DNA from: a virus
Taxonomy: Duplodnaviria; Heunggongvirae; Uroviricota; Caudoviricetes
Length of the DNA stretch: 12,109 nt
Direction: 5' to 3' (one strand)
Virus record (IMG/VR): IMGVR_UViG_3300019790_000026
Span: 1 to 12,109 of that record
The notes below the pieces were generated by a model. The model was given only the letters and a program-made list of their open reading frames with translations. It was not told the origin of the DNA and made no database searches. This document shows, piece by piece, positions 1-12,109 of the stretch (within the stretch, counting starts at the first letter, position 1; the number at the start of each line of letters is the position of its first letter). The position numbers were made by a program, and so were the translations under genes.

Positions 1-264
1 TTCCTCGATCCGGTGTTGTCGTTGTCTCAGCAGTGCACTGGTCTGTTCTGCTTCGGCATAGAGCCGCGCCTGCTCCCGGTTATTGGTTTCAGTCAGAATG
101 GACAGGCTGATAAGCTGGCTGTTTTTCTTCGTCAGTTCCTGCGCTTTACTTTTCAGCGCCGCGCGCTGCGTTTCGATGGTGTGGCTGGCGCTGTTAAGCC
201 GCCACGACTGCCAGCCCAGCGCAACGAGTGCCAGCGCCACCACTACTGCCAGCGCACGCGTCAT
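1..264 (-). CDS. Rz/LysB-like i-spanin, partial (3-prime end lies beyond the left edge)
   Basis: Minus-strand ATG at 264..262 preceded by AAGGAG. Translation MTRALAVVVALALVALGWQSW... has an N-terminal transmembrane segment followed by a charged, coiled-coil-like region, as in Rz-family spanins. The start overlaps the upstream stop as ATGA. Confidence 0.6.
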   Translation of the reverse strand, partial: MTRALAVVVALALVALGWQSWRLNSASHTIETQRAALKSKAQELTKKNSQLISLSILTETNNREQARLYAEAEQTSALLRQRQHRIEE

Positions 265-458
265 AGTCCAGCTCCTTTAAGGCACCAGGCCATCTCCCGC
301 GCACGGCGGTTATCCAGCCCCTGATTAAACACACCTTTTACATAAACCCAGCGCGGCAACTGTCGGCACGCATCTGCCCAGCGCCGCTGATTGAGCAATT
401 TCACCAGTGTGGAACTACAGGCATTGCCCGTTGCTGCTTCTGCAGAGCAGACTCCAGT
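261..458 (-). pseudogene. C-terminal fragment of a GH24 (T4/P22-type) phage lysozyme, 5-prime truncated
   Basis: Minus-strand frame ending in TGA at 263..261 translates to ...LLNQRRWADACRQLPRWVYVKGVFNQGLDNRRAREMAWCLKGAGL, which resembles the conserved C-terminus of phage lysozymes. There is no start codon, and an in-frame stop sits at 459-461, so only about 65 codons remain. Confidence 0.45.
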
Positions 459-546
459 TCAGACAGGCGTTCTTCCTGCTCAGACAGAGATTTTTCGGTT
501 CGCGCGCTCAGGTTTTGCTGCTCAGTGGCGACCAGCTCCACGGCTC

Positions 547-2472
547 ATGACAGTGAAAGCAAAGCGTTTTCGCATCGGGGTGGAAGGTGCCACCACCGAC
601 GGACGCGAAATCCAGCGTGAATGGCTGGAACAGATGGCAGCCAGCTACAACCCGGCGGTGTATACCGCGCTGATTAACCTTGAGCACATCAAGTCTTATC
701 TGCCGGACAGCACCTTTAACCGCTACGGCAAGGTGACGGCGCTGTTTGCTGAGGAAATCACGGAAGGTCCGCTGGCAGGCAAGATGGCGCTGTATGCCGA
801 CGTTGAGCCAACGGAGTCCCTGGTGGAACTGGTGAAAAAACGCGACAAGTGGGGTGACTATGGGCCGCTGGATCAGATGCAGCTCACCACCGCCGCACGC
901 TACTGCCAGCTCATTATGAAGGAGCACAAAGAAGGGAAAGATTTCAAAGAGATTGACCTGCTGGCGCGCCAGTCGGAGCGCCATGCGCGGATCGGCAAGT
1001 TTAACAATGGCGGCAACGAAGCCGACTTAAACCCTAACGTCGCCAACCGCAACAAAGGCCCGCGTCGTCAGCCGGAAAAGAACGTTTTCACCGATGAACA
1101 GATTGAGAAGCTGGAAGAAATCTTCCATTCCTCCATGTTCAACTACCAGCGCCACTGGTGGGAAGCCGGAAAAACCAACCGCATCCGCAACCTGCTGAAG
1201 TCACGCCAGATCGGCGCGACCTTCTATTTTGCCCGTGAAGCCCTGATTGACGCCCTGCTAACCGGGCGTAACCAGATTTTCCTTTCCGCCAGCAAGGCAC
1301 AGGCCCACGTCTTTAAGCAGTACATCATCGACTTCGCCAAAGAAGTGGAGGTGGAGCTGAAAGGCGATCCGATAGTGCTTCCTAACGGGGCCACGCTGTA
1401 CTTCCTCGGCACCAATGCCCGCACGGCCCAGAGTTACCACGGCAACCTGTATCTGGATGAATATTTCTGGATACCGAAATTCCAAGAGCTGCGCAAAGTG
1501 GCTTCCGGTATGGCTATTCACAAAAAATGGCGACAAACCTATTTTTCCACGCCATCCAGCCTGACACACAGTGCTTATCCGTTCTGGTCCGGTGCGCTGT
1601 TCAACCGTGGGCGCAACAAAGCCGACAAGGTGGACATCGACCTGTCCCACAGCAATCTGGCCCCCGGCCTGCTGTGCACAGACGGGCAATACCGCCAGAT
1701 AGTCACCGTGGAAGATGCGGTGCGCGGCGGCTGTAACCTGTTCGACCTCGACCAGCTACGCATGGAGTACAGCCCGGACGAATACCAGAACCTGCTGATG
1801 TGCGAGTTCGTGGACGATCTCGCGTCCGTGTTCCCGCTCAGCGAGCTGCAAGCGTGCATGGTGGACAGTTGGGAAATCTGGACCGACTTTCATGCACTGG
1901 CCCTGCGCCCGTTTGGCTGGCGCGAAGTGTGGATCGGTTATGACCCGGCAAAAGGTACGCAGAACGGCGACAGTGCCGGATGCGTGGTGGTGGCACCGCC
2001 AGCCGTGCCGGGTGGTAAGTTCCGCATTCTTGAGCGTCACCAGTGGCGCGGGATGGACTTCCGCGCCCAGGCTGACGCCATCAAAAAACTGACCGAGCAG
2101 TACAACGTGACCTACATCGGCATCGACTCGACAGGTGTCGGCCACGGGGTTTACGAGAACGTGAAAGCGTTTTTTCCAGCCGTCCGGGAGTTTGTCTACA
2201 ACCCCAACGTTAAAAACGCCCTGGTACTCAAGGCCTACGACATTATCAGTCACCGTCGTCTGGAGTTTGACGCCGGACACACCGACATAGCGCAGTCATT
2301 TATGGCAATCCGTCGCGCCACCACCGCCAGCGGCAACCGCCCAACCTATGAAGCCAGCCGCAGCGAAGAAGCCAGCCATGCCGATCTGGCCTGGGCAACA
2401 ATGCACGCACTGTTTAACGAACCGCTGCAGGGCGAGTCCGCCAATACCAGCAATATTGTGGAGATTTTTTGA
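547..2472 (+). CDS. Terminase ATPase/large subunit (P2 gpP-like) with a foreign N-terminus resembling capsid scaffold/protease gpO (apparent fusion)
   Basis: From about codon 98 onward (KRDKWGD..., DFKEIDLL, SRQIGATFYFAREAL, NQIFLSASKAQAHVFK, LYFLGTNARTAQSYHGN) the ORF matches my recollection of the GpP terminase family. Residues 1-97 (KRFRIGVEGATTDGREI...INLEH...FNRYGKV) match the GPO scaffold N-terminal motifs. ATG at 547 is preferred over the tracked TTG at 391. The stop overlaps the portal start. Confidence 0.7.
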   Translation: MTVKAKRFRIGVEGATTDGREIQREWLEQMAASYNPAVYTALINLEHIKSYLPDSTFNRYGKVTALFAEEITEGPLAGKMALYADVEPTESLVELVKKRDKWGDYGPLDQMQLTTAARYCQLIMKEHKEGKDFKEIDLLARQSERHARIGKFNNGGNEADLNPNVANRNKGPRRQPEKNVFTDEQIEKLEEIFHSSMFNYQRHWWEAGKTNRIRNLLKSRQIGATFYFAREALIDALLTGRNQIFLSASKAQAHVFKQYIIDFAKEVEVELKGDPIVLPNGATLYFLGTNARTAQSYHGNLYLDEYFWIPKFQELRKVASGMAIHKKWRQTYFSTPSSLTHSAYPFWSGALFNRGRNKADKVDIDLSHSNLAPGLLCTDGQYRQIVTVEDAVRGGCNLFDLDQLRMEYSPDEYQNLLMCEFVDDLASVFPLSELQACMVDSWEIWTDFHALALRPFGWREVWIGYDPAKGTQNGDSAGCVVVAPPAVPGGKFRILERHQWRGMDFRAQADAIKKLTEQYNVTYIGIDSTGVGHGVYENVKAFFPAVREFVYNPNVKNALVLKAYDIISHRRLEFDAGHTDIAQSFMAIRRATTASGNRPTYEASRSEEASHADLAWATMHALFNEPLQGESANTSNIVEIF

Positions 2473-3497
2473 TGGGAAAGAGTAAGAAAAACCGCGCTGC
2501 GGCGACGAACCAGATCCAGCATAAAAACCAAACTTCAGCCGAAGCATTCAGCTTCGGTGATCCCGTTCCTGTTCTGGACCGCCGCGAATTACTGGACTAT
2601 GTGGAATGCGTAAAGATGGACCGCTGGTATGAGCCACCCGTAAGTTTTGACGGACTGGCGCGAACATTCCGCGCCGCCGTACACCACAGTTCACCGATTG
2701 CAGTAAAGTGCAACATTCTGACCAGCACCTACATCCCTCACCCGCTGCTCAGCCAGCAGGCGTTTTCACGTTTTGTGCAGGACTATCTGGTTTTTGGTAA
2801 CGCCTACCTGGAGAAACGCACGAACCGATTCGGTGAAGTTATCGCCCTTGAGCCTGCGCTGGCAAAATACACCCGACGCGGATTAGACCTAGATACCTAC
2901 TGGTTTGTGCAATACGGCATGACCACGCAGCCGTATCAGTTCACGAAAGGCAGCATTTTTCATCTGATGGAACCGGACATCAACCAGGAGATCTACGGCC
3001 TGCCCGGCTATCTTTCTGCCATCCCATCCGCCCTGCTCAACGAGTCCGCCACGCTGTTCCGCCGAAAGTATTACATTAACGGTAGTCATGCAGGCTTCAT
3101 CATGTACATGACCGATGCCGCGCAGAACCAGGAAGATGTGAACAACCTCCGCAATGCGATGAAAAGTGCCAAAGGCCCTGGCAACTTCCGCAACCTGTTT
3201 ATGTACTCGCCTAATGGTAAAAAAGACGGACTTCAGATTATCCCGTTGTCAGAAGTCACAGCGAAGGATGAGTTTCTGAATATCAAGAACGTGAGCCGTG
3301 ATGACATGATGGCGGCACACCGCGTGCCGCCGCAAATGATGGGAATTATGCCTAATAATGTCGGGGGGTTTGGGGATGTGGAGAAGGCTAGCAAGGTATT
3401 CGTAAGAAACGAATTGATGCCCCTGCAGAAACGATTGCAGGAACTAAATAACTGGTTGGACGAAGAAGTGCTCAATTTTTCAACCTATGAGCTTTAG
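2472..3497 (+). CDS. Portal protein (P2 gpQ-like)
   Basis: 341-aa ORF directly after the terminase gene with TGATG stop/start overlap. Size and position match P2 Q, and the sequence resembles the gpQ portal family. ATG at 2472 is preferred over the tracked TTG at 2469. Confidence 0.85.
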   Translation: MGKSKKNRAAATNQIQHKNQTSAEAFSFGDPVPVLDRRELLDYVECVKMDRWYEPPVSFDGLARTFRAAVHHSSPIAVKCNILTSTYIPHPLLSQQAFSRFVQDYLVFGNAYLEKRTNRFGEVIALEPALAKYTRRGLDLDTYWFVQYGMTTQPYQFTKGSIFHLMEPDINQEIYGLPGYLSAIPSALLNESATLFRRKYYINGSHAGFIMYMTDAAQNQEDVNNLRNAMKSAKGPGNFRNLFMYSPNGKKDGLQIIPLSEVTAKDEFLNIKNVSRDDMMAAHRVPPQMMGIMPNNVGGFGDVEKASKVFVRNELMPLQKRLQELNNWLDEEVLNFSTYEL

Positions 3498-3502
3498 TTT
3501 TA

Positions 3503-3533
3503 AAACGAAGACCATTAGGTCTTCGCTTTATTT
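3503..3533. terminator. Bidirectional intrinsic terminator shared by the convergent portal and retron RT genes
   Basis: Hairpin CGAAGACC (3506-3513), loop ATTA, GGTCTTCG (3518-3525), flanked by an A-run on the left and CTTTATTT on the right, so it reads as stem plus U-tract on both strands. The RT stop codon lies in the loop. Confidence 0.5.
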
Positions 3534-4477
3534 AAAGGGTTCTTTCCATATTTTTTTTCTAATTTGCTAATATAAGTTATTAATCTCCTATGGCTTTTTG
3601 AATCCACACTTAAAATAAATGACAACCATCCCCTAACGTGTTCTATCTCAGAAGACTTACCGCAAAATATATGATGTATCTTTGCTCTAATTTCTTTATA
3701 TTTTTCTCTACCTATCCCAACTTTCTCTTGTGAAATAACTAAACCTGTAACTTTCCTCTGACTACGAGGCCCACTAATACAAGTTTTTTTTGAGTTAATA
3801 ACCAATCCTTCACTTGGGATTATAGAAAATAAAAAATCACGTGCTTTAACAACCTTTTTCATAGACTGTGCAGATAAGGTGAGATCATCGGCATATCTCG
3901 TATATATCAAGCCCCGACTACCTGCATAACCCTGAATACGATAATCAAGTTTAGAACATATTAGATTAGCTAATTTAGGTGATGATGGAGCACCTTGTGG
4001 TAGCAGATTTTTATAACAACATATTTTTGTCAAAACTGAAGATATTAGTCGATTATAACCAAGAGAATGGAACACTCCAAAAACTTTGTTAGCAGTTAAA
4101 CTTGGGAAAAAATCCTCCAAATCAATATTCAGTATAAAGTTTGCCCCAATATGCGGGGTAGCATTATTCAAAATAGATTGGTGCTTTTCAAATCCAATAG
4201 AAAAAGGAGATGACGACAGTTTATCTAAAATGTTACGTAGAACCCATCCTTGTAAGGCTTTAAGTTCTCGAGAAGGTTGGTAAATGGTTCTCATTCTCTT
4301 CTCTGGGCCTTTCTTTTCTACAGTGTAGATCCTATAGCGAAAATCAGCTGTATAGATTAACAACCGAAGTGTTTCAACAGATATGCGAGTCGCCTTAGAC
4401 ATGTCATGCAAATTGTTCATGACAGGTAGGCCGAGATTTCTCAATCTAAAAGTGTTCAAATATTCAGCGGATTTCAT
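3515..4477 (-). CDS. ret: Retron reverse transcriptase, Ec86 / Retron-Eco1 type
   Basis: 320-aa ORF with reverse-transcriptase motifs (NIDLEDFFPS, LPQGAPSSPKLANL, YADDLTLS) and the retron-typical VTG motif (RKVTGLVIS). The translation matches my memory of the published Ec86 RT, and the gene sits immediately downstream of the msr-msd. Confidence 0.93.
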   Translation of the reverse strand: MKSAEYLNTFRLRNLGLPVMNNLHDMSKATRISVETLRLLIYTADFRYRIYTVEKKGPEKRMRTIYQPSRELKALQGWVLRNILDKLSSSPFSIGFEKHQSILNNATPHIGANFILNIDLEDFFPSLTANKVFGVFHSLGYNRLISSVLTKICCYKNLLPQGAPSSPKLANLICSKLDYRIQGYAGSRGLIYTRYADDLTLSAQSMKKVVKARDFLFSIIPSEGLVINSKKTCISGPRSQRKVTGLVISQEKVGIGREKYKEIRAKIHHIFCGKSSEIEHVRGWLSFILSVDSKSHRRLITYISKLEKKYGKNPLNKAKT

Positions 4478-4484
4478 GAAAGTT

Positions 4485-4496
4485 GCGCACCCTTAC
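4485..4496 (-). repeat. Retron a2 inverted repeat (pairs with a1 at 4641-4652)
   Basis: 12-nt exact reverse complement of 4641-4652. Confidence 0.85.
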
Positions 4497-4639
4497 GTCA
4501 GAAAAAACGGGTTTCCTGGTTGGCTCGGAGAGCATCAGGCGATGCTCTCCGTTCCAACAAGGAAAACAGACAGTAACTCAGATTCAATGCAGGATGCCGA
4601 AACAACATCCAGAGGTTGACCTTAATGATAAACCTCTCG

Positions 4640-5563
4640 CTAAGGGTGCGCATACGGAATCTTATCATAGTTAAATGTTGATTTTCTACGGTTTTCAAAA
4701 TTCATAATCTCAAGCCGCAATCGGTCAAGTGTCTTTCTATCAAAGACGCTCCTAACATAGCTAGCCCCCAAAGCAGTGACCTGATAACCATCAGTCATTT
4801 GAAGTATTTTTCGTTCATTTATTAGACGAGAAACAACGGATCTAACAATAATTTTAGATAAAACATCATCTTGCTTTATCGCTTTAAAAGCTAGTTCACA
4901 CAGTGTGCGGTAGTTGACACTATCCAGTAAATAGATACAAGGCAATAGAAACCGCTCTGCGTATAATATATTTCCAATATCTTTTGATACTTTATTTTCT
5001 TTCCTAACCTTCTTAATAGATGCCATTAATTTTTTATATAATCGTAATTTTCTGGCAACATCAATAGATGAATCACACATTTCTTTTAGTTCATTTGAAC
5101 TACAACGCAAAACAGATTTTGAATTAAACTTACGCAACAGGCGAACAGGACCATAGTTAATAAAGCTACGTTTTGATTTAAATTTTGCATCTTGAATGCA
5201 AATCAACTTTCTCCTTAAGTTTTCATTATTAGAGAACGCACCAAGCTCTGTGAAAGACCCCGGACTTTCAGGAAATAAAATTATTACATCGACAGCTTCA
5301 GCCAGAATATTTTCTAAACTTAAAAGGCTATGCTGCCCTTGACCAGCCAAAAGATCATCAAATAGATCTTCTGGATAAAATATATCAACATCACTGAACT
5401 TTGCTAAAAATTGTGATAATTGATGACGCCAAGATTGATGATTAGCAACGTCACCACCACATAGAAAAATGGTTATTTTAATATTAGCTCCTCGATAGAA
5501 GCCTTTCTTTGTGAGATGTCCTATAAGCTGTTGTTGCTGCTCATCGGTAAATTTTTTATTCAT
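4640..5563 (-). CDS. Retron effector: nucleoside 2-deoxyribosyltransferase-like (NDT) domain with a C-terminal putative DNA-binding region
   Basis: 307-aa ORF immediately upstream of msr-msd-ret on the same strand, with RBS GGGGAGA. The N-terminal region (IFLCGGD..., ILFPESPGSFTELGAF) fits the NDT/flavodoxin-like fold with the conserved Glu. Its TAG stop overlaps the a1 repeat. Confidence 0.85.
   Translation of the reverse strand: MNKKFTDEQQQQLIGHLTKKGFYRGANIKITIFLCGGDVANHQSWRHQLSQFLAKFSDVDIFYPEDLFDDLLAGQGQHSLLSLENILAEAVDVIILFPESPGSFTELGAFSNNENLRRKLICIQDAKFKSKRSFINYGPVRLLRKFNSKSVLRCSSNELKEMCDSSIDVARKLRLYKKLMASIKKVRKENKVSKDIGNILYAERFLLPCIYLLDSVNYRTLCELAFKAIKQDDVLSKIIVRSVVSRLINERKILQMTDGYQVTALGASYVRSVFDRKTLDRLRLEIMNFENRRKSTFNYDKIPYAHP
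4641..4652 (-). repeat. Retron a1 inverted repeat; the presumed priming G follows at 4640
   Basis: 12-nt exact reverse complement of 4485-4496, at the 5-prime end of msr. Confidence 0.85.
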
Positions 5564-5704
5564 AATCTCCCCGCTTTTTTTTCTACTTTATACATCAAGT
5601 TATGAATAGATCCAATCTCCATACCACATGGCGCGCGCTCGTATCCCCGCCACGCCTGCCCGCTTTATGCAGTGGTTTTCATGCACATGCATAACATGAG
5701 CAAA

Positions 5705-5730
5705 AGCCCGCCAGTTCTGGCGGATCTGAG
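5705..5730 (-). terminator. Putative intrinsic terminator (minus-strand sense)
   Basis: Perfect hairpin CCGCCAG-N3-CTGGCGG (5708-5726) followed on the minus strand by GCTTTTGC. Confidence 0.3.
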
Positions 5731-6035
5731 CAAAGACGATCCTCAATCGATCATGCGATTTCATGCAGCATAGTCATGCACTGTCAAGGAAGTGAAAATC
5801 CGTATCTGAATGGCCACTTGAAAAACGGATCATACGGGTTTACAAAGATGAATGTTCGCTGTGAACGGGAAGCGGAAGTTAACTTTCAGATAACATAATC
5901 CATATGCACGAGAACCTCTAAAATAGAATGGGACACCTAAGCGGGGTACTTACAACGATTCTTTCCATATTCACAGTTAACACTCTGTTTGGCGTATTTT
6001 TATTCAAATAGCAAACACCAATAAAAGGAGTTTCC

Positions 6036-6371
6036 ATGAACAATATTCCCCCTATACCACAGTTAGGAATTTATGTCTCAAAAATCGATCCCACCCTACG
6101 TATCACTGTAACCGATGTTGATATTGTTGATGGTGAGGATGATTCTCCTGATGATGAATTGTTTTATTTAGTCCACTGGATCGAGGGGGAAGATGAAAGT
6201 GATATGACAGCAATGGGATTTGAGCTAGACCCAGTAGAGTGGCAGGCTTTCGTTGAATCTGAGCAATTAGTGTTTGAGCGTGATCCGTACATGGATTCAA
6301 TCCCCGAAAATTCAAACTTGGCAAAGATTCGGGATTTTCTCATGAAGACTAAACAGAATGATCATTCGTAA
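6036..6371 (+). CDS. Hypothetical small, strongly acidic protein (111 aa)
   Basis: Strong RBS AAAAGGAG 6 nt upstream of ATG. Very Asp/Glu-rich (DVDIVDGEDDSPDDE, EGEDESD). AT-rich relative to the phage core. Divergent from the retron effector. Confidence 0.7.
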   Translation: MNNIPPIPQLGIYVSKIDPTLRITVTDVDIVDGEDDSPDDELFYLVHWIEGEDESDMTAMGFELDPVEWQAFVESEQLVFERDPYMDSIPENSNLAKIRDFLMKTKQNDHS

Positions 6372-6563
6372 GTGTAAGCATCCATCAGGAAAATGGTTTT
6401 GTAAGTGAATCATCAACTTTTAGAGAGTCTCAGACACTCCCACTTCTGCTTCTGACACAAAGCGGACGATCACTTATCAAAATAACCGCCCACCTTACGC
6501 CTTATTTCACTCATTGCCCAAACTAGCCCCCATCAGAATGAATCCTCCTGGGGGCAACATTTC

Positions 6564-6797
6564 TTAATGCAGCCAGCTGTCGTCCTCCCACACCTTCTGC
6601 ATAATTTTCATCACTTGTTTTCTTTCTTCATCCAGTTGCAGTCCGGTTAGTTCCACACCGTTAGAGCTACCTTTGCGAATGCGAATTACCGTTTTGGGAT
6701 ACAGGGGGCGCAGATTGCGGTAAAGCTCGGATTCAAGGGCGTCCAGGGTAGACTGGCTAATCTTCTGCTCTTTATCGATCATTATTTCAATGCGCAT
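6564..6797 (-). CDS. DinI-family protein (DNA-damage-inducible protein I-like)
   Basis: 77-aa product MRIEIMIDKEQKISQSTLDALESELYRNLRPLYP...VWEDDSWLH has the DinI length and pattern (MRIEV..., C-terminal acidic W motif). RBS GGTGA upstream. ATG at 6797 is preferred over the tracked 101-aa extension. Confidence 0.8.
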   Translation of the reverse strand: MRIEIMIDKEQKISQSTLDALESELYRNLRPLYPKTVIRIRKGSSNGVELTGLQLDEERKQVMKIMQKVWEDDSWLH

Positions 6798-6807
6798 AAA
6801 AGTCACC

Positions 6808-6996
6808 TCAGCTGATGACATCCATTGAGCGGTTGTATTCGTGGCTTCTGATTTTTGCCATGAGTTCATCAGTCAATTCAGAAACCCACTGCAGAGCCAG
6901 CCCCTTCTCTTCATCACTACACTCACTAGCCGCTACAAGCTTAAGAAAAAAATCAATGCGCTGGAGCTTCAAAGACTCCAAAAAATAGTCCTGCAT
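6808..6996 (-). CDS. Hypothetical 62-aa protein, first gene of the SOS-boxed operon (possibly the N-terminal part of a Tum-like antirepressor)
   Basis: ORF with strong RBS AGGAGG, directly downstream of the LexA-box promoter and 10 nt upstream of the DinI-like gene. Confidence 0.5.
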   Translation of the reverse strand: MQDYFLESLKLQRIDFFLKLVAASECSDEEKGLALQWVSELTDELMAKIRSHEYNRSMDVIS

Positions 6997-7036
6997 CTTT
7001 CCTCCTATGACACCAAAACAATACTGTATACATAAC

Positions 7037-7056
7037 CACTGTTTATATTTACAGTA
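7037..7056. promoter_or_regulatory. LexA (SOS) box overlapping a putative promoter for the orf62/DinI-like operon
   Basis: cACTGTttatatttACAGta is a perfect CTGT-N8-ACAG with AT-rich spacer. A second half-site (TACTGTATAC) lies at 7022-7031. A TTTACA / TATACT promoter-like pair is on the minus strand. Confidence 0.7.
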
Positions 7057-7148
7057 TATAATAATCTTACTGATGTAAAACGTTTTTTTACGTTCATCGG
7101 CCTGATATGCCTGGTATTATTAAGAGCACGAATTGTCAACCCGCGTAA

Positions 7149-8594
7149 TTAATACAGGTTCCGCCACTTATCATCTTCCTTCAGACGCTGGTTCCGATAG
7201 AAGATACGCAGGCCTGCTCCTGACGGAATACTGCCGCCGCGAAGGAGCAAATCGACTTCTTTCTCGCTGCCATCAAATCCCCTGGACTTCAGTTCATAGA
7301 CGAGCTGCTGTCGCTGATGGTCTGTAATTCGCTGTTTGTAGTCTTTACGCCGTTTCGGTTTCACCTGGCGTAACCTTGCAGCCAGTTCCCGGCGCTCTTT
7401 TTTGCTCATACTGTGCAGGTAATTGTGCAACTCCTTGTCATTCATACGGGTAATATCCGTTCTGGAGTCCCCATCAGCTGATTTGTCTTTCCCTTGTTGG
7501 TTCAAATTTTCAGCAAGGGGACAGTTATTGCCACGAGTCCAAGGGGCGCAAGCGCCCTGGTCGGCTGCCGCCTCCTGAACGTCAACGGCCTTACGAACCA
7601 TTTTCCACTTCACCGCATGAGTGCAGATCTTGCCCTCTGCAATGGGTGACCAGATGCCATAAATACGAATACCGTGATCGCCATATGCGGTCGGTTCTTC
7701 GTTGATTTCATAAGCAGTTCTGATGAGGTGATATTTGCGGGGAACCAGTACGCCGCCCTGCTTCATGATGTAGGTGGCAAAACAACCAGCATCAGCAGCA
7801 GCCAGGATTGCATCAAGACGCGGGTTATCCAGTACCGGCGCACCTGCTTTTTTGTCACCCTGTTGCCTTGCCGCCTGACCAGCCAGCAATCGCAGTTCAC
7901 GGTAAGCCTGACGCCCCGGAATGCCAAAGAAGCGGAATTGCTGAACACGATGCAGAGACGCCCAGGCATTAACGTATTCAGCGTTATCACGCAGGGATTT
8001 ACCCGTTTCCTTGCTGATCTCCCCAGCCAGACCACGCCCGTCAATGTTCTTACTGATGTATTTCGCGATATAGCTTGTTGGCGTACCTTTGCGCGGGTTT
8101 ATCAGCTCAGACTTAAAGCGTGGTCCCGTGTTATTGCCCAGCTCCTCGCGGTCTTCACGGATGGCAAACTTACGCAGTAATGCAGTGATGGCGCGGCGGT
8201 CTTTTTTACGCATGAAACACATGAGATGCCAGTGCACAGTACCGTCATGATGCGGCTCAGCTACCGCACCTGCAGCAACACGCCCGATCTCTGCGGTTGC
8301 ACTCATGACGTAATGTGGCAGTTTCTCTTTTGCCACCTCATTAATCGGTACGCATGGCAGGCAGTGAATCTGAGCCAGAAAACCATCTACCAGCGTTGAA
8401 TCTTCAGTCAGATCGGTAAGCAGCCAGATTTCTGGTGCGGTTAATAAATGAGGTTGCGCTGGGTTCAACTTGTTCCGCAGAATCTGCACATTCATGCCAG
8501 CACGTTCTGCCAGTTGCACCAGGTTGTGGCGCAATGCGAATGCACGACAGGCTTCATCAAAATGTGGATGTTTGGAAACTTGGTAATCAAACAT
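7149..8594 (-). CDS. In-frame fusion ORF: 186 CII-like N-terminus (~115 aa) joined to the C-terminal catalytic part of a gpA-type rolling-circle replication initiator
   Basis: N-terminus [24 protein letters not shown]...[26 protein letters not shown] matches my recollection of phage 186 CII. The downstream part carries the HUH-like HWHLM motif and the paired-tyrosine motif [12 protein letters not shown] typical of P2 gpA / phiX174 A proteins. ATG at 8594 with RBS AGAGG. Confidence 0.65.
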
Positions 8595-8626
8595 GGTCAA
8601 TGCCTCTGATGTATTTCAGAATCGAA

Positions 8627-8848
8627 CTAATTAAGGTTTAGATTGCATTCTGAAAGCGCATCAACGGTCATTGCTGCTATGTTGATCATCACTTTTTCGC
8701 GTTTTTTATCTTTGCGCAGTCGGTGACGGATAAGGCGTCCATCAGCCAACATGTCATTGATGGTATCGATGGATAGCCCTGTCAGCTCGCTATAGCGTTC
8801 AATAGTCACATGAGGGGTGGTAAGAGTGATTGAAATGTTAGGTCTCAT
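8627..8848 (-). CDS. Apl/Cox-like small HTH protein (first early-lytic gene: excisionase / transcription regulator)
   Basis: 73-aa ORF divergent from the CI gene and immediately upstream of the CII-like ORF, as apl is in phage 186. HTH-like segment [21 protein letters not shown]. Confidence 0.5.
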
Positions 8849-8967
8849 GATGCAACATTCCTCGTTTAATGATGATTAATCAGGACGAATACGGATCGTT
8901 TGTATTTTGTGAACACCATAAACATACGATCGCACAGTGAAATCGTCAAGATAAAAGTTCACTTGGA
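8849..8967. promoter_or_regulatory. Immunity switch region between apl-like and cI-like genes (lytic/lysogenic promoters and candidate operators)
   Basis: 119-bp divergent intergenic region containing related motifs ATACGGATCGTTTGTAT and ATACGATCGCAC. Its position matches the pR/pL switch of 186-type phages. Confidence 0.4.
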
Positions 8968-9543
8968 GTGACCATGAATTTGGAGAAAGGCGGACGAGGC
9001 GCTATAGAGCGCATGGTAGAAGCTTATGGATTCAAGACTCGACAGGCGTTGTGCGATCATTTAGGAATCTCTAAAAGTACACTCGCCACACGCTACATGC
9101 GTGACTCATTCCCAGCAGAATGGGTAATCCAGTGCGCCCTTGAAACAGGCACCTCGCTTAATTGGCTCACAACCGGGCATGGTTCAAAGCAAACTTCAGG
9201 TAATACAAATACTATGGAAGTTGCTAAATATGTATTATCTGATGGGGCCTTGTGTGAAGACGGTTTTTATATTTTCGATAGAGAATTTCTACCGTCGGCA
9301 TTCAAGAATCTTTTTGTAATCACAGATAATAATTCTGAATTTATTTGTGATAAGGAATTTGATGATATACGTGATGGTAAATGGGTAATAAGTATTGATG
9401 GCGAAATAACGATCCGTGACATTACTCGTTTACCCGGTGGAAGAATCTTCGTCGAGGGTGGAAATAGAGCCTTCGAGTGCAAGATAGAAGATGTTGAAAT
9501 AATTGGGAAAATTATAAGTTTAACAATTAAGTACGTTAGGTAA
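8968..9543 (+). CDS. cI: CI-type immunity repressor (phage 186 CI-like)
   Basis: 191 aa (186 CI is 192 aa). N-terminal HTH (TRQALCDHLGISKSTLATRYMRD) with a C-terminal oligomerisation-like domain. RBS GGAGTGA. Divergent from the apl-like gene and upstream of int. Confidence 0.8.
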   Translation: MTMNLEKGGRGAIERMVEAYGFKTRQALCDHLGISKSTLATRYMRDSFPAEWVIQCALETGTSLNWLTTGHGSKQTSGNTNTMEVAKYVLSDGALCEDGFYIFDREFLPSAFKNLFVITDNNSEFICDKEFDDIRDGKWVISIDGEITIRDITRLPGGRIFVEGGNRAFECKIEDVEIIGKIISLTIKYVR

Positions 9544-9558
9544 TACCGGGAGGAAACT

Positions 9559-9750
9559 ATGCTTGGTAAGGTATTTTTTGTGGTTTTATCATGCTCTTTG
9601 TTATTAAACCCACTAACTACCTATGCTAAAAATTATCCTTGTTCTGGGAAAAAGGGAGGTGTCTCTCACTGTACCTCCGATGGAAAGTTCGTTTGCAATG
9701 ATGGAACTATTAGTAAATCAAAAAAAATCTGTACTAAAAACTCGCGATAA
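9559..9750 (+). CDS. Small secreted Cys-rich protein (63 aa) inserted between cI and int
   Basis: RBS GGAGGAAACT-ATG. Predicted signal peptide [23 protein letters not shown], then a Lys-rich mature peptide of about 40 aa with 5 Cys. Confidence 0.55.
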
Positions 9751-9936
9751 ATTTTGCTTTTATATCTGCGCCTAATATAACAATGAGCCGCAGGCTAACC
9801 GCAAAAGTCACATACTCACATAGCAAAAAATAGCTAACTTCATTATGGCTTCAGTGAGATGTATGGTCGCAGGATTTCATACATTGACACTGGTTATACA
9901 TACAGTAAAAATGCTCTCTACTGGAGGGCATTTTTT

Positions 9937-10953
9937 ATGGCAGTACGAAAACTCACCACAGGAAAATGGCTTTGCGAATGTTACCCCGCCGGACGTAGTG
10001 GACGTCGTGTGCGTAAACAATTCGCCACCAAAGGCGAAGCTCTGGCTTTTGAGCGTCACACGATGGAAGAAACCGAAGCAAAGCCCTGGCTGGGCGAATC
10101 AGTGGATCGTCGGACATTGAAAGACGTGATTGAGCTATGGTTCAAACTACATGGTAAATCTCTGACAGCTGGGCAGCATGTCTATGACAAACTGCTGTTG
10201 ATGGTTGACGCTCTGGGCAATCCCCTTGCAACTGATCTAACCTCTAAAATGTTTGCCCACTATCGAGATAAACGCCTGACAGGTGAGATCTACTTCAGCG
10301 AGAAATGGAAGAAAGGAGCAAGCCCGGTCACCATTAACCTGGAGCAAAGCTATCTAAGTAGTGTTTTTAGCGAACTATCCCGCCTGGGCGAATGGTCGTA
10401 TCCGAACCCACTGGAGAACATGCGAAAATTCACCATCGCAGAAAAAGAGATGGCATGGCTTACCCATGAGCAGATTGTTGAACTGCTGGCTGATTGCAAA
10501 CGTCAGGACCCAATTCTGGCACTGGTAGTCAAGATATGCCTAAGCACAGGCGCACGCTGGCGAGAAGCAATAAATCTTACCCGCTCGCAAGTGACCAAAT
10601 ACCGAATTACCTTTGTAAGAACGAAGGGGAAGAAAAACAGAAGCATCCCTATCAGTAAAGAGCTTTACGAAGAGATCATGGCGCTTGATGGGTTCAATTT
10701 CTTTACAGACTGCTATTTTCAATTTTTATCCGTGATGGAAAAAACGTCTATCGTGCTCCCTCGCGGTCAACTGACACACGTTCTGCGCCATACGTTTGCG
10801 GCGCACTTCATGATGTCGGGTGGAAATATCCTTGCTTTGCAAAAAATCCTCGGACATCACGATATAAAAATGACTATGCGCTATGCCCATTTAGCACCCG
10901 ATCATCTTGAGACGGCTCTGAGATTCAACCCCCTCGCAACGCTAGAAGTGTGA
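9937..10953 (+). CDS. int: Tyrosine integrase (P2/186 Int family)
   Basis: 338 aa. Catalytic residues in context: ...STGARWREA..., ...HVLRHTFA..., ...MRYAHL.... RBS GGAGGG. ATG at 9937 is preferred over the tracked start at 9859. Confidence 0.9.
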   Translation: MAVRKLTTGKWLCECYPAGRSGRRVRKQFATKGEALAFERHTMEETEAKPWLGESVDRRTLKDVIELWFKLHGKSLTAGQHVYDKLLLMVDALGNPLATDLTSKMFAHYRDKRLTGEIYFSEKWKKGASPVTINLEQSYLSSVFSELSRLGEWSYPNPLENMRKFTIAEKEMAWLTHEQIVELLADCKRQDPILALVVKICLSTGARWREAINLTRSQVTKYRITFVRTKGKKNRSIPISKELYEEIMALDGFNFFTDCYFQFLSVMEKTSIVLPRGQLTHVLRHTFAAHFMMSGGNILALQKILGHHDIKMTMRYAHLAPDHLETALRFNPLATLEV

Positions 10954-11061
10954 TCTACTGGTGCAAAAATAACATCATCCCCCACTAGCTGAGTTAATTG
11001 CGTCAGAGTAAACTTTTATCAGTATATAAGTTCACTTTTATTCAATATATTAAGAGATTAC

Positions 11062-11394
11062 ATGGCTATCATTACCGTAAAAAAACATACTGTCAAAAAA
11101 GCATTATCGATGGGATTTGAAAAAGTACTTGACGATCGTGGTTATGATTCTGGGGCGTACTACGTTAAAGATGGCAAAAAGTGGATTTTTGATATTGTTG
11201 CGCTTAAGCAAAAACAAGGAGCAACCTCAGATGATGAGTTAAAAATCCTTGGGTATGATGTTGATACATATAATCTTGTAAAAAATGAATCTAATGAACT
11301 GGCTGAACTTTATCAAGATATTGCAGTTGAAGATGGTGAGCCAATGTATCTAGAGGGTGGCGTGTACTTATATCCTGATGGTTCTATCCGTTAG
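11062..11394 (+). CDS. Hypothetical protein (110 aa), AT-rich, just downstream of int
   Basis: ORF with AT-rich promoter-like upstream region. No family recognised. Composition contrasts with the GC-rich sequence that follows it. Confidence 0.5.
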   Translation: MAIITVKKHTVKKALSMGFEKVLDDRGYDSGAYYVKDGKKWIFDIVALKQKQGATSDDELKILGYDVDTYNLVKNESNELAELYQDIAVEDGEPMYLEGGVYLYPDGSIR

Positions 11395-11528
11395 CATGCA
11401 AATTGGCAGCACAACCGGGTTGTTCCAAATGGCGACAAAGTGGCGGCAGCGGTTGGCATTACCCCGTAATAACCACCACTGACCACCAACCCAACTTATT
11501 GTTTTTACTATAACTTATTGTTTTCATT

Positions 11529-11594
11529 AACCCGTTTACATAAATGGGTTTTTTGTTATCTAAAACTTATCTACTACCCTGCAACCCTCTCAAC
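11529..11594. repeat. Inverted repeat copy A (66 bp, perfect reverse complement of 12044-12109)
   Basis: Direct comparison: 11529-11594 equals the reverse complement of 12044-12109 at every position. Confidence 0.95.
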
Positions 11595-12074
11595 CATCCT
11601 CAAAATCTCCTCGCGCGATAGCGGCTTACGGTCGGTGACAAAATGCAGCGTCATCCCCTCAATAAACGCATCAAGCGCGCGGGCGGTTCCGGGTTCAAAC
11701 CATTGTTCGAGCGTTTGCTGACTGCGCTGCATCCAGTTTTGCATTACCGTTTTTAATAGCGGTTTTCGGCTAGCCAGCGCGTAGAGCTGGTACATCAGCT
11801 CCATGTTATCCGGCGTTGCAACCTGTGAGCTGTAGATCATATCGGTGATAGCCTGGCATGCGCCCGGAGCATCACTAACATCGCTAAAAAATGCCTGATA
11901 TTGCCGGGACATGATCTCAGTAAAACTGCTGAACGCCTCCAGTAACAACTCATCAATTCCTGAAAAATAGTAGGTCATCGATCCCAACGGTACCCCGGCA
12001 AGGGTAGCAATTTTGCGGTGCGTAACAGCATGTATTCCGTAAAGTTGAGAGGGTTGCAGGGTAGTAGATAAGTT
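11574..12074 (-). pseudogene. TetR-family transcriptional regulator, apparently 5-prime truncated by the inverted repeat
   Basis: The minus-strand frame is open from 12074 to the TAG at 11576..11574. It encodes a TetR-type HTH ([27 protein letters not shown]) and a ligand-binding-like C-terminal domain. There is no ATG upstream of the HTH (only a TTG at 11987, inside the HTH). The first codons and the last codons plus stop lie inside the two inverted-repeat copies. Confidence 0.65.
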
Positions 12075-12109
12075 TTAGATAACAAAAAACCCATTTATGT
12101 AAACGGGTT
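12044..12109. repeat. Inverted repeat copy B (66 bp, cut by the window edge, so it may be longer)
   Basis: Perfect reverse complement of 11529-11594. The window ends inside or at the end of the repeat. Confidence 0.95.

What the first reader, a model, noticed from the sequence alone, without database searches (positions are those of the whole stretch)
1..546. Lysis cassette remnant directly abuts the head-gene fusion; most morphogenesis genes are absent
A 5-prime-truncated lysozyme fragment and an Rz-like gene on the minus strand lie only about 90 bp from the gpO-like start. In an intact P2/186 genome, the rest of O and the other head, terminase-small and holin genes would lie between them. 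This marks a large deletion and means the element is very likely a cryptic prophage.
Basis: inference. Interest (0 to 1): 0.45.

Follow-up and report, generated by a model that had tools for sequence, protein, structure and literature searches.

The report
Known deletion scar, E. coli B prophage
Bases 1-546 hold the 3.1-kb deletion scar of the well-known defective P2-like prophage of E. coli B/BL21 (the one carrying retron Ec86), so the finding is ordinary; the adjacent "head-gene fusion" exists only in this copy of the sequence and may be an artefact.

Summary
The features exist. On the minus strand lie the first 88 codons of the spanin gene lysB (1-264, cut by the window edge) and the last 56 codons of an endolysin (261-431).

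They are not spacer but codons 204-241 of the scaffold gene gpO, also on the minus strand. The real deletion joint is at 431/432, between endolysin codon 116 and gpO codon 241.

An intact sibling prophage in E. coli 20A24, at the same chromosomal site and 100% identical on both flanks, shows that exactly 3,146 bp are missing. These are the gpO 3' end, N, M, L, X, the holin and 115 endolysin codons.

The joint is identical in 44 of 5,426 complete E. coli genomes. 43 carry B-lineage strain names and one is labelled strain C. This is the published P2-type prophage Rybb*B, which carries retron Ec86. Two further internal deletions support calling it defective.

The plus-strand gpO start fused to terminase P is a separate matter. 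It needs an inversion flanked by two deletions. It is absent from every genome, phage, metagenome and protein collection searched. A second foldback junction sits at the window's right end. It is a private rearrangement or a chimera.

Novelty: already known. Interest is low.

The parts
1..264 (-). lysB (Rz-like inner-membrane spanin), codons 1-88 of 142. It is cut by the window edge, not by mutation.
   Evidence: NCBIfam TIGR03495, profile positions 2-86 of 135. RefSeq annotates LysB in L001 at 11836-12264. The stretch is 100% identical to B genomes.
261..431 (-). Endolysin 3' remnant: codons 116-171 plus the stop. The N-terminal 115 codons are deleted.
   Evidence: Pfam Phage_lysozyme positions 81-125 of 125. 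55 of 56 residues are identical to Cartapus endolysin residues 116-171. RefSeq marks it as a pseudogene 'missing N-terminus'.
431..432 (.). Ancient deletion joint between the endolysin remnant and the gpO remnant, with 2-bp AA/TT microhomology. 3,146 bp are missing.
   Evidence: Window 1-432 equals L005 13664-14095 and window 431-544 equals L005 17242-17355, both at 100%. The same joint is seen against Cartapus, 7681 and 4534. It is present in 44 of 5,426 complete genomes: 43 with B-lineage names and one labelled strain C.
401..544 (-). gpO (capsid scaffold/protease) remnant: codons 204-241, then 9 out-of-frame codons (RAMPVVPHW) read from endolysin DNA, then TGA at 401-403.
   Evidence: BLASTP to Cartapus gpO residues 204-244, E 2e-20. 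In B genomes this is the 3' end of a 250-aa 'GPO family' CDS.
539..544 (.). Window-private junction 1, with CACGGC microhomology. Minus-strand mid-gpO is joined to the inverted gpO 5' end.
   Evidence: The junction 31-mer is absent from viral and metagenome contigs.
545..840 (+). Inverted block: 2 nt of leader plus gpO codons 1-98 (ATG at 547). The native GGAG ribosome-binding site is lost.
   Evidence: It is the reverse complement of L001 13161-12857. The only mismatch lies at the junction edge, position 841. Pfam Phage_GPO positions 2-97 of 268.
834..840 (.). Window-private junction 2, with GAAAAAA microhomology. Inverted gpO codon 98 is joined in frame to terminase P codon 46.
   Evidence: The junction 33-mer is absent from genome and metagenome contigs.
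841..2472 (+). Terminase large subunit gpP lacking its first 45 codons. The O-P intergenic region with both late promoters is also lost.
   Evidence: Terminase_5 positions 34-58 of 58 only, with Terminase_6N and Terminase_6C complete. 100% identical to L001 from 13424 onward. The TGT-N12-ACA activator-type site at L001 13232 is missing from the window.
2469..3497 (+). Portal protein gpQ, intact.
   Evidence: Pfam Phage_portal and RefSeq annotation.

Best explanation
Bases 1-546 are a dead deletion scar, not a working system. The window is the E. coli B-lineage (BL21, REL606) defective P2-type prophage integrated next to rcdA at the rybB site. It is published as Rybb*B and carries retron Ec86/Eco1.

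The ancestral late operon ran O-N-M-L-X-Y(holin)-K(endolysin)-lysB-lysC-R-S on one strand, divergent from P-Q. One illegitimate deletion with only 2 bp of microhomology joined gpO codon 241 to endolysin codon 116. It removed 3,146 bp:
- the scaffold C-terminus
- the major capsid protein
- the small terminase
- the head-completion protein
- X
- the holin
- the N-terminal 115 codons of the endolysin

These steps are shown. Two further deletions are also shown: 3,357 bp joining CII to gpA, and about 6.9 kb joining the invertase to gpD.

It is inferred that the element can no longer replicate, build heads or tails, package or lyse. It also seems to persist as a vertically inherited carrier of the retron, the repressor and the integrase.

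The plus-strand gpO(1-98)::gpP(46-588) ORF just right of the scar is a later change seen only in this sequence. About 300 bp were inverted. About 312 bp (gpO codons 99-203) were deleted on one side. About 262 bp were deleted on the other side, taking the pO/pP promoter region and the first 128 nt of P. All three private junctions, including a foldback at 12044-12109, show 3-7 bp of microhomology.

I judge this most likely (about 60%) to be a template-switch chimera or an assembly or engineering artefact. A true mutation is less likely (about 30%). In either case the fusion has no recognisable promoter or ribosome-binding site and should be inert.
For: Identity of the window:
- It is 100% identical to a B-lineage genome in three blocks covering all bases.
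- RefSeq annotation of that locus shows lysB, an endolysin pseudogene missing its N-terminus, a 250-aa GPO protein on the same strand, then divergent P and Q.

Size and content of the deletion:
- The intact sibling prophage in strain 20A24 sits at the same site, with the same retron and identical LysB and LysC proteins. It has the full O-N-M-L-X-holin-lysozyme set.
- Both flanks of the joint are 100% identical to it, and the gap is 3,146 bp.
- Phage Cartapus gives the same gap, 4535-7680.

Distribution:
- The joint is present at 100% identity in 44 of 5,426 genomes, 43 of them with B-lineage strain names. About 1,000 other genomes match only one half of it.

Domain truncations and other deletions:
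- Pfam and NCBIfam confirm the truncations.
- Further deletion joints are seen.

Literature:
- PMC3032704 Table 2 lists the P2-type prophage Rybb*B and states that it carries retron Ec86.
- bioRxiv 10.1101/2020.06.22.160242 calls RT-Eco1 a P2-like prophage gene of BL21.

Private junctions:
- No genome covers at least 80% of window 1-1000, 470-910 or 11940-12109.
- The junction k-mers are absent from viral, metagenome and genome contigs.
- The fusion protein is not on record.
- None of the top 120 homologues lists a GPO domain; the best cover 84-87% of the fusion.
- The window has a terminal 66-nt perfect inverted repeat.
- No promoter-like site lies in 1-900.
Against: Nothing contradicts the scar reading.

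Loss of function (no particles, no lysis) is inferred from gene content. It was not tested here, and I could not read a paper that states it experimentally.

For the private rearrangement the sequence alone cannot separate artefact from real mutation. The fusion is in frame, which has a one-in-three chance. The inverted block is otherwise error-free, which fits either origin.
Confidence: 0.9

Rival explanations
1. The window-private inversion with two flanking deletions, and the rcdA foldback, are genuine mutations in an unsampled B-lineage derivative. They would be replication template-switch events using 3-7 bp of microhomology. The gpO::gpP fusion would then be a real, though probably silent, gene.
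For: All junctions show short microhomology. After the inverted block the sequence returns cleanly to the original orientation, and the fusion is in frame. Every other base is 100% identical to B genomes. Neither the prophage late genes nor rcdA would be expected to be essential (background knowledge, not tested here).
Against: There are three novel junctions in 12 kb of an otherwise identical sequence. None is found in 5,426 complete genomes, including the 44 that carry the 431/432 joint. None is found in any contig or protein collection searched. The third junction is an inverted duplication 66 nt from the sequence end. From my own knowledge, that pattern is typical of amplification or assembly chimeras.
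Confidence: 0.3
2. One reading: one large deletion brought the lysis remnant next to the gpO start, and the gpO-P fusion belongs to the same old decay of the prophage.
For: In the window the endolysin-frame ORF ends about 88 bp from the gpO ATG.
Against: K and lysB are on the minus strand and the gpO start is on the plus strand, so a deletion alone cannot join them. The 113 bases between them are gpO codons 204-241 on the minus strand. All 44 complete genomes that carry the scar keep O whole up to codon 241 and divergent from P.
Confidence: 0.03
3. The order lysB-endolysin fragment-gpO is native to some described phage lineage, so no deletion occurred.
For: None found.
Against: None of 67 matching phage records has one place covering at least 80% of window 1-3600. 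P2, 186, Cartapus and the 20A24 prophage all have O-N-M-L-X-Y-K-lysB. The endolysin piece covers only the last third of its Pfam profile.
Confidence: 0.01
4. The remnant is retained because it still functions. For example, gpO', lysB and lysC might be expressed from pO on superinfection by a P2-like or P4 phage and affect lysis or the capsid assembly of the invader.
For: In B genomes ogr, the pO/pP region with a TGT-N12-ACA site, a 250-aa gpO' and intact lysB and lysC remain.
Against: There are no data on expression or phenotype. The holin and most of the endolysin (codons 1-115) are gone. In this window the promoter region itself is deleted. Sequence conservation among clonal laboratory strains says nothing about selection.
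Confidence: 0.05

Closest known systems
Defective P2-type prophage 'Rybb*B' of E. coli B (REL606, BL21), carrier of retron Ec86/Eco1
   Same: It is 100% identical over every block of the window. It has the same endolysin-gpO joint, the same CII-gpA joint, the same retron, repressor and integrase, and the same rcdA flank.
   Different: The window also has an inverted gpO 5' block, two small flanking deletions and a terminal foldback in rcdA. None of these is seen in any sequenced B genome.
Intact sibling prophage of E. coli 20A24 (NZ_CP147044.1), same insertion site and same retron
   Same: Both flanks of the scar are 100% identical. The P-Q-retron-cos-gpA block is 99.4% identical. LysB, LysC, reverse transcriptase and effector have identical protein accessions.
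   Different: 20A24 keeps the 3,146 bp (O 3' end, N, M, L, X, holin, endolysin 5' part) and the 3,357 bp (gpA 5' part, Dam, TraR/DksA-family gene, DUF2732, DUF5347, Fil, CII 3' part). Its repressor region is divergent, about 86% or unrelated.
Escherichia phage Cartapus (Peduoviridae, Elveevirus), NC_070909
   Same: It has the same late-gene order and is about 95% identical in DNA. The endolysin fragment is 98% identical and the gpO fragments are 88-99% identical.
   Different: It is a complete 33.4-kb phage. It carries a DUF4145 gene instead of the retron at the cos-Q cargo site.
Prototype phages P2 and 186
   Same: The architecture is the same: cos, Q and P divergent from O-N-M-L-X-Y-K-lysB-lysC, with an activator site between P and O.
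   Different: They are distant in sequence. P2 P and Q are 67% identical in DNA and gpO is 48% identical in protein. There is no detectable match to the P2 lysis genes or to the 186 endolysin. P2 also has an extra lysA gene.

Membership tests
P2-like (Peduoviridae) late-gene cluster | Hallmark proteins present: gpO scaffold/protease, gpP large terminase, gpQ portal and LysB spanin. | tested here: met
   Pfam PF05929, PF06056, PF03237, PF17289 and PF04860. NCBIfam TIGR03495.
P2-like (Peduoviridae) late-gene cluster | Q-P operon divergent from the O operon, with a shared activator-dependent promoter region. | tested here: not met
   It is met in B genomes and in 20A24. In this window the gpO 5' end is inverted, and 134 of the 142 intergenic bases plus the first 128 nt of P are missing.
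P2-like (Peduoviridae) late-gene cluster | Complete head and lysis gene set N, M, L, X, Y and K between O and lysB. | tested here: not met
   A 3,146-bp gap relative to 20A24 and Cartapus removes all of them, leaving only the last 56 codons of K.
Defective (cryptic) prophage | Internal deletions of essential genes relative to an intact close relative at the same site. | tested here: met
   There are three deletion joints: endolysin-gpO, CII-gpA and invertase-gpD.
Defective (cryptic) prophage | Fixed and vertically inherited in a host lineage. | tested here: met
   The joint is identical in all 44 matching complete genomes, 43 with B-lineage names, and occurs in no other genome.
Defective (cryptic) prophage | No infectious particles on induction. 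| not testable with these tools
   This needs a wet-lab induction or helper experiment.
Functional phage lysis cassette (holin-endolysin-spanins) | Holin gene present. | tested here: not met
   The HP1-family holin of 20A24 (L005 14420-14635) lies inside the deleted segment.
Functional phage lysis cassette (holin-endolysin-spanins) | Full-length endolysin. | tested here: not met
   Only Pfam profile positions 81-125 of 125 remain. Codons 1-115 are deleted.
Functional phage lysis cassette (holin-endolysin-spanins) | Spanin pair LysB/LysC. | tested here: met
   The first 88 codons of lysB are in the window. The rest of lysB and lysC lie just outside it in B genomes.

The most novel reading that the evidence does not exclude
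The private junctions are real. An unsampled B-lineage strain would have undergone microhomology-mediated template-switch events. These inverted the gpO 5' end, created an in-frame scaffold-protease::terminase chimera, and made an inverted duplication in rcdA. That would point to an unusual foldback-type mutational process acting in a laboratory E. coli.
Probability: 0.25. Interest if true: 0.3.

Novelty: already known. Interest (0 to 1): 0.1.

Why it matters
It matters little for biology. The scar only documents how the B-lineage P2-type prophage lost its head and lysis genes while keeping retron Ec86.

There are two practical points:
- The 431/432 joint is an exact sequence marker of E. coli B/BL21 DNA. 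It can flag contamination from a laboratory strain or a recombinant enzyme in other datasets.
- The three private junctions warn that this window is not a faithful copy of any known genome. ORF-level readings such as the "head-gene fusion" should not be trusted until they are checked against raw reads.

Tried and rejected
P2 aligns only over P and Q (67% DNA) and the gpO N-terminus (48% protein). The 186 endolysin shows no similarity. I used Cartapus and the 20A24 prophage instead. The 186 locus (L004) never appeared in the script folder, so it was compared only through protein comparison.
- I searched for the source of the private junctions and found nothing. This covered exact k-mer scans of viral, metagenome (two scans) and genome contigs, two exact-protein look-ups and one homologue search.
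- The look-up translated the TTG start as written, possibly as Leu, so that negative result is weaker.
- The Rfam gathering-threshold scan of the window found nothing, not even the retron msr/msd region.
- The promoter and terminator scan of 1-900 found nothing.
- The Pfam hit of the LysB fragment to a tail-tube family (E 0.003, below its cut-off) was dismissed as noise.
- One search failed on a term that was too short.
- A 2026 bioRxiv paper on H-NS and BL21 prophages, listed, could not be opened.
- I could not retrieve the primary E. coli B genome papers to quote an explicit statement that the prophage is defective.

Full report
**What is in 1-546**

ORF listing and translation show three coding remnants, all on the minus strand.
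- Bases 1-264 encode the first 88 residues of a LysB-type spanin. They match NCBIfam TIGR03495 at profile positions 2-86 of 135. The gene is interrupted only by the window edge. In B-lineage genomes the full 142-aa gene scores 177.7 bits against a cut-off of 92.75.
- Bases 261-431 encode the last 56 residues of an endolysin. They match Pfam Phage_lysozyme positions 81-125 of 125, E 8.7e-11. 55 of 56 residues are identical to residues 116-171 of the 171-aa endolysin of phage Cartapus.
- Bases 432-544 are codons 204-241 of the capsid scaffold/protease gpO (BLASTP E 2e-20). Nine out-of-frame codons (RAMPVVPHW) read from endolysin DNA follow, then a TGA at 401-403.

**Where the window comes from**

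The window is 100% identical to E. coli B-lineage chromosomes, for example NEBExpress NZ_CP174526 (locus L001). It maps in four blocks:
- 1-544 equals L001 12001-12544.
- 539-843 equals L001 13161-12857, inverted.
- 834-12046 equals L001 13424-24636.
- 12044-12109 equals L001 24184-24119, inverted.

RefSeq annotation of that locus shows a P2-type prophage between ybjL and rcdA. It has the following content:
- ogr
- a gpD fragment joined to an invertase fragment
- tail-fibre and baseplate genes, then S, R, lysC and lysB
- an endolysin pseudogene 'missing N-terminus'
- a 250-aa GPO protein
- divergent terminase P and portal Q
- the St85-family retron (reverse transcriptase plus effector, that is Ec86/Eco1)
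- DinI
- a gpA pseudogene joined to a CII pseudogene
- CI and the integrase

The literature lists it as the P2-type prophage Rybb*B at rybB in E. coli B and states that it carries retron Ec86 (PMC3032704). RT-Eco1 is described as a P2-like prophage gene of BL21 (bioRxiv 10.1101/2020.06.22.160242).

**The real deletion**

Against phage Cartapus (NC_070909, about 95% identical) the window maps as follows:
- 1-432 aligns to 8112-7681.
- 431-544 aligns to 4534-4421.
- Positions 4535-7680, which is 3,146 bp, are missing.

A better comparator turned up. E. coli 20A24 from municipal wastewater carries the same retron next to the same portal gene. Its annotation shows an apparently complete prophage beside rcdA, with these genes:
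- gpO (277 aa), N, M, L, X
- an HP1-family holin and a 171-aa lysozyme
- lysB and lysC, with the same protein accessions as in B
- tail sheath, tail tube and tape measure
- full-length gpA, Dam and CII

The window aligns to 20A24 at 100% on both sides of the joint. Window 1-432 equals L005 13664-14095, and 431-544 equals L005 17242-17355. The gap is again exactly 3,146 bp.

The lost segment holds the last 36 codons of gpO, the genes N, M, L, X and Y, and endolysin codons 1-115. The joint has only a 2-bp AA microhomology, so it is an illegitimate deletion.

The joint occurs at 100% identity in 44 of 5,426 complete E. coli genomes. 43 carry B-lineage strain names: B, REL606, BL21 and derivatives, C41/C43, NEBExpress, ATCC 11303 and NCTC10537. 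One is labelled strain C. About 1,000 other genomes match only the endolysin half or only the gpO half, at separate places.

Among 67 matching phage records, none has one place covering at least 80% of window 1-3600. P2 and 186 both have the canonical order O-N-M-L-X-Y-K-lysB.

**Further evidence that the prophage is defective**

A second joint lies at window 8258-8269. It fuses CII to gpA and removes 3,357 bp relative to 20A24. The lost genes are the gpA 5' part, Dam, a TraR/DksA-family gene, DUF2732, DUF5347, Fil and the CII 3' end.

A third joint lies outside the window at L001 4150/4151. It fuses an invertase fragment to a gpD fragment. It removes about 6.9 kb holding sheath, tube, E, T, U and most of D.

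Loss of capsid, small terminase, holin, most of the endolysin, the tail shaft and the replication endonuclease is shown by sequence. Inability to form particles is an inference from that.

**The 'head-gene fusion' is something else**

With K and lysB on the minus strand, gpO must also be on the minus strand and P must diverge from it. That is what B genomes and 20A24 show.

In the window the first 98 codons of gpO are inverted (545-840) and joined in frame to P codon 46. Three stretches of the B genome are absent:
- gpO codons 99-203, about 312 bp
- 134 of the 142 bp of the O-P intergenic region
- the first 128 nt of P

The lost intergenic stretch includes a TGT-N12-ACA element (L001 13232). 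From my own knowledge this resembles the Ogr/B activator site, and it is conserved in Cartapus.

The native GGAG upstream of the gpO ATG is also lost. No sigma-70-like promoter is detected in 1-900.

Pfam confirms the chimera: Phage_GPO positions 2-97 of 268, then Terminase_5 positions 34-58 of 58, then complete Terminase_6N and Terminase_6C.

The junction microhomologies are CACGGC and GAAAAAA. A third private junction (GTT, 12044-12046) turns the sequence back on itself. Bases 12044-12109 are the perfect reverse complement of 11529-11594, with 449 nt between the arms. This interrupts rcdA.

None of these junctions could be found anywhere:
- No complete genome covers at least 80% of window 1-1000, 470-910 or 11940-12109. 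rcdA sequence itself is present in 5,421 of 5,426 genomes.
- The junction k-mers are absent from viral, metagenome and genome contig collections.
- The fusion protein is not on record.
- None of the top 120 homologues lists a GPO domain; the best cover 84-87% of the fusion.

**Interpreting the private junctions**

There are three inverted, microhomology-mediated junctions within 12 kb of otherwise perfect B-strain sequence, and one sits 66 nt from the end. From my own knowledge this is the signature of template-switch chimeras made during strand-displacement amplification or library and assembly steps. B/BL21 DNA is also a common contaminant of recombinant enzymes.

I therefore put about 60% on an artefact or engineered sequence and about 30% on a genuine private rearrangement. 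The sequence alone cannot decide. Read mapping or PCR would.

**Verdict**

The scar is a documented feature of a heavily studied laboratory lineage, so novelty is 'already known' and interest is low, about 0.1.

Noticed in passing
window 12044-12109 (partner arm 11529-11594): The last 66 bases are a perfect reverse complement of the rcdA 3' end and terminator region 449 nt upstream. A GTT microhomology marks the junction. This interrupts rcdA and occurs in none of 5,426 complete E. coli genomes.
   Followed up: yes
window 8258-8269 (ORF 7149-8600, minus strand): A second deletion joint, with about 12 bp of overlap, fuses the CII N-terminus to the gpA C-terminus in one 483-aa ORF. Relative to the 20A24 prophage 3,357 bp are missing. 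RefSeq annotates two pseudogenes here.
   Followed up: yes
window 3515-5563, with cos homology at 5627-5781: Retron Ec86/Eco1 sits between the portal gene Q and the cos site. It comprises the reverse transcriptase (3515-4477), a presumed msr/msd region (about 4480-4640) and a 307-aa effector (4640-5563). This is the P2 cargo hotspot described in bioRxiv 10.1101/2021.01.21.427644. Cartapus carries a DUF4145 gene at this position. Rfam gave no hit for the msr/msd region.
   Followed up: partly
L005 (E. coli 20A24, NZ_CP147044.1) 1-33487: This is an apparently intact sibling prophage with the same retron at the same chromosomal site. Three other non-B genomes also carry the retron-portal block: VG1046-3E9, JNE082640 and FDAARGOS_433. 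The repressor region differs from the B copy (about 86% or unrelated), which indicates mosaicism.
   Followed up: partly
one search hit H56, NZ_CP029371.1: A genome labelled 'Escherichia coli strain C, cow's milk' carries the exact B-lineage scar and retron at 100% identity. Either the strain label is wrong or the strain derives from the B lineage.
   Followed up: no
L001 4150-4151 (outside the window): A third deletion joint of the same prophage fuses an invertase fragment to a gpD fragment. About 6.9 kb of tail sheath, tube, tape-measure and U genes are missing.
   Followed up: partly

What the first reader, a model, noticed from the sequence alone, without database searches (positions are those of the whole stretch)
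547..2472. Apparent in-frame fusion of a gpO scaffold/protease N-terminus to the terminase ATPase
In P2-family phages O and P are divergently transcribed separate genes. Here about 97 codons with gpO N-terminal motifs read straight into a gpP-like terminase that lacks its own N-terminal region. That implies an inversion with breakpoints inside O and P plus a deletion, which would disable capsid assembly and probably packaging.
Basis: partly seen in the sequence, partly recalled or inferred. Interest (0 to 1): 0.55.

Follow-up and report, generated by a model that had tools for sequence, protein, structure and literature searches.

The report
Chimeric gpO–terminase join, probably artefact
The scaffold-protease/terminase fusion is really in this sequence, but the window is a single metagenome contig of E. 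coli B (BL21-type) DNA carrying three small strand-flip joins found in no other genome, so it is most likely a chimera made during DNA amplification or library preparation, not a new gene.

Summary
ORF 547-2472 (641 aa) consists of gpO residues 1-98 read straight into terminase gpP residues 44-588.

The window is the defective P2-like, retron-Ec86-bearing prophage of E. coli B. It is 100% identical to BL21(DE3) except for three inverted joins:
- A 302-bp piece (gpO leader plus codons 1-98) is flipped.
- 315 bp and 262 bp on either side of that piece are lost.
- A 66-nt fold-back lies at the right end, inside rcdA.

The joins sit on 6-, 7- and 3-nt microhomologies. Chance gives P = 0.0018, 0.0005 and 0.054.

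The joins occur nowhere else:
- None of 5426 complete E. coli genomes has them, including 49 B-type records that carry the normal divergent O/P pair.
- No searched DNA collection holds them.
- The fusion protein exists on exactly one JGI/IMG contig of 12109 nt, which is the window itself.

This pattern matches in-vitro inverted chimeras of strand-displacement amplification. The fusion has no promoter, no Shine-Dalgarno sequence and no protease serine. The parent prophage already lacks N, M, L, X and Y. Even if the rearrangement is real, it is a private lesion in a dead prophage. Interest is low.

The parts
1..264 (-). 5' part of lysB (Rz-like spanin), cut by the contig end; collinear with BL21(DE3)
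   Evidence: Window 1-544 = L001 3001-3544 at 100%; the BL21 annotation places lysB at L001 2836-3264.
261..431 (-). Endolysin (gpK-type) 3' remnant, a pseudogene. Its upstream end (431/432) is the old 3146-bp B-lineage deletion junction that removed K 5', Y, X, L, M, N and the O 3' end.
   Evidence: BL21 annotates a 'glycoside hydrolase family protein, incomplete' at L001 3261-3431. Against Cartapus, window 1-432 matches L003 3423-3854 and window 431-544 matches L003 7001-7114.
401..544 (-). Left-over 3' piece of the B-lineage gpO ORF (codons 204-250 plus stop), still in its native orientation
   Evidence: The BL21 O CDS is L001 3401-4153 on the minus strand. Window 1-544 is collinear with L001 3001-3544.
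539..544 (.). Join J1: 6-nt microhomology CACGGC between the O 3' remnant and the flipped O 5' segment
   Evidence: Junction alignment. Microhomology = 6; P(>=6) = 0.0018 for random inverted joins within 1 kb.
539..840 (+). Flipped 302-bp segment: 8 nt of O leader plus O codons 1-98. It is the reverse complement of BL21 L001 3860-4161. O's GGAG Shine-Dalgarno sequence is left behind.
   Evidence: 100% identity in inverted orientation; leader sequences compared.
834..840 (.). Join J2: 7-nt microhomology GAAAAAA between O codons 96-98 and P codons 43-45
   Evidence: Junction alignment. Microhomology = 7; P(>=7) = 0.0005.
547..2472 (+). Chimeric ORF, 641 aa: gpO 1-96, two lysines shared by both parents, then gpP 46-588
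   Evidence: The exact protein is known only from one 12109-nt JGI/IMG contig.
841..2472 (+). Terminase large subunit (gpP) from codon 46 to the stop, 100% identical to BL21. The ATPase and nuclease domains are complete; the N-terminal HTH-type domain lacks its first 43 residues.
   Evidence: Window 834-12046 = BL21 at 100%. Pfam: Terminase_6N 1-214/215, Terminase_6C 1-154/155, PF06056 only 34-58/58.
2472..3497 (+). Portal gene (gpQ), unchanged
   Evidence: BL21 annotation L001 6062-7087; Pfam Phage_portal.
12044..12109 (.). Join J3 and fold-back arm. The last 66 nt of the contig are the exact reverse complement of 11529-11594. The join sits inside rcdA on a 3-nt microhomology GTT (12044-12046). 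The contig ends here.
   Evidence: No complete E. coli genome that holds rcdA (0 of 5421) has this join.

Best explanation
The window is one whole JGI/IMG contig of E. coli B (BL21/REL606-type) DNA. It covers the defective P2-like prophage that carries retron Ec86, next to rcdA.

The gpO'-'gpP fusion is not a gene of that prophage. It is a by-product of polymerase strand switching. A growing 3' end left its template at CACGGC and re-annealed 617 nt ahead on the complementary strand. It copied 302 nt backwards (the O leader plus codons 1-98). It then left again at GAAAAAA and re-annealed 564 nt further on, on the original strand inside P. The same kind of switch, a snap-back of 452 nt primed on GTT, made the fold-back that ends the contig.

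I judge that this most likely happened in vitro, through strand-displacement amplification (MDA-type) or a similar library artefact acting on contaminating or laboratory E. coli B DNA. The chimeric molecules were then assembled into the contig.

Shown:
- the three inverted joins, their microhomologies and their distances;
- their absence from every other genome searched;
- the single-contig origin of the fusion protein.

Inferred:
- that the switches happened in vitro;
- that the E. coli B DNA was a contaminant.

Whichever way it arose, the ORF is expected to be inert:
- The divergent late-promoter region, with its TGT-N12-ACA activator site, is gone.
- O's GGAG ribosome-binding site is gone.
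- The protease nucleophile (P2 Ser107; TSME motif) lies 8 codons beyond the break.
- The scaffolding C-terminal domain is absent from the fusion.
- The terminase has lost 43 residues of its N-terminal domain.
For: Structure of the joins:
- The window is 100% identical to BL21(DE3) over 544 + 302 + 11213 + 66 nt. The only differences are three joins, and each one reverses the strand.
- The microhomologies are 6, 7 and 3 nt. Simulated random inverted joins in the same locus give P(>=6) = 0.0018, P(>=7) = 0.0005 and P(>=3) = 0.054. The joins were therefore primed by annealing. They are not arbitrary cuts, and they are too short to be assembler overlaps.
- The joined segments lie 617, 564 and 452 nt apart.

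Match to known artefacts:
- Lasken & Stockwell 2007 found that 85% of MDA chimeras are inverted joins with an intervening deletion. Most such joins link segments less than 10 kb apart, and 93.5% of those carry at least 2 nt of complementarity (range 2-21 nt).
- Up to 78% of sequenced MDA products have been reported to contain chimeras, and up to 91% of detected chimeras to be inverted.

Uniqueness:
- J1/J2 are contiguous in 0 of 5426 complete E. coli genomes.
- The normal divergent O/P arrangement is present in 1045 genomes and is 100% identical in B strains.
- J3 is present in 0 of 5421 genomes.
- The junction strings are absent from genome contigs, metagenome contigs and viral contigs, and no plasmid or phage record spans the junctions.
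- No protein among 5.8 billion clusters spans the junction with both domains.
- The exact fusion protein occurs once, from JGI/IMG, on a contig of 12109 nt, which is the window length. The fold-back therefore sits 66 nt from a true contig end.

Plausible source of the DNA:
- Host E. coli DNA in recombinant phi29 polymerase, and E. coli sequence in MDA products, are documented.

Expected inertness:
- No sigma-70-like promoter in window 1-1000.
- The intergenic region with TGT-N12-ACA at L001 4233-4250 is deleted, and the GGAG is lost.
- O(S107A) is protease-deficient; the protease domain is residues 1-141 and the scaffold domain 195-284 in P2.
Against: I could not recover the sample record. The positional look-up of the fusion protein returns nothing. 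I therefore do not know whether the library was amplified, what read type was used, or what the coverage was.

The same microhomology-primed inverted joins can arise in living cells by replication template switching.

Two consecutive switches that leave a tidy in-line inverted segment, read through in frame, are less typical of single-join MDA chimeras.

An assembler normally prefers the true path if un-chimeric reads are present, so the chimeric molecules must have dominated locally.
Confidence: 0.65

Rival explanations
1. The rearrangement is a real but private mutation in a living E. coli B-derived population. A deletion-inversion-deletion arose from two replication template switches (FoSTeS/MMBIR-like, or microhomology-mediated repair) inside an already dead prophage, leaving an unexpressed chimeric pseudogene.
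For: Microhomologies of 6 and 7 nt at the joins are also the signature of in-vivo template switching. The locus is a decaying prophage that already carries two older deletions fixed in the lineage: K'..O' and cII::A. Further lesions there would be neutral.
Against: It is absent from all 49 B-type complete records and from 5426 genomes overall. A third inverted join with a fold-back inside the chromosomal gene rcdA lies only 11.2 kb away, with no point differences anywhere else. Three strand-switch events and no base substitutions in 12 kb is not what lineage divergence looks like. The protein has been seen on one metagenome contig only.
Confidence: 0.3
2. Programmed, site-specific DNA inversion, that is, an invertase switch of the Gin/Cin/Hin type that P2-like phages use at tail-fibre genes, flips the O 5' segment.
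For: BL21's prophage has a recombinase-family pseudogene about 8 kb from the window's left end (L002 22654-22893).
Against: No inverted-repeat crossover sites flank the segment. The only inverted repeats of 20 nt or more in the window are the terminal fold-back and a 76% 25-mer inside the retron genes. 577 bp are lost, which conservative site-specific inversion does not cause. The recombinase is truncated. No other genome shows either orientation of such a switch.
Confidence: 0.01
3. The fusion is a functional new protein, for example a scaffold-tagged terminase, or a decoy that interferes with packaging by incoming P2-like phages or P4-like satellites.
For: The join is in frame, and the ATPase and nuclease domains are complete.
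Against: An in-frame join is a 1-in-3 chance. There is no promoter-like site or Shine-Dalgarno sequence upstream. There is no conservation: the protein is a single occurrence among 15 billion proteins, and no protein anywhere spans the junction with both domains. The gpO part lacks its catalytic serine and its scaffolding domain.
Confidence: 0.01
4. The assembler mis-joined correct reads purely in silico.
For: The sequence is a metagenome contig, and the last join lies at the contig end.
Against: The overlaps at the joins are 3-7 nt, far below any assembler k-mer or overlap length. Read-internal chimeras are needed to bridge them. No repeats of k-mer length exist at J1/J2 that could mislead a graph.
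Confidence: 0.03

Closest known systems
Defective P2-like prophage of E. coli B carrying retron Ec86 ('Rybb*B'; BL21(DE3) NC_012971.2, about 872.0-892.6 kb)
   Same: 100% nucleotide identity over all 12 kb outside the three joins. The older lesions are the same (K'..O' deletion, cII::A fusion), the retron RT and effector are the same, and the chromosomal neighbour rcdA is the same.
   Different: In B genomes O (250 aa, minus strand) and P (588 aa, plus strand) are separate, divergent and complete at their 5' ends, with the late-promoter region between them. The window has the 302-bp flip, the 315-bp and 262-bp losses, and the rcdA fold-back.
Inverted chimeras of multiple displacement amplification (Lasken & Stockwell 2007, PMC1855051)
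   Same: The join reverses the strand, the segments are less than 1 kb apart, there is an intervening 'deletion' or snap-back, and 3-7 nt of complementarity sit at the priming site.
   Different: Amplification of the source library is not documented here. J1 and J2 are two successive switches in one molecule rather than a single join.
Replication template switching in vivo (FoSTeS/MMBIR-type complex rearrangements; template-switch mutagenesis in E. coli). Named from my own knowledge.
   Same: Microhomology-primed strand switches that give deletion-inversion-deletion structures.
   Different: No evidence that this happened in a cell: there is no second occurrence in any genome.
P2 gpO (scaffold/protease) and gpP (large terminase), and their homologues in phage Cartapus
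   Same: Residues 1-98 are homologous to the gpO N-terminus. Residues 97-641 are homologous to gpP 44-588.
   Different: Neither parent is complete. gpO lacks the catalytic serine and everything downstream of it. gpP lacks 43 N-terminal residues. In all intact relatives the two genes are divergent.

Membership tests
P2 gpO scaffold/protease (Pfam PF05929 Phage_GPO) | Sequence homology of the N-terminal region | tested here: met
   PF05929 E = 1.8e-44, profile positions 2-97; 96% identity to Cartapus O 1-98; 47% identity to P2 gpO 6-103.
P2 gpO scaffold/protease (Pfam PF05929 Phage_GPO) | Complete protease domain (P2 residues 1-141) including the Ser107 nucleophile | tested here: not met
   Only 98 residues are kept, covering profile positions 2-97 of 268. 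The TSME serine motif lies 8 codons past the break in BL21. O(S107A) is protease-deficient.
P2 gpO scaffold/protease (Pfam PF05929 Phage_GPO) | C-terminal scaffolding domain (P2 residues 195-284) in the same polypeptide | tested here: not met
   Codons 99-203 are deleted. Codons 204-250 remain only as a detached remnant on the opposite strand at 401-544.
P2 gpP-type large terminase | Complete ATPase (Terminase_6N) and nuclease (Terminase_6C) domains | tested here: met
   Profile positions 1-214/215 and 1-154/155; 100% identical to BL21 P from codon 44.
P2 gpP-type large terminase | gpP N-terminal HTH-type domain (PF06056) | tested here: not met
   Only profile positions 34-58 of 58 remain, E = 3.2e-4. 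P codons 1-43 are deleted.
P2 gpP-type large terminase | Working partners in the same element (small terminase gpM, capsid gpN) | tested here: not met
   The 3146-bp deletion relative to Cartapus removes N, M, L, X, Y and part of K in the window and in all B genomes.
In-vitro inverted chimera (MDA type) | Joined segments in opposite orientation, less than 10 kb apart on the true genome | tested here: met
   Three joins, 617, 564 and 452 nt apart; criteria.
In-vitro inverted chimera (MDA type) | Short complementarity (2-21 nt) at the priming site | tested here: met
   6, 7 and 3 nt; chance P = 0.0018, 0.0005 and 0.054.
In-vitro inverted chimera (MDA type) | Join absent from independent sequences of the same organism | tested here: met
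   0 of 5426 complete genomes for J1/J2; 0 of 5421 for J3; 49 B-type records carry the normal arrangement; the fusion protein is a single-contig occurrence.
In-vitro inverted chimera (MDA type) | Source library made by strand-displacement amplification, with the joins carried by individual reads | not testable with these tools
   The sample record could not be retrieved.
Site-specific invertase switch (Gin/Cin/Hin type) | Inverted-repeat crossover sites flanking the segment, and no loss of DNA | tested here: not met
   No flanking inverted repeats; 577 bp lost.

The most novel reading that the evidence does not exclude
The joins are real. A living E. coli B-derived population underwent a double template-switch event (deletion-inversion-deletion) in its retron-Ec86 prophage, together with a nearby inverted duplication in rcdA, and this created an in-frame scaffold-protease/terminase chimera. 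It would be a natural example, resolved to the base, of FoSTeS/MMBIR-like complex rearrangement in a bacterial chromosome.
Probability: 0.28. Interest if true: 0.2.

Novelty: not a real feature. Interest (0 to 1): 0.07.

Why it matters
The main value is as a caution. A convincing-looking domain fusion in a phage module turns out to be laboratory-strain E. coli B DNA in a metagenome contig, rearranged by strand-switch chimerism. Taken at face value it would add a false protein architecture (Phage_GPO + terminase) and a false 'viral' contig to databases.

If the joins were real they would still be a neutral lesion in a prophage that lost its capsid, small-terminase and lysis genes long ago. Nothing about phage biology, or about the neighbouring retron Ec86, changes.

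Tried and rejected
Searches for a second occurrence, all empty:
- Exact-string scans for J1 and J2 in genome contigs, metagenome contigs and viral contigs.
- Megablast of the junction region against complete E. coli genomes, plasmids and phages. No record spans the junctions.
- A junction-centred 100-aa protein search of 5.8 billion clusters. No hit carries both domains, and the maximum query coverage is 72%.

Attempts to recover the source sample:
- Positional look-ups of the fusion protein failed.
- Exact look-ups with alternative start codons failed. The first batch was flawed for GTG/TTG starts, because the first residue was not M; the starts most likely to be called (391, 409, 424, 553, 580) were repeated with M.
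- Only the ATG-547 product is on record, from JGI/IMG, on one contig of 12109 nt.

Other checks:
- Rfam on the whole window gave no hit, so Rfam gave no match for the retron ncRNA.
- A paper on the gpO catalytic residues (PMC2655311) is not held. I therefore cite only S107 and the domain limits from PMC7552001. The Asp19/His48/Ser107 triad is from my own recollection.

Explanations considered and rejected:
- Invertase-mediated switching: no repeats, and DNA is lost.
- A pure assembler mis-join: the overlaps are far too short.
- A selected functional fusion: no expression signals and no second occurrence.
- Arbitrary cut-and-paste: excluded by the microhomology statistics.
Full report
**What is in the sequence.**
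From ATG 547 to the stop at 2470-2472 it encodes 641 aa, and the frame stays open upstream to a TTG at 391. Pfam finds four pieces on the 693-aa frame:
- Phage_GPO (PF05929), profile positions 2-97 of 268, E = 1.8e-44.
- The last 25 positions of the gpP N-terminal domain PF06056.
- A complete Terminase_6N.
- A complete Terminase_6C.

Residues 1-98 are 96% identical to residues 1-98 of the scaffold/protease of phage Cartapus and 47% identical to P2 gpO 6-103. Residues 97-641 are 99% identical to Cartapus terminase 44-588 and align with P2 gpP from residue 41. In P2, Cartapus and E. coli BL21 the two genes are separate and divergent.

**Where the window comes from.**
The window is the defective P2-like prophage of E. 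coli B that carries retron Ec86, together with the chromosomal gene rcdA. This prophage is called Rybb*B in PMC3032704. Against BL21(DE3) NC_012971.2 the window splits into four blocks, each 100% identical:

| Window | BL21 locus | Orientation |
|---|---|---|
| 1-544 | L001 3001-3544 | collinear |
| 539-840 | L001 4161-3860 | inverted |
| 834-12046 | L001 4424 onward | collinear |
| 12044-12109 | reverse complement of window 11529-11594 | inverted copy of earlier window sequence |

There is not a single base substitution anywhere. The differences are therefore:
- a flipped 302-bp piece (8 nt of O leader plus O codons 1-98);
- loss of 315 bp (O codons 99-203);
- loss of 262 bp (134 of the 142 nt of the O/P intergenic region plus P codons 1-43);
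- a terminal fold-back that interrupts rcdA.

**The joins.**
All three joins reverse the strand, and all sit on short microhomologies:
- J1: CACGGC, 539-544.
- J3: GTT, 12044-12046.

In 400,000 simulated random inverted joins within 1 kb in the same locus, microhomology of at least 6, 7 and 3 nt occurs with P = 0.0018, 0.0005 and 0.054. The joins were therefore primed by annealing. They are not arbitrary cut-and-paste, and the overlaps are far too short to be assembler overlaps. The joined segments lie 617, 564 and 452 nt apart on the reference.

**Is it found anywhere else?**
No.
- None of 5426 complete E. coli genomes holds J1/J2 contiguously.
- The normal divergent arrangement is present in 1045 genomes and is 100% identical in the B lineage. 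49 records match the window's first 3.6 kb in two collinear pieces plus a separate inverted place.
- None of 5421 genomes that hold rcdA has J3.
- The junction strings are absent from the species-representative genomes, the JGI metagenome contigs and IMG/VR as searchable here. No plasmid or phage record spans the junctions.
- A junction-centred protein search of 5.8 billion clusters found no protein with both domains.
- The exact 641-aa protein is on record exactly once, from JGI/IMG, on one contig whose length is 12109 nt.

The window is therefore a whole metagenome-type contig, and the fold-back lies 66 nt from a true contig end.

**Most likely explanation.**
The known product with exactly this pattern is the inverted chimera of strand-displacement amplification. 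The pattern is three strand-reversing joins, each less than 1 kb across, each on a few nucleotides of complementarity, in DNA otherwise identical to a laboratory strain and seen in one contig only.

Lasken & Stockwell (PMC1855051) found that 85% of MDA chimeras are inverted joins with an intervening deletion. Most link segments less than 10 kb apart, and 93.5% of those carry at least 2 nt (range 2-21) of complementarity where the displaced 3' end re-primed. Later work cites up to 78% of sequenced MDA products as containing chimeras, and up to 91% of detected chimeras as inverted. Host E. coli DNA carried in recombinant phi29 polymerase, and E. coli sequence in MDA products, are documented.

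I therefore read the fusion as two successive template switches in one amplified molecule (J1, then J2), and the contig end as a third snap-back (J3). The E. coli B DNA would be a reagent or laboratory contaminant. The last two points are inference. I could not retrieve the sample record, so amplification is not shown. Confidence is 0.65.

**Main rival.**
The same signature can arise in living cells by replication template switching, and a dead prophage would tolerate it.

Against this:
- absence from every sequenced B-lineage genome;
- three strand switches and zero substitutions in 12 kb;
- a fold-back inside a chromosomal gene at the contig end.

Confidence is 0.3.

Minor rivals are rejected as follows:
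- Site-specific inversion is excluded. There are no flanking inverted repeats and 577 bp are lost.
- A selected functional fusion is excluded by the single occurrence and the lack of expression signals.
- A purely in-silico mis-join is unlikely with 3-7-nt overlaps.

**Consequences if the DNA were real.**
The fusion would very probably not be made:
- The whole late-promoter region between O and P, including a TGT-N12-ACA dyad at BL21 L001 4233-4250, is deleted. That this dyad is the Ogr-type activator site is my own knowledge; the activator site for pO/pP is annotated in P2.
- O's GGAG ribosome-binding site was left behind at J1.
- There is no sigma-70-like promoter in window 1-1000.

If made, it would be crippled:
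- The gpO part stops 8 codons before the TSME serine. O(S107A) is protease-deficient, the protease domain is residues 1-141 and the scaffolding domain is residues 195-284 in P2.
- The terminase part lacks the first 43 residues of its N-terminal domain.

Relative to Cartapus, every B genome and the window share a 3146-bp deletion (junction at window 431/432). It removes the last 37 codons of O, all of N, M, L, X and Y, and two thirds of K. They also share a cII::A deletion.

**Verdict.**
- Novelty: not a real feature. If real, it is an ordinary private lesion in a known defective prophage.
- Interest is low.

Noticed in passing
window 11529-11594 and 12044-12109: The last 66 nt of the contig are an exact inverted copy of sequence 450 nt upstream. 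The join sits on GTT inside rcdA. The arm runs from the rcdA 3' end to its terminator-like hairpin (AACCC...GGGTT), where the contig stops. No other E. coli genome has this join.
   Followed up: yes
window 431/432 (K' remnant 261-431, O 3' remnant 401-544): An older 3146-bp deletion, shared by all B-lineage genomes, joins the endolysin 3' end to gpO codon ~240. It removes N, M, L, X, Y and most of K. BL21's annotated 250-aa 'GPO family' protein is therefore itself C-terminally truncated and reads into endolysin-derived sequence.
   Followed up: partly
window 7149-8600 (- strand): A second in-frame fusion ORF (483 aa): the CII regulator (Phage_CP76, positions 1-112 of 146) runs into the C-terminal part of replication protein A (Phage_GPA, positions 243-321 of 321). 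This one is also in BL21(DE3), which is 100% identical to the window here, and is annotated there as two pseudogenes. It is an inherited deletion, not a chimera.
   Followed up: partly
window 3515-5684: Retron Ec86 lies between the portal gene and a 58-nt match to the Cartapus/P2-type cos site at 5627-5684. It consists of the RT (3515-4477, minus strand), a 162-nt gap at 4478-4639, and the 307-aa effector (4640-5563, minus strand). Cartapus has a DUF4145 gene at the same position. The effector has no Pfam hit and the window has no Rfam hit.
   Followed up: partly
window 4512-4565: An imperfect palindrome (84% self-complementary over 55 nt) sits in the gap between the retron effector and the RT. 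This is where the msd stem-loop of the retron ncRNA would be expected.
   Followed up: no
protein P0040, Klebsiella aerogenes, 164 aa: A database protein carries both the Ogr_Delta zinc-finger domain (PF04606) and the Phage_GPO domain (PF05929). It is another odd P2-module fusion, seen on 3 contigs.
   Followed up: no
cluster 1: The 90%-identity cluster that holds the fusion protein mixes 588-aa terminases with 341/342-aa portal proteins (17027 members). This suggests that chimeric or read-through sequences have bridged two unrelated families in that clustering.
   Followed up: no

What the first reader, a model, noticed from the sequence alone, without database searches (positions are those of the whole stretch)
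3515..5563. Retron Ec86 (Retron-Eco1) operon carried as an AT-rich island between the portal gene and a cos-like remnant
The effector, msr-msd and RT lie in a row on the minus strand, and the ncRNA and RT match my recollection of the published Retron-Eco1 sequences. The island is much more AT-rich than the flanking phage genes and sits at the A-to-cos-to-Q interval where P2 carries old and tin. The system is known, but its context in a degraded prophage is informative.
Basis: partly seen in the sequence, partly recalled or inferred. Interest (0 to 1): 0.7.

Follow-up and report, generated by a model that had tools for sequence, protein, structure and literature searches.

The report
Retron-Eco1 (Ec86) in BL21 prophage
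This stretch is the textbook anti-phage retron Ec86 (Retron-Eco1) of E. coli B/BL21, base-for-base identical to the published system and sitting in its long-known place next to the cos site of a decayed P2/186-like prophage, so it is correct but ordinary.

Summary
Window 3515-5563 holds, on the minus strand, a 307-aa effector (4640-5563), the msr-msd non-coding RNA (about 4484-4653) and a 320-aa reverse transcriptase (3515-4477). Both proteins are 100% identical over their full length to the solved Retron Ec86 chains. The DNA is 100% identical to BL21(DE3), the strain from which the studied system was cloned. The a1/a2 repeats, the msd hairpin, the CCTGG Dcm site, the RT motifs and effector residues D69/E106 are all present. 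The island (3498-5630) is 35% GC against 55% for the late genes. It lies between the portal gene's terminator and the cos site. Two corrections apply. First, cos is not a remnant: its 19-nt core is identical to that of Fels-2. Second, the retron is on the portal side of cos, whereas P2's old and tin lie on the A side. The context was published by Dodd & Egan in 1996, and the gpA-cos-gpQ defence hotspot by Rousset et al. Side notes: both window ends are rearranged relative to all 5426 complete E. coli genomes, and the same retron sits in apparently intact prophages in wild isolates.

The parts
4640..5563 (-). Retron-Eco1 effector, 307 aa: an N-terminal NDT-like N-glycosidase domain (D69 and E106 present) and a C-terminal winged-HTH domain. 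It is the first gene of the unit.
   Evidence: 100% identical over residues 1-307 to PDB 7v9x_C/8qbk 'Retron Ec86 putative ribosyltransferase/DNA-binding protein'. PADLOC NDT_II-A 2.7e-94. NCBIfam NF038232 scores 176.6 bits against a cutoff of 100. Catalytic residues as given in bioRxiv 10.1101/2023.08.16.553469, read off the translation.
4484..4653 (-). msr-msd non-coding RNA (a1 through a2). The 5' end overlaps the last codons and the stop codon of the effector. a2 ends 6 nt before the RT start codon. The exact RNA ends were not determined here.
   Evidence: Fold of -81.1 kcal/mol, z = -8.7, showing the a1/a2 stem, two msr stem-loops and the long msd hairpin. The sequence is identical to the BL21(DE3) locus. 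No Rfam family matches.
4641..4652 (-). a1 inverted repeat (UGCGCACCCUUA). The G at 4640, immediately 3' of it and also the last base of the effector stop codon TAG, is the inferred branching/priming guanosine.
   Evidence: Perfect 12-nt inverted repeat with 4484-4495. The assignment of the priming G follows the general retron rule (PMC6868368) and my own recollection of Ec86. It was not tested.
4592..4610 (-). msr stem-loop with an 8-bp stem and a UUU loop (GGAUGUUG-UUU-CGGCAUCC), the published recognition element for the RT C-terminal region Y. A first msr stem-loop lies at 4611-4637.
   Evidence: Predicted fold. [quoted passage not shown] UUU' in PMC6868368.
4497..4582 (-). msd template. 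The msDNA is the plus-strand sequence GTCAGAAAAAACGGG...CTCAGA. It is 86 nt as first published and 85 nt in the cryo-EM structures, so the ends are good to +/-1 nt.
   Evidence: An 85-nt msDNA sequence recalled from the literature matches plus strand 4498-4582 exactly. Lengths of 85 versus 86 nt are from PMC12673091. Reverse transcription starts at a cytosine (PMC6868368).
4512..4565 (.). msd DNA stem-loop (25-nt arms, 88% complementary, 4-nt loop). It contains the Dcm motif CCTGG at 4515-4519 (plus strand, i.e. msDNA sense), the published methylation sensor.
   Evidence: Inverted repeat I1. CCTGG located. Its role is described in bioRxiv 10.1101/2023.08.16.553469.
4484..4495 (-). a2 inverted repeat (UAAGGGUGCGCA)
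3515..4477 (-). Retron-Eco1 reverse transcriptase, 320 aa, with NATPH at residue 105 (region X), YADD at 195 and VTG at 243 (region Y).
   Evidence: 100% identical over residues 1-320 to PDB 7v9u_A 'RNA-directed DNA polymerase from retron EC86'. Pfam RVT_1 2.9e-25. PADLOC RT_II-A 7.1e-128. NCBIfam retron_St85_RT scores 287.6 bits against a cutoff of 235. Motifs found.
3506..3525 (.). GC-rich hairpin (CGAAGACC-ATTA-GGTCTTCG) between the convergent portal and RT genes, spanning the RT stop codon. It is terminator-like on the plus strand, in the position of 186 tW / P2 tQ, and probably also ends the retron transcript.
   Evidence: Terminator scan. 186 and P2 each have their own, non-homologous hairpin directly after the portal stop codon. 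Function is inferred.
3498..5630 (.). The AT-rich cargo island (35.4% GC) between the portal stop codon and the conserved cos block.
   Evidence: Homology with Fels-2, Klebsiella phage 4LV2017 and E. coli phage 500465-1 stops inside the portal 3' end and resumes at 5631. GC values.
5631..5782 (.). Conserved cos block. The 19-nt cohesive-end core GGCGTGGCGGGGATACGAG lies at 5656-5638 (minus strand). A terminator-like hairpin at 5724-5707 (minus strand) sits in the position of 186 t95b.
   Evidence: identical core in Fels-2; 15/19 identical to phage 186.
2472..3497 (+). Portal gene (P2 Q / 186 W homologue), the left neighbour of the island.
   Evidence: Pfam Phage_portal; RefSeq annotation in BL21(DE3).

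Best explanation
This is Retron-Eco1 (Ec86), a type II-A tripartite retron anti-phage system. It is carried as a cargo ('moron') island beside the cos site of a defective 186/Fels-2-like (P2-family) prophage in an E. coli BL21-lineage genome. The steps below are published for this exact sequence and were not re-tested here. The unit effector-ncRNA-RT is transcribed on the minus strand from a native promoter upstream of the effector. The ncRNA folds with a1 paired to a2. The RT binds the msr stem-loops and primes from the 2'-OH of the G just 3' of a1. It copies the msd into an 85/86-nt DNA hairpin that stays joined to the msr RNA. RT-msDNA binds dimers of the NDT-like/wHTH effector and builds filaments that keep the effector quiescent. 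A phage-encoded Dcm methylase modifies the CCTGG site in the msDNA stem. This activates the N-glycosidase, which hydrolyses NAD(P)+ and depletes adenine derivatives, aborting the infection. Shown here: sequence identity of all three parts, presence of every structural element, and the genomic setting. Inferred or taken from the literature: transcription, msDNA synthesis, filament formation and the trigger.
For: RT and effector are 100% identical, end to end, to the PDB Retron Ec86 chains. Window 834-12046, which contains the whole locus, is 100% identical to BL21(DE3). The studied system was amplified from BL21(DE3) as 'effector-ncRNA-rrt' with its native promoter. PADLOC gives RT_II-A 7e-128 and NDT_II-A 3e-94, and both NCBIfam retron St85 models score above their cutoffs. 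The a1/a2 repeat and msd hairpin are present, and the fold has z = -8.7 with the published 8-bp/UUU msr stem-loop. NAXXH, YADD and VTG are present in the RT, and D69/E106 in the effector. The CCTGG Dcm site lies in the msd stem. The mechanism is taken from bioRxiv 10.1101/2023.08.16.553469 and PMC12673091. For the setting, P, Q, cos, tum-like, A, cox, CI and int are in P2-family order. The CII'-'A fusion is typical of BL21 and absent from REL606. Genes N through K are deleted relative to intact carriers. Other defence genes occupy the same slot in relatives.
Against: Nothing in the sequence argues against it. Three limits apply. No Rfam family recognises the ncRNA. No convincing sigma-70 promoter was found in the 67 nt between the cos block and the effector start, and the scan found fewer promoter-like sites than the shuffles. 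The reported biochemical output of the effector differs between papers: adenine-derivative depletion versus NAD(P)+ hydrolysis / ADP-ribosylation. Expression and msDNA production in the actual source of this window cannot be checked.
Confidence: 0.97

Rival explanations
1. The locus is an inactive relic: a retron decaying together with its defective prophage and no longer making msDNA or defending the cell.
For: The surrounding prophage is clearly degraded. N through part of K are deleted and CII is fused to a truncated A. The window's own ends carry further rearrangements.
Against: Both ORFs are intact and identical to proteins that were purified, solved and shown active. The ncRNA is identical to the BL21(DE3) copy, which is the source of the functional cloned system. 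BL21(DE3) with its native operon responds to Dcm overexpression (legend of Fig. S1C).
Confidence: 0.02
2. The RT belongs to another prokaryotic RT class (group II intron maturase, DGR, Abi/DRT), and the flanking hairpins only resemble msr-msd by chance.
For: Weak sub-threshold hits to group II RT and Drt models.
Against: Those hits are far below their cutoffs: group_II_RT_mat scores 46 bits against a cutoff of 300, and Drt2/Drt3a score 35-36 bits against 390/200. The retron-specific NAXXH and VTG motifs are present. The protein is identical to the solved retron RT.
Confidence: 0.005
3. The island serves mainly the prophage, as a lysogenic-conversion or superinfection-exclusion gene set like P2 old/tin, rather than being a host-owned defence. 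This is a different emphasis and not a different mechanism.
For: It occupies the cos-adjacent cargo slot of a P2-family phage where relatives carry Abi, TIR, SEFIR, AIPR and other retron genes. The same retron sits in apparently complete prophages in wild isolates.
Against: In B/BL21 the prophage can no longer make capsids, since N, M, L and the holin are missing. Any benefit there therefore accrues to the host. The two views are compatible.
Confidence: 0.3

Closest known systems
Retron-Eco1 (Ec86) of E. coli B / BL21(DE3); PDB 7V9U, 7V9X, 7XJG, 8QBK-8QBM, 9JM0
   Same: Everything tested is the same: RT and effector are 100% identical, the locus DNA including the ncRNA is 100% identical, the gene order is effector-ncRNA-RT, and it lies in the same prophage at the same chromosomal site beside rcdA.
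   Different: Nothing differs within 834-12046. Only the outer ends of the window (1-843 and 12044-12109) are rearranged relative to BL21(DE3). They lie outside the retron.
Retron-Eco2 (Ec67) in the 186-related retronphage phiR67
   Same: It is reported to occupy the same genetic site, replacing DNA between cos and a terminator of a 186-related prophage (Dodd & Egan 1996, via PMC6868368). Its RT is homologous (PDB 9i2f, 121 bits).
   Different: Eco2 is a single RT-nuclease fusion of 596 aa with no separate NDT effector. NCBIfam retron_Ec67_fus scores only 203 bits here against a cutoff of 450. Its msDNA is also different.
Retron-Sen2 (St85) family, type II-A retrons
   Same: Same family models for the RT and for the STM3845/NDT-like effector. 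RefSeq names both genes 'retron St85 family'.
   Different: Different sequence and host. Sen2 lies near SGI1 in Salmonella rather than in a P2-family prophage (PMC6868368).
Type II-A retron of Klebsiella phage 4LV2017 (NC_047818)
   Same: Same slot (portal gene to cos), same orientation and same order effector then RT, in a closely related phage backbone whose flanks are 92-96% identical.
   Different: The RT is only 32% identical and the effector NDT domain 41% identical. The effector and RT genes abut with 1 nt between them, so the ncRNA must lie elsewhere.
P2 old / tin exclusion genes, and the gpA-cos-gpQ hotspot of Rousset et al.
   Same: Non-essential anti-phage cargo next to cos in a P2-family phage.
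   Different: old and tin lie on the A side of cos (P2 30684-33380; cosR at 33575-33593). The retron lies on the Q side. The mechanisms are unrelated.

Membership tests
Retron (general) | Reverse transcriptase with the retron-specific NAXXH (region X), YADD and VTG (region Y) motifs | tested here: met
   NATPH at residue 105, YADD at 195 and VTG at 243. Motif definitions are from PMC6868368. Pfam RVT_1 2.9e-25.
Retron (general) | msr-msd ncRNA bounded by the inverted repeats a1/a2, with a G immediately 3' of a1 and a long msd hairpin | tested here: met
   Perfect 12-nt a1/a2 at 4641-4652 / 4484-4495, G at 4640, msd hairpin at 4512-4565. The fold has z = -8.7.
Retron (general) | Production of branched RNA-DNA msDNA with a 2'-5' linkage | not testable with these tools
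   Published for this exact sequence in E. coli B/BL21. It needs a gel or sequencing of msDNA from the source strain.
Retron type II-A (St85 family; Eco1 is called II-A3 in PMC12673091) | RT of the II-A clade | tested here: met
   PADLOC RT_II-A 7.1e-128, the best of 70 RT models. NCBIfam retron_St85_RT scores 287.6 bits against a cutoff of 235.
Retron type II-A (St85 family; Eco1 is called II-A3 in PMC12673091) | Adjacent NDT-like (nucleoside deoxyribosyltransferase-like) effector with a C-terminal DNA-binding domain | tested here: met
   PADLOC NDT_II-A 2.7e-94 over residues 8-293. NF038232 scores 176.6 bits against a cutoff of 100. It is identical to the solved NDT+wHTH effector.
Retron-Eco1 (Ec86) itself | RT, effector and ncRNA sequences equal to the published E. 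coli B/BL21 system, in the order effector-ncRNA-RT | tested here: met
   100% protein identity to the PDB chains. 100% DNA identity to BL21(DE3) and REL606 over 3400-5800. Gene order as. The PDB nucleic-acid chains themselves could not be searched.
Retron-Eco1 (Ec86) itself | 85/86-nt msd with the CCTGG Dcm sensor site in the DNA stem-loop; effector residues D69 and E106 | tested here: met
   msd at 4497-4582, CCTGG at 4515-4519. D69 and E106 were read from the translation.
P2-family cos-adjacent defence hotspot (gpA-cos-gpQ) | Variable cargo between replication gene A and portal gene Q, next to cos, with conserved flanks in related phages | tested here: met
   The flanks 2400-3473, 5631-5782 and 6554-7700 are conserved at 81-96%. 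The cargo is replaced by AIPR/Abi, TIR, SEFIR, RloB/ATPase or another retron in relatives. The hotspot is defined.
Group II intron RT / DRT (considered and rejected) | Score above the family cutoff | tested here: not met
   group_II_RT_mat scores 46.4 bits against a cutoff of 300, Drt3a 36 against 200, and Drt2 35 against 390.

The most novel reading that the evidence does not exclude
There are two modest possibilities. (1) The rearrangements at the window's ends may be real events in a BL21 derivative, showing continuing decay of the retron-bearing prophage while the retron itself stays untouched. These are an inverted 305-bp piece of gene O that makes an in-frame GPO::terminase ORF, and a fold-back junction inside rcdA. 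(2) Retron-Eco1 may still be phage-mobile, because wild isolates (20A24, VG1046-3E9, KB732238.1) carry the identical retron in apparently complete 186/Fels-2-like prophages. No sequenced phage isolate carries it.
Probability: 0.3. Interest if true: 0.15.

Novelty: already known. Interest (0 to 1): 0.08.

Why it matters
It matters little as a discovery. Retron-Eco1 is the most used retron in genome engineering, and its structure, trigger and prophage context are already published. The value of the check is mainly negative. The only marginally useful by-products are two. RefSeq annotates the RT 25 codons short of the experimentally used protein. And apparently intact Eco1-carrying prophages exist in environmental isolates and could be tested for inducibility.

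Tried and rejected
- Rfam at gathering thresholds over the whole window gave nothing. At E<=10 over 4400-4760 it gave only chance miRNA/leader hits on the hairpins. No curated RNA family captures this ncRNA.
- A full-text search for the ncRNA sequence string found no paper. The ncRNA identity therefore rests on DNA identity to BL21(DE3) and on published structural descriptions.
- The sigma-70 consensus scan found no convincing promoter upstream of the effector or of msr, and fewer sites than in the shuffles. The native promoter remains unmapped here.
- Aligning the post-portal terminators of the window, 186, P2, Fels-2 and two other phages showed no sequence homology. Only the position is analogous. 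The left edge of the island therefore cannot be placed more finely than the portal stop codon.
- Looking up the chimeric GPO::terminase protein in public assemblies found nothing. The source of the window's end rearrangements stays unknown.
- I first assumed the window was colinear with BL21(DE3). The odd Pfam GPO hit on the plus strand led to the BLAST comparison that disproved this for 1-843 and 12044-12109.
- Pfam-A gave no hit for the effector. A newer Pfam family, PF28093 STM3845, is listed for the same protein.
Full report
**Observation**

ORF 4640-5563 (minus strand) is 307 aa and ORF 3515-4477 (minus strand) is 320 aa. The 162 nt between them contain a perfect 12-nt inverted repeat at 4484-4495 / 4641-4652. 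They also contain a hairpin with 25-nt arms at 4512-4536 / 4541-4565.

As RNA, the minus strand of 4482-4654 folds at -81.1 kcal/mol, against -45.8 +/- 4.1 for dinucleotide shuffles (z = -8.7). The fold shows:
- the a1/a2 stem;
- two msr stem-loops, the second with an 8-bp stem and a UUU loop;
- the long msd hairpin.

The island is strongly AT-rich. GC is 0.354 for 3498-5630, against 0.554 for 1-3497, 0.539 for the cos block and 0.452 to the right.

**Identity**

The 320-aa protein is identical at every residue to PDB 7v9u_A, 'RNA-directed DNA polymerase from retron EC86'. The 307-aa protein is identical at every residue to 7v9x_C/8qbk, the Ec86 effector.

The family models agree:
- PADLOC gives RT_II-A at 7e-128 and NDT_II-A at 3e-94.
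- The NCBIfam retron St85 RT and effector models both score above their curated cutoffs.
- Group II intron and DRT models fall far below theirs.

The RT carries NATPH (105), YADD (195) and VTG (243), the retron hallmarks listed in PMC6868368. The effector keeps D69 and E106, the residues described as locking the ligand and as catalytic.

At the DNA level, window 3400-5800 is 100% identical to BL21(DE3), REL606 and other B-lineage genomes. The retron proper occurs in 48 of 5426 complete E. coli genomes, always at >=99% identity and always chromosomal. The studied Ec86 system was amplified from BL21(DE3) as 'effector-ncRNA-rrt' with its native promoter. This is the gene order seen here.

An 85-nt msDNA sequence that I recalled matches plus strand 4498-4582 exactly. 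Published lengths are 86 nt (biochemistry) and 85 nt (structures). The Dcm motif CCTGG lies in the msd stem at 4515-4519. No Rfam family detects the ncRNA.

**Anatomical details read from the sequence**

- a1 overlaps the last codons of the effector.
- The G that follows a1, the inferred priming guanosine, is the third base of the effector's TAG stop codon (4640).
- a2 ends 6 nt before the RT start codon.
- A GC-rich hairpin at 3506-3525 spans the RT stop codon and lies 9 nt after the convergent portal gene's stop codon. This is the position of tW in 186 and tQ in P2, although the hairpins are not homologous.

**Context**

The gene order is terminase P, portal Q, retron, cos, DinI/Tum-like, A, Cox-like, CI, int, then host rcdA. 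This is the P2-family prophage map read backwards. The closest phage backbones are Fels-2-like and 186-like Peduoviridae.

Homology with Fels-2, Klebsiella phage 4LV2017 and E. coli phage 500465-1 covers three stretches:
- the portal gene up to about 3430-3473;
- a 150-bp block at 5631-5782;
- 6554 onward.

The middle block holds the cohesive-end core. GGCGTGGCGGGGATACGAG (5656-5638, minus strand) is identical to Fels-2 and matches 186 at 15 of 19 positions. So cos is conserved, not visibly a remnant.

The retron island begins 8 nt beyond the 19-mer, on the portal side. In P2, old and tin lie on the other side of cos (30684-33380, with cosR at 33575-33593), while Q starts 187 nt from cosL. The A-side slot here (5783-6553) carries a 111-aa protein of unknown function (phrog_17127; DUF8087).

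In relatives, the portal-side slot carries AIPR/Abi, TIR, SEFIR or RloB/ATPase genes. In Klebsiella phage 4LV2017 it carries a different II-A retron, with an RT 32% identical and an effector NDT domain 41% identical.

This arrangement is already in the literature. [quoted passage not shown] Rousset et al. described the gpA-cos-gpQ hotspot of P2-like prophages, retrons included.

**Degradation of the prophage**

Intact carriers such as strain 20A24, VG1046-3E9 and KB732238.1 have a full late and early gene set. Compared with them, B strains lack the end of O, all of N, M, L, X and the holin, and the start of the lysozyme gene. The window also has the BL21-specific in-frame fusion of CII to a truncated A (7149-8600). 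REL606 lacks this fusion and keeps A, dam and four other genes. The window therefore comes from the BL21 branch of E. coli B.

**Mechanism**

The mechanism is taken from the literature for this exact sequence and was not re-tested.
1. RT-msDNA acts as antitoxin to the NDT-like effector.
2. The three parts assemble into filaments.
3. Phage Dcm methylates CCTGG in the msDNA stem.
4. The activated N-glycosidase depletes adenine derivatives and/or hydrolyses NAD(P)+, giving abortive infection.

The native promoter was not located by the consensus scan.

**Verdict**

The finding is correct and already known. I rate interest at 0.08. The rival readings, an inactive relic or another RT class, have essentially no support.

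**Side observations**

Window 834-12046 is colinear with BL21(DE3), but the ends are not.
- Window 539-843 is an inverted copy of the 5' end of gene O. It is flanked by losses of 312 and 262 nt and has 6-7 nt of microhomology at the joints. This creates an in-frame GPO::terminase ORF.
- Window 12044-12109 is a fold-back copy of 11529-11594 joined inside rcdA.
- No complete E. coli genome shares these joints, and the chimeric protein is not on record.

Whether this is a real variant or a chimeric assembly cannot be decided here.

RefSeq starts the RT at ATG 4402 (295 aa), 25 codons short of the 320-aa protein used in all structures. The N-terminal helix of that protein is reported as essential for dimerisation.

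Noticed in passing
window 1-843: The left end is not colinear with BL21(DE3) or any of 5426 complete E. coli genomes. Window 1-544 equals L001 5012-5555. Window 539-843 is an inverted copy of L001 5868-6172 (the 5' end of scaffold gene O). Window 834 onward equals L001 6435 onward. Stretches of 312 and 262 nt are lost, and the joints show CACGGC / GAAAAAA microhomology. The result is an in-frame GPO(N-terminus)::terminase(from codon 44) ORF at 547-2472. That exact protein is not on record in public assemblies. It is either a real rearrangement or a chimeric assembly.
   Followed up: partly
window 12044-12109: The last 66 bases are an inverted (fold-back) copy of window 11529-11594. They are joined with 3 nt of microhomology to the interior of the host gene rcdA. 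This pattern is typical of a chimeric read or contig end, but it could be real.
   Followed up: partly
window 4402-4477: RefSeq/PGAP annotates the RT (WP_226347323.1) from ATG 4402 as 295 aa. All PDB entries use the 320-aa protein from ATG 4477, whose N-terminal helix is reported as essential for dimerisation. The database annotation is probably 25 codons short.
   Followed up: partly
L010 (E. coli 20A24, NZ_CP147044.1) 5000-33000; L013, L014: The identical Eco1 retron sits in apparently complete 186/Fels-2-like prophages at the same rcdA-side attachment site in environmental isolates. These prophages have N, M, L, X, holin, lysozyme, full A, dam and CII. The degraded state in B strains is therefore derived, and a live Eco1 'retronphage' may exist. 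No sequenced phage record encodes an RT more than 60% identical to RT-Eco1.
   Followed up: partly
window 5783-6553 (ORF 6036-6371, +): A second variable slot lies on the A side of cos, in the position of 186 orf97 and P2 old/tin. It holds a 111-aa protein of unknown function (phrog_17127, DUF8087, no PADLOC hit). In KB732238.1 it is replaced by a 239-aa protein with a faint HNH hit.
   Followed up: partly
window 7039-7054: A LexA-box-like CTGTTTATATTTACAG (0.10 expected by chance) lies upstream of a 62-aa ORF (6808-6996, -) and the DinI/Tum-like gene (6564-6869, -). This mirrors the SOS-controlled p95-tum operon of phage 186.
   Followed up: no
window 7149-8600 (-): An in-frame fusion of the N-terminal part of CII (CP76) to the C-terminal part of replication protein A marks a ~3.4-kb deletion. 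The deletion is specific to the BL21 branch. REL606 keeps CII, fil, DUF5347, DUF2732, traR/dksA-like, dam and full-length A. This places the window's origin in the BL21 lineage.
   Followed up: yes
window 10944-11424 (ORF 11062-11394, +): A 481-nt AT-rich segment with a 110-aa ORF that hits no family lies between int and the host DNA. It is absent from strain 20A24, where int abuts the rcdA side directly. It may be a leftover of another element at the same attachment site.
   Followed up: no
L002 (Klebsiella phage 4LV2017) 1134-3117: A different type II-A retron occupies the same slot. Its effector and RT genes are separated by a single nucleotide, so its ncRNA cannot lie between them as it does in Eco1.
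   Followed up: no

What the first reader, a model, noticed from the sequence alone, without database searches (positions are those of the whole stretch)
4636..4656. Effector stop codon is built from the last bases of a1 plus the presumed branching G
The effector's last codons (YAHP) and TAG stop (4642..4640) are encoded by the a1 repeat and the first msr bases, so the ORF end and the ncRNA 5-prime end overlap by about 12 nt. The G of TAG at 4640 is the residue immediately after a1, which I recall as the branching/priming G. This constrains both sequences and places the msr promoter inside the effector ORF.
Basis: partly seen in the sequence, partly recalled or inferred. Interest (0 to 1): 0.35.

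Follow-up and report, generated by a model that had tools for sequence, protein, structure and literature searches.

The report
Retron Ec86 effector stop overlaps priming G
This is the well-studied retron Ec86 (Retron-Eco1) of E. coli B/BL21, and the effector gene really does end in a TAG whose G is the retron RNA's priming guanosine, but this is a compact-operon detail shared by about half of its close relatives rather than a new mechanism.

Summary
On the minus strand the 307-aa effector ORF (5563..4640) ends ...TAT GCG CAC CCT TAG. The repeat a1 (TGCGCACCCTTA) is 4652..4641. The G at 4640 is both the third base of the stop codon and the first base after a1.

The locus is 100% identical to retron Ec86/Retron-Eco1 of E. 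coli B/BL21, and both proteins are identical to PDB chains. Published work on this ncRNA puts the priming guanosine immediately after a1, inside a UAGC motif.

I compared 51 related loci plus this window:
- In 10, the stop is this same UAG.
- In 28, the ORF stops 12-19 nt earlier.
- In 4, the ORF reads past the G in another frame.
- In 10, the ORF stops 20-51 nt upstream of the G.

UUAGC is invariant in the 19 aligned ncRNAs of the Eco1-like clade, whether or not it is used as a stop. The a1/a2 helix covaries even where that changes the last residue (Pro/Leu). So the RNA sets the sequence and the protein tail follows it.

The inference of an msr promoter inside the ORF is not supported. No promoter-like site lies just upstream, the only -10-like hexamer is not conserved, and the literature treats effector-ncRNA-RT as one operon. 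The system is already known, and interest is low.

The parts
4640..5563 (-). Effector gene (307 aa; NDT-like N-glycosidase plus DNA-binding domain) of retron Ec86/Eco1, stop codon included
   Evidence: ORF list. 100% identical over 307/307 residues to PDB 7V9X_C/7XJG/8QBK 'Retron Ec86 putative ribosyltransferase/DNA-binding protein'. NCBIfam NF038232 176.6 bits. PADLOC NDT_II-A 2.7e-94.
4640..4642 (-). Effector stop codon TAG; T and A are the last two bases of a1
4640..4640 (-). Priming (branching) guanosine G14 of msr, which is also the third base of the stop codon
   Evidence: First base after a1. Invariant in 19/19 aligned ncRNAs. The literature on this same ncRNA places the priming G immediately after a1 in UAGC. 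The 2'-5' branch itself was not tested here.
4641..4652 (-). Inverted repeat a1 (TGCGCACCCTTA); encodes the third base of Tyr304, then Ala-His-Pro and TA of the stop
   Evidence: Perfect 12-nt complement of a2. Paired in the MFE fold. 7 of 12 pairs show compensatory changes across 19 relatives.
4484..4653 (-). Retron ncRNA (msr-msd) from the 5' A to the end of a2
   Evidence: Fold -81.1 kcal/mol, z = -9.2. Aligns with ncRNAs of 18 related loci. The 5' end is taken from my recollection of the published ncRNA sequence and was not mapped here.
4592..4610 (-). msr stem-loop with UUU loop (RT recognition hairpin)
   Evidence: Fold positions 44-62. Loop and flanks invariant or nearly so in alignment A2. 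UUU recognition loop cited.
4512..4565 (-). Long msd hairpin (template for the msDNA stem)
   Evidence: Fold positions 89-142.
4484..4495 (-). Inverted repeat a2 (TAAGGGTGCGCA); contains an SD-like AAGGG 12 nt before the RT start
3515..4477 (-). Retron Ec86 reverse transcriptase (320 aa), stop codon included
   Evidence: Identical 1-320 to PDB 7V9U_A. Pfam RVT_1. NCBIfam NF038233 287.6 bits. PADLOC RT_II-A 7e-128.
5587..5615 (-). Candidate operon promoter (TTGGAT, 17 nt, TATAAA) 24 nt upstream of the effector ATG; inference only
   Evidence: Read by eye. It fell below the scan's rule that the last base of the -10 be T. A terminator-like hairpin lies further upstream at 5724-5707.

Best explanation
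The region is the junction between the effector gene and the ncRNA of retron Ec86 (Retron-Eco1, type II-A3), carried in a defective P2-like prophage of E. coli B. The three parts (effector, msr-msd ncRNA, RT) are packed with no spacer. The effector reading frame runs 11 nt into the ncRNA and stops at the first in-frame stop, which is the UAG of the invariant UUAGC priming motif. Its G (G14, window 4640) supplies the 2'-OH from which the RT starts msDNA synthesis. The sequence here is set by the RNA: a1/a2 pairing and the UAGC motif. The last four residues of the effector (YAHP) are largely a translation of a1. Most likely the ncRNA is not made from a promoter of its own. It is probably part of the effector-ncRNA-RT transcript that starts upstream of the effector, and a1/a2 folding and RT binding, plus trimming, define the mature RNA. 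One consequence is that a ribosome finishing the effector covers a1, so on a given RNA molecule translation of the ORF end and a1/a2 pairing exclude each other. Shown: sequence anatomy, identity with Ec86, conservation and covariation. From the literature: G14 is the priming G. Inferred: co-transcription, processing and the translation/folding exclusion.
For: Identity: 100% DNA identity to BL21(DE3), REL606 and other B strains. Effector and RT are identical to Ec86 PDB chains. PADLOC NDT_II-A and RT_II-A. Anatomy. Priming G after a1 within UAGC: PMC11754653. Comparative, 52 loci including the window: stop = UAG carrying the G in 10; stop 12-19 nt upstream in 28; read-through in another frame in 4; stop 20-51 nt upstream in 10. 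Of the 120 closest protein clusters, 54 end in H-P or H-L, as expected for ...CAC CYT TAG, and 15 carry the +1-frame 'TFSE' translation of a1-G-CGAG. All 8 H[PL]-ending loci with DNA in hand stop at the UAG. RNA is primary: T11 T12 A13 G14 C15 are invariant in 19/19 ncRNAs, including 10 where the TAG is not the stop. a1/a2 has 7/12 pairs with compensatory change and 88% of cells paired, against 21-57% for slid controls. The C10-G to U-A change (7 sequences) turns the last codon from Pro to Leu. Operon view: 'effector-ncRNA-rrt with its native promoter', 'full retron operon'; no promoter-like hit just upstream of msr. In the related Retron-Eco11 the ncRNA gene is reported to overlap the 3' end of the effector and the 5' end of the RT gene (PMC12746101).
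Against: The transcription start and the true 5' end of the primary ncRNA transcript were not measured, so co-transcription is an inference. The consensus promoter scan is crude and would miss weak or non-sigma-70 promoters. A TATGAT hexamer (4669-4664) sits 10 nt before the msr 5' A. The in-frame relation of TAG and ORF is commoner than 1/3 in the Eco1 clade (14/20), and an unrelated a1 in an Elusimicrobia locus (L050) shows the same arrangement, which leaves room for some selective value of the overlap. The loci are not phylogenetically independent.
Confidence: 0.8

Rival explanations
1. Internal promoter: msr-msd-RT is transcribed from its own promoter inside the 3' part of the effector ORF, so the coding sequence also carries promoter elements.
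For: Older retron descriptions speak of a single msr-msd-RT transcript (PMC8867640). A -10-like TATGAT lies at 4669-4664, 10 nt before the msr 5' A. Three weak promoter-like matches lie deeper in the ORF on the minus strand, ending at 5379, 5225 and 5029.
Against: There is no acceptable -35 at 16-18 nt and no TG extension. The number of promoter-like hits in the region (5) equals the shuffled expectation (5.3 +/- 2.3) and none is within 370 nt of msr. TATGAT is the Tyr-Asp codon pair and is replaced by TATGGT, TATGCT, AGTGTT etc. in relatives with other residues. Ec86 is handled experimentally as one operon with a native promoter upstream.
Confidence: 0.2
2. Functional coupling: placing the stop codon on the priming G is selected because it links effector synthesis to ncRNA folding and priming. 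A terminating ribosome would melt a1/a2, and a primed, branched G14 would make that RNA unreadable as a stop, which would tune effector:msDNA stoichiometry.
For: The arrangement is kept in 9 of 20 Eco1-clade loci down to 36-38% effector identity (L049, L016), and recurs with an unrelated 19-nt a1 in L050. The TAG is in frame in 14/20. The RT's SD-like AAGGG also lies in a2, so both flanking ORFs touch the same helix.
Against: 42 of 52 loci do without it. Close relatives differ only by a stop 4-5 codons earlier (L003 vs L004; L009 vs L008) or by a frameshift that reads through the G (L019, L012, L013, L015), with the ncRNA unchanged. Eco1 ncRNA and RT make msDNA without the effector ORF.
Confidence: 0.12
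3. Pure coincidence with no evolutionary persistence: the ORF happens to be in the frame of the TAG in this one strain.
For: The prior chance is 1 in 3 for any ORF that enters a1.
Against: The same stop is used in 9 other species-level loci, and 54 of 120 protein clusters have the matching C-terminus.
Confidence: 0.05

Closest known systems
Retron Ec86 / Retron-Eco1 (type II-A3) of E. coli B and BL21
   Same: It is this element: 100% DNA identity over 3400-5700, effector and RT identical to the PDB chains, same ncRNA with priming G after a1 in UAGC, same effector-ncRNA-RT order.
   Different: Nothing in the retron itself. In the papers I could search I found no explicit statement that the effector stop codon contains the priming G.
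Retron-Eco11 (type III-A3, PRTase effector; PMC12746101)
   Same: Published description that the ncRNA gene overlaps the 3' end of the effector gene and the 5' end of the RT gene, with the effector stop codon inside the a1/a2 inverted-repeat stem.
   Different: In Eco11 the stop codon supplies two bulged adenosines within a 25-bp stem and the branching G is rG28, further downstream. The stop does not include the priming G. The effector family is different.
Retron-Sen2 (St85), Retron-Eco9, Retron-Vmi1 (other type II-A, NDT effector)
   Same: Same effector and RT families by NCBIfam naming. The accessory proteins of Eco1, Eco9 and Sen2 are all predicted NDT-like plus DNA-binding proteins.
   Different: Vmi1 and Sen2 are described as msr-msd, then the effector ORF, then ret (abstract of PMC11701397). 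The effector 3' end therefore cannot overlap a1 or the priming G.

Membership tests
Retron type II-A3 (Retron-Eco1/Ec86) | Retron-clade reverse transcriptase | tested here: met
   PADLOC RT_II-A 7.1e-128; NCBIfam NF038233 287.6 bits, cutoff 235; identical to PDB 7V9U_A.
Retron type II-A3 (Retron-Eco1/Ec86) | Effector with N-terminal NDT-like domain and C-terminal DNA-binding domain (Mestre et al. 2020) | tested here: met
   PADLOC NDT_II-A 2.7e-94; NCBIfam NF038232; identical to PDB 7V9X_C. The Pfam copy used gave no hit; homologues carry PF28093.
Retron type II-A3 (Retron-Eco1/Ec86) | ncRNA flanked by inverted repeats a1/a2 next to the RT gene | tested here: met
   12-nt perfect repeat; fold z = -9.2; covariation in 7/12 pairs.
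Retron type II-A3 (Retron-Eco1/Ec86) | Conserved unpaired G immediately 3' of a1 that primes via its 2'-OH | tested here: inconclusive
   The sequence requirement is met: G4640 follows a1 and is invariant in 19/19. The 2'-5' branch is biochemical and rests on the literature for this identical sequence.
Retron type II-A3 (Retron-Eco1/Ec86) | Production of msDNA and anti-phage defence requiring all three parts | not testable with these tools
   Published for Ec86; not a computation.
Rfam curated RNA families | Score at or above the gathering threshold of any curated covariance model | tested here: not met
   0 matches over the whole window. This says nothing against the retron, because the ncRNA matches the published Eco1 ncRNA directly.

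The most novel reading that the evidence does not exclude
The stop-on-priming-G arrangement is a selected switch. Each operon transcript is either read to its end by a ribosome, which melts a1/a2 and yields effector, or folded and primed at G14, which destroys the stop codon as a readable signal. This would set the effector:msDNA ratio that keeps the toxin sequestered.
Probability: 0.1. Interest if true: 0.5.

Novelty: already known. Interest (0 to 1): 0.2.

Why it matters
There are three practical consequences:
- In the native operon, a priming-G mutation also edits the effector. G14 to C or T turns TAG into a Tyr codon and adds 6 residues (YREVYH), while G14 to A keeps a stop. 'msDNA-dead' controls made in the full operon are therefore not protein-neutral unless A is chosen.
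- Recoding this amber codon (TAG to TAA) in B-strain genome projects would replace the priming guanosine with A, at the position where the ncRNA is least tolerant of substitution.
- C-terminal tags or truncations of the effector in its native context alter a1.

Conceptually, this is a clean example of an ORF tail that is just the translation of a structured RNA. It also shows that the whole II-A3 family has no room for a promoter between effector and ncRNA.

Tried and rejected
- Rfam at gathering thresholds gave no hit in the window.
- Pfam gave no family for the effector; NCBIfam, PADLOC and PDB identified it.
- The first inverted-repeat search, using perfect matches only, mis-called several loci. 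I re-ran it with G-U pairs, one mismatch and a T[TA]AG anchor. I then corrected L010, L044 and L049 by hand after translating all frames.
- L010 has no recognisable a2 or RT and was left out of the RNA alignment.
- My first hand-read coordinates for a1 were off by one and were corrected by script.
- I first expected G14 to C to extend the effector by about 50 residues. The script shows only 6.
- Literature searches for 'G14' with Ec86 found nothing. Searches for an explicit description of the effector/msr overlap in Eco1 also found nothing.
- I did not build a covariance model, because the anchored search and the MAFFT alignment were enough.
- I considered whether the 'YDR' codons (TATGATAG) hide a conserved -10. 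I rejected this because the hexamer changes whenever the residues change.

Full report
OBSERVATION. On the minus strand a 307-aa ORF runs from 5563 to 4640. Its last codons are TAT GCG CAC CCT TAG, with the TAG at 4642..4640. The 12-nt repeat TGCGCACCCTTA (a1) occupies 4652..4641. Its perfect complement TAAGGGTGCGCA (a2) occupies 4495..4484, 6 nt before the ATG (4477) of a 320-aa ORF. If the RNA starts at the A of AUGCGCACCC (4653; that start is from my recollection of the published ncRNA sequence), this G is nucleotide 14 and the ORF and RNA share 14 nt. The 171-nt RNA folds with a1/a2 paired, G14 unpaired at the foot of the stem, two msr hairpins and a long msd hairpin (MFE -81.1 kcal/mol; shuffles -46.1 +/- 3.8; z = -9.2).

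IDENTITY. Window 3400-5700 is 100% identical to BL21(DE3), REL606, E. coli C and other B-lineage chromosomes. RefSeq annotates the two ORFs there as 'retron St85 family effector protein' and 'retron St85 family RNA-directed DNA polymerase'.
- The effector is identical over all 307 residues to PDB 7V9X_C/7XJG/8QBK, 'Retron Ec86 putative ribosyltransferase/DNA-binding protein'.
- The RT is identical over 320 residues to 7V9U_A.
- PADLOC gives NDT_II-A and RT_II-A; NCBIfam gives NF038232 and NF038233.
- Mestre et al. list Retron-Eco1 (Ec86) as type II-A3.
- The flanks are P2-like prophage genes: terminase, portal, a gpA/CII remnant, CI and integrase.
So this is the best-studied retron of all.

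THE G. I could not test the branch, but the literature covers this exact sequence. [quoted passage not shown] UAGC is 4642..4639 here.

COMPARISON WITH RELATIVES. The effector has hundreds of homologues (385 at E <= 1e-5). An alignment of 30 of them (41-84% identity) shows that the C-terminus ...A-H-P or ...A-H-L is kept in most.

I fetched 75 loci from one genome per species. For the 51 with a near full-length match, plus the window, I located the effector stop, the a1/a2 repeat and the G after a1 (with hand checks). The results for these 52 are:
- Stop = the UAG that carries the G: 10 loci (the window, L002 Pectobacterium, L003 Serratia, L005, L006 Vibrio, L009 Bowmanella, L016, L017 Advenella, L049 Aeromonas, L050 Elusimicrobia).
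- Stop 12-19 nt upstream, inside or abutting a1: 28 loci.
- ORF reads past the G in another frame: 4 loci (L019, stop 7 nt later; L012, L013, L015, 61 nt later).
- Stop 20-51 nt upstream: 10 loci.

Within the Eco1-like clade (a1 ...CC[C/T]TTA|G|CGA; 20 loci) the TAG is in frame with the ORF in 14. Five of these have an earlier in-frame stop 4-5 codons upstream: L004, L007, L008, L010 and L011. The Bacteroidota-type loci (TTTTTA|G|AC[GA]) always stop just before or within the 5' part of a1. L050 has an unrelated 19-nt a1 yet uses the same arrangement.

Among the 120 closest protein clusters:
- 54 end in H-P or H-L, the translation of CAC CYT before TAG.
- 15 carry TFSE..., the +1-frame translation of a1-G-CGAG.
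- Most of the rest are 4-6 residues shorter.

WHICH CONSTRAINT WINS. In an alignment of 19 Eco1-clade ncRNAs, T11 T12 A13 G14 C15 are invariant. This includes the 10 sequences in which the TAG is not the stop. The a1/a2 helix is 88% paired, against 21-57% when the partner is slid. It has compensatory changes in 7 of 12 pairs, and 0 of 500 shuffles reach its covariation score. One covarying pair (C10-G to U-A, 7 sequences) changes the last codon from Pro to Leu. Close pairs of loci differ only in whether a stop lies 4-5 codons earlier (L003/L004, L009/L008), with the RNA unchanged. So the RNA dictates the sequence and the last four or five residues are dispensable. 'Constrains both sequences' is true mostly in one direction.

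PROMOTER. What the anatomy requires is only that transcription start upstream of a1. The evidence against an internal promoter is:
- The sigma-70 scan finds 5 promoter-like sites in 4400-6100, against 5.3 +/- 2.3 in shuffles. None lies on the minus strand between 5029 and the msr start.
- The hexamer TATGAT (4669-4664) is 10 nt from the 5' A but lacks a -35.
- It is the Tyr-Asp codon pair, and it changes in relatives wherever those residues change.
- Ec86 papers clone and describe 'effector-ncRNA-rrt' as one unit with its native promoter or as 'the full retron operon'.

Upstream of the effector ATG I read a plausible TTGGAT-17-TATAAA (5615-5587), with a terminator-like hairpin before it (5724-5707). 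In most of the family the stop abuts or overlaps a1, so there is no room for an intergenic promoter anywhere. I therefore favour co-transcription followed by folding and trimming. This is an inference, and only 5'-end mapping can settle it.

MECHANISM AND RIVALS. The best reading (0.8 for the anatomy and RNA-first constraint, about 0.6 for co-transcription) is a compact operon in which the ORF runs into the ncRNA and halts at the motif's own UAG. The rivals are:
- An internal promoter (0.2).
- A selected translation/folding switch (0.12). The in-frame excess (14/20, P about 9e-4 uncorrected for ancestry) and the independent case L050 support it. The 42 of 52 loci that lack the arrangement, and the fact that ncRNA plus RT make msDNA without the effector ORF, count against it.
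- Mere coincidence in one strain (0.05), already contradicted by the comparative data.

KNOWN OR NEW. The system is already known. A related overlap is published for Retron-Eco11, where the ncRNA gene overlaps both neighbouring genes and the effector stop codon sits in the a1/a2 stem. There the branching G is rG28, not part of the stop. I found no paper in the searchable library that states the Eco1 stop codon contains the priming G. The library lacks the 1989-1991 Ec86 papers and the subscription structure papers, so I cannot say it is unreported. The comparative tally above is a modest descriptive addition.

PRACTICAL POINT. G14 to C or T converts TAG to a Tyr codon and extends the effector by YREVYH, while G14 to A keeps a stop. 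Priming-dead mutants, amber recoding and C-terminal tagging in the native operon all touch two components at once.

LIMITS. No RNA ends, branch position or protein products were measured. Loci are one per species but not independent. a1/a2 calls in AT-rich Bacteroidota loci rest on short stems.

Noticed in passing
window 1-843: The left end is arranged differently from BL21(DE3) and from every complete E. coli genome searched. Window 1-544 = L001 1012-1555. Window 539-843 is the reverse complement of L001 1868-2172. Window 834-10700 is again collinear with L001, from 2435 to the end of that fetched locus (12301). L001 1556-1867 and 2173-2434 are absent. The result is an in-frame gpO-N-terminus::terminase ORF (391..2472). 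No record among 5,426 genomes covers window 300-1100 in one place. I could not tell whether this is a real rearrangement, a misassembly or an edited window.
   Followed up: partly
window 3515-4477 (-): RefSeq annotates the Ec86 RT as a shorter 295-aa protein. The 320-aa ORF starting at 4477 is the one in the solved structures, so the RefSeq start is probably 25 codons too late.
   Followed up: partly
window 4484-4495 (-): The only SD-like sequence before the RT start (AAGGG, 4494-4490, 12 nt from the ATG) lies inside a2. It is sequestered whenever a1/a2 pairs. In relatives the predicted RT start lies near or overlaps a2; the offsets are rough because the longest ORF was taken.
   Followed up: no
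window 7149-8600 (-): One ORF joins a CII/CP76-like N-terminus to the C-terminal part of replication protein gpA. RefSeq marks both as incomplete pseudogenes. This deletion is one reason the P2-like prophage is defective.
   Followed up: no
L012, L013, L015 (Vibrio, Pseudoalteromonas); protein clusters P0084-P0118: In a sizeable subgroup the effector ORF reads through a1 and the priming G in the +1 frame (…RTFSE…), giving 15-20 extra residues encoded by the first msr hairpin. It is unknown whether these tails are made or matter.
   Followed up: partly
L016 (Bacteroidales MAG) and L050 (Elusimicrobia MAG): L016 carries an Eco1-type a1 (GCGCACCCTTAGCGAG) nearly identical to the enterobacterial one although the effector is only 38% identical. 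L050 has the stop on the G with a completely different 19-nt a1. This hints at horizontal spread and at independent origin of the overlap, respectively.
   Followed up: no
window 5707-5724 (-) and 5587-5615 (-): A terminator-like hairpin is followed by a TTGGAT-17-TATAAA promoter-like pair just upstream of the effector gene. This would insulate the retron operon from prophage transcription.
   Followed up: no

What the first reader, a model, noticed from the sequence alone, without database searches (positions are those of the whole stretch)
5625..5665. Degenerate cos-like sequence on the far side of the retron from the portal gene
The reverse complement of 5642-5657 contains GGCGTGGCGGGGA, matching the first 13 nt of the 19-nt cohesive end I recall for phage 186 (GGCGTGGCGGGGAAAGCAT); the rest diverges. 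If this is cos, the retron island is inserted between the portal gene and cos, and the site may be mutated.
Basis: partly seen in the sequence, partly recalled or inferred. Interest (0 to 1): 0.4.

Follow-up and report, generated by a model that had tools for sequence, protein, structure and literature searches.

The report
Intact prophage cos site beside retron Ec86
The flagged sequence is the normal, undamaged DNA-packaging (cos) site of the defective 186/Fels-2-type prophage of E. coli B, and its position next to retron Ec86 was published in 1996, so it is real but ordinary.

Summary
GGCGTGGCGGGGA lies at 5644-5656 on the minus strand (0.01 matches expected by chance), and the 186 cohesive end was recalled correctly.

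It is a cos site. Outside the 13-nt seed, 81 of 138 positions match the 186 cos junction in an ungapped register (shuffles: mean 35, maximum 54).

It is not degenerate. The full 19-mer GGCGTGGCGGGGATACGAG plus CGCGCGC is identical to the cos of Fels-2, SopEPhi, Cartapus, MLG42 and the plaque-forming phage SEN8. The same 26-mer occurs in at least 120 IMG/VR contigs. This is a second cos type, not a mutated 186 site.

A 151-bp module (5631-5781) is conserved. It contains the published 55-bp P2/P4 core (5631-5685). The window's copy is 92% identical to the family consensus, which is about the family median.

The window is 100% identical here to E. coli BL21(DE3). The retron is Ec86/Eco1:
- NDT effector, 4640-5563
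- msr-msd, 4484-4652
- RT, 3515-4477

It fills the gap between the portal gene and cos, ending about 28 nt from the cohesive end. Relatives carry other cargo there, including an Ec67-class retron at the same junction.

Dodd and Egan (1996) described this arrangement, and Rousset et al. (2022) described the cos-adjacent hotspot. Verdict: already known, low interest.

The parts
5638..5656 (-). 19-nt cohesive-end sequence GGCGTGGCGGGGATACGAG. This is the stretch between the two terminase nicks. The nick positions are inferred by homology with P2 and 186.
   Evidence: Exact 13-nt seed. 15/19 identical to 186, 14/19 to P2 and P4, 19/19 to SEN8. SEN8 cos published as this same 19-mer. The SEN8 record ends and the Smp131 record starts exactly at this boundary.
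5631..5685 (-). Equivalent of the 55-bp P2/P4 cos core, covering -29 to +26 relative to the first base of the cohesive end.
   Evidence: P2 and P4 are alike only over -29..+26, which is 55 bp. This matches the '55-bp core' of Ziermann and Calendar 1990 as cited in PMC9594776 and PMC5694545. The window matches 42/55 to P2, 43/55 to P4, 44/55 to 186 and 53/55 to SEN8.
5631..5781 (-). Full conserved cos module of 151 bp, with sharp edges on both sides.
   Evidence: Column conservation is about 0.9 from -125 to +26 in 113 unique viral-contig sequences and about 0.3-0.5 outside. BLAST hits to 80 phage records cover window 5631-5782. The ungapped register is kept with 186, P4 and P2.
5752..5779 (-). 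Distal cluster of three same-strand GCATG(A) repeats, at 5752-5756, 5762-5766 and 5775-5779. Candidate terminase recognition elements (inference).
   Evidence: Five GCATG copies in 5657-5781 against 0.3 expected from the window's own density. TGCAT repeats sit at the same aligned places in 186 and P2.
5680..5690 (-). Proximal pair of GCATG repeats (5680-5684 and 5686-5690) at the edge of the 55-bp core.
   Evidence: Aligned with TGCATTAAAACC of P2, P4 and 186.
5707..5724 (-). G+C-rich hairpin TCCGCCAGAACTGGCGGG followed by CTTTTG, inside the module. It looks like a terminator for transcripts arriving from the DinI/tum side.
   Evidence: Terminator-like scan. The hairpin is conserved in the family, and 186 and P4 have a hairpin at the same place.
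3498..5630 (-). Retron Ec86 (Eco1) island filling the portal-to-cos gap.
   Evidence: A sibling prophage (L073) is 96.6% identical to the window from the DinI side up to +28 (window 5628) and then diverges. Family conservation ends at +26. The portal stop codon ends at 3497.
4640..5563 (-). Retron effector, nucleoside-deoxyribosyltransferase-like, type II-A.
   Evidence: PADLOC NDT_II-A, E = 2.7e-94. BL21 annotation 'retron St85 family effector protein'.
4484..4652 (-). Retron non-coding RNA gene (msr-msd), bounded by the inverted repeats TGCGCACCCTTA / TAAGGGTGCGCA.
   Evidence: Two exact copies in opposite orientation at 4641-4652 (minus) and 4484-4495 (plus), against 0.01 expected. Sequence read. 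The identification as Ec86 msr-msd rests on my memory of the Ec86 ncRNA sequence and on 100% identity to BL21.
3515..4477 (-). Retron reverse transcriptase.
   Evidence: Pfam RVT_1, 2.9e-25. PADLOC RT_II-A, 7.1e-128.
3506..3525 (.). Hairpin with T-runs on both sides, between the convergent portal and RT genes. The RT stop codon lies in its loop.
   Evidence: plus-strand terminator-like site; sequence. It differs from the terminator seen at empty sites of relatives, 186 and P2.
2469..3497 (+). Portal protein gene (P2 Q / 186 W homologue). Its 3' end points toward cos, as in P2 and 186.
   Evidence: Pfam Phage_portal. BL21 annotation. P2 and 186 layout.
6036..6371 (+). 111-aa gene of unknown function in the second variable slot, between cos and DinI.
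   Evidence: phrog_17127, unknown function. No Pfam or PADLOC hit. The DinI-to-cos distance varies from 202 to 3444 nt among relatives.

Best explanation
Window 5631-5781 is the cos site of a defective 186/Fels-2-type (Peduoviridae) prophage of E. coli B. Cos is the DNA-packaging recognition and cleavage site. By homology with P2 and 186, the phage terminase would nick the two strands 19 nt apart, on either side of 5638-5656. That would leave 5' single-stranded ends reading GGCGTGGCGGGGATACGAG, the start of the linear virion genome, with the portal gene just inside the left end. The sequence is intact and belongs to a common second cos type that differs from the 186/P2 type in the last six bases of the overhang. 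Retron Ec86 occupies the variable cargo slot between cos and the portal gene. What is shown: homology, conservation and position. What is inferred: the cleavage positions and present-day competence. The prophage cannot use the site itself, because in BL21 the capsid and small-terminase genes are deleted. Any use would need a helper phage with a compatible terminase.
For: - Seed: the exact 13-nt match is far above chance, and the 186 and P2 cos sequences were verified from their records.
- Extended homology to 186, P4 and P2 in an ungapped register over 151 bp: 81, 76 and 67 of 138 non-seed positions match, against shuffle means of about 35 and maxima of 54-57.
- The P2/P4 55-bp core maps to 5631-5685 (literature).
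- The 26-mer is identical in Fels-2, SopEPhi, SEN8, Cartapus and MLG42 and in at least 120 viral contigs. SEN8 is a plaque-forming temperate phage with this 19-mer published as its cos. Cartapus annotates the region as a cos homologous to that of P2.
- The flank is 92% identical to the family consensus, against a median of 91.2%.
- Position and orientation match P2 and 186: replication gene and DinI/tum, then cos, then portal and terminase.
- The window is 100% identical to BL21(DE3) over 834-12046.
- Published: retrons Ec67 and Ec86 replace about 180 bp between cos and the packaging-gene terminator of a 186-related prophage (Dodd and Egan 1996, as reported in PMC6868368).
Against: - No experiment here shows cleavage at this site.
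- SEN8's cos was assigned during annotation, not by sequencing the DNA ends, so the nick positions for this cos type rest on homology with P2 and 186.
- The viral-contig sample was selected with the exact 26-mer. Conservation inside those 26 bp is therefore by construction, and only the 125-nt flank is an independent test.
- The host prophage is defective. BL21 lacks the N, M, L, X and Y region, and the window's terminase gene has a rearranged 5' end, so selection on this copy may have ceased.
- Whether P2 or 186 terminase accepts this cos type is unknown.
Confidence: 0.93

Rival explanations
1. It is a decayed, non-functional cos relic. The site was once 186-like and has accumulated mutations in a dead prophage.
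For: Only 15 of 19 bases match the 186 cohesive end. The prophage is defective. Ten positions in the 125-nt flank differ from the family consensus.
Against: The 19-mer plus 7 bp is identical to that of viable phages and of at least 120 viral contigs. Flank identity to the consensus equals the family median, and every variant base recurs in other members. The 'divergent' six bases are a fixed lineage character, not private changes.
Confidence: 0.05
2. The conserved block is a small protein-coding gene. The 54-aa ORF at 5600-5764 on the minus strand matches phrog_28685 and is annotated 'hypothetical protein' in several phage records. On this reading the cos resemblance is secondary.
For: The ORF exists. 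It matches phrog_28685 at E = 2.6e-26. CDS features overlap the block in MLG42 and some Klebsiella phage records.
Against: In 47 of 105 distinct relatives the frame is closed by a stop within the first 22 codons. Variation is spread evenly over codon positions (4.17, 3.68, 3.88). The ORF runs out of the conserved block into cargo-specific DNA at 5600-5630. The block aligns in register with the non-coding cos regions of 186, P2 and P4.
Confidence: 0.015
3. It is a chance G+C-rich match, or a part of the retron such as its promoter or non-coding RNA.
For: The block lies directly upstream of the retron operon. Rfam finds no RNA family anywhere in the window, so the ncRNA had to be located by other means.
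Against: Chance expectation is 0.01. The msr-msd inverted repeats lie at 4484-4652, about 1 kb away. The block is present unchanged in phages with no retron and with empty sites.
Confidence: 0.005

Closest known systems
cos of phage 186 and PSP3 (Eganvirus): GGCGTGGCGGGGAAAGCAT
   Same: First 13 nt of the cohesive end are identical. 23 of 29 bases match in the right-end flank and 6 of 7 in the left flank. TGCAT repeats and a hairpin sit in the same ungapped register over 151 bp. The position between tum/DinI and the portal gene is the same.
   Different: The last six bases of the overhang are TACGAG rather than AAGCAT. In 186 only about 176 bp, including terminator tW, separate cos from the portal gene. 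Here 2.1 kb of retron fills that gap.
cos of Fels-2, SopEPhi, SEN8 (Felsduovirus) and Cartapus, MLG42 (Elveevirus)
   Same: The 19-mer plus CGCGCGC is identical. The 151-bp module is 86-91% identical. The layout is the same, with variable cargo on both sides.
   Different: The cargo differs: a 565-aa hypothetical protein in Fels-2, two ORFs in SopEPhi, a hypothetical protein plus an HNH endonuclease in SEN8, a DUF4145 protein in Cartapus, and retron Ec86 here. Those are complete phages, whereas this prophage is deleted.
cos of P2 and its satellite P4 (55-bp core, Ziermann and Calendar 1990)
   Same: 42 and 43 of 55 core positions match. The overhang is 19 nt and the cleavage geometry is the same by homology.
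   Different: Five of the 19 overhang bases differ. No data show that P2 terminase accepts this type.
Retron Ec86/Ec67 insertion site (Dodd and Egan 1996; Lim 1991) and the cos-adjacent defence hotspot of P2-like phages (Rousset et al. 2022)
   Same: This is the Ec86 locus itself, 100% identical to BL21. A sibling prophage (L073) carries an Ec67-class RT-Toprim retron starting at the same junction, +29 from the first base of the cohesive end. The gpA-to-gpQ interval around cos is a documented hotspot that includes retrons.
   Different: Nothing of substance. This analysis adds that cos splits the hotspot into two slots with sharp edges at -125 and +26.

Membership tests
P2/186-family cos site | G+C-rich 19-nt cohesive-end sequence homologous to GGCGAGGCGGGGAAAGCAC (P2) and GGCGTGGCGGGGAAAGCAT (186) | tested here: met
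   14/19 and 15/19 identical; 19/19 to the published SEN8 cos.
P2/186-family cos site | Conserved 55-bp core around the cohesive end (-29..+26) | tested here: met
   42-44 of 55 identical to P2, P4 and 186; 53 of 55 to SEN8. The core is defined from the P2/P4 comparison and from the literature.
P2/186-family cos site | Location between the replication/tum end of the genome and the 3' end of the portal gene, with the GGCG strand reading toward the portal gene | tested here: met
   The window order is P, Q, cargo, cos, cargo, DinI, A remnant. This matches 186, P2, Fels-2, SopEPhi, SEN8 and Cartapus.
P2/186-family cos site | Cleavage by terminase to give 19-nt 5' overhangs, and packaging of DNA that carries the site | not testable with these tools
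   Needs end-sequencing of virion DNA or a cosmid transduction assay.
P2/186-family cos site | Cognate terminase (large subunit P and small subunit M) encoded in the same element | tested here: not met
   BL21 has an intact P gene, but the scaffold gene is followed directly by a lysis-gene fragment, so there are no N, M or L genes. In the window the 5' end of P is replaced by an inverted piece of the scaffold gene. This bears on use in cis, not on the identity of the site.
Retron Ec86 (Eco1), type II-A | Retron RT of clade II-A, an NDT-like effector, and msr-msd flanked by inverted repeats | tested here: met
   PADLOC RT_II-A 7.1e-128 and NDT_II-A 2.7e-94. Inverted repeats at 4484-4495 and 4641-4652. 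100% identical to E. coli B strains.
cos-adjacent cargo hotspot of P2-like phages | Different, unrelated gene sets at the same position next to cos in related phages | tested here: met
   The cos-to-portal distance is 157-3535 nt in 87 loci and the DinI-to-cos distance is 202-3444 nt in 80 loci. Nine other loci carry other retron RTs in the portal-side slot. Described in PMC9122126.

The most novel reading that the evidence does not exclude
The working packaging signal of the whole P2/186/P4/Fels-2 group may be the about 150-bp module rather than the published 55-bp core. The extra 96 nt on the right-end side keep a fixed ungapped register across all four lineages. They carry a same-strand array of TGCAT/GCATG repeats plus a hairpin, which could be the binding array for the small terminase subunit, a cosB equivalent. 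That asymmetry would explain why cargo can sit 27 nt from the cohesive end on the portal side but never closer than 125 nt on the other side. A corollary is that the intact module could let a Fels-2-type helper package the excised defective B prophage together with its retron.
Probability: 0.4. Interest if true: 0.3.

Novelty: already known. Interest (0 to 1): 0.1.

Why it matters
It matters little beyond correct annotation. The site marks the boundary of the Ec86 island. It shows that the retron sits in the well-documented cos-adjacent cargo slot of P2-like phages. It also corrects the idea that the site is mutated.

Two practical points follow:
- Phage annotation should recognise at least two cos types in enterobacterial Peduoviridae: ...GGGGAAAGCA(T/C) and ...GGGGATACGAG.
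- ORFs called across the cos module (phrog_28685) are probably spurious.

Tried and rejected
- Rfam scan of the whole window at E <= 1 found nothing, not even the retron RNA. I located the msr-msd through its inverted repeats instead.
- I fetched the PSP3 cos hoping it would be of the window's type. PSP3 is, from memory, a P4 helper, so that would have shown cross-type recognition. It is identical to the 186 cos, so it tells nothing.
- I looked for a literature link to the defective E. coli B prophage that gave rise to P2 Hy dis. I found no support. The window's repressor is of the 186 CI type, not the P2 C type, so I dropped the idea.
- I tested the 54-aa ORF over cos as a coding gene and rejected it, despite a PHROG hit.
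- The consensus promoter scan gave no site between cos and the NDT start. A weak TTGGAT-17-TATAAA that I read by eye upstream of the effector gene is not claimed.

Full report
**Observation**

The window reads ...GCGCGCG CTCGTATCCCCGCCACGCC TGCCCGC... around 5631-5663. The reverse complement contains GGCGTGGCGGGGA at 5644-5656. This is the only match in the window even with one mismatch allowed. Dinucleotide-preserving shuffles give 0.01 matches on average.

The first 19 nt of the phage 186 record are GGCGTGGCGGGGAAAGCAT and are annotated as the cohesive end. P2 starts with GGCGAGGCGGGGAAAGCAC.

**Is it cos?**

I joined the right and left ends of 186, P2 and P4 to rebuild their cos junctions and compared them with the reverse complement of the window.

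- P2 and P4 share only a 55-bp stretch, from -29 to +26 relative to the first base of the cohesive end. This is the 55-bp core of Ziermann and Calendar 1990 as cited in PMC9594776, PMC5694545 and PMC3931495.
- The window's equivalent is 5631-5685. It matches P2 at 42 of 55 positions, P4 at 43 and 186 at 44.
- Over 151 bp (-125 to +26), with no gaps and leaving out the 13-nt seed, 81 of 138 positions match 186, 76 match P4 and 67 match P2. Shuffles give a mean of about 35 and never more than 57 in 5000 trials.

**Is it degenerate?**

No. BLAST of 5560-5960 against phage records finds 80 records matching window 5631-5782 at 86-90% identity. They come from Klebsiella, Yersinia, Escherichia, Salmonella and Erwinia Peduoviridae.

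- In Fels-2, SopEPhi, SEN8, Cartapus and MLG42 the 19-mer GGCGTGGCGGGGATACGAG and the following CGCGCGC are identical to the window.
- SEN8 is a temperate phage that was isolated, and its virion DNA was sequenced. Its genome paper gives exactly this 19-mer as the cos site, although the assignment was made during annotation, not by end-sequencing. The SEN8 record begins at that 19-mer and ends at the base before it.
- Cartapus annotates the region as a cos homologous to that of P2.

In 113 distinct sequences from those contigs, column conservation is about 0.9 from -125 to +26 and about 0.3-0.5 immediately outside. Conservation inside the 26-mer is by construction of the search. The 125-nt flank is an independent test.

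In that flank the window is 92% identical to the consensus, against a family median of 91.2%. Each of its ten non-consensus bases is also found in other members. The six bases that differ from 186 are a fixed character of a second, widespread cos type.

**Surroundings**

The window is 100% identical over 834-12046 to E. coli BL21(DE3) and other B strains. The gene order, in window orientation, is below.

| Element | Coordinates | Strand |
|---|---|---|
| Terminase large subunit | ends at 2472 | + |
| Portal protein | 2469-3497 | + |
| Bidirectional hairpin | 3506-3525 | . |
| Retron RT | 3515-4477 | - |
| msr-msd | 4484-4652 | - |
| NDT-like effector | 4640-5563 | - |
| cos module | 5631-5781 | - |
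| 111-aa unknown gene | 6036-6371 | + |
| DinI/tum homologue | 6564-6797 | - |
| Fused CII/replication-gene remnant | 7149-8600 | - |
| Cox/Apl-like excisionase | 8627-8848 | - |
| 186-type CI repressor | 8968-9543 | + |
| Integrase | 9859-10953 | + |

This is the 186 map read backwards. PADLOC classes the RT and effector as retron type II-A. The inverted repeats TGCGCACCCTTA / TAAGGGTGCGCA bound the non-coding RNA. This is retron Ec86 (Eco1) of E. coli B.

**Island borders**

A sibling prophage (L073) is 96.6% identical to the window from 8269 down to 5628, which is +28 from the first base of the cohesive end. It then diverges into an RT-Toprim type I-C retron, the Ec67 class.

At empty sites of relatives, cos is followed by about 160-190 bp that include a terminator, and then by the portal stop codon, as in 186 and P2. 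In the window none of that spacer survives apart from the first few bases. The portal stop is followed after 8 nt by a different hairpin whose loop holds the RT stop codon.

Among 87 relatives with this cos type the cos-to-portal distance ranges from 157 to 3535 nt. The DinI-to-cos distance ranges from 202 to 3444 nt in 80. Nine other loci carry other retron RTs in the portal-side slot. Cos is thus a fixed 151-bp island between two variable cargo slots.

**How it works**

By homology with P2 and 186, terminase nicks the minus strand 5' of G5656 and the plus strand between 5637 and 5638. This gives 19-nt 5' overhangs, and the portal gene lies just inside the left end of the virion genome. This step is inferred, not shown.

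The module holds five same-strand GCATG repeats in 125 nt, against 0.3 expected. It also holds a conserved hairpin at 5707-5724. 186, P2 and P4 have TGCAT repeats, and 186 and P4 also a hairpin, at the same aligned places. I infer that these are recognition elements for the small terminase subunit.

A cosmid study noted that longer flanks around the P4 cos might contribute to better transduction. That fits a signal larger than 55 bp, but it is not proof.

The prophage cannot use the site itself. In BL21 the scaffold gene abuts a lysis-gene fragment, so the major capsid, small terminase and head-completion genes are missing. The replication gene is also truncated.

**Rivals**

- A decayed relic is unlikely, because the site is identical to those of viable phages and its flank divergence is at the family median.
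- A coding reading of the 54-aa ORF at 5600-5764 is rejected, even though it hits phrog_28685. In 47 of 105 distinct relatives a stop falls within the first 22 codons, and variation shows no codon-position bias.
- Chance, or membership of the retron RNA, is excluded.

**What is known**

[quoted passage not shown] It cites Lim 1991 for the common insertion site.

Rousset et al. 2022 (PMC9122126) showed that the gpA-to-gpQ interval next to cos is a defence hotspot in P2-like phages and includes retrons. A 2026 study confirms this.

I could not read Dodd and Egan directly, so I know its content only through citing papers.

**Verdict**

The identification as cos and the placement of the retron are correct. 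The "degenerate/mutated" reading is wrong. All of it is already in the literature, so interest is low.

The only mildly new points are these:
- Enterobacterial Peduoviridae have a second common cos type.
- The conserved module is about 150 bp, with sharp asymmetric edges.

Noticed in passing
window 539-843 and 391-2472: The window differs from every complete E. coli B genome here. BL21 positions equivalent to 3545-3856 and 4162-4423 of locus L008 are missing, and the 305 bp between them is inverted, with 6-nt and 10-nt overlaps at the joints. This puts the first ~99 codons of the capsid-scaffold gene (GPO) in frame with the terminase large subunit, which loses its first ~43 codons, giving the 693-aa ORF. 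It may be a real template-switch rearrangement in the source strain or an assembly chimera.
   Followed up: partly
window 12044-12109: The last 66 bases are an inverted copy of window ~11529-11594 (BL21 locus L008 15119-15184), joined with a 3-nt overlap. This fold-back is typical of a contig-end assembly artefact.
   Followed up: no
window 7149-8600 (minus strand): A single 483-aa ORF fuses the N-terminal part of a CII-like regulator to the C-terminal part of the replication endonuclease gpA. In the relative L064 about 3.4 kb more lies between these parts, so this is an internal deletion of the early region. BL21 annotates both halves as pseudogenes.
   Followed up: partly
window 5600-5764 (minus strand): A 54-aa ORF spans the cos module and matches phrog_28685 ('unknown function'). 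Several phage records annotate a hypothetical protein here. The frame is broken within the first 22 codons in 47 of 105 relatives, so this PHROG family is probably made of spurious ORFs called across conserved cos DNA.
   Followed up: yes
window 6036-6371 (plus strand): A 111-aa gene of unknown function (phrog_17127; no Pfam or PADLOC hit) sits alone in the second variable slot, between cos and DinI. Identical or near-identical copies occur in the sibling loci L073 (100%) and L064 (99%). Given the hotspot context it is a candidate accessory or defence gene.
   Followed up: partly
window 3506-3525: A hairpin with T-runs on both sides lies between the convergent portal and RT genes, and the RT stop codon is in its loop. 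It replaces the terminator found at empty sites of relatives and apparently serves both operons.
   Followed up: partly
L026 and L043 (IMG/VR contigs), +91 to +2075 from cos: Two viral contigs with the same cos type carry a different type II-A retron in the same slot, with the effector gene starting at almost the same distance from cos (+91 against +94). The NDT is 50% identical and the RT 59% identical to those of Ec86. The Klebsiella phage 4LV2017 record also has a 'retron St85 family effector' annotated.
   Followed up: partly
window 1-12109: The Rfam scan at E <= 1 returned no family at all, so the experimentally known Ec86 msr-msd RNA is not detected by any current Rfam model.
   Followed up: no

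Follow-up and report, generated by a model that had tools for sequence, protein, structure and literature searches.

A small acidic DUF8087 gene that keeps its place beside changing immune cargoes in the P2 Q-A hotspot and originated in a phage lysogeny operon

Beside the retron Ec86/Eco1 of a P2-like prophage lies a small, strongly acidic open reading frame (ORF), and the question it raises is whether it serves the retron, acts as a DNA mimic or other anti-defence factor, or is an unrelated moron. The ORF was analysed within a stretch of 12,109 nucleotides (the window), whose sequence matches that of the defective P2-like prophage in E. coli B/BL21(DE3) at 100% identity; the same prophage sequence is present in REL606 and many derivatives. 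The window contains the following features.

391-2472, plus strand: terminase
2469-3497, plus strand: portal Q
3515-5563, minus strand: slot A cargo, here retron Ec86/Eco1, a neighbour only and not part of the feature under study
4477-3515, minus strand: retron RT (PADLOC RT_II-A, 7e-128)
about 4639-4478: msr-msd gap between effector and RT
5563-4640, minus strand: retron NDT-like effector (PADLOC NDT_II-A, 2.6e-94)
5631-5780, no strand: P2-backbone spacer of 150 bp separating two cargo slots
5724-5707, minus strand: terminator-like hairpin in the spacer
6025-6030, plus strand: Shine-Dalgarno sequence AAGGAG, 5 nt 5' of the ATG of the ORF
6036-6371, plus strand: DUF8087 gene, the ORF under study (WP_001059831.1, 'Ybl33'; 111 aa, pI 4.05, net charge -19)
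6444-6797, minus strand: resumed P2 backbone, comprising the region 3' of the DinI-like gene and the gene at 6564-6797
6564-6797, minus strand: DinI-like gene, convergent with the DUF8087 gene
7149-8600, minus strand: gpA-CII fusion ORF of 483 aa (N-terminal CII (CP76) fragment and C-terminal part of gpA)

In this layout a 62-aa ORF and then the gpA-CII fusion lie to the right of the DinI-like gene, followed by a Cox-like gene, CI, a 63-aa ORF and integrase. With gpA truncated and fused, and about 4 kb of early genes missing in comparison to E. coli W, the BL21 prophage is defective. NCBIfam STM3845_fam was matched among the retron neighbours of the ORF. A search of the whole window against Rfam 15 returned nothing at E <= 0.1, retron ncRNA included; the gap at 4478-4639 presumably encodes the well-known Ec86 msr-msd ncRNA.

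The ORF runs from an ATG at 6036 to a TAA at 6369-6371, a total of 111 codons, and contains 15 D and 11 E against 4 K and 3 R, with most of the charge held in residues 21-80. Its GC content is 40% (GC3 38%), compared with 51-57% in the terminase and portal genes. These values bear out the first-pass annotation, made from the letters of the DNA, which had described a strongly acidic 111-aa ORF with clustered Asp/Glu tracts, AT-rich composition and a strong ribosome-binding site (RBS). Across ten orthologues dN/dS was 0.07-0.25 in nearly all pairs, with a single close pair at 0.42. Since dN/dS is low while the int stubs and the upstream stub that flank the gene (described below) decay, the ORF is a real gene under purifying selection, and a chance ORF is ruled out.

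Sequence searches gave 61 homologues at E <= 0.01 across Enterobacterales, and the exact protein on at least 1000 contigs, under the name 'Ybl33' in one source. The protein matches phrog_17127 over its full length (positions 1-111 of 111, E 2e-70), as do all 36 members of the family alignment (A2), and nearly all homologues carry a precomputed PF26332 annotation; the newer RefSeq label for the identical protein is 'DUF8087 domain-containing protein'. By sequence similarity the ORF belongs to DUF8087 / PF26332 / phrog_17127, a catalogued but uncharacterised family, of which it is a full member without any difference. The first-pass annotation had recognised no family; a name can now be supplied, while the family entry still assigns no function. 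Our local copy of Pfam-A, which lacks the PF26332 model, gave no family at E <= 0.1, the PADLOC-DB 2.0 HMMs likewise gave none at E <= 0.1, and NCBIfam gave no match. A Pfam scan of all 36 family members returned single chance matches only, and a literature search for DUF8087, WP_001059831 or ybl33 in a relevant sense found no paper.

The ORF is divergent from the retron operon, as first annotated, with the ORF on the plus strand, effector and RT both on the minus strand and a gap of 472 bp between them. That the two share a hotspot also holds, in that both lie in the Q-A hotspot, but they occupy separate cargo slots. In E. coli W the identical protein adjoins a GmrSD type IV enzyme and in strain LR-48 it adjoins IS1 only, without a defence gene. 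In E2348/69 it adjoins DprA-PRTase, validated as a defence system by Rousset et al. 2022 (PMC9122126). When these prophages were compared with the window by blastn, the sequence in common ran only from 5631 rightwards, and since homology starts only there, the retron cassette (~3455-5630) represents interchangeable cargo of a 'slot A'.

The same picture emerges from viral contigs. In IMG/VR, 26 P2-like contigs carry the ORF with protein identities of 96-100%, and their slot-A sequences fall into 19 unrelated clusters, retron Ec86 being one. Nine of the ten slot-A cargo proteins tested matched PADLOC models, seven of them strongly (E <= 1e-20: RT-Toprim (retron I-C), Old-like, AbiU, PDC-S06, HEC-06, bSEFIR and AbiL), with a weaker match to a pAgo-associated-like model. 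Among complete E. coli genomes the ORF is present in 214 of 5426, in ~131 of them in this prophage position, where the retron accompanies it in 46; the ORF is found without the retron in the other ~85 genomes and in 25 of the 26 viral contigs. The ORF is a free-standing moron unrelated to the retron. Of the two roles first proposed for it in this respect, modulation of the neighbouring retron is contradicted by the at least 19 cargo types found beside the identical protein, and the alternative of an unrelated moron is favoured by the rotating cargoes, of which the retron is one. Membership of retron type II-A was rejected, there being no conserved co-occurrence and no match to a component HMM.

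The second slot is defined by the spacer at 5631-5780, which ~1300 of 5426 E. coli genomes contain together with the flank downstream of the DinI-like gene (from ~6444). Where slot B is empty, as in W5-6, this flank directly adjoins the spacer, and in others the slot is occupied, on the plus strand, by a 141-aa hypothetical protein, a DUF4145 protein with weak PD-T7-4 similarity, a GNAT or a DUF6236 protein. The ORF is one alternative occupant of slot B. From the sequence we infer that the hairpin at 5724-5707 terminates the early operon, whose last gene is the DinI-like gene; on that basis slot-B inserts would separate that gene from its terminator and run antisense to early transcription, and the spacer may act both as early-operon terminator and as recombination anchor.

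Two further observations concern the spacer. It forms a fixed right-hand boundary of cargo swapping in the P2 Q-A hotspot, and it is overlapped by a 54-aa ORF (5600-5764) with a match to residues 1-45 of phrog_28685. A consensus scan of 5500-6650 detected no sigma-70 promoter; by eye, a weak candidate, TTGAAA-17-TACAAA, can be placed at about 5818-5846.

In its position the ORF resembles Old, Tin and other cargo of the Q-A hotspot of P2. It is an AT-rich gene, sited between the portal gene Q and the replication gene A, that some prophages carry and others lack; it probably brings its own expression signals, as such cargo does, and like other Q-A cargo it is found among validated defence systems such as DprA-PRTase (PMC9122126). 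However, it shows no homology to Old or Tin and occupies, on the opposite strand, a small slot of its own. It is also much smaller than known Q-A cargo and has no PADLOC match, and it derives from a C-int operon, not from a defence island.

The evidence for that derivation comes from intact 186/P2-like prophages, in which the native gene order is C repressor (HTH_3), Flk_N-like, DUF8087 and integrase. The intact operon was found in E. coli (L038/39), Klebsiella (L017-24), Buttiauxella (L012) and five viral contigs (L104-108), and its order is kept while the identity of DUF8087 falls to 54% and that of the Flk_N-like protein to 40%. In the window, only remnants of the two neighbours flank the DUF8087 gene.

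5862-6407, plus strand: transplanted module (upstream stub, DUF8087 gene and int stub), common to unrelated islands and prophages
5928-6011, plus strand: Flk_N-like 3' stub of 27 codons encoding the tail anchor, MGHLSGVLTTILSIFTVNTLFGVFLFK followed by a stop, relic of the gene 5' of DUF8087
6358-6408, plus strand: int 5' stub, MIIRKCKHPSGKWFCK followed by a stop, P2/186-type, overlapping the last 14 nt of the DUF8087 gene
L038:5344-5976 and L017:7343-7990, also in L012 and L104-L108: Flk_N-like gene of intact operons

The extent of the module depends on the comparison, blastn to one of these elements (L004) covering 5915-6407 and the multiple alignment moving the left edge to ~5862. The Flk_N-like protein of the E. 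coli prophage L038 ends in AAGVLLGAVLFK, with the same stop codon and a near-identical stop-to-RBS segment as the window, and the integrase of L038 begins MAVRKLPSGKWLSECYP, with its start codon 14 nt inside DUF8087, the same overlap as that of the 16-codon int stub in the window. Moreover, int stubs of 46-63 codons with stops and frameshifts lie 3' of the gene in at least 10 other contexts. The upstream stub evolves close to neutrally, with a pooled pN/pS of about 0.6 and its ATG lost in two copies, while the RBS is kept across displaced DUF8087 copies. The decaying stubs on both sides show that a lysogeny-operon fragment of ~0.5 kb has spread in which only the middle gene is under selection. 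As judged from these alignments and gene orders, DUF8087 originated in the lysogeny operon of 186/P2-like phages.

Several observations attach to this operon and its remnants. The 27-codon hydrophobic stub was considered as a functional mini-protein and rejected on its pN/pS of ~0.6, the ATG losses and the lack of an RBS. The Flk_N-like protein (PF27202, phrog_5825) is C-tail-anchored, 210-215 aa long and always 5' of DUF8087 in intact operons; it has no PADLOC match and matches the anti-repressor Ant family weakly (phrog_245, E 8e-7). The motif in its N-terminal GNQNRISGRDFNEN recurs at the C-terminal end of the CI-like repressor frame of a Klebsiella prophage (L017), GQGNRVAGRDYNEN, as read in the longest reading frame called for the upstream CI-like gene. 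Flk_N-like and DUF8087 may constitute a two-gene system. In three IMG/VR P2-like contigs (L096-L098) DUF8087 in slot B is followed by a 62-codon int stub and ~1.2 kb of extra sequence before the DinI-like gene; they resemble the same insertion at an earlier stage, when less had been trimmed away.

Elsewhere in the window, the 63-aa ORF at 9559-9750 (plus strand), between CI and int, has a signal-peptide-like N-terminus and matches phrog_6000 (E 4.6e-34). Its place in the lysogeny operon, the one that DUF8087 holds in native phages, makes it a further candidate for lysogenic conversion. Another small acidic orphan (11062-11394, plus strand; 110 aa, pI 4.71, GC 36%, GC3 26%) sits between the integrase and the chromosomal gene rcdA and has no match in Pfam, NCBIfam or PADLOC; this is the int-att position, described as a minor P2 defence hotspot in a 2026 preprint.

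Outside P2-like prophages, DUF8087 appears in host elements of many types, and outside the native operon it has no conserved partner. In a Morganella CP4-like island it directly follows a full-length Mokosh MkoC (E = 0), with an Antirestriction (PF03230) gene close by, and in an IS-rich E. coli island it lies beside a TmtA/MkoA-like helicase. It is also carried by an int–AlpA–DUF927 satellite-like island at ssrA, adjoins a DUF4365-TPR protein in an Edwardsiella lambdoid prophage, lies beside a filamentous prophage in Xenorhabdus and occurs as a lone copy at the pgsA-uvrC attachment site in Pantoea. A subfamily with 35-42% identity and a basic N-terminal helix is found in betaproteobacterial GPA/HTH_17/integrase islands, which carry Gabija and RM, or a TIR-STAND protein. 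Two islands of this kind (L013 and L029), with P2-type GPA, HTH_17 and no called repressor, encode, in the divergent orientation, a homologue with the basic N-terminal helix MGQAKLRGSKEERIAQ; they may belong to an undescribed satellite-like family. A scan of species-representative genomes yielded 5 loci and a metagenome scan 2 short loci. None of 50,697 deposited phage genomes contains a member of the family, and of 72,556 plasmids 1 does, a distribution that fits a function of the resident element.

In several unrelated islands and prophages a 127-aa ORF (phrog_26730) lies ~200 bp 3' of the fragment of DUF8087 and int stub, at these coordinates.

L004:6538-6921, L036/L037:6535-6918 and L040:6529-6912: 127-aa ORF, phrog_26730

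It may be part of a larger mobile unit, and is absent from the window copy.

The protein itself was then considered. A profile search of 1.8 billion representatives gave 35 relatives, most of them 70-106 aa long and spanning residues 5-80. P8, G11 and W69 are invariant in the alignment, and PxxG[LI]YVS, FFLV and ELDPxEW are conserved motifs. Acidity is likewise a family trait, with pI <= 4.53 throughout the 36 aligned sequences, a net charge between -9 and -18 in the core, conserved acidic positions at 27, 53, 56, 63, 65 and 68, and retention of the acidity in members down to 26% identity; the most acidic tract (residues 31-41), in turn, is a loop of varying length and provides no fixed surface. 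The AlphaFold2 model, of moderate confidence (pLDDT 78, pTM 0.65), is a five-stranded small beta-barrel with helices.

Residues 11-15, 22-32, 42-50, 60-64 and 78-82: strands predicted by AlphaFold2
Residues 66-76, 84-87 and 94-109: helices predicted by AlphaFold2

No solved structure was similar in sequence or fold, the family profile gave no match at E <= 10 in a PDB sequence search, and no enzymatic, transmembrane or sensor domain was found in the protein. Lacking such a domain and any PADLOC match, it would be unusual in a defence role.

The first-pass annotation had proposed a DNA mimic and a comparison with Ocr/ArdA-like proteins; compared by profile and predicted structure, the ORF showed no resemblance to these in sequence or fold. 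The hhalign comparison of the family alignment with T7 Ocr gave a probability of 0.08% (E 0.62), and there was no match to Pfam ArdA or to Antirestrict (PF03230), so that membership of ArdA or KlcA(ArdB) and homology to Ocr/ArdA were both rejected for want of sequence, profile or fold similarity. What the ORF has in common with Ocr (T7 gp0.3; 117 aa, pI 4.05, net charge -28) and ArdA is size, extreme acidity (the large negative charge of an Ocr-like mimic, net -19 here, being family-wide), a single gene and carriage by mobile elements. However, Ocr is an all-helical mimic of bent B-DNA whereas the ORF product is predicted to be a beta-barrel, and unlike the Ocr/ArdA mimics DUF8087 is absent from virulent phages and conjugative plasmids and has its native site in a lysogeny operon, not in an early entry region.

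The reading that we favour, though only tentatively, is that the product of DUF8087, a moron transplanted from a lysogeny operon to slot B, is made by the lysogen and serves as an acidic decoy of a basic protein. A fragment of ~0.5 kb with both gene stubs recombined into the second, small Q-A cargo slot, between the DinI-like gene and the hairpin spacer and antisense to the early operon, and the same fragment was also copied into other islands, satellite-like elements and lambdoid prophages. Expression would be mainly in the lysogen, as suggested by native co-transcription with repressor and integrase and by the antisense orientation in slot B, which would favour expression when the early operon is off. 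The product, a predicted soluble, acidic small beta-barrel acting alone, would titrate a basic, probably nucleic-acid-binding protein; family-wide acidity and small size point to such a soluble binder, and so does the finding of neither catalytic nor membrane features in the protein nor any partner for it away from the native operon. The idea of a binder or decoy is drawn from charge and size, since the AlphaFold2 model is only moderately confident and matches nothing. In its native form DUF8087 may work with the Flk_N-like tail-anchored membrane protein.

The favoured target of such a decoy would be a protein of a competing phage or mobile element, giving exclusion in the manner of P2 Tin; a host restriction enzyme is less likely. 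The lean towards exclusion follows from the confinement of the family to integrated elements, from the typical role of lysogenically expressed P2-like morons as exclusion genes (Old, Tin) and from the rarity of known anti-defence genes in P2-like prophages (28 of 1511). Lambda rexAB and the repressor-integrase defence genes of mycobacteriophages are lysogeny-operon morons. DUF8087 likewise lies between repressor and integrase and would be co-transcribed with them in the lysogen, but those systems are membrane proteins or enzymes with demonstrated exclusion phenotypes, whereas DUF8087 is predicted to be a soluble acidic protein. It is conceivable, although we regard it as doubtful, that the modelled acidic beta-barrel represents a new structural class of inhibitor, produced in the lysogenic state by prophages and islands of the P2/P4 world, that neutralises a DNA-binding protein. 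Its target would be either a widespread immune nuclease or helicase, which would place a new anti-defence protein in BL21 itself, or a key protein of a competing phage or satellite, which would make it a minimal exclusion system of one protein.

An anti-defence function proper is unlikely. In that case DUF8087, a DNA mimic with a new fold, would block an immune enzyme that binds DNA, for instance one of type I/IV restriction or a helicase-nuclease of the Mokosh or Gabija kind, and would protect the element at the establishment of lysogeny or the prophage from its host. In small size and extreme acidity the protein does resemble Ocr, its acidity is conserved down to 26% identity, the single-gene module hops between unrelated mobile elements, and it sits in defence/anti-defence neighbourhoods, one of them the island with the Antirestriction (PF03230) gene. 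Furthermore, the C-int operon of P2 is transcribed on entry when lysogeny is chosen. Against this, the native position is that operon and not the early entry region, the family is absent from the 50,697 phage records and nearly absent from plasmids, and neither sequence nor fold resembles Ocr, ArdA or solved structures.

We consider it comparably unlikely that DUF8087 regulates the lysogeny/integration circuit of its own element, stabilising lysogeny or tuning the integrase through the Flk_N-like protein and/or a basic partner such as Int, a Cox/Apl/AlpA-type excisionase-activator or an antirepressor. Synteny with Flk_N-like and int could be a sign of such a role, as it persists at 54% (DUF8087) and 40% (Flk_N-like) identity, and an overlap of 4-14 nt between the DUF8087 stop and the int start is suggestive of translational coupling. 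In the GPA/HTH_17 and AlpA/DUF927 islands, moreover, the gene is divergent from the excisionase-replication operon, a site that is usually a repressor's and where no HTH repressor gene was called, and the Flk_N-like protein has its weak match to the anti-repressor Ant family. However, purifying selection continues away from int and Flk_N-like, even in a defective prophage, and ~90% of E. coli P2-like prophages lack DUF8087, so that it is not a core regulator.

It is improbable that the ORF is here a silent passenger, functional only in the native operon, its displaced copies being recent, unexpressed relics. The scan for sigma-70-like promoters upstream was negative, the module runs opposite to early-operon transcription, the prophage of BL21 is itself defective, its gpA being truncated and fused to a CII fragment, and the slot-B copies are young, given their identity of 96-100%. 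Yet the ORF is intact, with dN/dS of 0.07-0.25, in displaced copies from at least 10 contexts and genera, and its RBS is kept where the flanking stubs have decayed through stops, frameshifts and lost ATGs.

The one remaining alternative, an accessory of retron Ec86/Eco1 such as a modulator or antidote of the NDT-like effector analogous to RacC-RcaT, is highly improbable and already largely refuted by context: adjacency and divergence from the retron operon, and the presence of the ORF in all RefSeq E. coli genomes with this retron, are offset by the facts that those 46 genomes are essentially one prophage lineage with many B-strain derivatives, that most carriers (~85 genomes, 25 of 26 viral contigs) lack the retron, that the shared sequence starts at 5631, beyond the retron cassette, that the ORF matches no PADLOC retron model, and that the definition of retron type II-A includes RT, ncRNA and NDT effector and nothing else. 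There is precedent for small prophage proteins that block retron toxins in RacC (Rac prophage, 91 aa), which blocks RcaT (Bobonis et al. preprint). Both RacC and the ORF product are small prophage proteins with no assigned fold, but RacC neutralises RcaT whereas Eco1 has an NDT-like effector, and the ORF is retron-linked in one lineage only. The TIC/TAC screen on retron-Sen2 in the same preprint covered B21_00835-00839, of which B21_00839 is RT-Eco1; B21_00837 is probably our ORF, judging by gene order alone, and since its measurement was flagged as technically problematic, the screen is uninformative on this point.

That DUF8087 is a catalogued family was already known from Pfam and PHROG; what is new here is the two-slot anatomy of the hotspot, the operon origin with its two stubs, and the constancy of the gene beside rotating immune cargoes. 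Among the conserved genes of the P2 defence hotspot it is one of the few that every tool leaves without a defence or anti-defence label, and it stays put while the immune cargo next to it, of at least 19 different kinds, is exchanged. In other elements the 0.5-kb fragment recurs near Mokosh, Gabija, TIR-STAND and restriction genes. The stubs of both neighbours provide an unusually clear record of how a lysogeny-operon gene becomes free-standing hotspot cargo. E. coli B/BL21, E. coli W and EPEC E2348/69 all carry the gene, which is therefore trivially testable. Should DUF8087 have no part in conflict, it would be an ordinary orphan moron; a phenotype in either direction, however, would make it a new small-protein player in phage–host conflict and would explain the repeated capture of the fragment, and a new inhibitor class, if true, would be a notable find.

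What the first reader, a model, noticed from the sequence alone, without database searches (positions are those of the whole stretch)
6564..7060. SOS-controlled two-gene operon (orf62 then DinI-like), possibly a split Tum-type antirepressor
A perfect LexA box overlaps a promoter reading into a 62-aa ORF and then a DinI-family ORF. Phage 186 is SOS-inducible through the LexA-repressed antirepressor Tum (146 aa), which as I recall has a DinI-like C-terminal region. The two ORFs here total about 144 codons in overlapping frames. That fits either a frameshifted tum or a natural two-protein variant. Either way, DNA damage probably still signals into this prophage remnant.
Basis: partly seen in the sequence, partly recalled or inferred. 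Interest (0 to 1): 0.55.

Follow-up and report, generated by a model that had tools for sequence, protein, structure and literature searches.

The report
SOS-controlled split Tum antirepressor operon
This is the DNA-damage switch of a 186/Fels-2-type prophage, a LexA-repressed promoter driving a 62-aa antirepressor gene and a separate DinI-like gene; it is real and intact in this E. coli B/BL21 prophage remnant, but it is a known module whose identical copy has been tested genetically in E. coli HS.

Summary
On the minus strand a p95-like promoter (-35 TTTACA 7074-7079, -10 TACTGT 7051-7056) is overlapped by two overlapping LexA boxes (7037-7056 and 7022-7041), not one. It reads into orf62 (6996-6808) and then a 77-aa DinI-family gene (6797-6564). 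The genes do not overlap: a 10-nt spacer carrying a Shine-Dalgarno separates them, and the 101-aa ORF is a mechanical artefact.

orf62 is the split-off N-terminal antirepressor module of 186 Tum. BLASTP finds nothing, but profile searches link them in register. It is not a frameshifted tum. None of 114 orf62-type loci is fused, both genes have dN/dS of about 0.09, and the module is 96-98% identical in intact phages such as Fels-2.

The window is E. coli B/BL21(DE3). Its orf62 and DinI-like proteins carry the same RefSeq accessions as those of the inducible E. coli HS prophage. There a published precise deletion of this ORF, or lexA(Ind-), abolishes mitomycin-C induction. PSP3 annotates the pair as tumA/tumB.

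Verdict: already known, low interest. Two minor possibly new points are the colicin-like double LexA operator specific to this Tum class, and the match between Tum class and the class of CI N-terminal domain.

The parts
7074..7079 (-). -35 hexamer TTTACA of the p95-like SOS promoter
   Evidence: Read directly from the sequence. It lies 17 nt upstream of TACTGT, the same design as the annotated 186 p95 promoter. TT[TC]A[CA]A followed 16-18 nt later by TACTGT is present in 86 of 92 unique orf62-type upstream regions.
7051..7056 (-). -10 hexamer TACTGT, which is the left arm of LexA box 1
   Evidence: Assigned by analogy with the annotated 186 p95 -10, which has the identical hexamer. It matches only 3 of 6 consensus positions, so the strict scan missed it.
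7037..7056 (-). LexA box 1, TACTGTAAATATAAACAGTG (CTGT-N8-ACAG)
   Evidence: It is identical in E. coli HS and Fels-2. CTG-N10-CAG is present in 89 of 92 unique upstream regions of orf62-type genes.
7022..7041 (-). LexA box 2, CAGTGGTTATGTATACAGTA, overlapping box 1 by 5 bp with a non-canonical GTG left arm
   Evidence: The pattern CTG-N10-CAGTG-N10-CAG occurs in 77 of 92 unique orf62-type upstream regions, 0 of 66 186-type and 0 of 67 PSP3-type. It has the same layout as the ColE1 cea double operator and matches it at 29 of 35 positions (my count on the two sequences).
7001..7006 (-). Shine-Dalgarno AGGAGG of orf62
   Evidence: Read directly from the sequence. It is conserved across the related loci.
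6808..6996 (-). orf62 = tum/tumA-type antirepressor gene (62 aa, stop TGA 6808-6810); BL21 ECD_RS04410, WP_001154431.1
   Evidence: phrog_698 at E=5.9e-38, with profile links to the 186 Tum N-terminus. dN/dS is 0.09 against more than 1 in the other frames. The protein has the same RefSeq accession as E. coli HS ECHS_RS04495, whose precise deletion abolishes mitomycin-C induction (PMC11195241). AlphaFold2 predicts a helical hairpin at pLDDT 89.9.
6804..6809 (-). Shine-Dalgarno GAGGTG of the DinI-like gene, overlapping the orf62 stop codon
   Evidence: Read directly from the sequence. The gap from the stop codon to the DinI ATG is 10 nt in 84 of 100 split orf62-type loci.
6564..6797 (-). DinI-like gene (tumB type, 77 aa); BL21 ECD_RS04415, WP_001217575.1
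   Evidence: Pfam DinI E=6.6e-23. PDB 1GHH DinI E=2.7e-6. 41% identical to 186 Tum residues 71-145, 78% to PSP3 TumB and 100% to the Fels-2 DinI-family protein. dN/dS is 0.085-0.10.
6526..6555 (-). GC-rich hairpin just after the DinI stop codon (GCCCCCA...TGGGGGC); possible weak terminator
   Evidence: RNA fold of 6575-6372 gives z=-3.7. There is no clear U-run and the terminator scan did not call it. Its position is analogous to the 186 partial terminator t95a.
6454..6501 (.). 22-bp hairpin between the convergent DinI-like gene and orf111; probable terminator for orf111
   Evidence: The role is inferred.
8974..9543 (+). CI repressor, the presumed target of orf62/Tum
   Evidence: It differs from the E. 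coli HS CI at 3 of 189 residues. It is 38% identical to the Fels-2 CI and 32% to the 186 CI. It carries the N-terminal-domain motif SFPAEWVIQC that accompanies orf62-type Tum in 93 of 97 loci.
8627..8848 (-). Apl/Cox-position gene, the first gene of the CI-repressed lytic operon and the expected output of Tum action
   Evidence: Same protein accession (WP_001247707.1) in BL21 and HS. The role is inferred from the 186 gene map.

Best explanation
This is the SOS operon of a 186/Fels-2-type P2-family prophage, preserved in the E. coli B/BL21 remnant.

In undamaged cells LexA occupies a double operator of two overlapping boxes, probably as two dimers. The operator covers the -10 region and the transcription start of a p95-like promoter. 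DNA damage activates RecA, LexA cleaves itself, and a bicistronic mRNA is made.

The first gene (orf62) encodes a 62-aa helical-hairpin antirepressor. It is the stand-alone equivalent of the N-terminal half of 186 Tum (PSP3 TumA; called 'tum' in E. coli HS). It inactivates the CI repressor non-covalently, probably by docking on the CI N-terminal DNA-binding domain. That opens the early lytic promoter.

The second gene encodes a DinI-like protein, the equivalent of the Tum C-terminal half and of the short internal-start Tum products of 186 (PSP3 TumB). It presumably binds RecA filaments and tunes the SOS signal. It is an accessory part.

Shown here: the anatomy, the homology, conservation and purifying selection, and protein identity to the HS genes. 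Shown in the literature: the identical HS ORF and cleavable LexA are both needed for mitomycin-C induction. Inferred: LexA occupancy of both boxes, direct binding of orf62 to CI, the docking site, the DinI role, and that the circuit still fires in BL21. There its only outputs would be Apl and a truncated CII-A fusion, because the remnant cannot replicate or build virions.
For: - LexA boxes. Promoter layout equals the annotated 186 p95.
- Gene anatomy and RefSeq annotation.
- DinI family membership.
- Homology of orf62 to the Tum N-terminus at profile level.
- Same position after replication gene A, with 96.6% DNA identity to the Fels-2 module.
- PSP3 annotates tumA ('UV induction of prophage') and tumB.
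- Lemire 2011 (PMC3121763) states that Fels-2 and PSP3 have a split tum, with the upstream half as the antirepressor.
- E. coli HS: the delta-tum primers fuse exactly the start and stop codons of this ORF, and delta-tum or lexA(Ind-) abolishes mitomycin-C-induced lysis and viral foci (PMC11195241).
- The HS and BL21 proteins share RefSeq accessions. The CI proteins differ at 3 of 189 residues.
- Architecture by class: orf62-type is never fused, with 100 split, 14 lacking DinI and 0 fused.
- dN/dS is about 0.09 for both genes.
- Tum class matches the class of CI N-terminal domain.
- About 1125 of 5426 complete E. coli genomes carry the module.
Against: - No pairwise BLASTP similarity between orf62 and 186 Tum or PSP3 TumA.
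- The hhalign probability is only about 40%, because the alignments are shallow.
- The strict promoter scan finds no sigma-70 site, since the -10 matches only 3 of 6 positions.
- Box 2 has a non-canonical GTG arm.
- No experiment on BL21 itself was found.
- Direct binding of this Tum class to CI has not been shown. The HS data show necessity only.
- One locus, L027 from Pantoea stewartii, pairs an orf62-type Tum with a 186-type CI.
- Non-polar deletions of dinI homologues in the Gifsy-1 and Gifsy-3 prophages had no significant effect on induction (PMC3121763), so the DinI role is uncertain.
Confidence: 0.9

Rival explanations
1. Frameshifted or nonsense-mutated tum pseudogene: a once-fused 186-type Tum that broke in this decaying prophage.
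For: The prophage is a remnant with a 3,357-bp cII-to-A deletion and missing late genes. 62 + 77 = 139 codons is close to the 146 of 186 Tum.
Against: - The same split layout, at 96-98% DNA identity, occurs in intact phages (Fels-2, RE2010, Klebsiella phages) and in about 1125 E. coli genomes.
- None of 114 orf62-type loci is fused, whereas 78 of 81 186-type loci are.
- The DinI gene has its own Shine-Dalgarno and ATG and lies in a different frame (start offset 199 nt), so fusing the two would need two mutations.
- Both ORFs are under purifying selection, with dN/dS about 0.09.
- The identical pair works in the inducible HS prophage.
Confidence: 0.02
2. orf62 is an unrelated small filler ORF and the only functional SOS gene here is the DinI homologue; the antirepressor, if any, lies elsewhere, as in Gifsy prophages where dinI comes first and the antirepressor follows.
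For: No BLASTP similarity to Tum. RefSeq calls it a 'hypothetical protein'. It has no Pfam family.
Against: - Profile-level homology to the Tum N-terminus, in register.
- Strong purifying selection.
- 14 of 114 orf62-type loci keep orf62 behind the LexA box without any DinI gene.
- A precise deletion of the identical ORF in HS, which leaves the DinI gene intact, abolishes induction.
Confidence: 0.03
3. The module is intact in sequence but functionally vestigial in BL21. It may be induced by DNA damage, but it has no phenotypic consequence because the remnant lacks replication and morphogenesis genes.
For: cII and A are fused and truncated, and the capsid and lysis genes are partly deleted. No BL21 experiment was found.
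Against: This does not contradict the main explanation; it only limits the outcome. CI, the Apl-position gene and integrase are intact, so derepression could still have effects such as Apl expression or action in trans on incoming relatives.
Confidence: 0.45

Closest known systems
tum of the E. coli HS 'P2' prophage (Phollow preprint, PMC11195241)
   Same: The 62-aa protein (WP_001154431.1) and the DinI-like protein (WP_001217575.1) are identical. Both elements sit beside rcdA, have the same -35 hexamer and LexA box 1, and have CI proteins differing at 3 of 189 residues. Delta-tum and lexA(Ind-) block mitomycin-C induction.
   Different: The HS prophage is complete and inducible. The BL21 copy is a remnant with different cargo downstream, namely orf111 and retron Ec86 instead of two hypothetical genes. 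DNA identity is about 95% across 6566-8269.
Fels-2 STM2728 + STM2726.1 and PSP3 TumA + TumB
   Same: A two-gene split Tum behind a LexA box, directly after replication gene A. Versus Fels-2: 96.6% DNA identity, orf62 97% and DinI 100% identical at the protein level. PSP3 TumB is 78% identical. The literature describes both phages as having a split tum.
   Different: The Fels-2 CI is only 38% identical to the window's CI. PSP3 TumA belongs to another sequence class (phrog_1993) with no BLASTP similarity to orf62. PSP3 has a single LexA box and a 3-nt, in-frame gap between the two genes.
Coliphage 186 Tum (146 aa) and its p95 SOS operon
   Same: A LexA-repressed promoter whose -10 is the TACTGT arm of the box, in the same genomic position and orientation. 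The N-terminal module is homologous at profile level and the C-terminal DinI-like module is 41% identical. 186 also makes the DinI-like part separately from an internal GTG start.
   Different: 186 fuses both modules in one polypeptide, has one LexA box, and carries orf97 in the operon. Its CI N-terminal domain has the ISYDF motif rather than FPxxW.
Gifsy-1/2/3 dinI-gfoA/gftA operons (Lemire et al. 2011)
   Same: A LexA-controlled prophage operon that pairs a DinI homologue with a small antirepressor acting non-covalently on a non-cleavable repressor.
   Different: The gene order is reversed, with dinI first. The phages are lambdoid, and the antirepressors and repressors belong to unrelated families.
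Double overlapping SOS boxes of colicin operons (ColE1 cea)
   Same: The layout CTG-N10-CAGTG-N10-CAG, matching the ColE1 operator at 29 of 35 positions (my count). Colicin double boxes bind two LexA dimers and give very tight repression (PMC2994835).
   Different: The downstream genes differ. Binding of two LexA dimers here has not been tested.
E. coli DinI (PDB 1GHH)
   Same: Same Pfam family, same length class, and an alignment over residues 1-75.
   Different: It is phage-borne and the second gene of an antirepressor operon. RecA binding has not been tested.

Membership tests
Tum-type LexA-controlled antirepressor module of 186-like phages | A LexA operator overlapping the promoter of the gene | tested here: met
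   Boxes at 7037-7056 and 7022-7041 overlap the -10 TACTGT. They are conserved in 89 of 92 unique upstream regions. LexA dependence is shown genetically for the HS copy.
Tum-type LexA-controlled antirepressor module of 186-like phages | Located directly downstream of replication gene A, in the same orientation, at the end of the early region | tested here: met
   The truncated A gene ends at 7149 and the promoter follows at 7051-7079. The order is the same in 186, Fels-2, PSP3 and HS.
Tum-type LexA-controlled antirepressor module of 186-like phages | Sequence homology of the antirepressor part to the 186 Tum N-terminal region | tested here: met
   BLASTP is negative. Reciprocal PHROG profile hits are in register: Tum 1-70 against phrog_698 at 5.9e-6, and orf62 against phrog_8554 at 1e-8 and phrog_1993 at 2e-3. 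hhalign gives E=3e-4.
Tum-type LexA-controlled antirepressor module of 186-like phages | Antirepressor and DinI-like parts fused in one polypeptide (186 Tum in the strict sense) | tested here: not met
   A stop codon, a 10-nt spacer and a frame change separate them. None of 114 orf62-type loci is fused. It is therefore the split TumA/TumB form, not the fused 186 form.
Tum-type LexA-controlled antirepressor module of 186-like phages | Required for SOS induction of the prophage | not testable with these tools
   Literature only: deletion of the identical ORF in E. coli HS abolishes mitomycin-C induction (PMC11195241).
Tum-type LexA-controlled antirepressor module of 186-like phages | Binds CI and blocks its DNA binding | not testable with these tools
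   There is only indirect support. Tum class matches the class of CI N-terminal domain in 93 of 97, 65 of 70 and 70 of 73 loci. The best class-specific columns lie in the N-terminal domain.
DinI family (Pfam PF06183) | Match to the family profile above the curated cut-off | tested here: met
   81.3 bits against a cut-off of 24.2, E=6.6e-23, covering profile positions 1-63 of 63.
DinI family (Pfam PF06183) | Similarity to the solved DinI protein over its full length | tested here: met
   1GHH at E=2.7e-6, residues 1-75 on 1-77.
DinI family (Pfam PF06183) | Binds RecA filaments and modulates SOS | not testable with these tools
   Inferred from family membership. The 186 record annotates the short Tum products as modulating SOS induction.
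Colicin-type double SOS operator | Two 20-bp LexA boxes overlapping, offset by 15 bp (CTG-N10-CAGTG-N10-CAG) | tested here: met
   Window 7022-7056. The arrangement aligns with the ColE1 cea operator.
Colicin-type double SOS operator | Binding of two LexA dimers with tight repression and delayed induction | not testable with these tools
   Known for colicins (PMC2994835). Untested here.

The most novel reading that the evidence does not exclude
Tum antirepressor modules fall into at least three sequence classes: 186-type, PSP3-type and orf62-type. Each class is tied to a class of CI N-terminal (DNA-binding) domain rather than to the whole repressor or its immunity type. The signature is at 186 CI position 53: F, V and W respectively.

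Within the orf62 class, CI C-terminal domains have diverged to the level seen between classes. CTD identity is 0.36 within the class against about 0.30 between classes, while NTD identity is 0.67 within against about 0.43 between. TumA itself stays about 87% identical.

If TumA docks on that conserved surface, the TumA made by the dead BL21 prophage could act in trans during SOS on any incoming or co-resident Fels-2/HS-class phage, whatever its immunity. It could induce such a phage or prevent it from lysogenising. The colicin-like double LexA operator, which is specific to this class, would then set a high damage threshold for that decision.
Probability: 0.3. Interest if true: 0.4.

Novelty: already known. 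Interest (0 to 1): 0.15.

Why it matters
The finding adds little to biology. The split Tum arrangement is in the literature for Fels-2 and PSP3, and the identical gene has been deleted and shown to be needed for induction in E. coli HS.

The practical value is in annotation. In BL21(DE3), and in roughly a fifth of complete E. coli genomes, the antirepressor is still labelled 'hypothetical protein', and in some phage records 'levan regulatory protein'. BL21 users should know that DNA damage probably switches on an antirepressor and an extra DinI-like protein from this remnant, which sits next to retron Ec86.

Two side observations could be followed up cheaply: the double LexA operator, and the match between Tum class and the class of CI N-terminal domain.

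Tried and rejected
- Pairwise BLASTP of orf62 against 186 Tum and PSP3 TumA found nothing, even with word size 2. Profile methods were needed.
- The strict sigma-70 and terminator scan of 6300-7300 found no promoter and only a spurious terminator inside the coding region.
- Bunny et al. 2002 (PMC151935), the primary Fels-2 tum paper, is not held in the library. Its content is cited only through Lemire 2011.
- A Foldseek search of the orf62 model against PDB gave only generic helical hairpins, with no hit at E<=0.001, so it was not informative.
- An Rfam gathering-threshold scan of the window found nothing.
- A literature search for SOS or transcriptome data on this BL21 locus found nothing usable.
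- I did not compute a heterology index for the LexA boxes, because I could not reproduce the published matrix reliably.
- I considered the frameshift hypothesis and the 'DinI-only' hypothesis and rejected both (see the rival explanations).
- My first regular expression for the double box was wrong and gave 0 hits. It was corrected.

Full report
**What the window is.** Positions 834-12046 are 100% identical to E. coli BL21(DE3) NC_012971.2, and the same element is present in other B strains. It is a 186/Fels-2-like P2-family prophage remnant next to rcdA. On the minus strand the gene order is: integrase and cI (both on the plus strand), an Apl-position gene, a cII-A in-frame fusion left by a 3,357-bp deletion, the finding, a convergent orf111, retron Ec86 (effector and reverse transcriptase), then portal and terminase.

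**Checking the observation.** Read on the minus strand, the region contains the following, in order:
- TTTACA (7079-7074), then 17 nt, then TACTGT (7056-7051).
- A 20-bp LexA box, TACTGTAAATATAAACAGTG (7056-7037).
- AGGAGG followed by the ATG at 6996 of a 62-codon ORF that ends with TGA at 6810-6808.
- GAGGTG overlapping that stop codon.
- The ATG at 6797 of a 77-codon ORF that ends at 6564.

The LexA box is the only site in 12 kb within 3 mismatches of the consensus, and 0 of 200 shuffles produced one. It is also the only CTGT-N8-ACAG, against 0.10 expected. The strict promoter scan reports nothing, because TACTGT matches TATAAT at only 3 positions. The annotated 186 p95 promoter has the same design, TTCACA-18 nt-TACTGT, with the LexA site starting at the -10.

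RefSeq, Fels-2 and PSP3 all annotate the 234-nt gene, and homology to DinI starts at its Met1. The two genes are adjacent and do not overlap, and they lie in different frames.

**A second LexA box.** Directly after box 1, and sharing CAGTG with it, is CAGTGGTTATGTATACAGTA (7041-7022). The combined pattern CTG-N10-CAGTG-N10-CAG is present in 77 of 92 distinct upstream regions of orf62-type genes. It is absent from all 66 186-type and all 67 PSP3-type upstream regions.

It has the same architecture as the colicin E1 operator, TGCTGTATATAAAACCAGTGGTTATATGTACAGTA, and matches it at 29 of 35 positions by my count. I recalled that sequence from memory and then confirmed it in ColE1 NC_001371, immediately upstream of the colicin E1 start codon (METAVAYYKDG). 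[quoted passage not shown] Binding of two dimers at this site is an inference.

**What the two proteins are.** The second protein is a clear DinI-family member:
- Pfam E=6.6e-23.
- PDB 1GHH E=2.7e-6.
- 41% identical to 186 Tum residues 71-145.

That alignment begins exactly at the GTG that the 186 record annotates as the start of the shortest Tum product, 'modulates SOS induction'. So even 186 makes this module separately.

orf62 has no Pfam family and no BLASTP similarity to 186 Tum or PSP3 TumA. Profiles do connect them:
- orf62 belongs to phrog_698 (5.9e-38) and also hits phrog_8554 (1e-8) and phrog_1993 (2e-3).
- 186 Tum 1-70 hits phrog_1993 (1.5e-23), phrog_8554 (3e-12) and phrog_698 (5.9e-6, positions 6-44 on 6-44).
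- PSP3 TumA is in phrog_1993 (2.7e-32).
- hhalign of the orf62 family against the Tum N-terminus gives E=3e-4 over columns 3-43, in register. The shared motif is C-x5/6-[IL]A[LI]-x-[LW][IV][AS]E[IL].

AlphaFold2 predicts a two-helix hairpin for orf62 (pLDDT 89.9) with the conserved Cys in the loop. A PDB fold search was uninformative.

**Frameshift or natural split.** The split is natural.
- The 621-bp module is 96-98% identical in intact phages (Fels-2, RE2010, vB_EcoM-813R9, many Klebsiella phages). It occurs in 1125 of 5426 complete E. coli genomes.
- Across the 276 related loci scored, architecture follows the sequence class.

| N-terminal class | Fused to DinI | Split | No DinI gene | Other |
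|---|---|---|---|---|
| 186-type | 78 | 0 | 1 | 2 |
| orf62-type | 0 | 100 | 14 | 0 |
| PSP3-type | 0 | 51 | 30 | 0 |

- Both genes are under purifying selection. dN/dS is 0.09 for orf62 and 0.085-0.10 for the DinI-like gene. The same orf62 nucleotides read in the other two frames give values above 1.

**What is already known.** The PSP3 record names the pair tumA ('similar to 5' end 186 tum; UV induction of prophage') and tumB. Lemire et al. 2011 state that Fels-2 and PSP3 have tum split in two. [quoted passage not shown] 2002, which I could not read).

The most direct evidence comes from the Phollow preprint (PMC11195241), which deleted 'tum' of the E. coli HS prophage. Its junction primers are ATAGGAGGAAAG-ATG-TGA-GGTGACTTTTATGCGCATTG. 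The two halves match the window exactly at 6994-7008 and 6788-6810. The deletion therefore removes precisely orf62 and leaves the DinI-like gene intact. Delta-tum and lexA(Ind-) both abolish mitomycin-C-induced lysis and viral foci.

The HS prophage sits beside rcdA, as the BL21 remnant does. Its two proteins carry the same RefSeq accessions as those of BL21 (WP_001154431.1 and WP_001217575.1). Its CI differs from the window's at 3 of 189 residues. Its -35 hexamer and LexA box 1 are identical to the window's.

**Mechanism.** LexA cleavage derepresses the promoter. orf62/Tum then inactivates CI, and the DinI-like protein modulates RecA. The first step is supported genetically in HS and by sequence here. 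Direct binding to CI is known only for 186 Tum (cited).

In BL21 the expected targets are intact: CI, its operator region and the Apl-position gene. The cI-side block (8258-10830) is 99.96% identical to the fuller prophage in strain C. Replication and morphogenesis genes are gone, however. The outcome would be limited to transcription of Apl and the CII-A fusion, or to effects in trans. This part is inference.

**A side result: Tum class and CI class.** The window's orf62 is 97% identical to that of Fels-2, but the two CI proteins are only 38% identical. Across loci, the Tum class predicts a short motif in the CI N-terminal domain.

| Tum class | CI N-terminal motif | Loci with the motif |
|---|---|---|
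| orf62-type | xFP[ASH][ED]W..xC | 93 of 97 |
| 186-type | [IVM]SYDF...C | 65 of 70 |
| PSP3-type | FPGDVV..C | 70 of 73 |

The most class-specific, within-class-conserved CI columns lie at 186 CI positions 25-27, 30, 37, 45, 51 and 53. Position 53 is the strongest, with F, W and V in the three classes.

Within the orf62 class, CI C-terminal domains are about as diverged as between classes (0.36 against about 0.30 identity). N-terminal domains are not (0.67 against about 0.43), and TumA averages 0.87. This fits docking on the DNA-binding domain, but shared ancestry could also produce the pattern. One locus breaks the rule: L027 from Pantoea stewartii.

**Verdict.** The 'natural split Tum' reading is supported and the frameshift reading is rejected. 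The system is already known and has been tested genetically on an identical copy. Interest is low. The residual value lies in annotating a BL21 'hypothetical protein' and in the two side observations.

Noticed in passing
window 3515-5563 (minus strand): Retron Ec86/Eco1: a 320-aa reverse transcriptase (3515-4477) and a 307-aa 'retron St85 family effector' (4640-5563). They sit in the cargo slot between the SOS operon and the portal gene. E. coli HS and Fels-2 carry unrelated hypothetical genes in that slot. Rfam found no msr/msd match at gathering threshold.
   Followed up: partly
window 539-843 and 12044-12109: Relative to BL21(DE3), these two end pieces are inverted copies of nearby sequence (L039 1461-1157 and 12484-12419). 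The inversion creates a mechanical 693-aa ORF that joins a GPO-scaffold N-terminus to the terminase. This could be a strain or assembly difference or an edited window. It was not resolved.
   Followed up: partly
window 7149-8600 (minus strand), junction at 8258-8269: A 3,357-bp deletion relative to the prophage in strain C (NZ_CP029371), with 12 bp of overlap at the junction. It fuses the cII N-terminus in frame to the C-terminal part of replication gene A, giving a 483-aa ORF. RefSeq annotates two separate pseudogene fragments instead.
   Followed up: partly
window 6036-6371 (plus strand): orf111 is an acidic 111-aa protein in phrog_17127 (E=2e-70) with unknown function and no Pfam family. 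It converges on the SOS operon, and a 22-bp hairpin at 6454-6501 lies between them.
   Followed up: no
L027 (Pantoea stewartii ATCC 8199), CI at 3189-3764 and TumA at 10001-10186: This is the only locus that pairs an orf62-type TumA (84% identical) with a 186-type CI (60% identical to the 186 CI, motif TISYDLAAFC). It is either a recombinant that may not be inducible, or a counter-example to the proposed Tum-CI N-terminal-domain specificity.
   Followed up: partly
loci L010, L012, L021, L024, L029-L036, L038 and 30 PSP3-type loci: Many TumA-type genes stand behind their LexA box with no DinI-like gene downstream: 14 of 114 orf62-type loci and 30 of 81 PSP3-type loci. The DinI module is therefore dispensable to the architecture.
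   Followed up: partly
database names of orf62 homologues (P0021; Klebsiella phage records H19 and H21): Some sources name this 62-aa protein 'levan regulatory protein' or 'levan regulatory domain protein'. Most call it hypothetical, and none calls it Tum. This looks like propagated misannotation.
   Followed up: no
window 9559-9750 (plus strand): A 63-aa ORF between cI and int has a signal-peptide-like N-terminus and several Cys residues ([34 protein letters not shown]...). It is annotated as hypothetical (WP_001321204.1 in BL21). E. coli HS has a hypothetical ORF at the same position under a different accession, WP_001513672.1.
   Followed up: no

What the first reader, a model, noticed from the sequence alone, without database searches (positions are those of the whole stretch)
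9559..9750. Secreted Cys-rich mini-protein inserted in the lysogenic cI-int operon
The position implies expression from the repressor promoter in the lysogen. The predicted signal peptide and Cys/Lys-rich mature peptide suggest a periplasmic or exported product. It is a candidate lysogenic-conversion or superinfection-exclusion factor not present in the canonical P2 C-int arrangement.
Basis: inference. Interest (0 to 1): 0.5.

Follow-up and report, generated by a model that had tools for sequence, protein, structure and literature searches.

The report
Exported YdcA-family mini-protein behind prophage repressor
The 63-codon reading frame is a real, strongly conserved gene for a small exported, cysteine-rich protein of the uncharacterised YdcA family, which sits directly behind the repressor gene in many P2/186-like prophages; what it does is still untested.

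Summary
The ORF at 9559-9750 (+) is real. The window is the defective 186-like prophage of E. coli B/BL21 next to rcdA. The ORF is RefSeq WP_001321204.1. It passes the NCBIfam YdcA model NF007463 (116 bits, cutoff 93), and its relatives carry Pfam PF27300.

It has a strong ribosome-binding site 15 nt after the cI stop. It encodes a Sec-type signal peptide (TYA|KN) and a 40-aa mature peptide with 4 Cys and net charge +7. dN/dS is 0.04-0.14. The mature domain stays 74-95% identical across prophages whose CI proteins are only 33-70% identical.

The order cI, ydcA-like, optional cargo, int recurs in E. coli (about 12% of complete genomes), Klebsiella, Hafnia and Yersinia. It also occurs, unannotated, in Haemophilus phages HP2 and S2. 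Phages 186 and P2 lack the gene.

The only related solved structure is Legionella Dis2, a disulfide-rich periplasmic protein beside the outer membrane; that homology is marginal. Vibrio phage K139 Glo is a positional analogue without sequence similarity.

A conserved promoter and hairpin before int suggest the gene ends the cI transcript. Expression, export and function are inferred. An envelope-acting lysogenic-conversion or exclusion role is plausible but unproven.

The parts
8627..8848 (-). Apl/Cox-like excisionase-repressor gene, the first gene of the lytic operon, divergent from cI
   Evidence: PHROG 575 'Cox-like excisionase and repressor', E 6e-31. It is the same protein, WP_001247707.1, in the intact relatives.
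8921..8949 (-). pR-like promoter match (TTGACG-17-TATGTT) in the switch region
   Evidence: Consensus scan, 9 of 12 positions. The position corresponds to 186 pR, which faces pL. This is a pattern match only.
8974..9543 (+). 186-type immunity repressor cI
   Evidence: Pfam Phage_CI_repr (E 3e-33) plus Phage_CI_C (E 9e-27). RefSeq names it 'phage repressor protein CI'.
9548..9553 (+). Shine-Dalgarno sequence GGGAGG of the mini-gene
   Evidence: Read directly from the sequence: 5 nt before the ATG and 4 nt after the cI stop.
9559..9750 (+). ydcA-like gene encoding a 63-aa precursor (the finding)
   Evidence: ORF. NF007463 scores 116 bits against a cutoff of 93. PF27300 is present in homologues. 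dN/dS is 0.04-0.14.
9559..9627 (+). Predicted Sec/SPase I signal peptide (residues 1-23, cleavage TYA|KN)
   Evidence: Rule-based check on 47 family members: positive n-region, 11-21-residue core, A at -1 in all. This segment is only 17-50% identical between prophages. AF2 models it as a helix at residues 3-15.
9628..9747 (+). Mature 40-aa peptide: 4 invariant or near-invariant Cys, net charge +7, motif [12 protein letters not shown]...[17 protein letters not shown]
   Evidence: Alignments A1, A2 and A4. It is 74-95% identical across genera. AF2 pLDDT is about 90 over residues 31-50, with a beta-hairpin at 35-38 and 44-46.
9743..9856 (+). Variable cargo slot between the cI-ydcA block and the int leader; empty in this window
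   Evidence: BLASTN block boundaries. Relatives carry a KAP NTPase (PADLOC PDC-S20) or a 347-aa unknown gene here.
9884..9912 (+). Conserved sigma-70-like promoter match (TTGACA-17-AAAAAT) upstream of int
   Evidence: Scan, 10 of 12 positions. It is conserved in L005, L006, L007, L011, L014 and L019.
9907..9935 (+). Hairpin with GC stem 9913-9919/9923-9929 followed by T6. It holds the int Shine-Dalgarno GGAGGG (9923-9928) and resembles a terminator or translational occluder.
   Evidence: RNAfold gives -14.5 kcal/mol. Relatives keep the stem with different sequences, including one compensatory C>T/G>A change. The consensus terminator scan did not list it.
9937..10953 (+). Tyrosine integrase
   Evidence: Pfam Int_N plus Phage_integrase. 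It is 55.7% identical to 186 Int and 99.4% identical to the integrase of phage vB_EcoM-813R9.

Best explanation
The ORF is a functional gene of the YdcA family. Its 63-aa precursor is probably exported by Sec and cut after TYA23. The 40-aa, strongly cationic mature peptide would fold in the periplasm into a small beta-hairpin module held by two disulfides.

The gene starts 15 nt after cI, has its own strong ribosome-binding site, and no terminator was found between the two genes. It is therefore probably made together with CI from the lysogenic promoters (pL and pE in 186), that is, continuously in lysogens.

The mature domain is far more conserved than cI or int. It is also nearly the same in phage, plasmid and chromosomal copies from Haemophilus to Escherichia. 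I therefore infer that it binds a conserved host envelope component close to the outer membrane, as the likely related lobes of Legionella Dis2 do, and not a fast-evolving phage protein. On this reading it is an envelope-acting lysogenic-conversion gene. The benefit to the lysogen would be envelope robustness, exclusion of incoming DNA, or both.

Status of each step:
- Shown: the gene is real, belongs to the family, is under purifying selection, and is positionally linked to cI.
- Inferred: export, disulfides, co-transcription with cI, a host-envelope target.
- Unknown: the phenotype.
For: Family membership: NF007463 at 116 bits against a cutoff of 93, PF27300 in homologues, PHROG 6000.

Selection: dN/dS is 0.04-0.14. 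The mature domain is 74-95% identical, against 33-70% for CI and 17-50% for the signal peptide.

Signal-peptide features are present in all 47 members checked.

Linkage to cI:
- E. coli, Klebsiella, Hafnia and Yersinia prophages have cI, then ydcA-like, then optional cargo, then int.
- Haemophilus HP2 and S2 have an unannotated 60-aa homologue whose ATG overlaps the cI stop.
- In IMG/VR, every Enterobacterial, Pasteurellaceae and Yersinia-type variant lies downstream of a 186-type cI on the same strand, directly adjacent in all but two Yersinia-type variants.
- The ORF is found in 678 of 5426 complete E. coli genomes.
- No terminator-like site was found between cI and the ORF.

Periplasmic, outer-membrane-proximal analogue: Dis2 is the top PDB hit by profile (E 4.7e-4 with the full profile, 0.02-0.04 with the mature domain only). 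It is also the top Foldseek hit (probability 0.99, 39% identity over 38 columns, E 0.065). BLASTP matches both Dis2 lobes, and the Dis2 relative P0228 carries PF27300. Dis2 lies near the outer membrane, has five disulfides, and contacts DotC, DotD and DotK (PMC8486379, PMC12716638).

Paralogue: deleting chromosomal ydcA made E. coli W sensitive to 3-hydroxypropionate, and ydcA is reported to be acid-induced (PMC7642389).
Against: There are no transcript, proteomic or phenotypic data for this gene. A literature search by name, accession and peptide sequence found nothing functional.

Export was judged by simple rules, not by SignalP or a fusion assay.

The gene has no PADLOC match. No conserved partner gene was seen that would hint at a target.

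Some close relatives lack the gene: phage vB_EcoM-813R9 has PD-Lambda-1 in its place.
Confidence: 0.45

Rival explanations
1. It is a dedicated superinfection-exclusion protein that acts on the incoming phage, like K139 Glo or the Gram-positive Sie2009 and Ltp proteins encoded in lysogeny modules (the Sie2009/Ltp comparison is from my own knowledge). The periplasmic peptide would bind tail or ejection proteins, or the receptor used by related phages, and block DNA entry.
For: It occupies the same slot as glo in K139-family phages, where the record annotates Glo as 'periplasmic protein; involved in phage exclusion'. Rousset et al. 2022 describe the interval between cI and int as a defence hotspot in Vibrio P2-related phages (PMC9122126). 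In relatives the adjacent slot holds defence-type genes: PDC-S20 KAP NTPase and PD-Lambda-1.
Against: It shows no sequence similarity to Glo and no PADLOC match.

Its extreme conservation across distant hosts and across phage, plasmid and chromosomal contexts is unlike proteins in an arms race with phage parts.

Unlike the neighbouring cargo, it is the conserved part of the region, not the variable part.
Confidence: 0.2
2. It is a released competition or antimicrobial peptide: a cationic, disulfide-stabilised 4-kDa peptide that harms neighbouring non-lysogens.
For: The mature peptide has net charge +7 and four Cys, which resembles a defensin in composition.
Against: The signal is Sec-type only, and no outer-membrane export, processing or immunity gene lies nearby. 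Single-copy chromosomal paralogues such as E. coli ydcA stand alone between cybB and trg. No bacteriocin family matched in Pfam or NCBIfam.
Confidence: 0.05
3. The coding sequence matters mainly in cis. Its translation or RNA would set how much transcription and translation reaches int or stabilise the cI message, and the peptide itself would be dispensable.
For: It is tightly packed behind cI; in HP2 the ATG overlaps the cI stop. It lies just upstream of a structured, conserved int leader.
Against: Purifying selection acts on the amino-acid sequence: dN/dS is 0.04-0.14 and synonymous sites are saturated. The same peptide is conserved in contexts with no cI or int.
Confidence: 0.04
4. It is a spurious or decaying ORF in a defective prophage.
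For: The E. coli B prophage is defective: cII is fused to a truncated replication gene A. One E. coli strain has an IS5-family element inserted in the gene.
Against: The ORF is intact and identical in many intact prophages. It passes a curated family model and is under strong purifying selection.
Confidence: 0.02

Closest known systems
E. coli K-12-type chromosomal YdcA (57 aa; PF27300, PRK10040/NF007462)
   Same: It has the same architecture: a signal peptide followed by a single four-Cys domain, PCSG.KGG.SHC...[14 protein letters not shown]. It is 57% identical overall. Both are named 'YdcA family protein' by RefSeq.
   Different: The window protein matches a different NCBIfam model, NF007463 rather than NF007462 (68 bits against a cutoff of 118). 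It is prophage-borne and follows cI, whereas ydcA stands alone between cybB and trg. YdcA itself has no established function (PMC7642389).
Unannotated 60-aa ORF of Haemophilus phages HP2 and S2 (L002 2486-2668, minus strand)
   Same: It is a homologue with a mature domain 74% identical. It lies immediately downstream of a 186-type cI in the leftward lysogenic operon of a P2-related phage.
   Different: Its ATG overlaps the cI stop. A second exported protein, orf1(S), lies between it and int. The gene is not annotated in the phage records.
Vibrio cholerae phage K139 Glo
   Same: It is encoded between cI and int of a P2-related temperate phage. The record annotates it as a periplasmic protein involved in phage exclusion.
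   Different: It shows no sequence similarity. It is 137 aa and lacks the four-Cys domain. Its role rests on experiments in Vibrio that have no counterpart here.
Legionella pneumophila Dis2 (Lpg0823), PDB 7MUC/7MUD
   Same: It is the best and only meaningful PDB match by sequence profile and by Foldseek. It shares the motif C.S.K.GG[IV]..C....G..VCN[ND]G..S in both lobes. It is a periplasmic, disulfide-rich protein placed next to the outer membrane (PMC8486379).
   Different: [quoted passage not shown] The window protein has a single lobe and no secretion-system context. Statistical support is marginal: E 0.02-0.04 without the signal peptide, hhalign probability 70%.
Lipoprotein-type exclusion factors (T5 Llp, phi80/N15 Cor, S. 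thermophilus Ltp)
   Same: They are small exported prophage or phage proteins that act at the envelope. Ltp and Sie2009 are encoded between int and the repressor gene (general knowledge; PMC3952083 for Ltp).
   Different: There is no usable lipobox here. Cys12 lies too close to the N-terminus, is preceded by K4, and is not conserved in homologues. The cleavage is SPase I-type.

Membership tests
YdcA family (Pfam PF27300; NCBIfam PRK10040 group) | Score above the curated cutoff of a family model | tested here: met
   NF007463 scores 116.1 bits against a cutoff of 93 over residues 5-63. The local Pfam copy lacks PF27300 and gave no hit, but homologues and called genes in related loci carry PF27300:YdcA.
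YdcA family (Pfam PF27300; NCBIfam PRK10040 group) | Four conserved Cys and the motif PCSGKKGG[VI]SHC ... F[VI]CNDG..S.SK..C in a protein of about 55-65 aa | tested here: met
   P27, C38, F44, C46, G49, S52, S54, K55 and C58 are invariant, and C28 is near-invariant, across 43 sequences.
YdcA family (Pfam PF27300; NCBIfam PRK10040 group) | N-terminal Sec signal peptide | tested here: met
   Rule-based only: positive n-region, 12-residue uncharged core, T at -3 and A at -1. All 47 members have A at -1. SignalP was not available.
Periplasmic exclusion proteins of the cI-int slot (K139 Glo type) | Gene lies between cI and int of a P2-related temperate phage | tested here: met
   Window order: cI 8974-9543, ORF 9559-9750, int 9937-10953. 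K139-family order: cI, orf2, glo, int.
Periplasmic exclusion proteins of the cI-int slot (K139 Glo type) | Sequence homology to Glo | tested here: not met
   BLASTP E 0.18, 7 of 30 identities.
Periplasmic exclusion proteins of the cI-int slot (K139 Glo type) | Reduces superinfection when expressed | not testable with these tools
   This needs plating, adsorption and injection assays.
Legionella Dis2 (Dot/Icm outer-membrane cap subunit) | Significant sequence and structure similarity to the Dis2 lobes | tested here: inconclusive
   [not shown]
Legionella Dis2 (Dot/Icm outer-membrane cap subunit) | Two tandem lobes and a type IVB secretion-system context | tested here: not met
   The window protein has a single domain. 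The window holds prophage genes only.
Bacterial lipoproteins (SPase II substrates, as in Llp, Cor, Ltp) | Lipobox [LVI][ASTVI][GAS]C after a hydrophobic region of adequate length | tested here: not met
   The only candidate is VLS-C12. It has L at -2 and only 7 residues after K4, and the Cys is not conserved in homologues.
Known anti-phage defence proteins (PADLOC-DB) | Match to a defence-system model | tested here: not met
   No family matched at E <= 0.001.

The most novel reading that the evidence does not exclude
YdcA-like mini-proteins could be a widespread module that binds outer-membrane complexes, the single-lobe form of Legionella Dis2. Temperate phages from Haemophilus to E. coli would co-express it with their repressor to occupy or alter a conserved envelope machine. 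That could block entry of competing DNA, by phage injection or conjugation, or harden the envelope of the lysogen. If so, this would be a new family of Gram-negative periplasmic lysogenic-conversion or exclusion factors, and it would give Dis2 its first relatives outside Legionellales.
Probability: 0.15. Interest if true: 0.7.

Novelty: new member of a known kind. Interest (0 to 1): 0.38.

Why it matters
The gene is present in about one in eight complete E. coli genomes, including the laboratory strains BL21 and REL606. It is probably expressed whenever the prophage repressor is.

It belongs to a family with no assigned function: 445 cluster representatives at 50% identity. Its fixed position behind cI in P2/186-like prophages of several genera offers a clear genetic handle for finding out what YdcA-type proteins do.

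If the Dis2 relationship holds, it also shows that a 'species-specific' Dot/Icm component is built from a common proteobacterial periplasmic domain.

On present evidence it remains an ordinary, catalogued, uncharacterised prophage accessory gene.

Tried and rejected
- Local Pfam gave no hit for the ORF. The family model PF27300 is simply newer than the local copy.
- Lipoprotein reading: rejected, because there is no usable lipobox and the Cys is not conserved.
- PADLOC gave no defence-model match.
- Rfam found no RNA family in 8600-11600.
- LDL-receptor class A hits (E 0.006-0.04) cover only the C..F.C..G......C cysteine spacing. I treat them as pattern coincidence.
- A weak PBCV_basic_adap hit (E 0.0033, below cutoff) concerns only the C-terminal extension of the 105-aa relatives, not this protein.
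- The UniRef name 'Conjugal transfer protein' for the identical sequence could not be traced to any evidence. Plasmid copies are not next to transfer genes.
- Search for a conserved partner gene downstream: none, apart from a membrane-anchored protein shared by the Moraxella copies.
- Literature searches by name, accession, family id and peptide string found no functional study.
- The plasmid pS88 'ydcA' is an unrelated methylase gene name.
- P2 Hy dis was considered as a link to the E. coli B prophage. Its repressor is P2 C-type (43-63% identical to the P2 and WPhi repressors; abstract of PMC1904268), unlike the 186-type cI here, so I did not pursue it.

Full report
**Where the window comes from.** Bases 8600-11100 are 100% identical to E. 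coli B-lineage strains (BL21(DE3), REL606, C41/C43) and several others. In BL21(DE3) the region is a P2/186-like prophage inserted next to rcdA. The prophage is defective. The ORF at 7149-8600 (-) joins the N-terminus of CII to the C-terminus of the replication protein A, and RefSeq marks both pieces as pseudogenes. The prophage also carries retron Ec86: the reverse transcriptase at 3515-4477 (-) and the NDT effector at 4640-5563 (-).

The ORF is at exactly 9559-9750 (+) and encodes 63 aa. GGGAGG at 9548-9553 lies 5 nt upstream of the ATG, and the cI stop is at 9541-9543. The product is [63 protein letters not shown].

**It is a real gene of a catalogued family.**
- It passes the NCBIfam equivalog model NF007463 (PRK10040.1-2) at 116.1 bits against a cutoff of 93.
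- It matches PHROG 6000, function unknown.
- Its relatives carry Pfam PF27300 'YdcA'. The local Pfam copy predates that model, which explains the empty result.
- RefSeq annotates it as WP_001321204.1, 'hypothetical protein' or 'YdcA family protein'.
- An exhaustive HMM search found 445 family representatives at 50% identity (E <= 1e-3). Some of them have two or three tandem domains.
- The chromosomal E. coli ydcA gene, between cybB and trg, is 57% identical.

**Selection.** Among E. coli alleles that differ by 3-7% in DNA, almost all changes are synonymous. dN/dS is 0.04-0.14 overall and 0-0.13 in the mature part. The table compares prophages of Escherichia, Klebsiella, Hafnia, Yersinia and Haemophilus.

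| Segment | Pairwise identity |
|---|---|
| YdcA-like mature domain | 71-95% overall; 74-95% against the window allele |
| YdcA-like signal peptide | 17-50% |
| CI | 33-90% overall; 35-70% against the window allele |
| Int | 49-98% |

A variable leader joined to a highly constrained body is the usual signature of a cleaved signal peptide on a functional exported domain.

**Export.** SignalP was not available, so I applied the classical rules to 47 family members.
- All have a positively charged or neutral n-region.
- All have an uncharged core of 11-21 residues.
- All have Ala at -1, and nearly all have a small residue at -3.
- For the window protein the predicted cut is TYA23|K24. It leaves a 40-aa peptide of 4.26 kDa with pI 9.6, 4 Cys and net charge +7.

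A lipoprotein reading fails. Cys12 is too close to the N-terminus and is not conserved. AlphaFold2, run on a 43-sequence alignment, gives mean pLDDT 78.8. pLDDT is about 90 over residues 31-50. The leader is modelled as a helix and the core as a beta-hairpin at 35-38 and 44-46.

**Position relative to cI and int.** In phage 186, cI and int overlap by one base. In P2, C and int are separated by 115 nt with no gene between them. It is not a one-off insertion, though.
- The order cI, ydcA-like, int occurs in intact E. coli prophages at the same rcdA site and in Yersinia enterocolitica.
- Other E. coli, Klebsiella and Hafnia prophages have cI, ydcA-like, one cargo gene, then int. The cargo is either a KAP NTPase matching PADLOC candidate PDC-S20 or a 347-aa unknown protein.
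- BLASTN block boundaries put the variable slot at window 9743-9856, after the ydcA-like gene. The cI-ydcA pair is thus the conserved unit, and cargo is swapped downstream of it.
- In phage vB_EcoM-813R9, whose integrase is 99% identical, the whole interval is occupied by a PD-Lambda-1 defence gene and the ydcA-like gene is absent.
- Haemophilus phages HP2 and S2 carry an unannotated 60-aa homologue whose ATG overlaps the cI stop. It is followed by an exported 254-aa protein and then int.

**Survey of viral contigs.** I examined 159 IMG/VR loci carrying 37 distinct YdcA-like proteins. Every Enterobacterial, Pasteurellaceae and Yersinia-type variant lies downstream of a 186-type cI on the same strand, directly adjacent in all but two Yersinia-type variants. 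The Acinetobacter and Moraxella-type variants sit in other phage contexts, for example among late genes of the Mcat phages.

**Prevalence.** The ORF occurs in 678 of 5426 complete E. coli genomes and in at least 534 IMG/VR contigs.

**Expression is inferred, not shown.** The gene follows cI by 15 nt and has its own strong ribosome-binding site. The terminator scan found nothing between the two genes. By analogy with 186, where pL and the CII-activated pE drive the lysogenic operon (record annotation), the gene should be made together with CI. I found no transcript or proteomic data.

The link from the mini-gene onward to int is less simple than 'one operon'.
- A sigma-70-like promoter, TTGACA-17-AAAAAT at 9884-9912, scores 10 of 12 positions.
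- It is followed by a hairpin at 9907-9935, with a GC stem at 9913-9919 paired to 9923-9929, then T6 and the int ATG at 9937.
- The int Shine-Dalgarno GGAGGG (9923-9928) lies in the 3' arm of that hairpin.
- Relatives keep the promoter and a stem of the same shape with different sequences: GCCCTCA/TGAGGGC, GTCCTCA/TGAGGAC (with one compensatory change) and GCTCTCC/GGAGGGC.

My reading is an inference. Read-through from cI and ydcA forms the hairpin, which terminates transcription or occludes the int ribosome-binding site. Transcripts that start at the int-proximal promoter begin inside the hairpin and leave the site free. If that is correct, the ydcA-like gene is the last gene of the maintenance transcript.

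**What the protein resembles.** A profile of the family against all PDB sequences gives one meaningful hit: Legionella pneumophila Dis2 (Lpg0823; 7MUC, 7MUD).

| Test | Result |
|---|---|
| hmmsearch, full-length profile | E 4.7e-4 |
| hmmsearch, mature domain only | E 0.02-0.04 |
| Foldseek with the AF2 model | top hit, probability 0.99, 39% identity over 38 columns, E 0.065 |
| BLASTP, mature peptide against the Dis2 relative P0228 | both lobes aligned, pairwise E 3e-5 and 2e-4 |
| hhalign | probability 70% |
| Precomputed Pfam on the Dis2 relative P0228 | carries PF27300 |
| LDL-receptor class A repeats, mature-only profile | E 0.006-0.04, on cysteine spacing |

I rate the homology as likely, about 0.7, but not proven. 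Dis2 has two similar lobes pinned by five disulfides. It sits next to the outer membrane in the Dot/Icm cap and contacts DotC, DotD and DotK. It had no structural neighbours and is described as having no homologues outside Legionellales. Its loss has only subtle effects (PMC8486379; PMC12716638).

**Closest functional precedent by position.** In Vibrio K139-family phages the genes between cI and int are annotated 'orf2; involved in phage exclusion' and 'Glo; periplasmic protein; involved in phage exclusion'. Rousset et al. 2022 call this interval a defence hotspot in Vibrio P2-related phages (PMC9122126). A 2026 survey places 8% of P2-encoded defence systems between integrase and primase (PMC13586616). 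Glo is unrelated in sequence.

**The chromosomal paralogue.** YdcA is described as being of unknown function. Its deletion made E. coli W sensitive to 3-hydroxypropionate, and it is reported to be acid-induced via YdcI (PMC7642389).

**Most likely mechanism.** The steps below are inferred, not shown.
- Sec export, cleavage and disulfide formation would yield a small cationic periplasmic module made continuously in lysogens.
- The mature domain is nearly invariant across phage, plasmid and chromosomal copies from distant hosts. Its target is therefore more likely a conserved host envelope component near the outer membrane than a rapidly evolving phage protein.
- The outcome for the lysogen is open. 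It could be envelope robustness, as the ydcA phenotype hints, or exclusion of incoming DNA, as the slot and Glo hint.

| Claim | My estimate |
|---|---|
| The gene is real | 0.97 |
| The protein is exported | about 0.9 |
| It is co-transcribed with cI | about 0.75 |
| Its target is a host envelope component | about 0.5 |
| It has a dedicated exclusion role | about 0.2 |

**Verdict.** The gene is already catalogued as an uncharacterised YdcA-family protein. New here are its consistent coupling to cI across P2/186-like prophages of several genera, the unannotated copy in HP2 and S2, the probable kinship with Dis2, and the promoter-plus-hairpin arrangement in front of int. Interest is moderate.

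Noticed in passing
window 9863-9939: The int leader is conserved. It holds a palindrome, ATGTATG..CATACAT, that switches to ATGTTTAA..TTAAACAT in relatives. It also holds a TTGACA-17-AAAAAT promoter match. A GC-stem plus T6 hairpin follows, which contains the int Shine-Dalgarno and ends 1 nt before the int ATG. The stem is kept with different sequences in relatives, including one compensatory change. This suggests int is uncoupled from the cI transcript and has its own regulated promoter.
   Followed up: partly
[not shown]
   Followed up: yes
PDB 7MUC chain AN (Legionella Dis2/Lpg0823); P0228, P0229: Dis2 is described in the literature as species-specific and without homologues. It appears to be a tandem duplication of the YdcA-type domain. 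Other tandem two- and three-domain family members exist, such as P0079, P0082 and P0090.
   Followed up: partly
window 9743-9856, with L005, L007 and L014: The interval just after the ydcA-like gene is a cargo slot. Relatives carry a KAP NTPase (PADLOC PDC-S20), a 347-aa unknown protein or, replacing the ydcA-like gene altogether, PD-Lambda-1.
   Followed up: partly
window 11062-11394 (+): A 110-aa ORF with 36% GC lies between int and rcdA, that is, between int and the prophage end. It has no family match. Other prophages at the same site carry different genes there: SocA_Panacea plus a 249-aa ORF in Klebsiella, and an 89-aa ORF in E. coli ETEC4089.
   Followed up: partly
window 7149-8600 (-): A single ORF fuses the N-terminus of CII (CP76) to the C-terminal part of replication protein A. 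This is a deletion scar that explains why the E. coli B prophage is defective.
   Followed up: partly
window 3515-5563 (-): Retron Ec86 is present: a type II-A reverse transcriptase and an NDT-like effector in the P2 A-Q hotspot. This is already well known.
   Followed up: no
L023 4926-5327 (Citrobacter plasmid NZ_CP053574.1): A 133-aa protein with an N-terminal YdcA domain and a long basic tail is encoded inside a type VI secretion cluster, right after tssE.
   Followed up: no
L027 (E. coli strain a7, NZ_CP122496.1): An IS5-family element (ISKpn26) is inserted in the 5' part of the ydcA-like gene in one strain, so the gene is dispensable for carriage of the prophage.
   Followed up: no

What the first reader, a model, noticed from the sequence alone, without database searches (positions are those of the whole stretch)
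10954..11528. AT-rich 110-aa ORF after int, followed in the same frame by a GC-rich tail that looks like a displaced gene 3-prime end
orf110 is compositionally foreign and has its own promoter-like region. Immediately after its TAG, the same frame continues for 24 codons (HANWQHNRVVPNGDKVAAAVGITP) before a double stop, in GC-richer sequence. This could be a prophage attachment junction inside the 3-prime end of a host gene, or cargo carried next to int.
Basis: inference. Interest (0 to 1): 0.45.

Follow-up and report, generated by a model that had tools for sequence, protein, structure and literature searches.

The report
Cargo gene between integrase and attP
The small AT-rich gene is accessory cargo at the integrase end of the well-known P2/186-like prophage of E. 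coli B. The GC-rich "tail" after it is the phage's own integrase-binding DNA, not a broken host gene, so the finding is largely ordinary and explained.

Summary
orf110 (11062-11394, 36% GC) follows int, and 24 sense codons continue in frame to TAATAA.

The att interpretation does not hold. Window 834-12046 is 100% E. coli BL21(DE3): the int end of the 186-type prophage that carries retron Ec86.

In related prophages and phages int runs uninterrupted for 350 aa, ending ...ATL-PSGDKVAAAVGITP*. Relative to them the window has 480 extra bases (10945-11424) holding orf110. From 11425 on, the tail is therefore the last 14 codons of the phage's own long-form int.

That DNA holds two tandem 11-bp Int arm-type sites (11427-11448). 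They match 20 of 22 bases of the sites annotated in phage 186, and the tandem recurs in the other attP arm.

The real crossover core is ATGGGTTTTTTGTT (11544-11557). It is the last 14 nt of the host sRNA gene rybB, which stays intact at the far prophage end.

At least five different cargoes occupy the same slot in relatives, including DUF4917/PDC-S21 and a Panacea antitoxin pair. A 2026 paper already lists int-att as a minor defence hotspot of P2-like phages.

orf110 is a real, conserved gene with no family or fold match. Its function is unknown.

The parts
9937..10953 (+). int: a 338-aa tyrosine integrase of the 186 type, ending ...RFNPLATLEV*. It is a short form; most relatives encode 350 aa.
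   Evidence: Pfam Int_N 2.5e-32 and Phage_integrase 6.3e-22; phrog_1 integrase 3.5e-75. Annotated as WP_000290930.1 in REL606, BL21 and FORC_081. It differs from HH194M Int only by I65V over the 336 shared residues.
10882..10944 (+). Last 21 shared codons of int. They are unusually diverged at synonymous sites, which marks the left crossover of the swapped cargo module.
   Evidence: 15 mismatches in this 63-nt block against HH194M, versus 0-5 in each of the other fifteen blocks. None of the 15 changes an amino acid.
10945..11424 (+). 480 bp present here and absent from cargo-free relatives. This is the occupied int-attP cargo slot: the 2 replacement int codons plus stop, a spacer, orf110, and 30 bp after its TAG.
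   Evidence: Alignment A1 against HH194M, which has no insert, and 14EC007, which has a different insert at the same point. IMG/VR census. GC 36.2%.
11062..11394 (+). orf110: a conserved hypothetical protein (WP_000974872.1), acidic (pI 4.7), built of two modules. Function unknown.
   Evidence: 29 homologues, all Enterobacterales. All aligned homologues end at the same point...DGSIR or DGSMH (alignment A3). pN/pS 0.31 against the Providencia copy. 121 representative clusters by profile search. No hit in Pfam, PHROGs, PADLOC or NCBIfam. No fold match.
11425..11472 (+). The 'tail'. It is homologous to the last 14 codons plus TAATAA of the 350-aa int of relatives (PNGDKVAAAVGITP** here, PSGDKVAAAVGITP** there). 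It is not translated here.
   Evidence: One mismatch in the block 11425-11472 against HH194M and 14EC007. 112 of 119 IMG/VR loci have int reading straight through it. Klebsiella phages KP12 and 4LV2017 and Escherichia phage vB_EcoM-813R9 match int and this arm while lacking the insert.
11427..11448 (-). Two tandem 11-bp Int arm-type binding sites of the attP P arm. On the - strand they read TGCCGCCACTT and TGTCGCCATTT.
   Evidence: The published 186-type arm consensus is tgccGCCActt (PMC3448106). The 186 GenBank record gives YAYCGCCAYTY. The 186 P-arm sequence AATGGCGATAAAGTGGCGGTAG matches the window's AATGGCGACAAAGTGGCGGCAG at 20 of 22 positions. The same tandem, ATGGCGACAAAATGGCGGCAGCG, lies in the P' arm beside ogr in REL606.
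11493..11529 (+). Two direct repeats, AACTTATTGTTTTTACTA and AACTTATTGTTTTCATTA, between the arm sites and the core. They are candidate sites for the excisionase (Apl) or IHF. This is inference.
   Evidence: the repeat finder family D10. In phage 186, Apl and IHF sites are annotated in the equivalent interval between the core and the int-side arm sites.
11529..11556 (+). Intrinsic terminator-like hairpin plus T tract. The 5' half of the stem is phage DNA; the 3' half and the T tract are the att core. It is the likely end of the cI-int-orf110 transcript.
   Evidence: It is the only + strand terminator-like site found in 9700-11700. RNA fold of 11500-11575: -11 kcal/mol, z -2.3.
11544..11557 (+). 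att core ATGGGTTTTTTGTT. It is a duplicate of the last 14 nt of the host sRNA gene rybB (3' half of the terminator stem plus U tract). Host DNA runs from here rightwards.
   Evidence: The 14-nt block is identical in the K-12 empty site, in the REL606 ybjL-side junction and in the window. K-12-type genomes match the window only from 11544. Rfam RybB RF00110 scores 105 bits at L003 2936-3014, whose last 14 nt are the core. RybB is intact at the other prophage end, L005 10762-10684.
11574..12043 (-). Host gene rcdA (ybjK), 3' part.
   Evidence: RefSeq annotation of REL606 and BL21; 100% identity to BL21 up to 12046.

Best explanation
The region is the integrase-proximal end of the 186-type, P2-family prophage of E. 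coli B/BL21 (the one carrying retron Ec86). The prophage is integrated in the 3' end of the sRNA gene rybB, between ybjL and rcdA.

orf110 is an accessory ('moron') gene in a variable slot bounded by two functional constraints. On the left is the end of the conserved integrase core (...NPLATL, codon 336). On the right is the outermost cis element of attP: two tandem 11-bp Int arm-type binding sites at 11427-11448.

In cargo-free relatives the slot is 5 bp long. There int simply reads on across the arm-site DNA for 14 more codons, giving a 350-aa Int. When cargo is present, int ends early on cargo-specific codons (EV* here). That it shares orf110's frame is a coincidence of a 480-bp (160-codon) difference.

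The module seems to move between related prophages by homologous recombination, with one crossover in the last ~60 nt of int and the other in the attP arm. This step is inferred.

orf110 is most likely transcribed with cI and int in the lysogen and terminated at the hybrid phage/rybB hairpin at 11529-11556. This step is also inferred.

Its biochemical function is unknown. By position and by the company it keeps, the most likely role is a lysogen-expressed factor in phage or mobile-element conflict (defence or counter-defence). I put that at about 0.3-0.4. The overall confidence given here applies to the structural reading (cargo slot, tail as int end and arm sites, core in rybB), not to that role.
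For: Identity of the locus:
- Window 834-12046 is 100% identical to BL21(DE3). Annotated context is in REL606 and BL21.

The tail is the int 3' end:
- Alignment with HH194M and 14EC007.
- 112 of 119 IMG/VR loci carrying the tail have uninterrupted int.
- Sequenced phages KP12, 4LV2017 and vB_EcoM-813R9 share int and the arm but lack the insert.

The tail carries arm-type sites:
- Exact match to the published 186-type consensus tgccGCCActt (PMC3448106).
- 20 of 22 bases identical to the annotated 186 P-arm sites, which there also begin right after the last gene of the lysogenic operon.
- The same tandem lies in the P' arm.
- Int carries W11, E14 and Y16. These are the residues PMC3448106 names as 186-type discriminators; my mapping onto its alignment columns 16, 19 and 21 is unchecked.

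Core and target:
- 14-nt identity block at 11544-11557, equal to the last 14 nt of rybB.
- K-12 homology starts at 11544.

A slot with variable cargo:
- Five different cargoes share the same left boundary (after ATL/ATM) and right boundary (A[AG]|TGGCGAC).
- They include DUF4917/PADLOC PDC-S21 (E 9e-122) and a SocA/Panacea antitoxin with a partner ORF.
- About 21% of complete E. coli genomes carry this arm; 71 of them have orf110.
- PMC13586616 reports int-att as holding 3% of P2 defence systems.
- Phage 186 itself has Orf69 in this position.

Short Int is plausibly functional:
- FORC_081 has an essentially complete prophage at the same site with the identical 338-aa Int and orf110.
- 186 Int ends 7 aa after NPL.

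Recombination breakpoint:
- 15 synonymous mismatches in the last 63 nt of int, against at most 5 per block elsewhere.

orf110 is a real gene:
-.
Against: - No experiment here shows Int binding at 11427-11448. The 186 record itself calls its arm sites 'predicted'.
- The polarity is not resolved. Cargo may have been inserted into a long int, or the long int may have arisen by cargo loss that fused int to arm-site DNA.
- The IMG/VR census required an exact 39-nt tail match, and IMG/VR prophage boundaries are software calls, so the frequencies are rough.
- Co-transcription with int is inferred only from strand, the lack of an intervening terminator-like site and the lack of a consensus promoter.
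- orf110 has no hit in PADLOC or any other library and no structural analogue, so the conflict-related role is guilt by association.
- The prophage in B strains is defective, so nothing in BL21 itself shows that the module still functions.
Confidence: 0.85

Rival explanations
1. The GC-rich tail is the displaced 3' end of a host protein gene, cut by prophage integration, so the att junction lies at about 11395-11470.
For: The stretch is open, GC-richer than its surroundings and ends in a double stop. The prophage does integrate in the 3' end of a host gene, rybB.
Against: The K-12 empty site has no homology left of 11544. The neighbouring host gene ybjL keeps its own unrelated 3' end. The tail is part of int in 112 of 119 related viral contigs and in sequenced phage genomes. 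The core repeat shared by both prophage ends is at 11544-11557.
Confidence: 0.02
2. orf110 and the tail are one gene of about 134 aa, interrupted by a TAG mutation or read through at TAG.
For: Same frame, with no other stop for 24 codons.
Against: All 15 aligned family members from eight or more genera end at the same point as orf110 (...DGSIR; DGSMH in one), in unrelated downstream contexts. The distal 14 codons are int-derived arm-site DNA shared with prophages that lack orf110. The frame match follows from a 480-bp insert plus a 1-in-3 coincidence.
Confidence: 0.02
3. The polarity is reversed. Cargo between int and the arm sites is the ancestral 186-like state (as with Orf69). The common 350-aa int would then be a secondary deletion product that fused int to arm-site DNA. 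On this view the tail is not a 'displaced' coding end but DNA that was later overprinted by int.
For: Phage 186 has a gene in the slot, and its Int ends shortly after NPL. Every cargo-bearing variant has its own short int ending. The 14 extra residues lie beyond the catalytic Tyr region and are absent from 186 Int.
Against: The empty form dominates (112 of 119 loci; about two thirds of a 40-genome E. coli sample) with one uniform junction. Cargo modules bring diverged int 3' ends, as expected for imports. Neither observation is decisive.
Confidence: 0.3
4. orf110 is an accessory factor of site-specific recombination, modulating Int or excision, rather than conflict or host-fitness cargo.
For: It lies between int and attP and is probably co-transcribed with int.
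Against: Homologues occur without any adjacent integrase, in selC islands of Salmonella, Kluyvera and Providencia and in a decayed remnant in Franconibacter. Most phages with this int and attP lack it. An Apl/Cox-position gene is present at 8627-8848 as the expected directionality factor. Other occupants of the slot are defence-like or toxin-antitoxin genes.
Confidence: 0.05

Closest known systems
Phage 186 (Eganvirus) lysogenic operon end: cI - int - orf69 - attP
   Same: Same gene order and strand logic. There is a small non-essential ORF between int and attP. Tandem 11-bp Int arm-type sites start right after the last ORF and match the window at 20 of 22 bases. Further protein-binding repeats lie between the arm sites and the core. 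The core lies in the 3' end of a small RNA gene, and a terminator sits at or beyond attP.
   Different: The target is rybB, not tRNA-Ile ileY. The cargo protein is unrelated: Orf69 is a 'LAPDGTYVGG' repeat protein, and comparison with orf110 gives BLASTP E 0.097 and hhalign probability 0.7%. An extra 63-aa ORF lies between cI and int.
int-att defence hotspot of P2-like prophages (PMC13586616, Nucleic Acids Res 2026); the P2 hotspot concept of PMC9122126
   Same: Variable cargo between integrase and att in otherwise related P2-like prophages. Several occupants are recognisable defence or toxin-antitoxin genes. The main gpA-gpQ hotspot in this same prophage holds retron Ec86.
   Different: orf110 matches no known defence family. 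In the passages I read, the paper does not give the anatomy seen here: the slot opens inside the long-form int ORF and is bounded by the arm-type sites.
Integration of temperate elements into the 3' end of tRNA, tmRNA or sRNA genes, with reconstitution of the gene
   Same: The core equals the last 14 nt of rybB. The gene is rebuilt intact at one junction and a short duplicate is left at the int-side junction. The E. coli W genome paper already names this prophage site after rybB, as 'Rybb*B', which carries retron Ec86 (PMC3032704).
   Different: Only 14 nt are identical, with an imperfect extension to about 27. The duplicate is recruited into a hybrid terminator with a phage-supplied 5' stem half.
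Lambdoid 'morons' and lysogenic-conversion genes
   Same: A compositionally distinct (36% GC) single gene inserted between conserved phage functions, presumably expressed from the prophage.
   Different: No autonomous promoter or terminator pair was detected. It appears to ride on the lysogenic operon and on the att-site terminator.

Membership tests
186-type P2-family site-specific recombination module (Int + attP) | Heterobivalent tyrosine integrase with an N-terminal arm-binding domain and a C-terminal catalytic domain | tested here: met
   Pfam Int_N 2.5e-32 and Phage_integrase 6.3e-22. RYAHL, with the catalytic Tyr, is present. W11, E14 and Y16 are the 186-type discriminator residues named in PMC3448106; the mapping onto its alignment columns 16, 19 and 21 is mine.
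186-type P2-family site-specific recombination module (Int + attP) | At least two direct arm-type repeats on each side of the core, matching tgccGCCActt / YAYCGCCAYTY | tested here: met
   P arm 11427-11448: an 11/11 match to tgccGCCActt plus a 9/11 match. P' arm in REL606: ATGGCGACAAAATGGCGGCAGCG.
186-type P2-family site-specific recombination module (Int + attP) | Common core present in attB and at both prophage junctions | tested here: met
   ATGGGTTTTTTGTT is identical in K-12, in the REL606 ybjL-side junction and at window 11544-11557.
186-type P2-family site-specific recombination module (Int + attP) | Int binds the arm sites and catalyses integration and excision | not testable with these tools
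   Needs EMSA or footprinting and in vivo recombination assays.
   K-12-type genomes match only from 11544. The feature is met only for the 14-nt core, which duplicates the end of rybB.
P2-like int-att accessory/defence hotspot cargo | Located between int and the att site, with conserved flanks and variable content among related prophages | tested here: met
   Five cargo types with identical boundaries. The hotspot is described in PMC13586616.
P2-like int-att accessory/defence hotspot cargo | The cargo belongs to a known or candidate defence family | tested here: not met
   orf110 has no PADLOC, Pfam, PHROG or NCBIfam hit. Other occupants do: PDC-S21 at 9e-122 and SocA_Panacea at 2e-19.
P2-like int-att accessory/defence hotspot cargo | Confers protection against phage infection | not testable with these tools
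   Needs plaque assays with orf110 expressed or deleted.
Phage 186 Orf69 family | Significant sequence similarity to Orf69 | tested here: not met
   BLASTP best E 0.097, over a 13-24-residue motif only; hhalign probability 0.7%.

The most novel reading that the evidence does not exclude
The orf110 family is a previously unrecognised single-gene factor in phage or mobile-element conflict (defence, superinfection exclusion or anti-defence), expressed from the lysogenic operon. The family has about 121 representative clusters, no annotation and no detectable fold relative. It consists of a basic N-module that also occurs duplicated or fused to other proteins, and an acidic C-terminal motif 'DGEPVYLxxGMYLxPDGS'. 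That motif also ends a PIN_8 nuclease-domain protein, so it would be a shared recognition or partner-binding tag.
Probability: 0.25. Interest if true: 0.5.

Novelty: new member of a known kind. Interest (0 to 1): 0.22.

Why it matters
Mainly as a correction and a clean annotation.

- It places the true attachment core of the BL21/REL606 Ec86 prophage in the last 14 nt of rybB.
- It shows that an apparent gene fragment is cis-acting attP DNA: Int arm-type sites that cargo-free relatives also read as the end of int.
- It gives precise boundaries for the minor int-att cargo slot of P2/186-like phages. Those boundaries could be used to harvest its contents systematically.
- orf110 sits in the most widely used protein-expression strain and remains uncharacterised. 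It is a cheap candidate to test for a phage-related phenotype.

Nothing here challenges current understanding.

Tried and rejected
- **Host-gene origin of the tail.** Rejected: no homology in empty-site genomes.
- **Read-through or pseudogene fusion of orf110 with the tail.** Rejected: all aligned homologues end at the same point.
- **Family assignment of orf110.** Nothing in Pfam, PHROGs, PADLOC or NCBIfam. The best hits were phrog_11801 at E 0.005 and phrog_27221 at E 0.013, which I regard as noise.
- **Homology of orf110, or of the 89-aa cargo of strain 14EC007, to 186 Orf69.** Not significant.
- **A constant genetic partner for orf110.** None. Neighbours vary: RhuM, SymE, AbiE, HNH, Rap1a.
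- **A coincidence of ORF sizes.** In locus L017, ORFs of 307 and 111 aa lie next to an orf110 homologue, the same sizes as the retron effector and the neighbouring ORF in the window. BLASTP found no similarity.
- **An own promoter for orf110.** No consensus match on the + strand.
- **Literature.** Nothing found for WP_000974872. A bioRxiv paper on H-NS silencing in BL21 could not be opened.

Full report
**1. What is in the sequence**

The ORF is as described: 11062-11394, + strand, ATG start, 110 aa, TAG stop. Its GC is 36.3%, against 47.9% for the upstream integrase gene at 9937-10953.

After the TAG the same frame stays open for 24 codons, HANWQHNRVVPNGDKVAAAVGITP, and ends in TAA TAA. GC there is 50-56%. 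int, orf110 and the tail share one reading frame.

The consensus scan found no sigma-70-like site on the + strand between int and orf110. The only + strand terminator-like site in 9700-11700 is at 11529-11550.

**2. Where the window comes from**

Window 834-12046 is 100% identical to E. coli BL21(DE3). The region is the right end of the P2-family prophage of E. coli B that carries retron Ec86.

The order in the window is: terminase, portal, retron RT and effector, a truncated early region, cI, a 63-aa ORF, int, orf110, then the host gene rcdA on the opposite strand. The other prophage end, next to ogr, abuts ybjL.

The switch region is of the phage 186 type, with CI, CII, Fil and an Apl-position gene.

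**3. The tail is the end of the phage's own int, not a host gene**

E. coli genomes fall into three classes when compared with 11300-11700:
- 71 genomes match throughout.
- A group matches from 11425/11426 on. In part of this group an annotated integrase overlaps the match.
- K-12 and most others match only from 11544.

In strain HH194M the same prophage type has an int of 350 aa. It runs straight through...RFNPLATL-PSGDKVAAAVGITP**, with no orf110. Relative to it the window has 480 extra bases (10945-11424) between the Leu336 codon and CCA. From 11425 to 11472 the two differ at one base (AGT to AAT, Ser to Asn).

Thus 11395-11424 belongs to the insert, and 11425-11472 corresponds to the last 14 codons of the long-form int. 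Klebsiella phages KP12 and 4LV2017 and Escherichia phage vB_EcoM-813R9 share int (about 96% identity) and this arm but lack the insert.

**4. A recurrent cargo slot**

An exact-match scan of IMG/VR for the tail returned 119 loci.
- 110 have the uninterrupted spacing. Two more are uninterrupted variants: one with a diverged anchor sequence, one with a 15-nt deletion inside int.
- 7 carry cargo.

Together with strain 14EC007, five different cargoes occupy the slot:

| Cargo | Seen in | Family evidence |
|---|---|---|
| orf110 (110 aa) | window, BL21, one IMG/VR locus | none |
| 89-aa ORF | 14EC007, one IMG/VR locus | none above threshold |
| 327-aa protein | one IMG/VR locus | DUF4917 1.4e-61; PADLOC PDC-S21 8.8e-122 |
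| 240/251-aa ORF with a weak HEPN-like hit | three IMG/VR loci | HEPN_RiboL-PSP E 0.004, below cut-off |
| SocA/Panacea antitoxin (155 aa) plus a 251-aa partner | one IMG/VR locus | SocA_Panacea 2.1e-19 |

The 240/251-aa ORF reads through into the tail and ends ...SGDKVAAAVGITP*.

In every case int homology stops after ...NPLAT(L/M), followed by a few cargo-specific codons (EV*, PTSIASF*, NNA*, DVTKSDS*, VTT*). In every case the shared sequence resumes at A[AG]|TGGCGACAAAGTGG.

In complete E. coli genomes, 1120 of 5426 carry this attP arm and 71 have orf110. In an evenly spaced sample of 40 of the 1120, 27 have int annotated across the arm and 13 do not.

The last 63 nt of int before the insert show 15 synonymous differences from HH194M, against 0-5 in each other 63-nt block. 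This suggests the module was imported by homologous recombination, with its left crossover near 10880.

**5. Why the tail is always kept: it is cis-acting attP DNA**

On the minus strand, 11438-11448 reads TGCCGCCACTT. That is an exact match to the published 186-type Int arm-site consensus tgccGCCActt (PMC3448106). The adjacent 11427-11437 reads TGTCGCCATTT.

The GenBank record of phage 186 annotates predicted arm-type sites (consensus YAYCGCCAYTY) on both sides of its core. Its int-side sites, AATGGCGATAAAGTGGCGGTAG, start right after the stop of the last gene of the lysogenic operon. They match the window's AATGGCGACAAAGTGGCGGCAG at 20 of 22 positions.

The same tandem, ATGGCGACAAAATGGCGGCAGCG, lies in the other arm of the REL606 prophage, just beyond ogr.

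The window's Int has W11, E14 and Y16. PMC3448106 proposes W, E and Y as the residues that distinguish 186-type from P2-type arm binders; the mapping onto its alignment columns is mine.

The slot is therefore bounded on one side by what Int needs as a protein and on the other by what Int needs as a DNA site. The open frame in the tail is a by-product.

Phage 186 Int ends 7 residues after NPL. FORC_081 carries an essentially complete prophage at the same site with the identical 338-aa Int and orf110. The 14-residue extension is therefore probably dispensable (inference).

Which state is ancestral, cargo insertion or cargo loss, is not resolved. I keep it as a rival at 0.3.

**6. The real attachment site**

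Aligning the K-12 empty site, the REL606 ybjL-side junction and the window gives an identical 14-nt block, ATGGGTTTTTTGTT, at window 11544-11557. An imperfect extension brings it to about 27 nt.

Rfam places RybB (RF00110, 105 bits) at K-12 locus positions 2936-3014. The last 14 nt of RybB are exactly this core. RybB is intact at the far prophage end in REL606, and no RybB hit occurs in the window.

So the prophage integrates into the 3' half of the rybB terminator and rebuilds the gene at the ybjL-side junction. At the int end only the 14-nt duplicate remains. There, phage sequence 11529-11543 supplies a new 5' stem half, forming a terminator-like hairpin with the T tract.

The E. coli W genome paper already names this prophage site after rybB: 'Rybb*B carries retron Ec86' (PMC3032704).

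Between the arm sites and the core lie two 18-nt direct repeats at 11493-11529. By analogy with 186 they may be Apl or IHF sites (inference).

**7. orf110 itself**

It is a real gene.
- 29 homologues were found among 5.8 billion clustered proteins, all from Enterobacterales and down to 45% identity. All 15 aligned members end at the same point as orf110, in a conserved C-terminal motif.
- pN/pS is 0.31 against the Providencia copy.
- A profile search found 121 representative clusters and shows two modules. An N-terminal module of about 65 aa also occurs duplicated or at the C-termini of longer proteins. A C-terminal motif, DGEPVYLxxGMYLxPDGS, also ends a PIN_8-domain protein.

No library gives it a family. 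The model has pLDDT 75.5 and no structural neighbour.

Homologues sit in the following places:
- Just inside selC (tRNA-SeC) islands in Salmonella, in an island carrying pertactin-type autotransporter, EcpR_N and RhuM domain genes (SPI-3-like by my recollection); also in Kluyvera and in Providencia huaxiensis.
- Downstream of a lambda-type integrase in Providencia rettgeri.
- In a decayed remnant at the same ybjL-rcdA site in Franconibacter.

There is no constant partner gene. The pattern is that of stand-alone island or prophage cargo that is retained after the element decays.

The function remains unknown. A role in phage or mobile-element conflict is the best guess, based on its location in the lysogenic transcription unit and on the nature of the other slot occupants.

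**8. Comparison with what is known, and verdict**

The arrangement cI-int-small ORF-attP is that of phage 186, which has Orf69 in the slot. The int-att interval of P2-like prophages has been reported as a minor defence hotspot holding 3% of systems (PMC13586616). The rybB site and the Ec86 prophage are known.

What this analysis adds is modest:
- the exact boundaries of the slot;
- the overlap of long-form int with the arm sites, which explains the 'tail';
- the hybrid terminator at the int-side junction;
- the recognition of orf110 as an unannotated two-module family.

The junction interpretation is refuted at the coordinates given, though a junction in a host gene's 3' end does exist 75 bp downstream. 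The 'cargo next to int' alternative is supported. Interest is low to moderate.

Noticed in passing
window 12044-12109 (with 11529-11594): The last 66 bases of the window are a perfect reverse complement of 11529-11594. In BL21 and REL606, rcdA continues normally here. This looks like a fold-back chimera or assembly artefact that replaces the first ~22 codons of rcdA, not a biological inverted repeat.
   Followed up: yes
window 1-843: Relative to BL21(DE3), window 539-843 is an inverted copy of a 305-bp piece of the capsid-scaffold (gpO) region. About 590 bp around it are missing, and the junctions have short overlaps (539-544 and 834-843). This is a second inverted-chimera junction in the same window, which suggests the source contig is an imperfect assembly of BL21-like DNA.
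   Followed up: partly
window ~8258-8269: The window, like BL21(DE3), lacks 3,357 bp present in REL606: from inside the replication gene A, through dam, traR-like, DUF2732, DUF5347 and fil, into cII. The junction has a 12-bp overlap. This is a BL21-versus-REL606 lineage difference inside the prophage.
   Followed up: partly
window 3515-5563 (- strand): Retron RT (320-aa ORF) and a 307-aa effector, annotated 'retron St85 family', lie in the gpA-gpQ defence hotspot. This is the locus known as retron Ec86. FORC_081 has the same prophage backbone, int and orf110, but a DEAD/DEAH helicase plus a hypothetical gene in that hotspot instead. No Rfam family matched the retron ncRNA at gathering threshold.
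   Followed up: partly
window 9559-9750 (+): A 63-aa ORF lies between cI and int (phrog_6000 4.6e-34; NCBIfam PRK10040/YdcA-like 4e-34). It is a second small gene of unknown function in the lysogenic operon. In strain 14EC007 this cI-int position instead holds a 558-aa DUF4041 protein; a 558-aa SNIPE/T5orf172-domain protein of the same length lies in the Franconibacter remnant.
   Followed up: no
IMG/VR loci L050, L081, L086 (the same slot in related prophages): A 240/251-aa cargo ORF with a weak HEPN-like hit has no stop of its own. It reads through into the arm-site DNA and so ends with the same 13 residues as long-form Int (...SGDKVAAAVGITP*). This is a second, independent use of the arm-site DNA as coding sequence.
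   Followed up: partly
L145 (phage 186) 21157-21408, compared with window 11335-11391: 186 Orf69, which occupies the same int-attP position, consists of six or so 'LAPDGTYVGG' repeats. The conserved C-terminal motif of orf110, YLEGGvYLYPDGS, resembles one such unit. The similarity is not statistically supported (BLASTP E 0.097; hhalign probability 0.7%), so it may be chance.
   Followed up: yes
L009 6001-6345 and tRNA-SeC 6663-6757 (Salmonella enterica); L011 (Kluyvera); L138 (Providencia): orf110 homologues (52-75% identity) lie in selC-associated islands. In Salmonella the homologue is the first gene inside an island that carries pertactin-type autotransporter, EcpR_N and RhuM domain genes (SPI-3-like by my recollection), about 320 bp from tRNA-SeC, and is represented by 920 member sequences.
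   Followed up: partly
L141 (Franconibacter daqui) 1-6444: Between ybjL and the rcdA-like TetR gene there is no integrase, but there are an orf110 homologue (78% identity), a SNIPE/T5orf172 gene and a DUF6216 gene, the latter also present in the E. coli B prophage. This looks like a decayed remnant of the same prophage family that has kept only cargo genes.
   Followed up: no

Follow-up and report, generated by a model that had tools for sequence, protein, structure and literature searches.

The right-hand end of the 12,109-nt stretch of DNA analysed here (the window) raises a question of origin. A perfect inverted repeat brackets a truncated TetR-family gene and runs into the last base. For this arrangement the first-pass annotation, made from the sequence alone, offered three causes: an inverted duplication at a rearrangement breakpoint, an invertible segment, and a palindromic chimeric contig end.

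The inverted repeat, its native arm and rcdA

The whole window corresponds to the chromosome of E. coli B/BL21(DE3) (NC_012971.2, about 871,406-884,041, reversed). Positions 1-544 and 834-12046 are 100% identical with this chromosome, and the sole departures of the window from it are three inversion-type joints, designated A, B and C. The window holds a defective P2-like prophage, a retron, and, on the minus strand, the chromosomal TetR-family gene rcdA (ybjK). The prophage genes are those for lysis, the GPO scaffold, terminase, portal, a truncated replication endonuclease, the CI repressor, and a tyrosine integrase, the last of which (9859-10953) lies about 600 nt from the repeat. The features discussed below are listed in Table 1.

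Table 1. Positions of the repeat arms, the joints and the associated features in the window (L002, reference locus)
Feature	Position	Strand	Basis or remark
Junction A, 6-nt microhomology CACGGC	539..544	.	L002 plus strand to 2044 joined to minus strand from 2661
Inverted GPO scaffold piece (P2-like)	545..833	.	L002 2655-2367 reversed, 100% identical
Chimeric in-frame ORF, GPO 1 to ~97 fused to terminase 44-588	547..2472	+	Results from both junctions, A and B
Junction B, 7-nt microhomology GAAAAAA	834..840	.	L002 minus strand to ~2360 joined to plus strand from 2924
Left arm, native copy	11529..11594	.	100% colinear with BL21(DE3)
Terminator-like hairpin, 9-pair stem, 4-nt loop, then T run	11529..11550	+	Prophage/chromosome boundary
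rcdA (ybjK), TetR-family regulator, native part, residues 23-178	11574..12046	-	BL21 annotation and translation
Right arm, non-native inverted copy of 11529-11594	12044..12109	.	No colinear match in the collections searched
Junction C, 3-nt microhomology GTT	12044..12046	.	Base-by-base comparison

The exact 66-bp inverted repeat described in the annotation is confirmed. The two 66-nt arms are 100% complementary, 449 nt lie between them, and the outer end of the right arm is the final base of the window, 12109. Inward of the arms the complementarity stops (CATCCTCAAA versus TTTACGGAAT). Considering that the runner-up inverted repeat within the window is merely 38 nt long at 74%, a perfect repeat of 66 nt is far beyond chance. 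A check for an inverted repeat at the left end of the window found none.

The left arm begins with 15 nt of the prophage end (11529-11543) and continues with the att core (about 11544-11563). A 10-nt spacer separates the core from 21 nt of the end of rcdA (11574-11594), i.e., the stop codon and the last six codons. In rcdA loci free of a prophage, the match with the window begins at 11544/11545 and extends rightwards only, and the attL annotation of the Klebsiella P2-like phage 4LV2017 maps to 11544-11563 and, in mirror image, to 12075-12094. The right arm includes 15-16 nt of prophage-specific sequence, and therefore it was templated from this same locus. The copy of the left-arm terminator-like hairpin occupies 12088-12109 and closes the window with its 22 bases. 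Position 12109 is exactly the outermost base of this 9-pair hairpin copy; the match may be a coincidence, or it may mark the stopping point of a polymerase, a read or an assembler.

At joint C the window was compared, base by base, with the native continuation and with the reverse complement of the left arm. After 12046, BL21 goes on into rcdA codons 22-1 and the ybjJ intergenic region, whereas the window is the reverse complement of 11594-11529. In other words, the window turns here onto the opposite strand, starting 449 nt behind, and the right arm stands in place of rcdA codons 22-1 and the rcdA-ybjJ intergenic region. The GTT at 12044-12046 fits both paths, and joint C is therefore assigned a 3-nt microhomology.

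The annotation had proposed a comparison with the intact orthologue as the means of telling which copy is ancestral, and the BL21 rcdA locus allows it to be made. Since the window is native up to 12046 and then departs from BL21, the left arm is the native copy, and 12047-12109 the added one. The breakpoint suspected at the inner edge of the right arm is indeed located there, for the native path ends at 12046 and codons 22-1 are replaced. Native 12047-12109 agrees with the reverse-complemented left arm at scattered positions only. Quasipalindrome-templated correction was considered as well, and it is ruled out because native 12047-12109 holds no pre-existing imperfect repeat.

Native RcdA, an E. 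coli TetR-family transcription factor, is 178 aa long (BL21 protein WP_001295289.1). The copy in the window has 100% identity with it over residues 23-178 and is without residues 1-22. In the minus-strand frame of rcdA, the stop codon is at 11574-11576, and the last six codons (VERVAG) are inside the left arm. The first RcdA residue present is L23, the codon of which (12042-12044) straddles the inner edge of the right arm. The opening of the stop-to-stop frame, which follows a TAA at 12075-12077, is within the right arm, but no start codon occurs there, and the ten residues encoded by the arm are antisense junk with no TetR residues. The statement that the ORF begins in one arm and ends in the other is thus correct as far as the opening of the frame and the position of the stop and the last six codons are concerned. 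It is slightly off in taking the first recognisable TetR residues to be encoded by the repeat, because these begin at the inner boundary of the arm.

The earliest in-frame start codons of rcdA in the window are TTG (L42) and ATG (M45). With residues 1-22 absent and no start before L42/M45, the N-terminal DNA-binding region is incomplete. In an intact RcdA of the TetR family, a full N-terminal region with a start codon of its own would precede the C-terminal domain, and for homologous truncated RcdA products the Pfam listing is limited to the C-terminal TetR_C_31 and TetR_C_6. As written in the window, rcdA is a null allele. That the gene is not an intact native one, as the annotation held, is evident from the absence of its start codon together with the first 22 residues.

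The 137-aa RcdA fragment is not in the public gene index. A 134-aa fragment has been recorded, but its contigs are unrelated and their rcdA lesions are different ones; in public assemblies, 145 blocks list this N-truncated product. In six loci (L003-L008), six different lesions fall within nt 73-131 of the rcdA CDS (locus ~9870-10005): delA97, +GC at nt 81, delG115, the nonsense changes G73T and C131A, and +G at nt 114. Two of the six, which lie in a G4 run, could be homopolymer errors, and the remaining ones look like independent loss-of-function alleles.

Two further joints and their distribution

Joints A and B sit about 11 kb upstream of joint C on the same contig. The jump is 617 nt at joint A and about 567 nt at joint B. 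Between the two joints about 290 nt of the GPO scaffold gene stand in inverted orientation, and the flanks that this piece has in the reference (L002 2045-2356 and 2662-2923; 312 and 262 nt, respectively) are lost from the window. The inverted 305-nt BLAST match has a 1-nt mismatch, which is only an over-extension of the alignment past joint B. The two joints together create an in-frame fusion of GPO to terminase. Seven starts were tried for this ORF, and none of the resulting GPO::terminase products is recorded in the public gene index. The presence of two further inversion joints on the same contig is the strongest clue to the cause of the repeat.

None of the three joints is found elsewhere in the collections searched. 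A 150-nt probe for joint C has a colinear cover of at least 80% in 0 of 5,426 complete E. coli genomes, 5,421 of which have the native arrangement at this position. The same probe has no colinear match among 72,556 plasmid records or 50,697 phage records. The exact patterns of joints B and C give 0 matches in viral, metagenome and GTDB contig collections, and joints A and B are missing from all the complete E. coli genomes. In particular, the 48 complete genomes of the B/C lineage that cover the window contain none of the three joints.

Origin of the joints

To obtain a null distribution of microhomology, 200,000 random inversion joints with jumps of 300-800 nt were simulated in this locus. 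Among them the probability of at least 3 nt is 0.055, that of at least 6 nt is 0.0016, and that of at least 7 nt is 0.0005. Compared with these values, the observed microhomologies (6 nt in A, 7 nt in B and 3 nt in C) indicate that the joints were primed by annealing of a 3' end to a short complement and then extended, i.e., by template switching, and not made by blunt ligation or by software.

These properties may be compared with published profiles of chimeras. After MDA of a single E. coli cell (Lasken & Stockwell 2007, PMC1855051), 85% of the chimeras are inverted. Most of the inverted chimeras (337/406) join segments less than 10 kb apart, with the number dropping with distance, and 93.5% of those less than 10 kb apart have at least 2 nt of complementarity (range 2-21). 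All three joints in the window likewise connect inverted segments of a single region, the BL21 locus. Their distances (617, ~567 and 449 nt) are below 10 kb and within the short range that is favoured, and the complementarity at the priming site (6, 7 and 3 nt) falls in the range of 2-21 nt. Palindromic joints occur in 40-50% of WGA long reads, some of which contain as many as 15 (PMC6218980). With the MDA chimeras and these Pacasus WGA reads, the joints share inverted segments of one locus 449-617 nt apart, complementarity of 3-7 nt, and the occurrence of several joints per molecule-sized stretch. The density is a point of difference, as three joints in 12 kb are somewhat above the rate of about one joint per 10-22 kb reported for MDA (PMC1855051).

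Two other kinds of chimera that arise before sequencing are also similar. Library-prep chimeras formed by single-strand annealing, after FFPE or enzymatic fragmentation, are reported to be inverted same-locus joints with microhomology (PMC8674242, PMC10908179). Long-read foldbacks (PMC12870357) are inverted same-locus microhomology joints as well, but they turn within 200 bp near the midpoint of the read, as against a 449-nt loop in the window and a joint placed 66 nt before the end.

Since the three joints are all inverted, within the same locus, 450-620 nt apart and provided with 3-7 nt of microhomology, an origin outside the cell is thought likely. The 66-nt repeat would then be a strand-switch (fold-back) chimera that arose in vitro and was fixed into the end of the contig, a reading to which we assign a probability of about 0.72, and most likely it is neither a natural feature of rcdA nor a genetic switch. 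The starting material for amplification or library preparation would be low-abundance DNA of E. coli BL21. This strain is a frequent contaminant of reagents and laboratories. In the proposed mechanism, strand synthesis would run rightwards through rcdA to window 12043-12046, where the 3' end would leave its template and pair again, through GTT, with the opposite strand at 11592-11594, about 450 nt back. Extension in the opposite direction would then copy the 3' end of rcdA, the att core and the prophage-end hairpin as their reverse complement. Two more switches of the same kind would have taken place near window 539-840. The likeliest setting would be whole-genome amplification by strand displacement of the phi29/MDA type, or single-strand annealing during library preparation; a rare error of replication is a further possible source of the fold-back. 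The contig may end 66 nt past the joint because the onward sequence would merely reverse-complement sequence already used, or because the read ended there. A consensus normally outvotes chimeric reads, and therefore the in vitro account needs either very low coverage or a contig that is essentially one molecule; it is proposed that the joints were kept in the consensus for one of these reasons.

Further considerations stand against an in vitro origin. At the MDA rates in the literature, ~0.5-1.2 joints would be expected in 12 kb, and there are three. Public assemblies appear to contain independent loss-of-function alleles of rcdA, so that a real disruption of the gene is not absurd. Furthermore, replication U-turns and microhomology-mediated template switching in vivo give the same joint anatomy (PMC4417113), in which the growing 3' end pairs again further upstream, with the other strand, at a short inverted microhomology.

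This last point leads to the proposal that the rearrangement took place in vivo, in a BL21-derived strain, where a U-turn or an MMBIR-like template switch would have produced an inverted duplication disrupting rcdA, and where the deletion-inversion-deletion in GPO/terminase would stem from the same event or from a second one. The inverted, nearby, microhomology-bearing joints are what such inversions would leave. The contig consensus shows the joints and no trace of the native path, the regions affected (a defective prophage and a non-essential regulator) are dispensable, and N-terminal lesions of rcdA have occurred independently in unrelated assemblies. Nevertheless, this origin is considered unlikely. 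It needs three rare events within 12 kb of one clone, none of which is seen in the 48 complete genomes of the B/C lineage that cover the window or in other genomes, and the break of the contig 66 nt past the joint fits a chimera and not a clonal rearrangement in unique sequence. The U-turns in PMC4417113, moreover, are defined as less than 50 bp apart, in contrast to the 449-617 nt here. The microhomologies of 3-7 nt are also shorter than those of the inversion joints verified in a Salmonella population, which have at least 12 bp, candidates with 7 and 9 bp having failed verification there (PMC3411829). Among the possible routes in vivo is the first joint of a tandem inversion duplication; this model calls for a second, opposite joint and three copies, whereas the window shows sequence to 12109 only. 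Tandem inversion duplications were reportedly described in Salmonella by Kugelberg et al. in 2010, as cited in PMC4417113. One form of a cellular origin, a genuine chromosomal inverted duplication made by multi-step replicative template switching that also scrambled GPO/terminase and left inverted att cores around rcdA, is given very little credence. If it were true, the inverted att cores would be a substrate that the adjacent P2-like integrase might invert.

Inversion by this integrase is at the centre of a different proposal, that 11595-12043 is a natural invertible segment, flipped by the P2-like tyrosine integrase to switch rcdA. Each arm does carry an att core of about 20 nt, in opposite orientations, and the integrase gene is close by. 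However, in about 5,420 E. coli genomes, among them intact lysogens of this phage type (L006), the native locus has one 66-nt copy, which runs straight into rcdA codons 1-22, and the invertible segment put forward in the annotation does not withstand this comparison. The joint at 12043/12044 is, in addition, about 30 nt from the copy of the att core at 12075-12094 and hence outside the region cut by a site-specific recombinase. In either orientation rcdA would be without codons 1-22 and a start codon, and joints A and B would be left unaccounted for. Such a switch is regarded as scarcely credible. A purely computational artefact is very improbable too, whether a repeat at which the assembler mis-joined or folded its graph, or a long read with an overlooked hairpin adapter. 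The repeat does reach exactly to the end of the contig and the window, and if this end was set by a de Bruijn graph, the 66-nt arm would correspond to k = 67. A graph mis-join, however, requires a shared (k-1)-mer of tens of nt, and just 3 nt (joint C) or 6-7 nt (joints A and B) are shared. A missed adapter or a read-through into the complement strand leaves no gap or an adapter, whereas here 449 nt of native single-copy sequence separate the arms. From the short overlaps and the 449-nt spacer it follows that the joint must exist in at least one sequenced molecule, and software explains only the stop of the contig. Thus, of the three causes originally offered, the inverted duplication at a breakpoint and the chimeric contig end are both viable, with the evidence favouring the chimera, and the invertible segment is dropped.

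The main value of these results is as a quality flag, in that the contig is a fragment of E. coli BL21, a strain common in laboratories and reagents, and carries no fewer than three chimeric joints. Biological meaning should not be read into the GPO-terminase fusion ORF, the shortened rcdA or the repeat at the end of the window, for instance by reporting a new fusion protein, a pseudogene, an inverted terminal repeat or a phase switch. Were the joints real, they would represent a modest case of microhomology-mediated complex rearrangement in a laboratory strain, with a null allele of rcdA, of limited general interest.

Other features of the prophage region

In a Logan contig (ERR14226240_6), the stretch 10585-20405 of locus L006, compared with window 7149-11394, contains a P2-like prophage that is apparently intact and occupies, as in the window, the att site next to rcdA. 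It shares with the window the integrase and a 110-aa gene. In the BL21 element the genes for the replication endonuclease and CII are truncated, and considering the intact prophage at the same att site, this element appears to be a degraded remnant.

On the prophage side of the att core, abutting the left arm, a direct repeat of AACTTATTGTTTT(T/C)A occurs twice, at 11493-11510 and 11512-11529. The two copies may be candidate arm-binding sites of the integrase.

Scans of the whole window with Rfam, at the gathering threshold, and for tRNAs gave no hits. The BL21 retron, annotated as 'retron St85 family', occupies window 3515-5563 on the minus strand, with the RT at ~3515-4477 and the effector at 4640-5563. 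Between these two genes there is an imperfect 25-nt inverted repeat (4512-4536/4541-4565), which is probably the msd stem of the retron.
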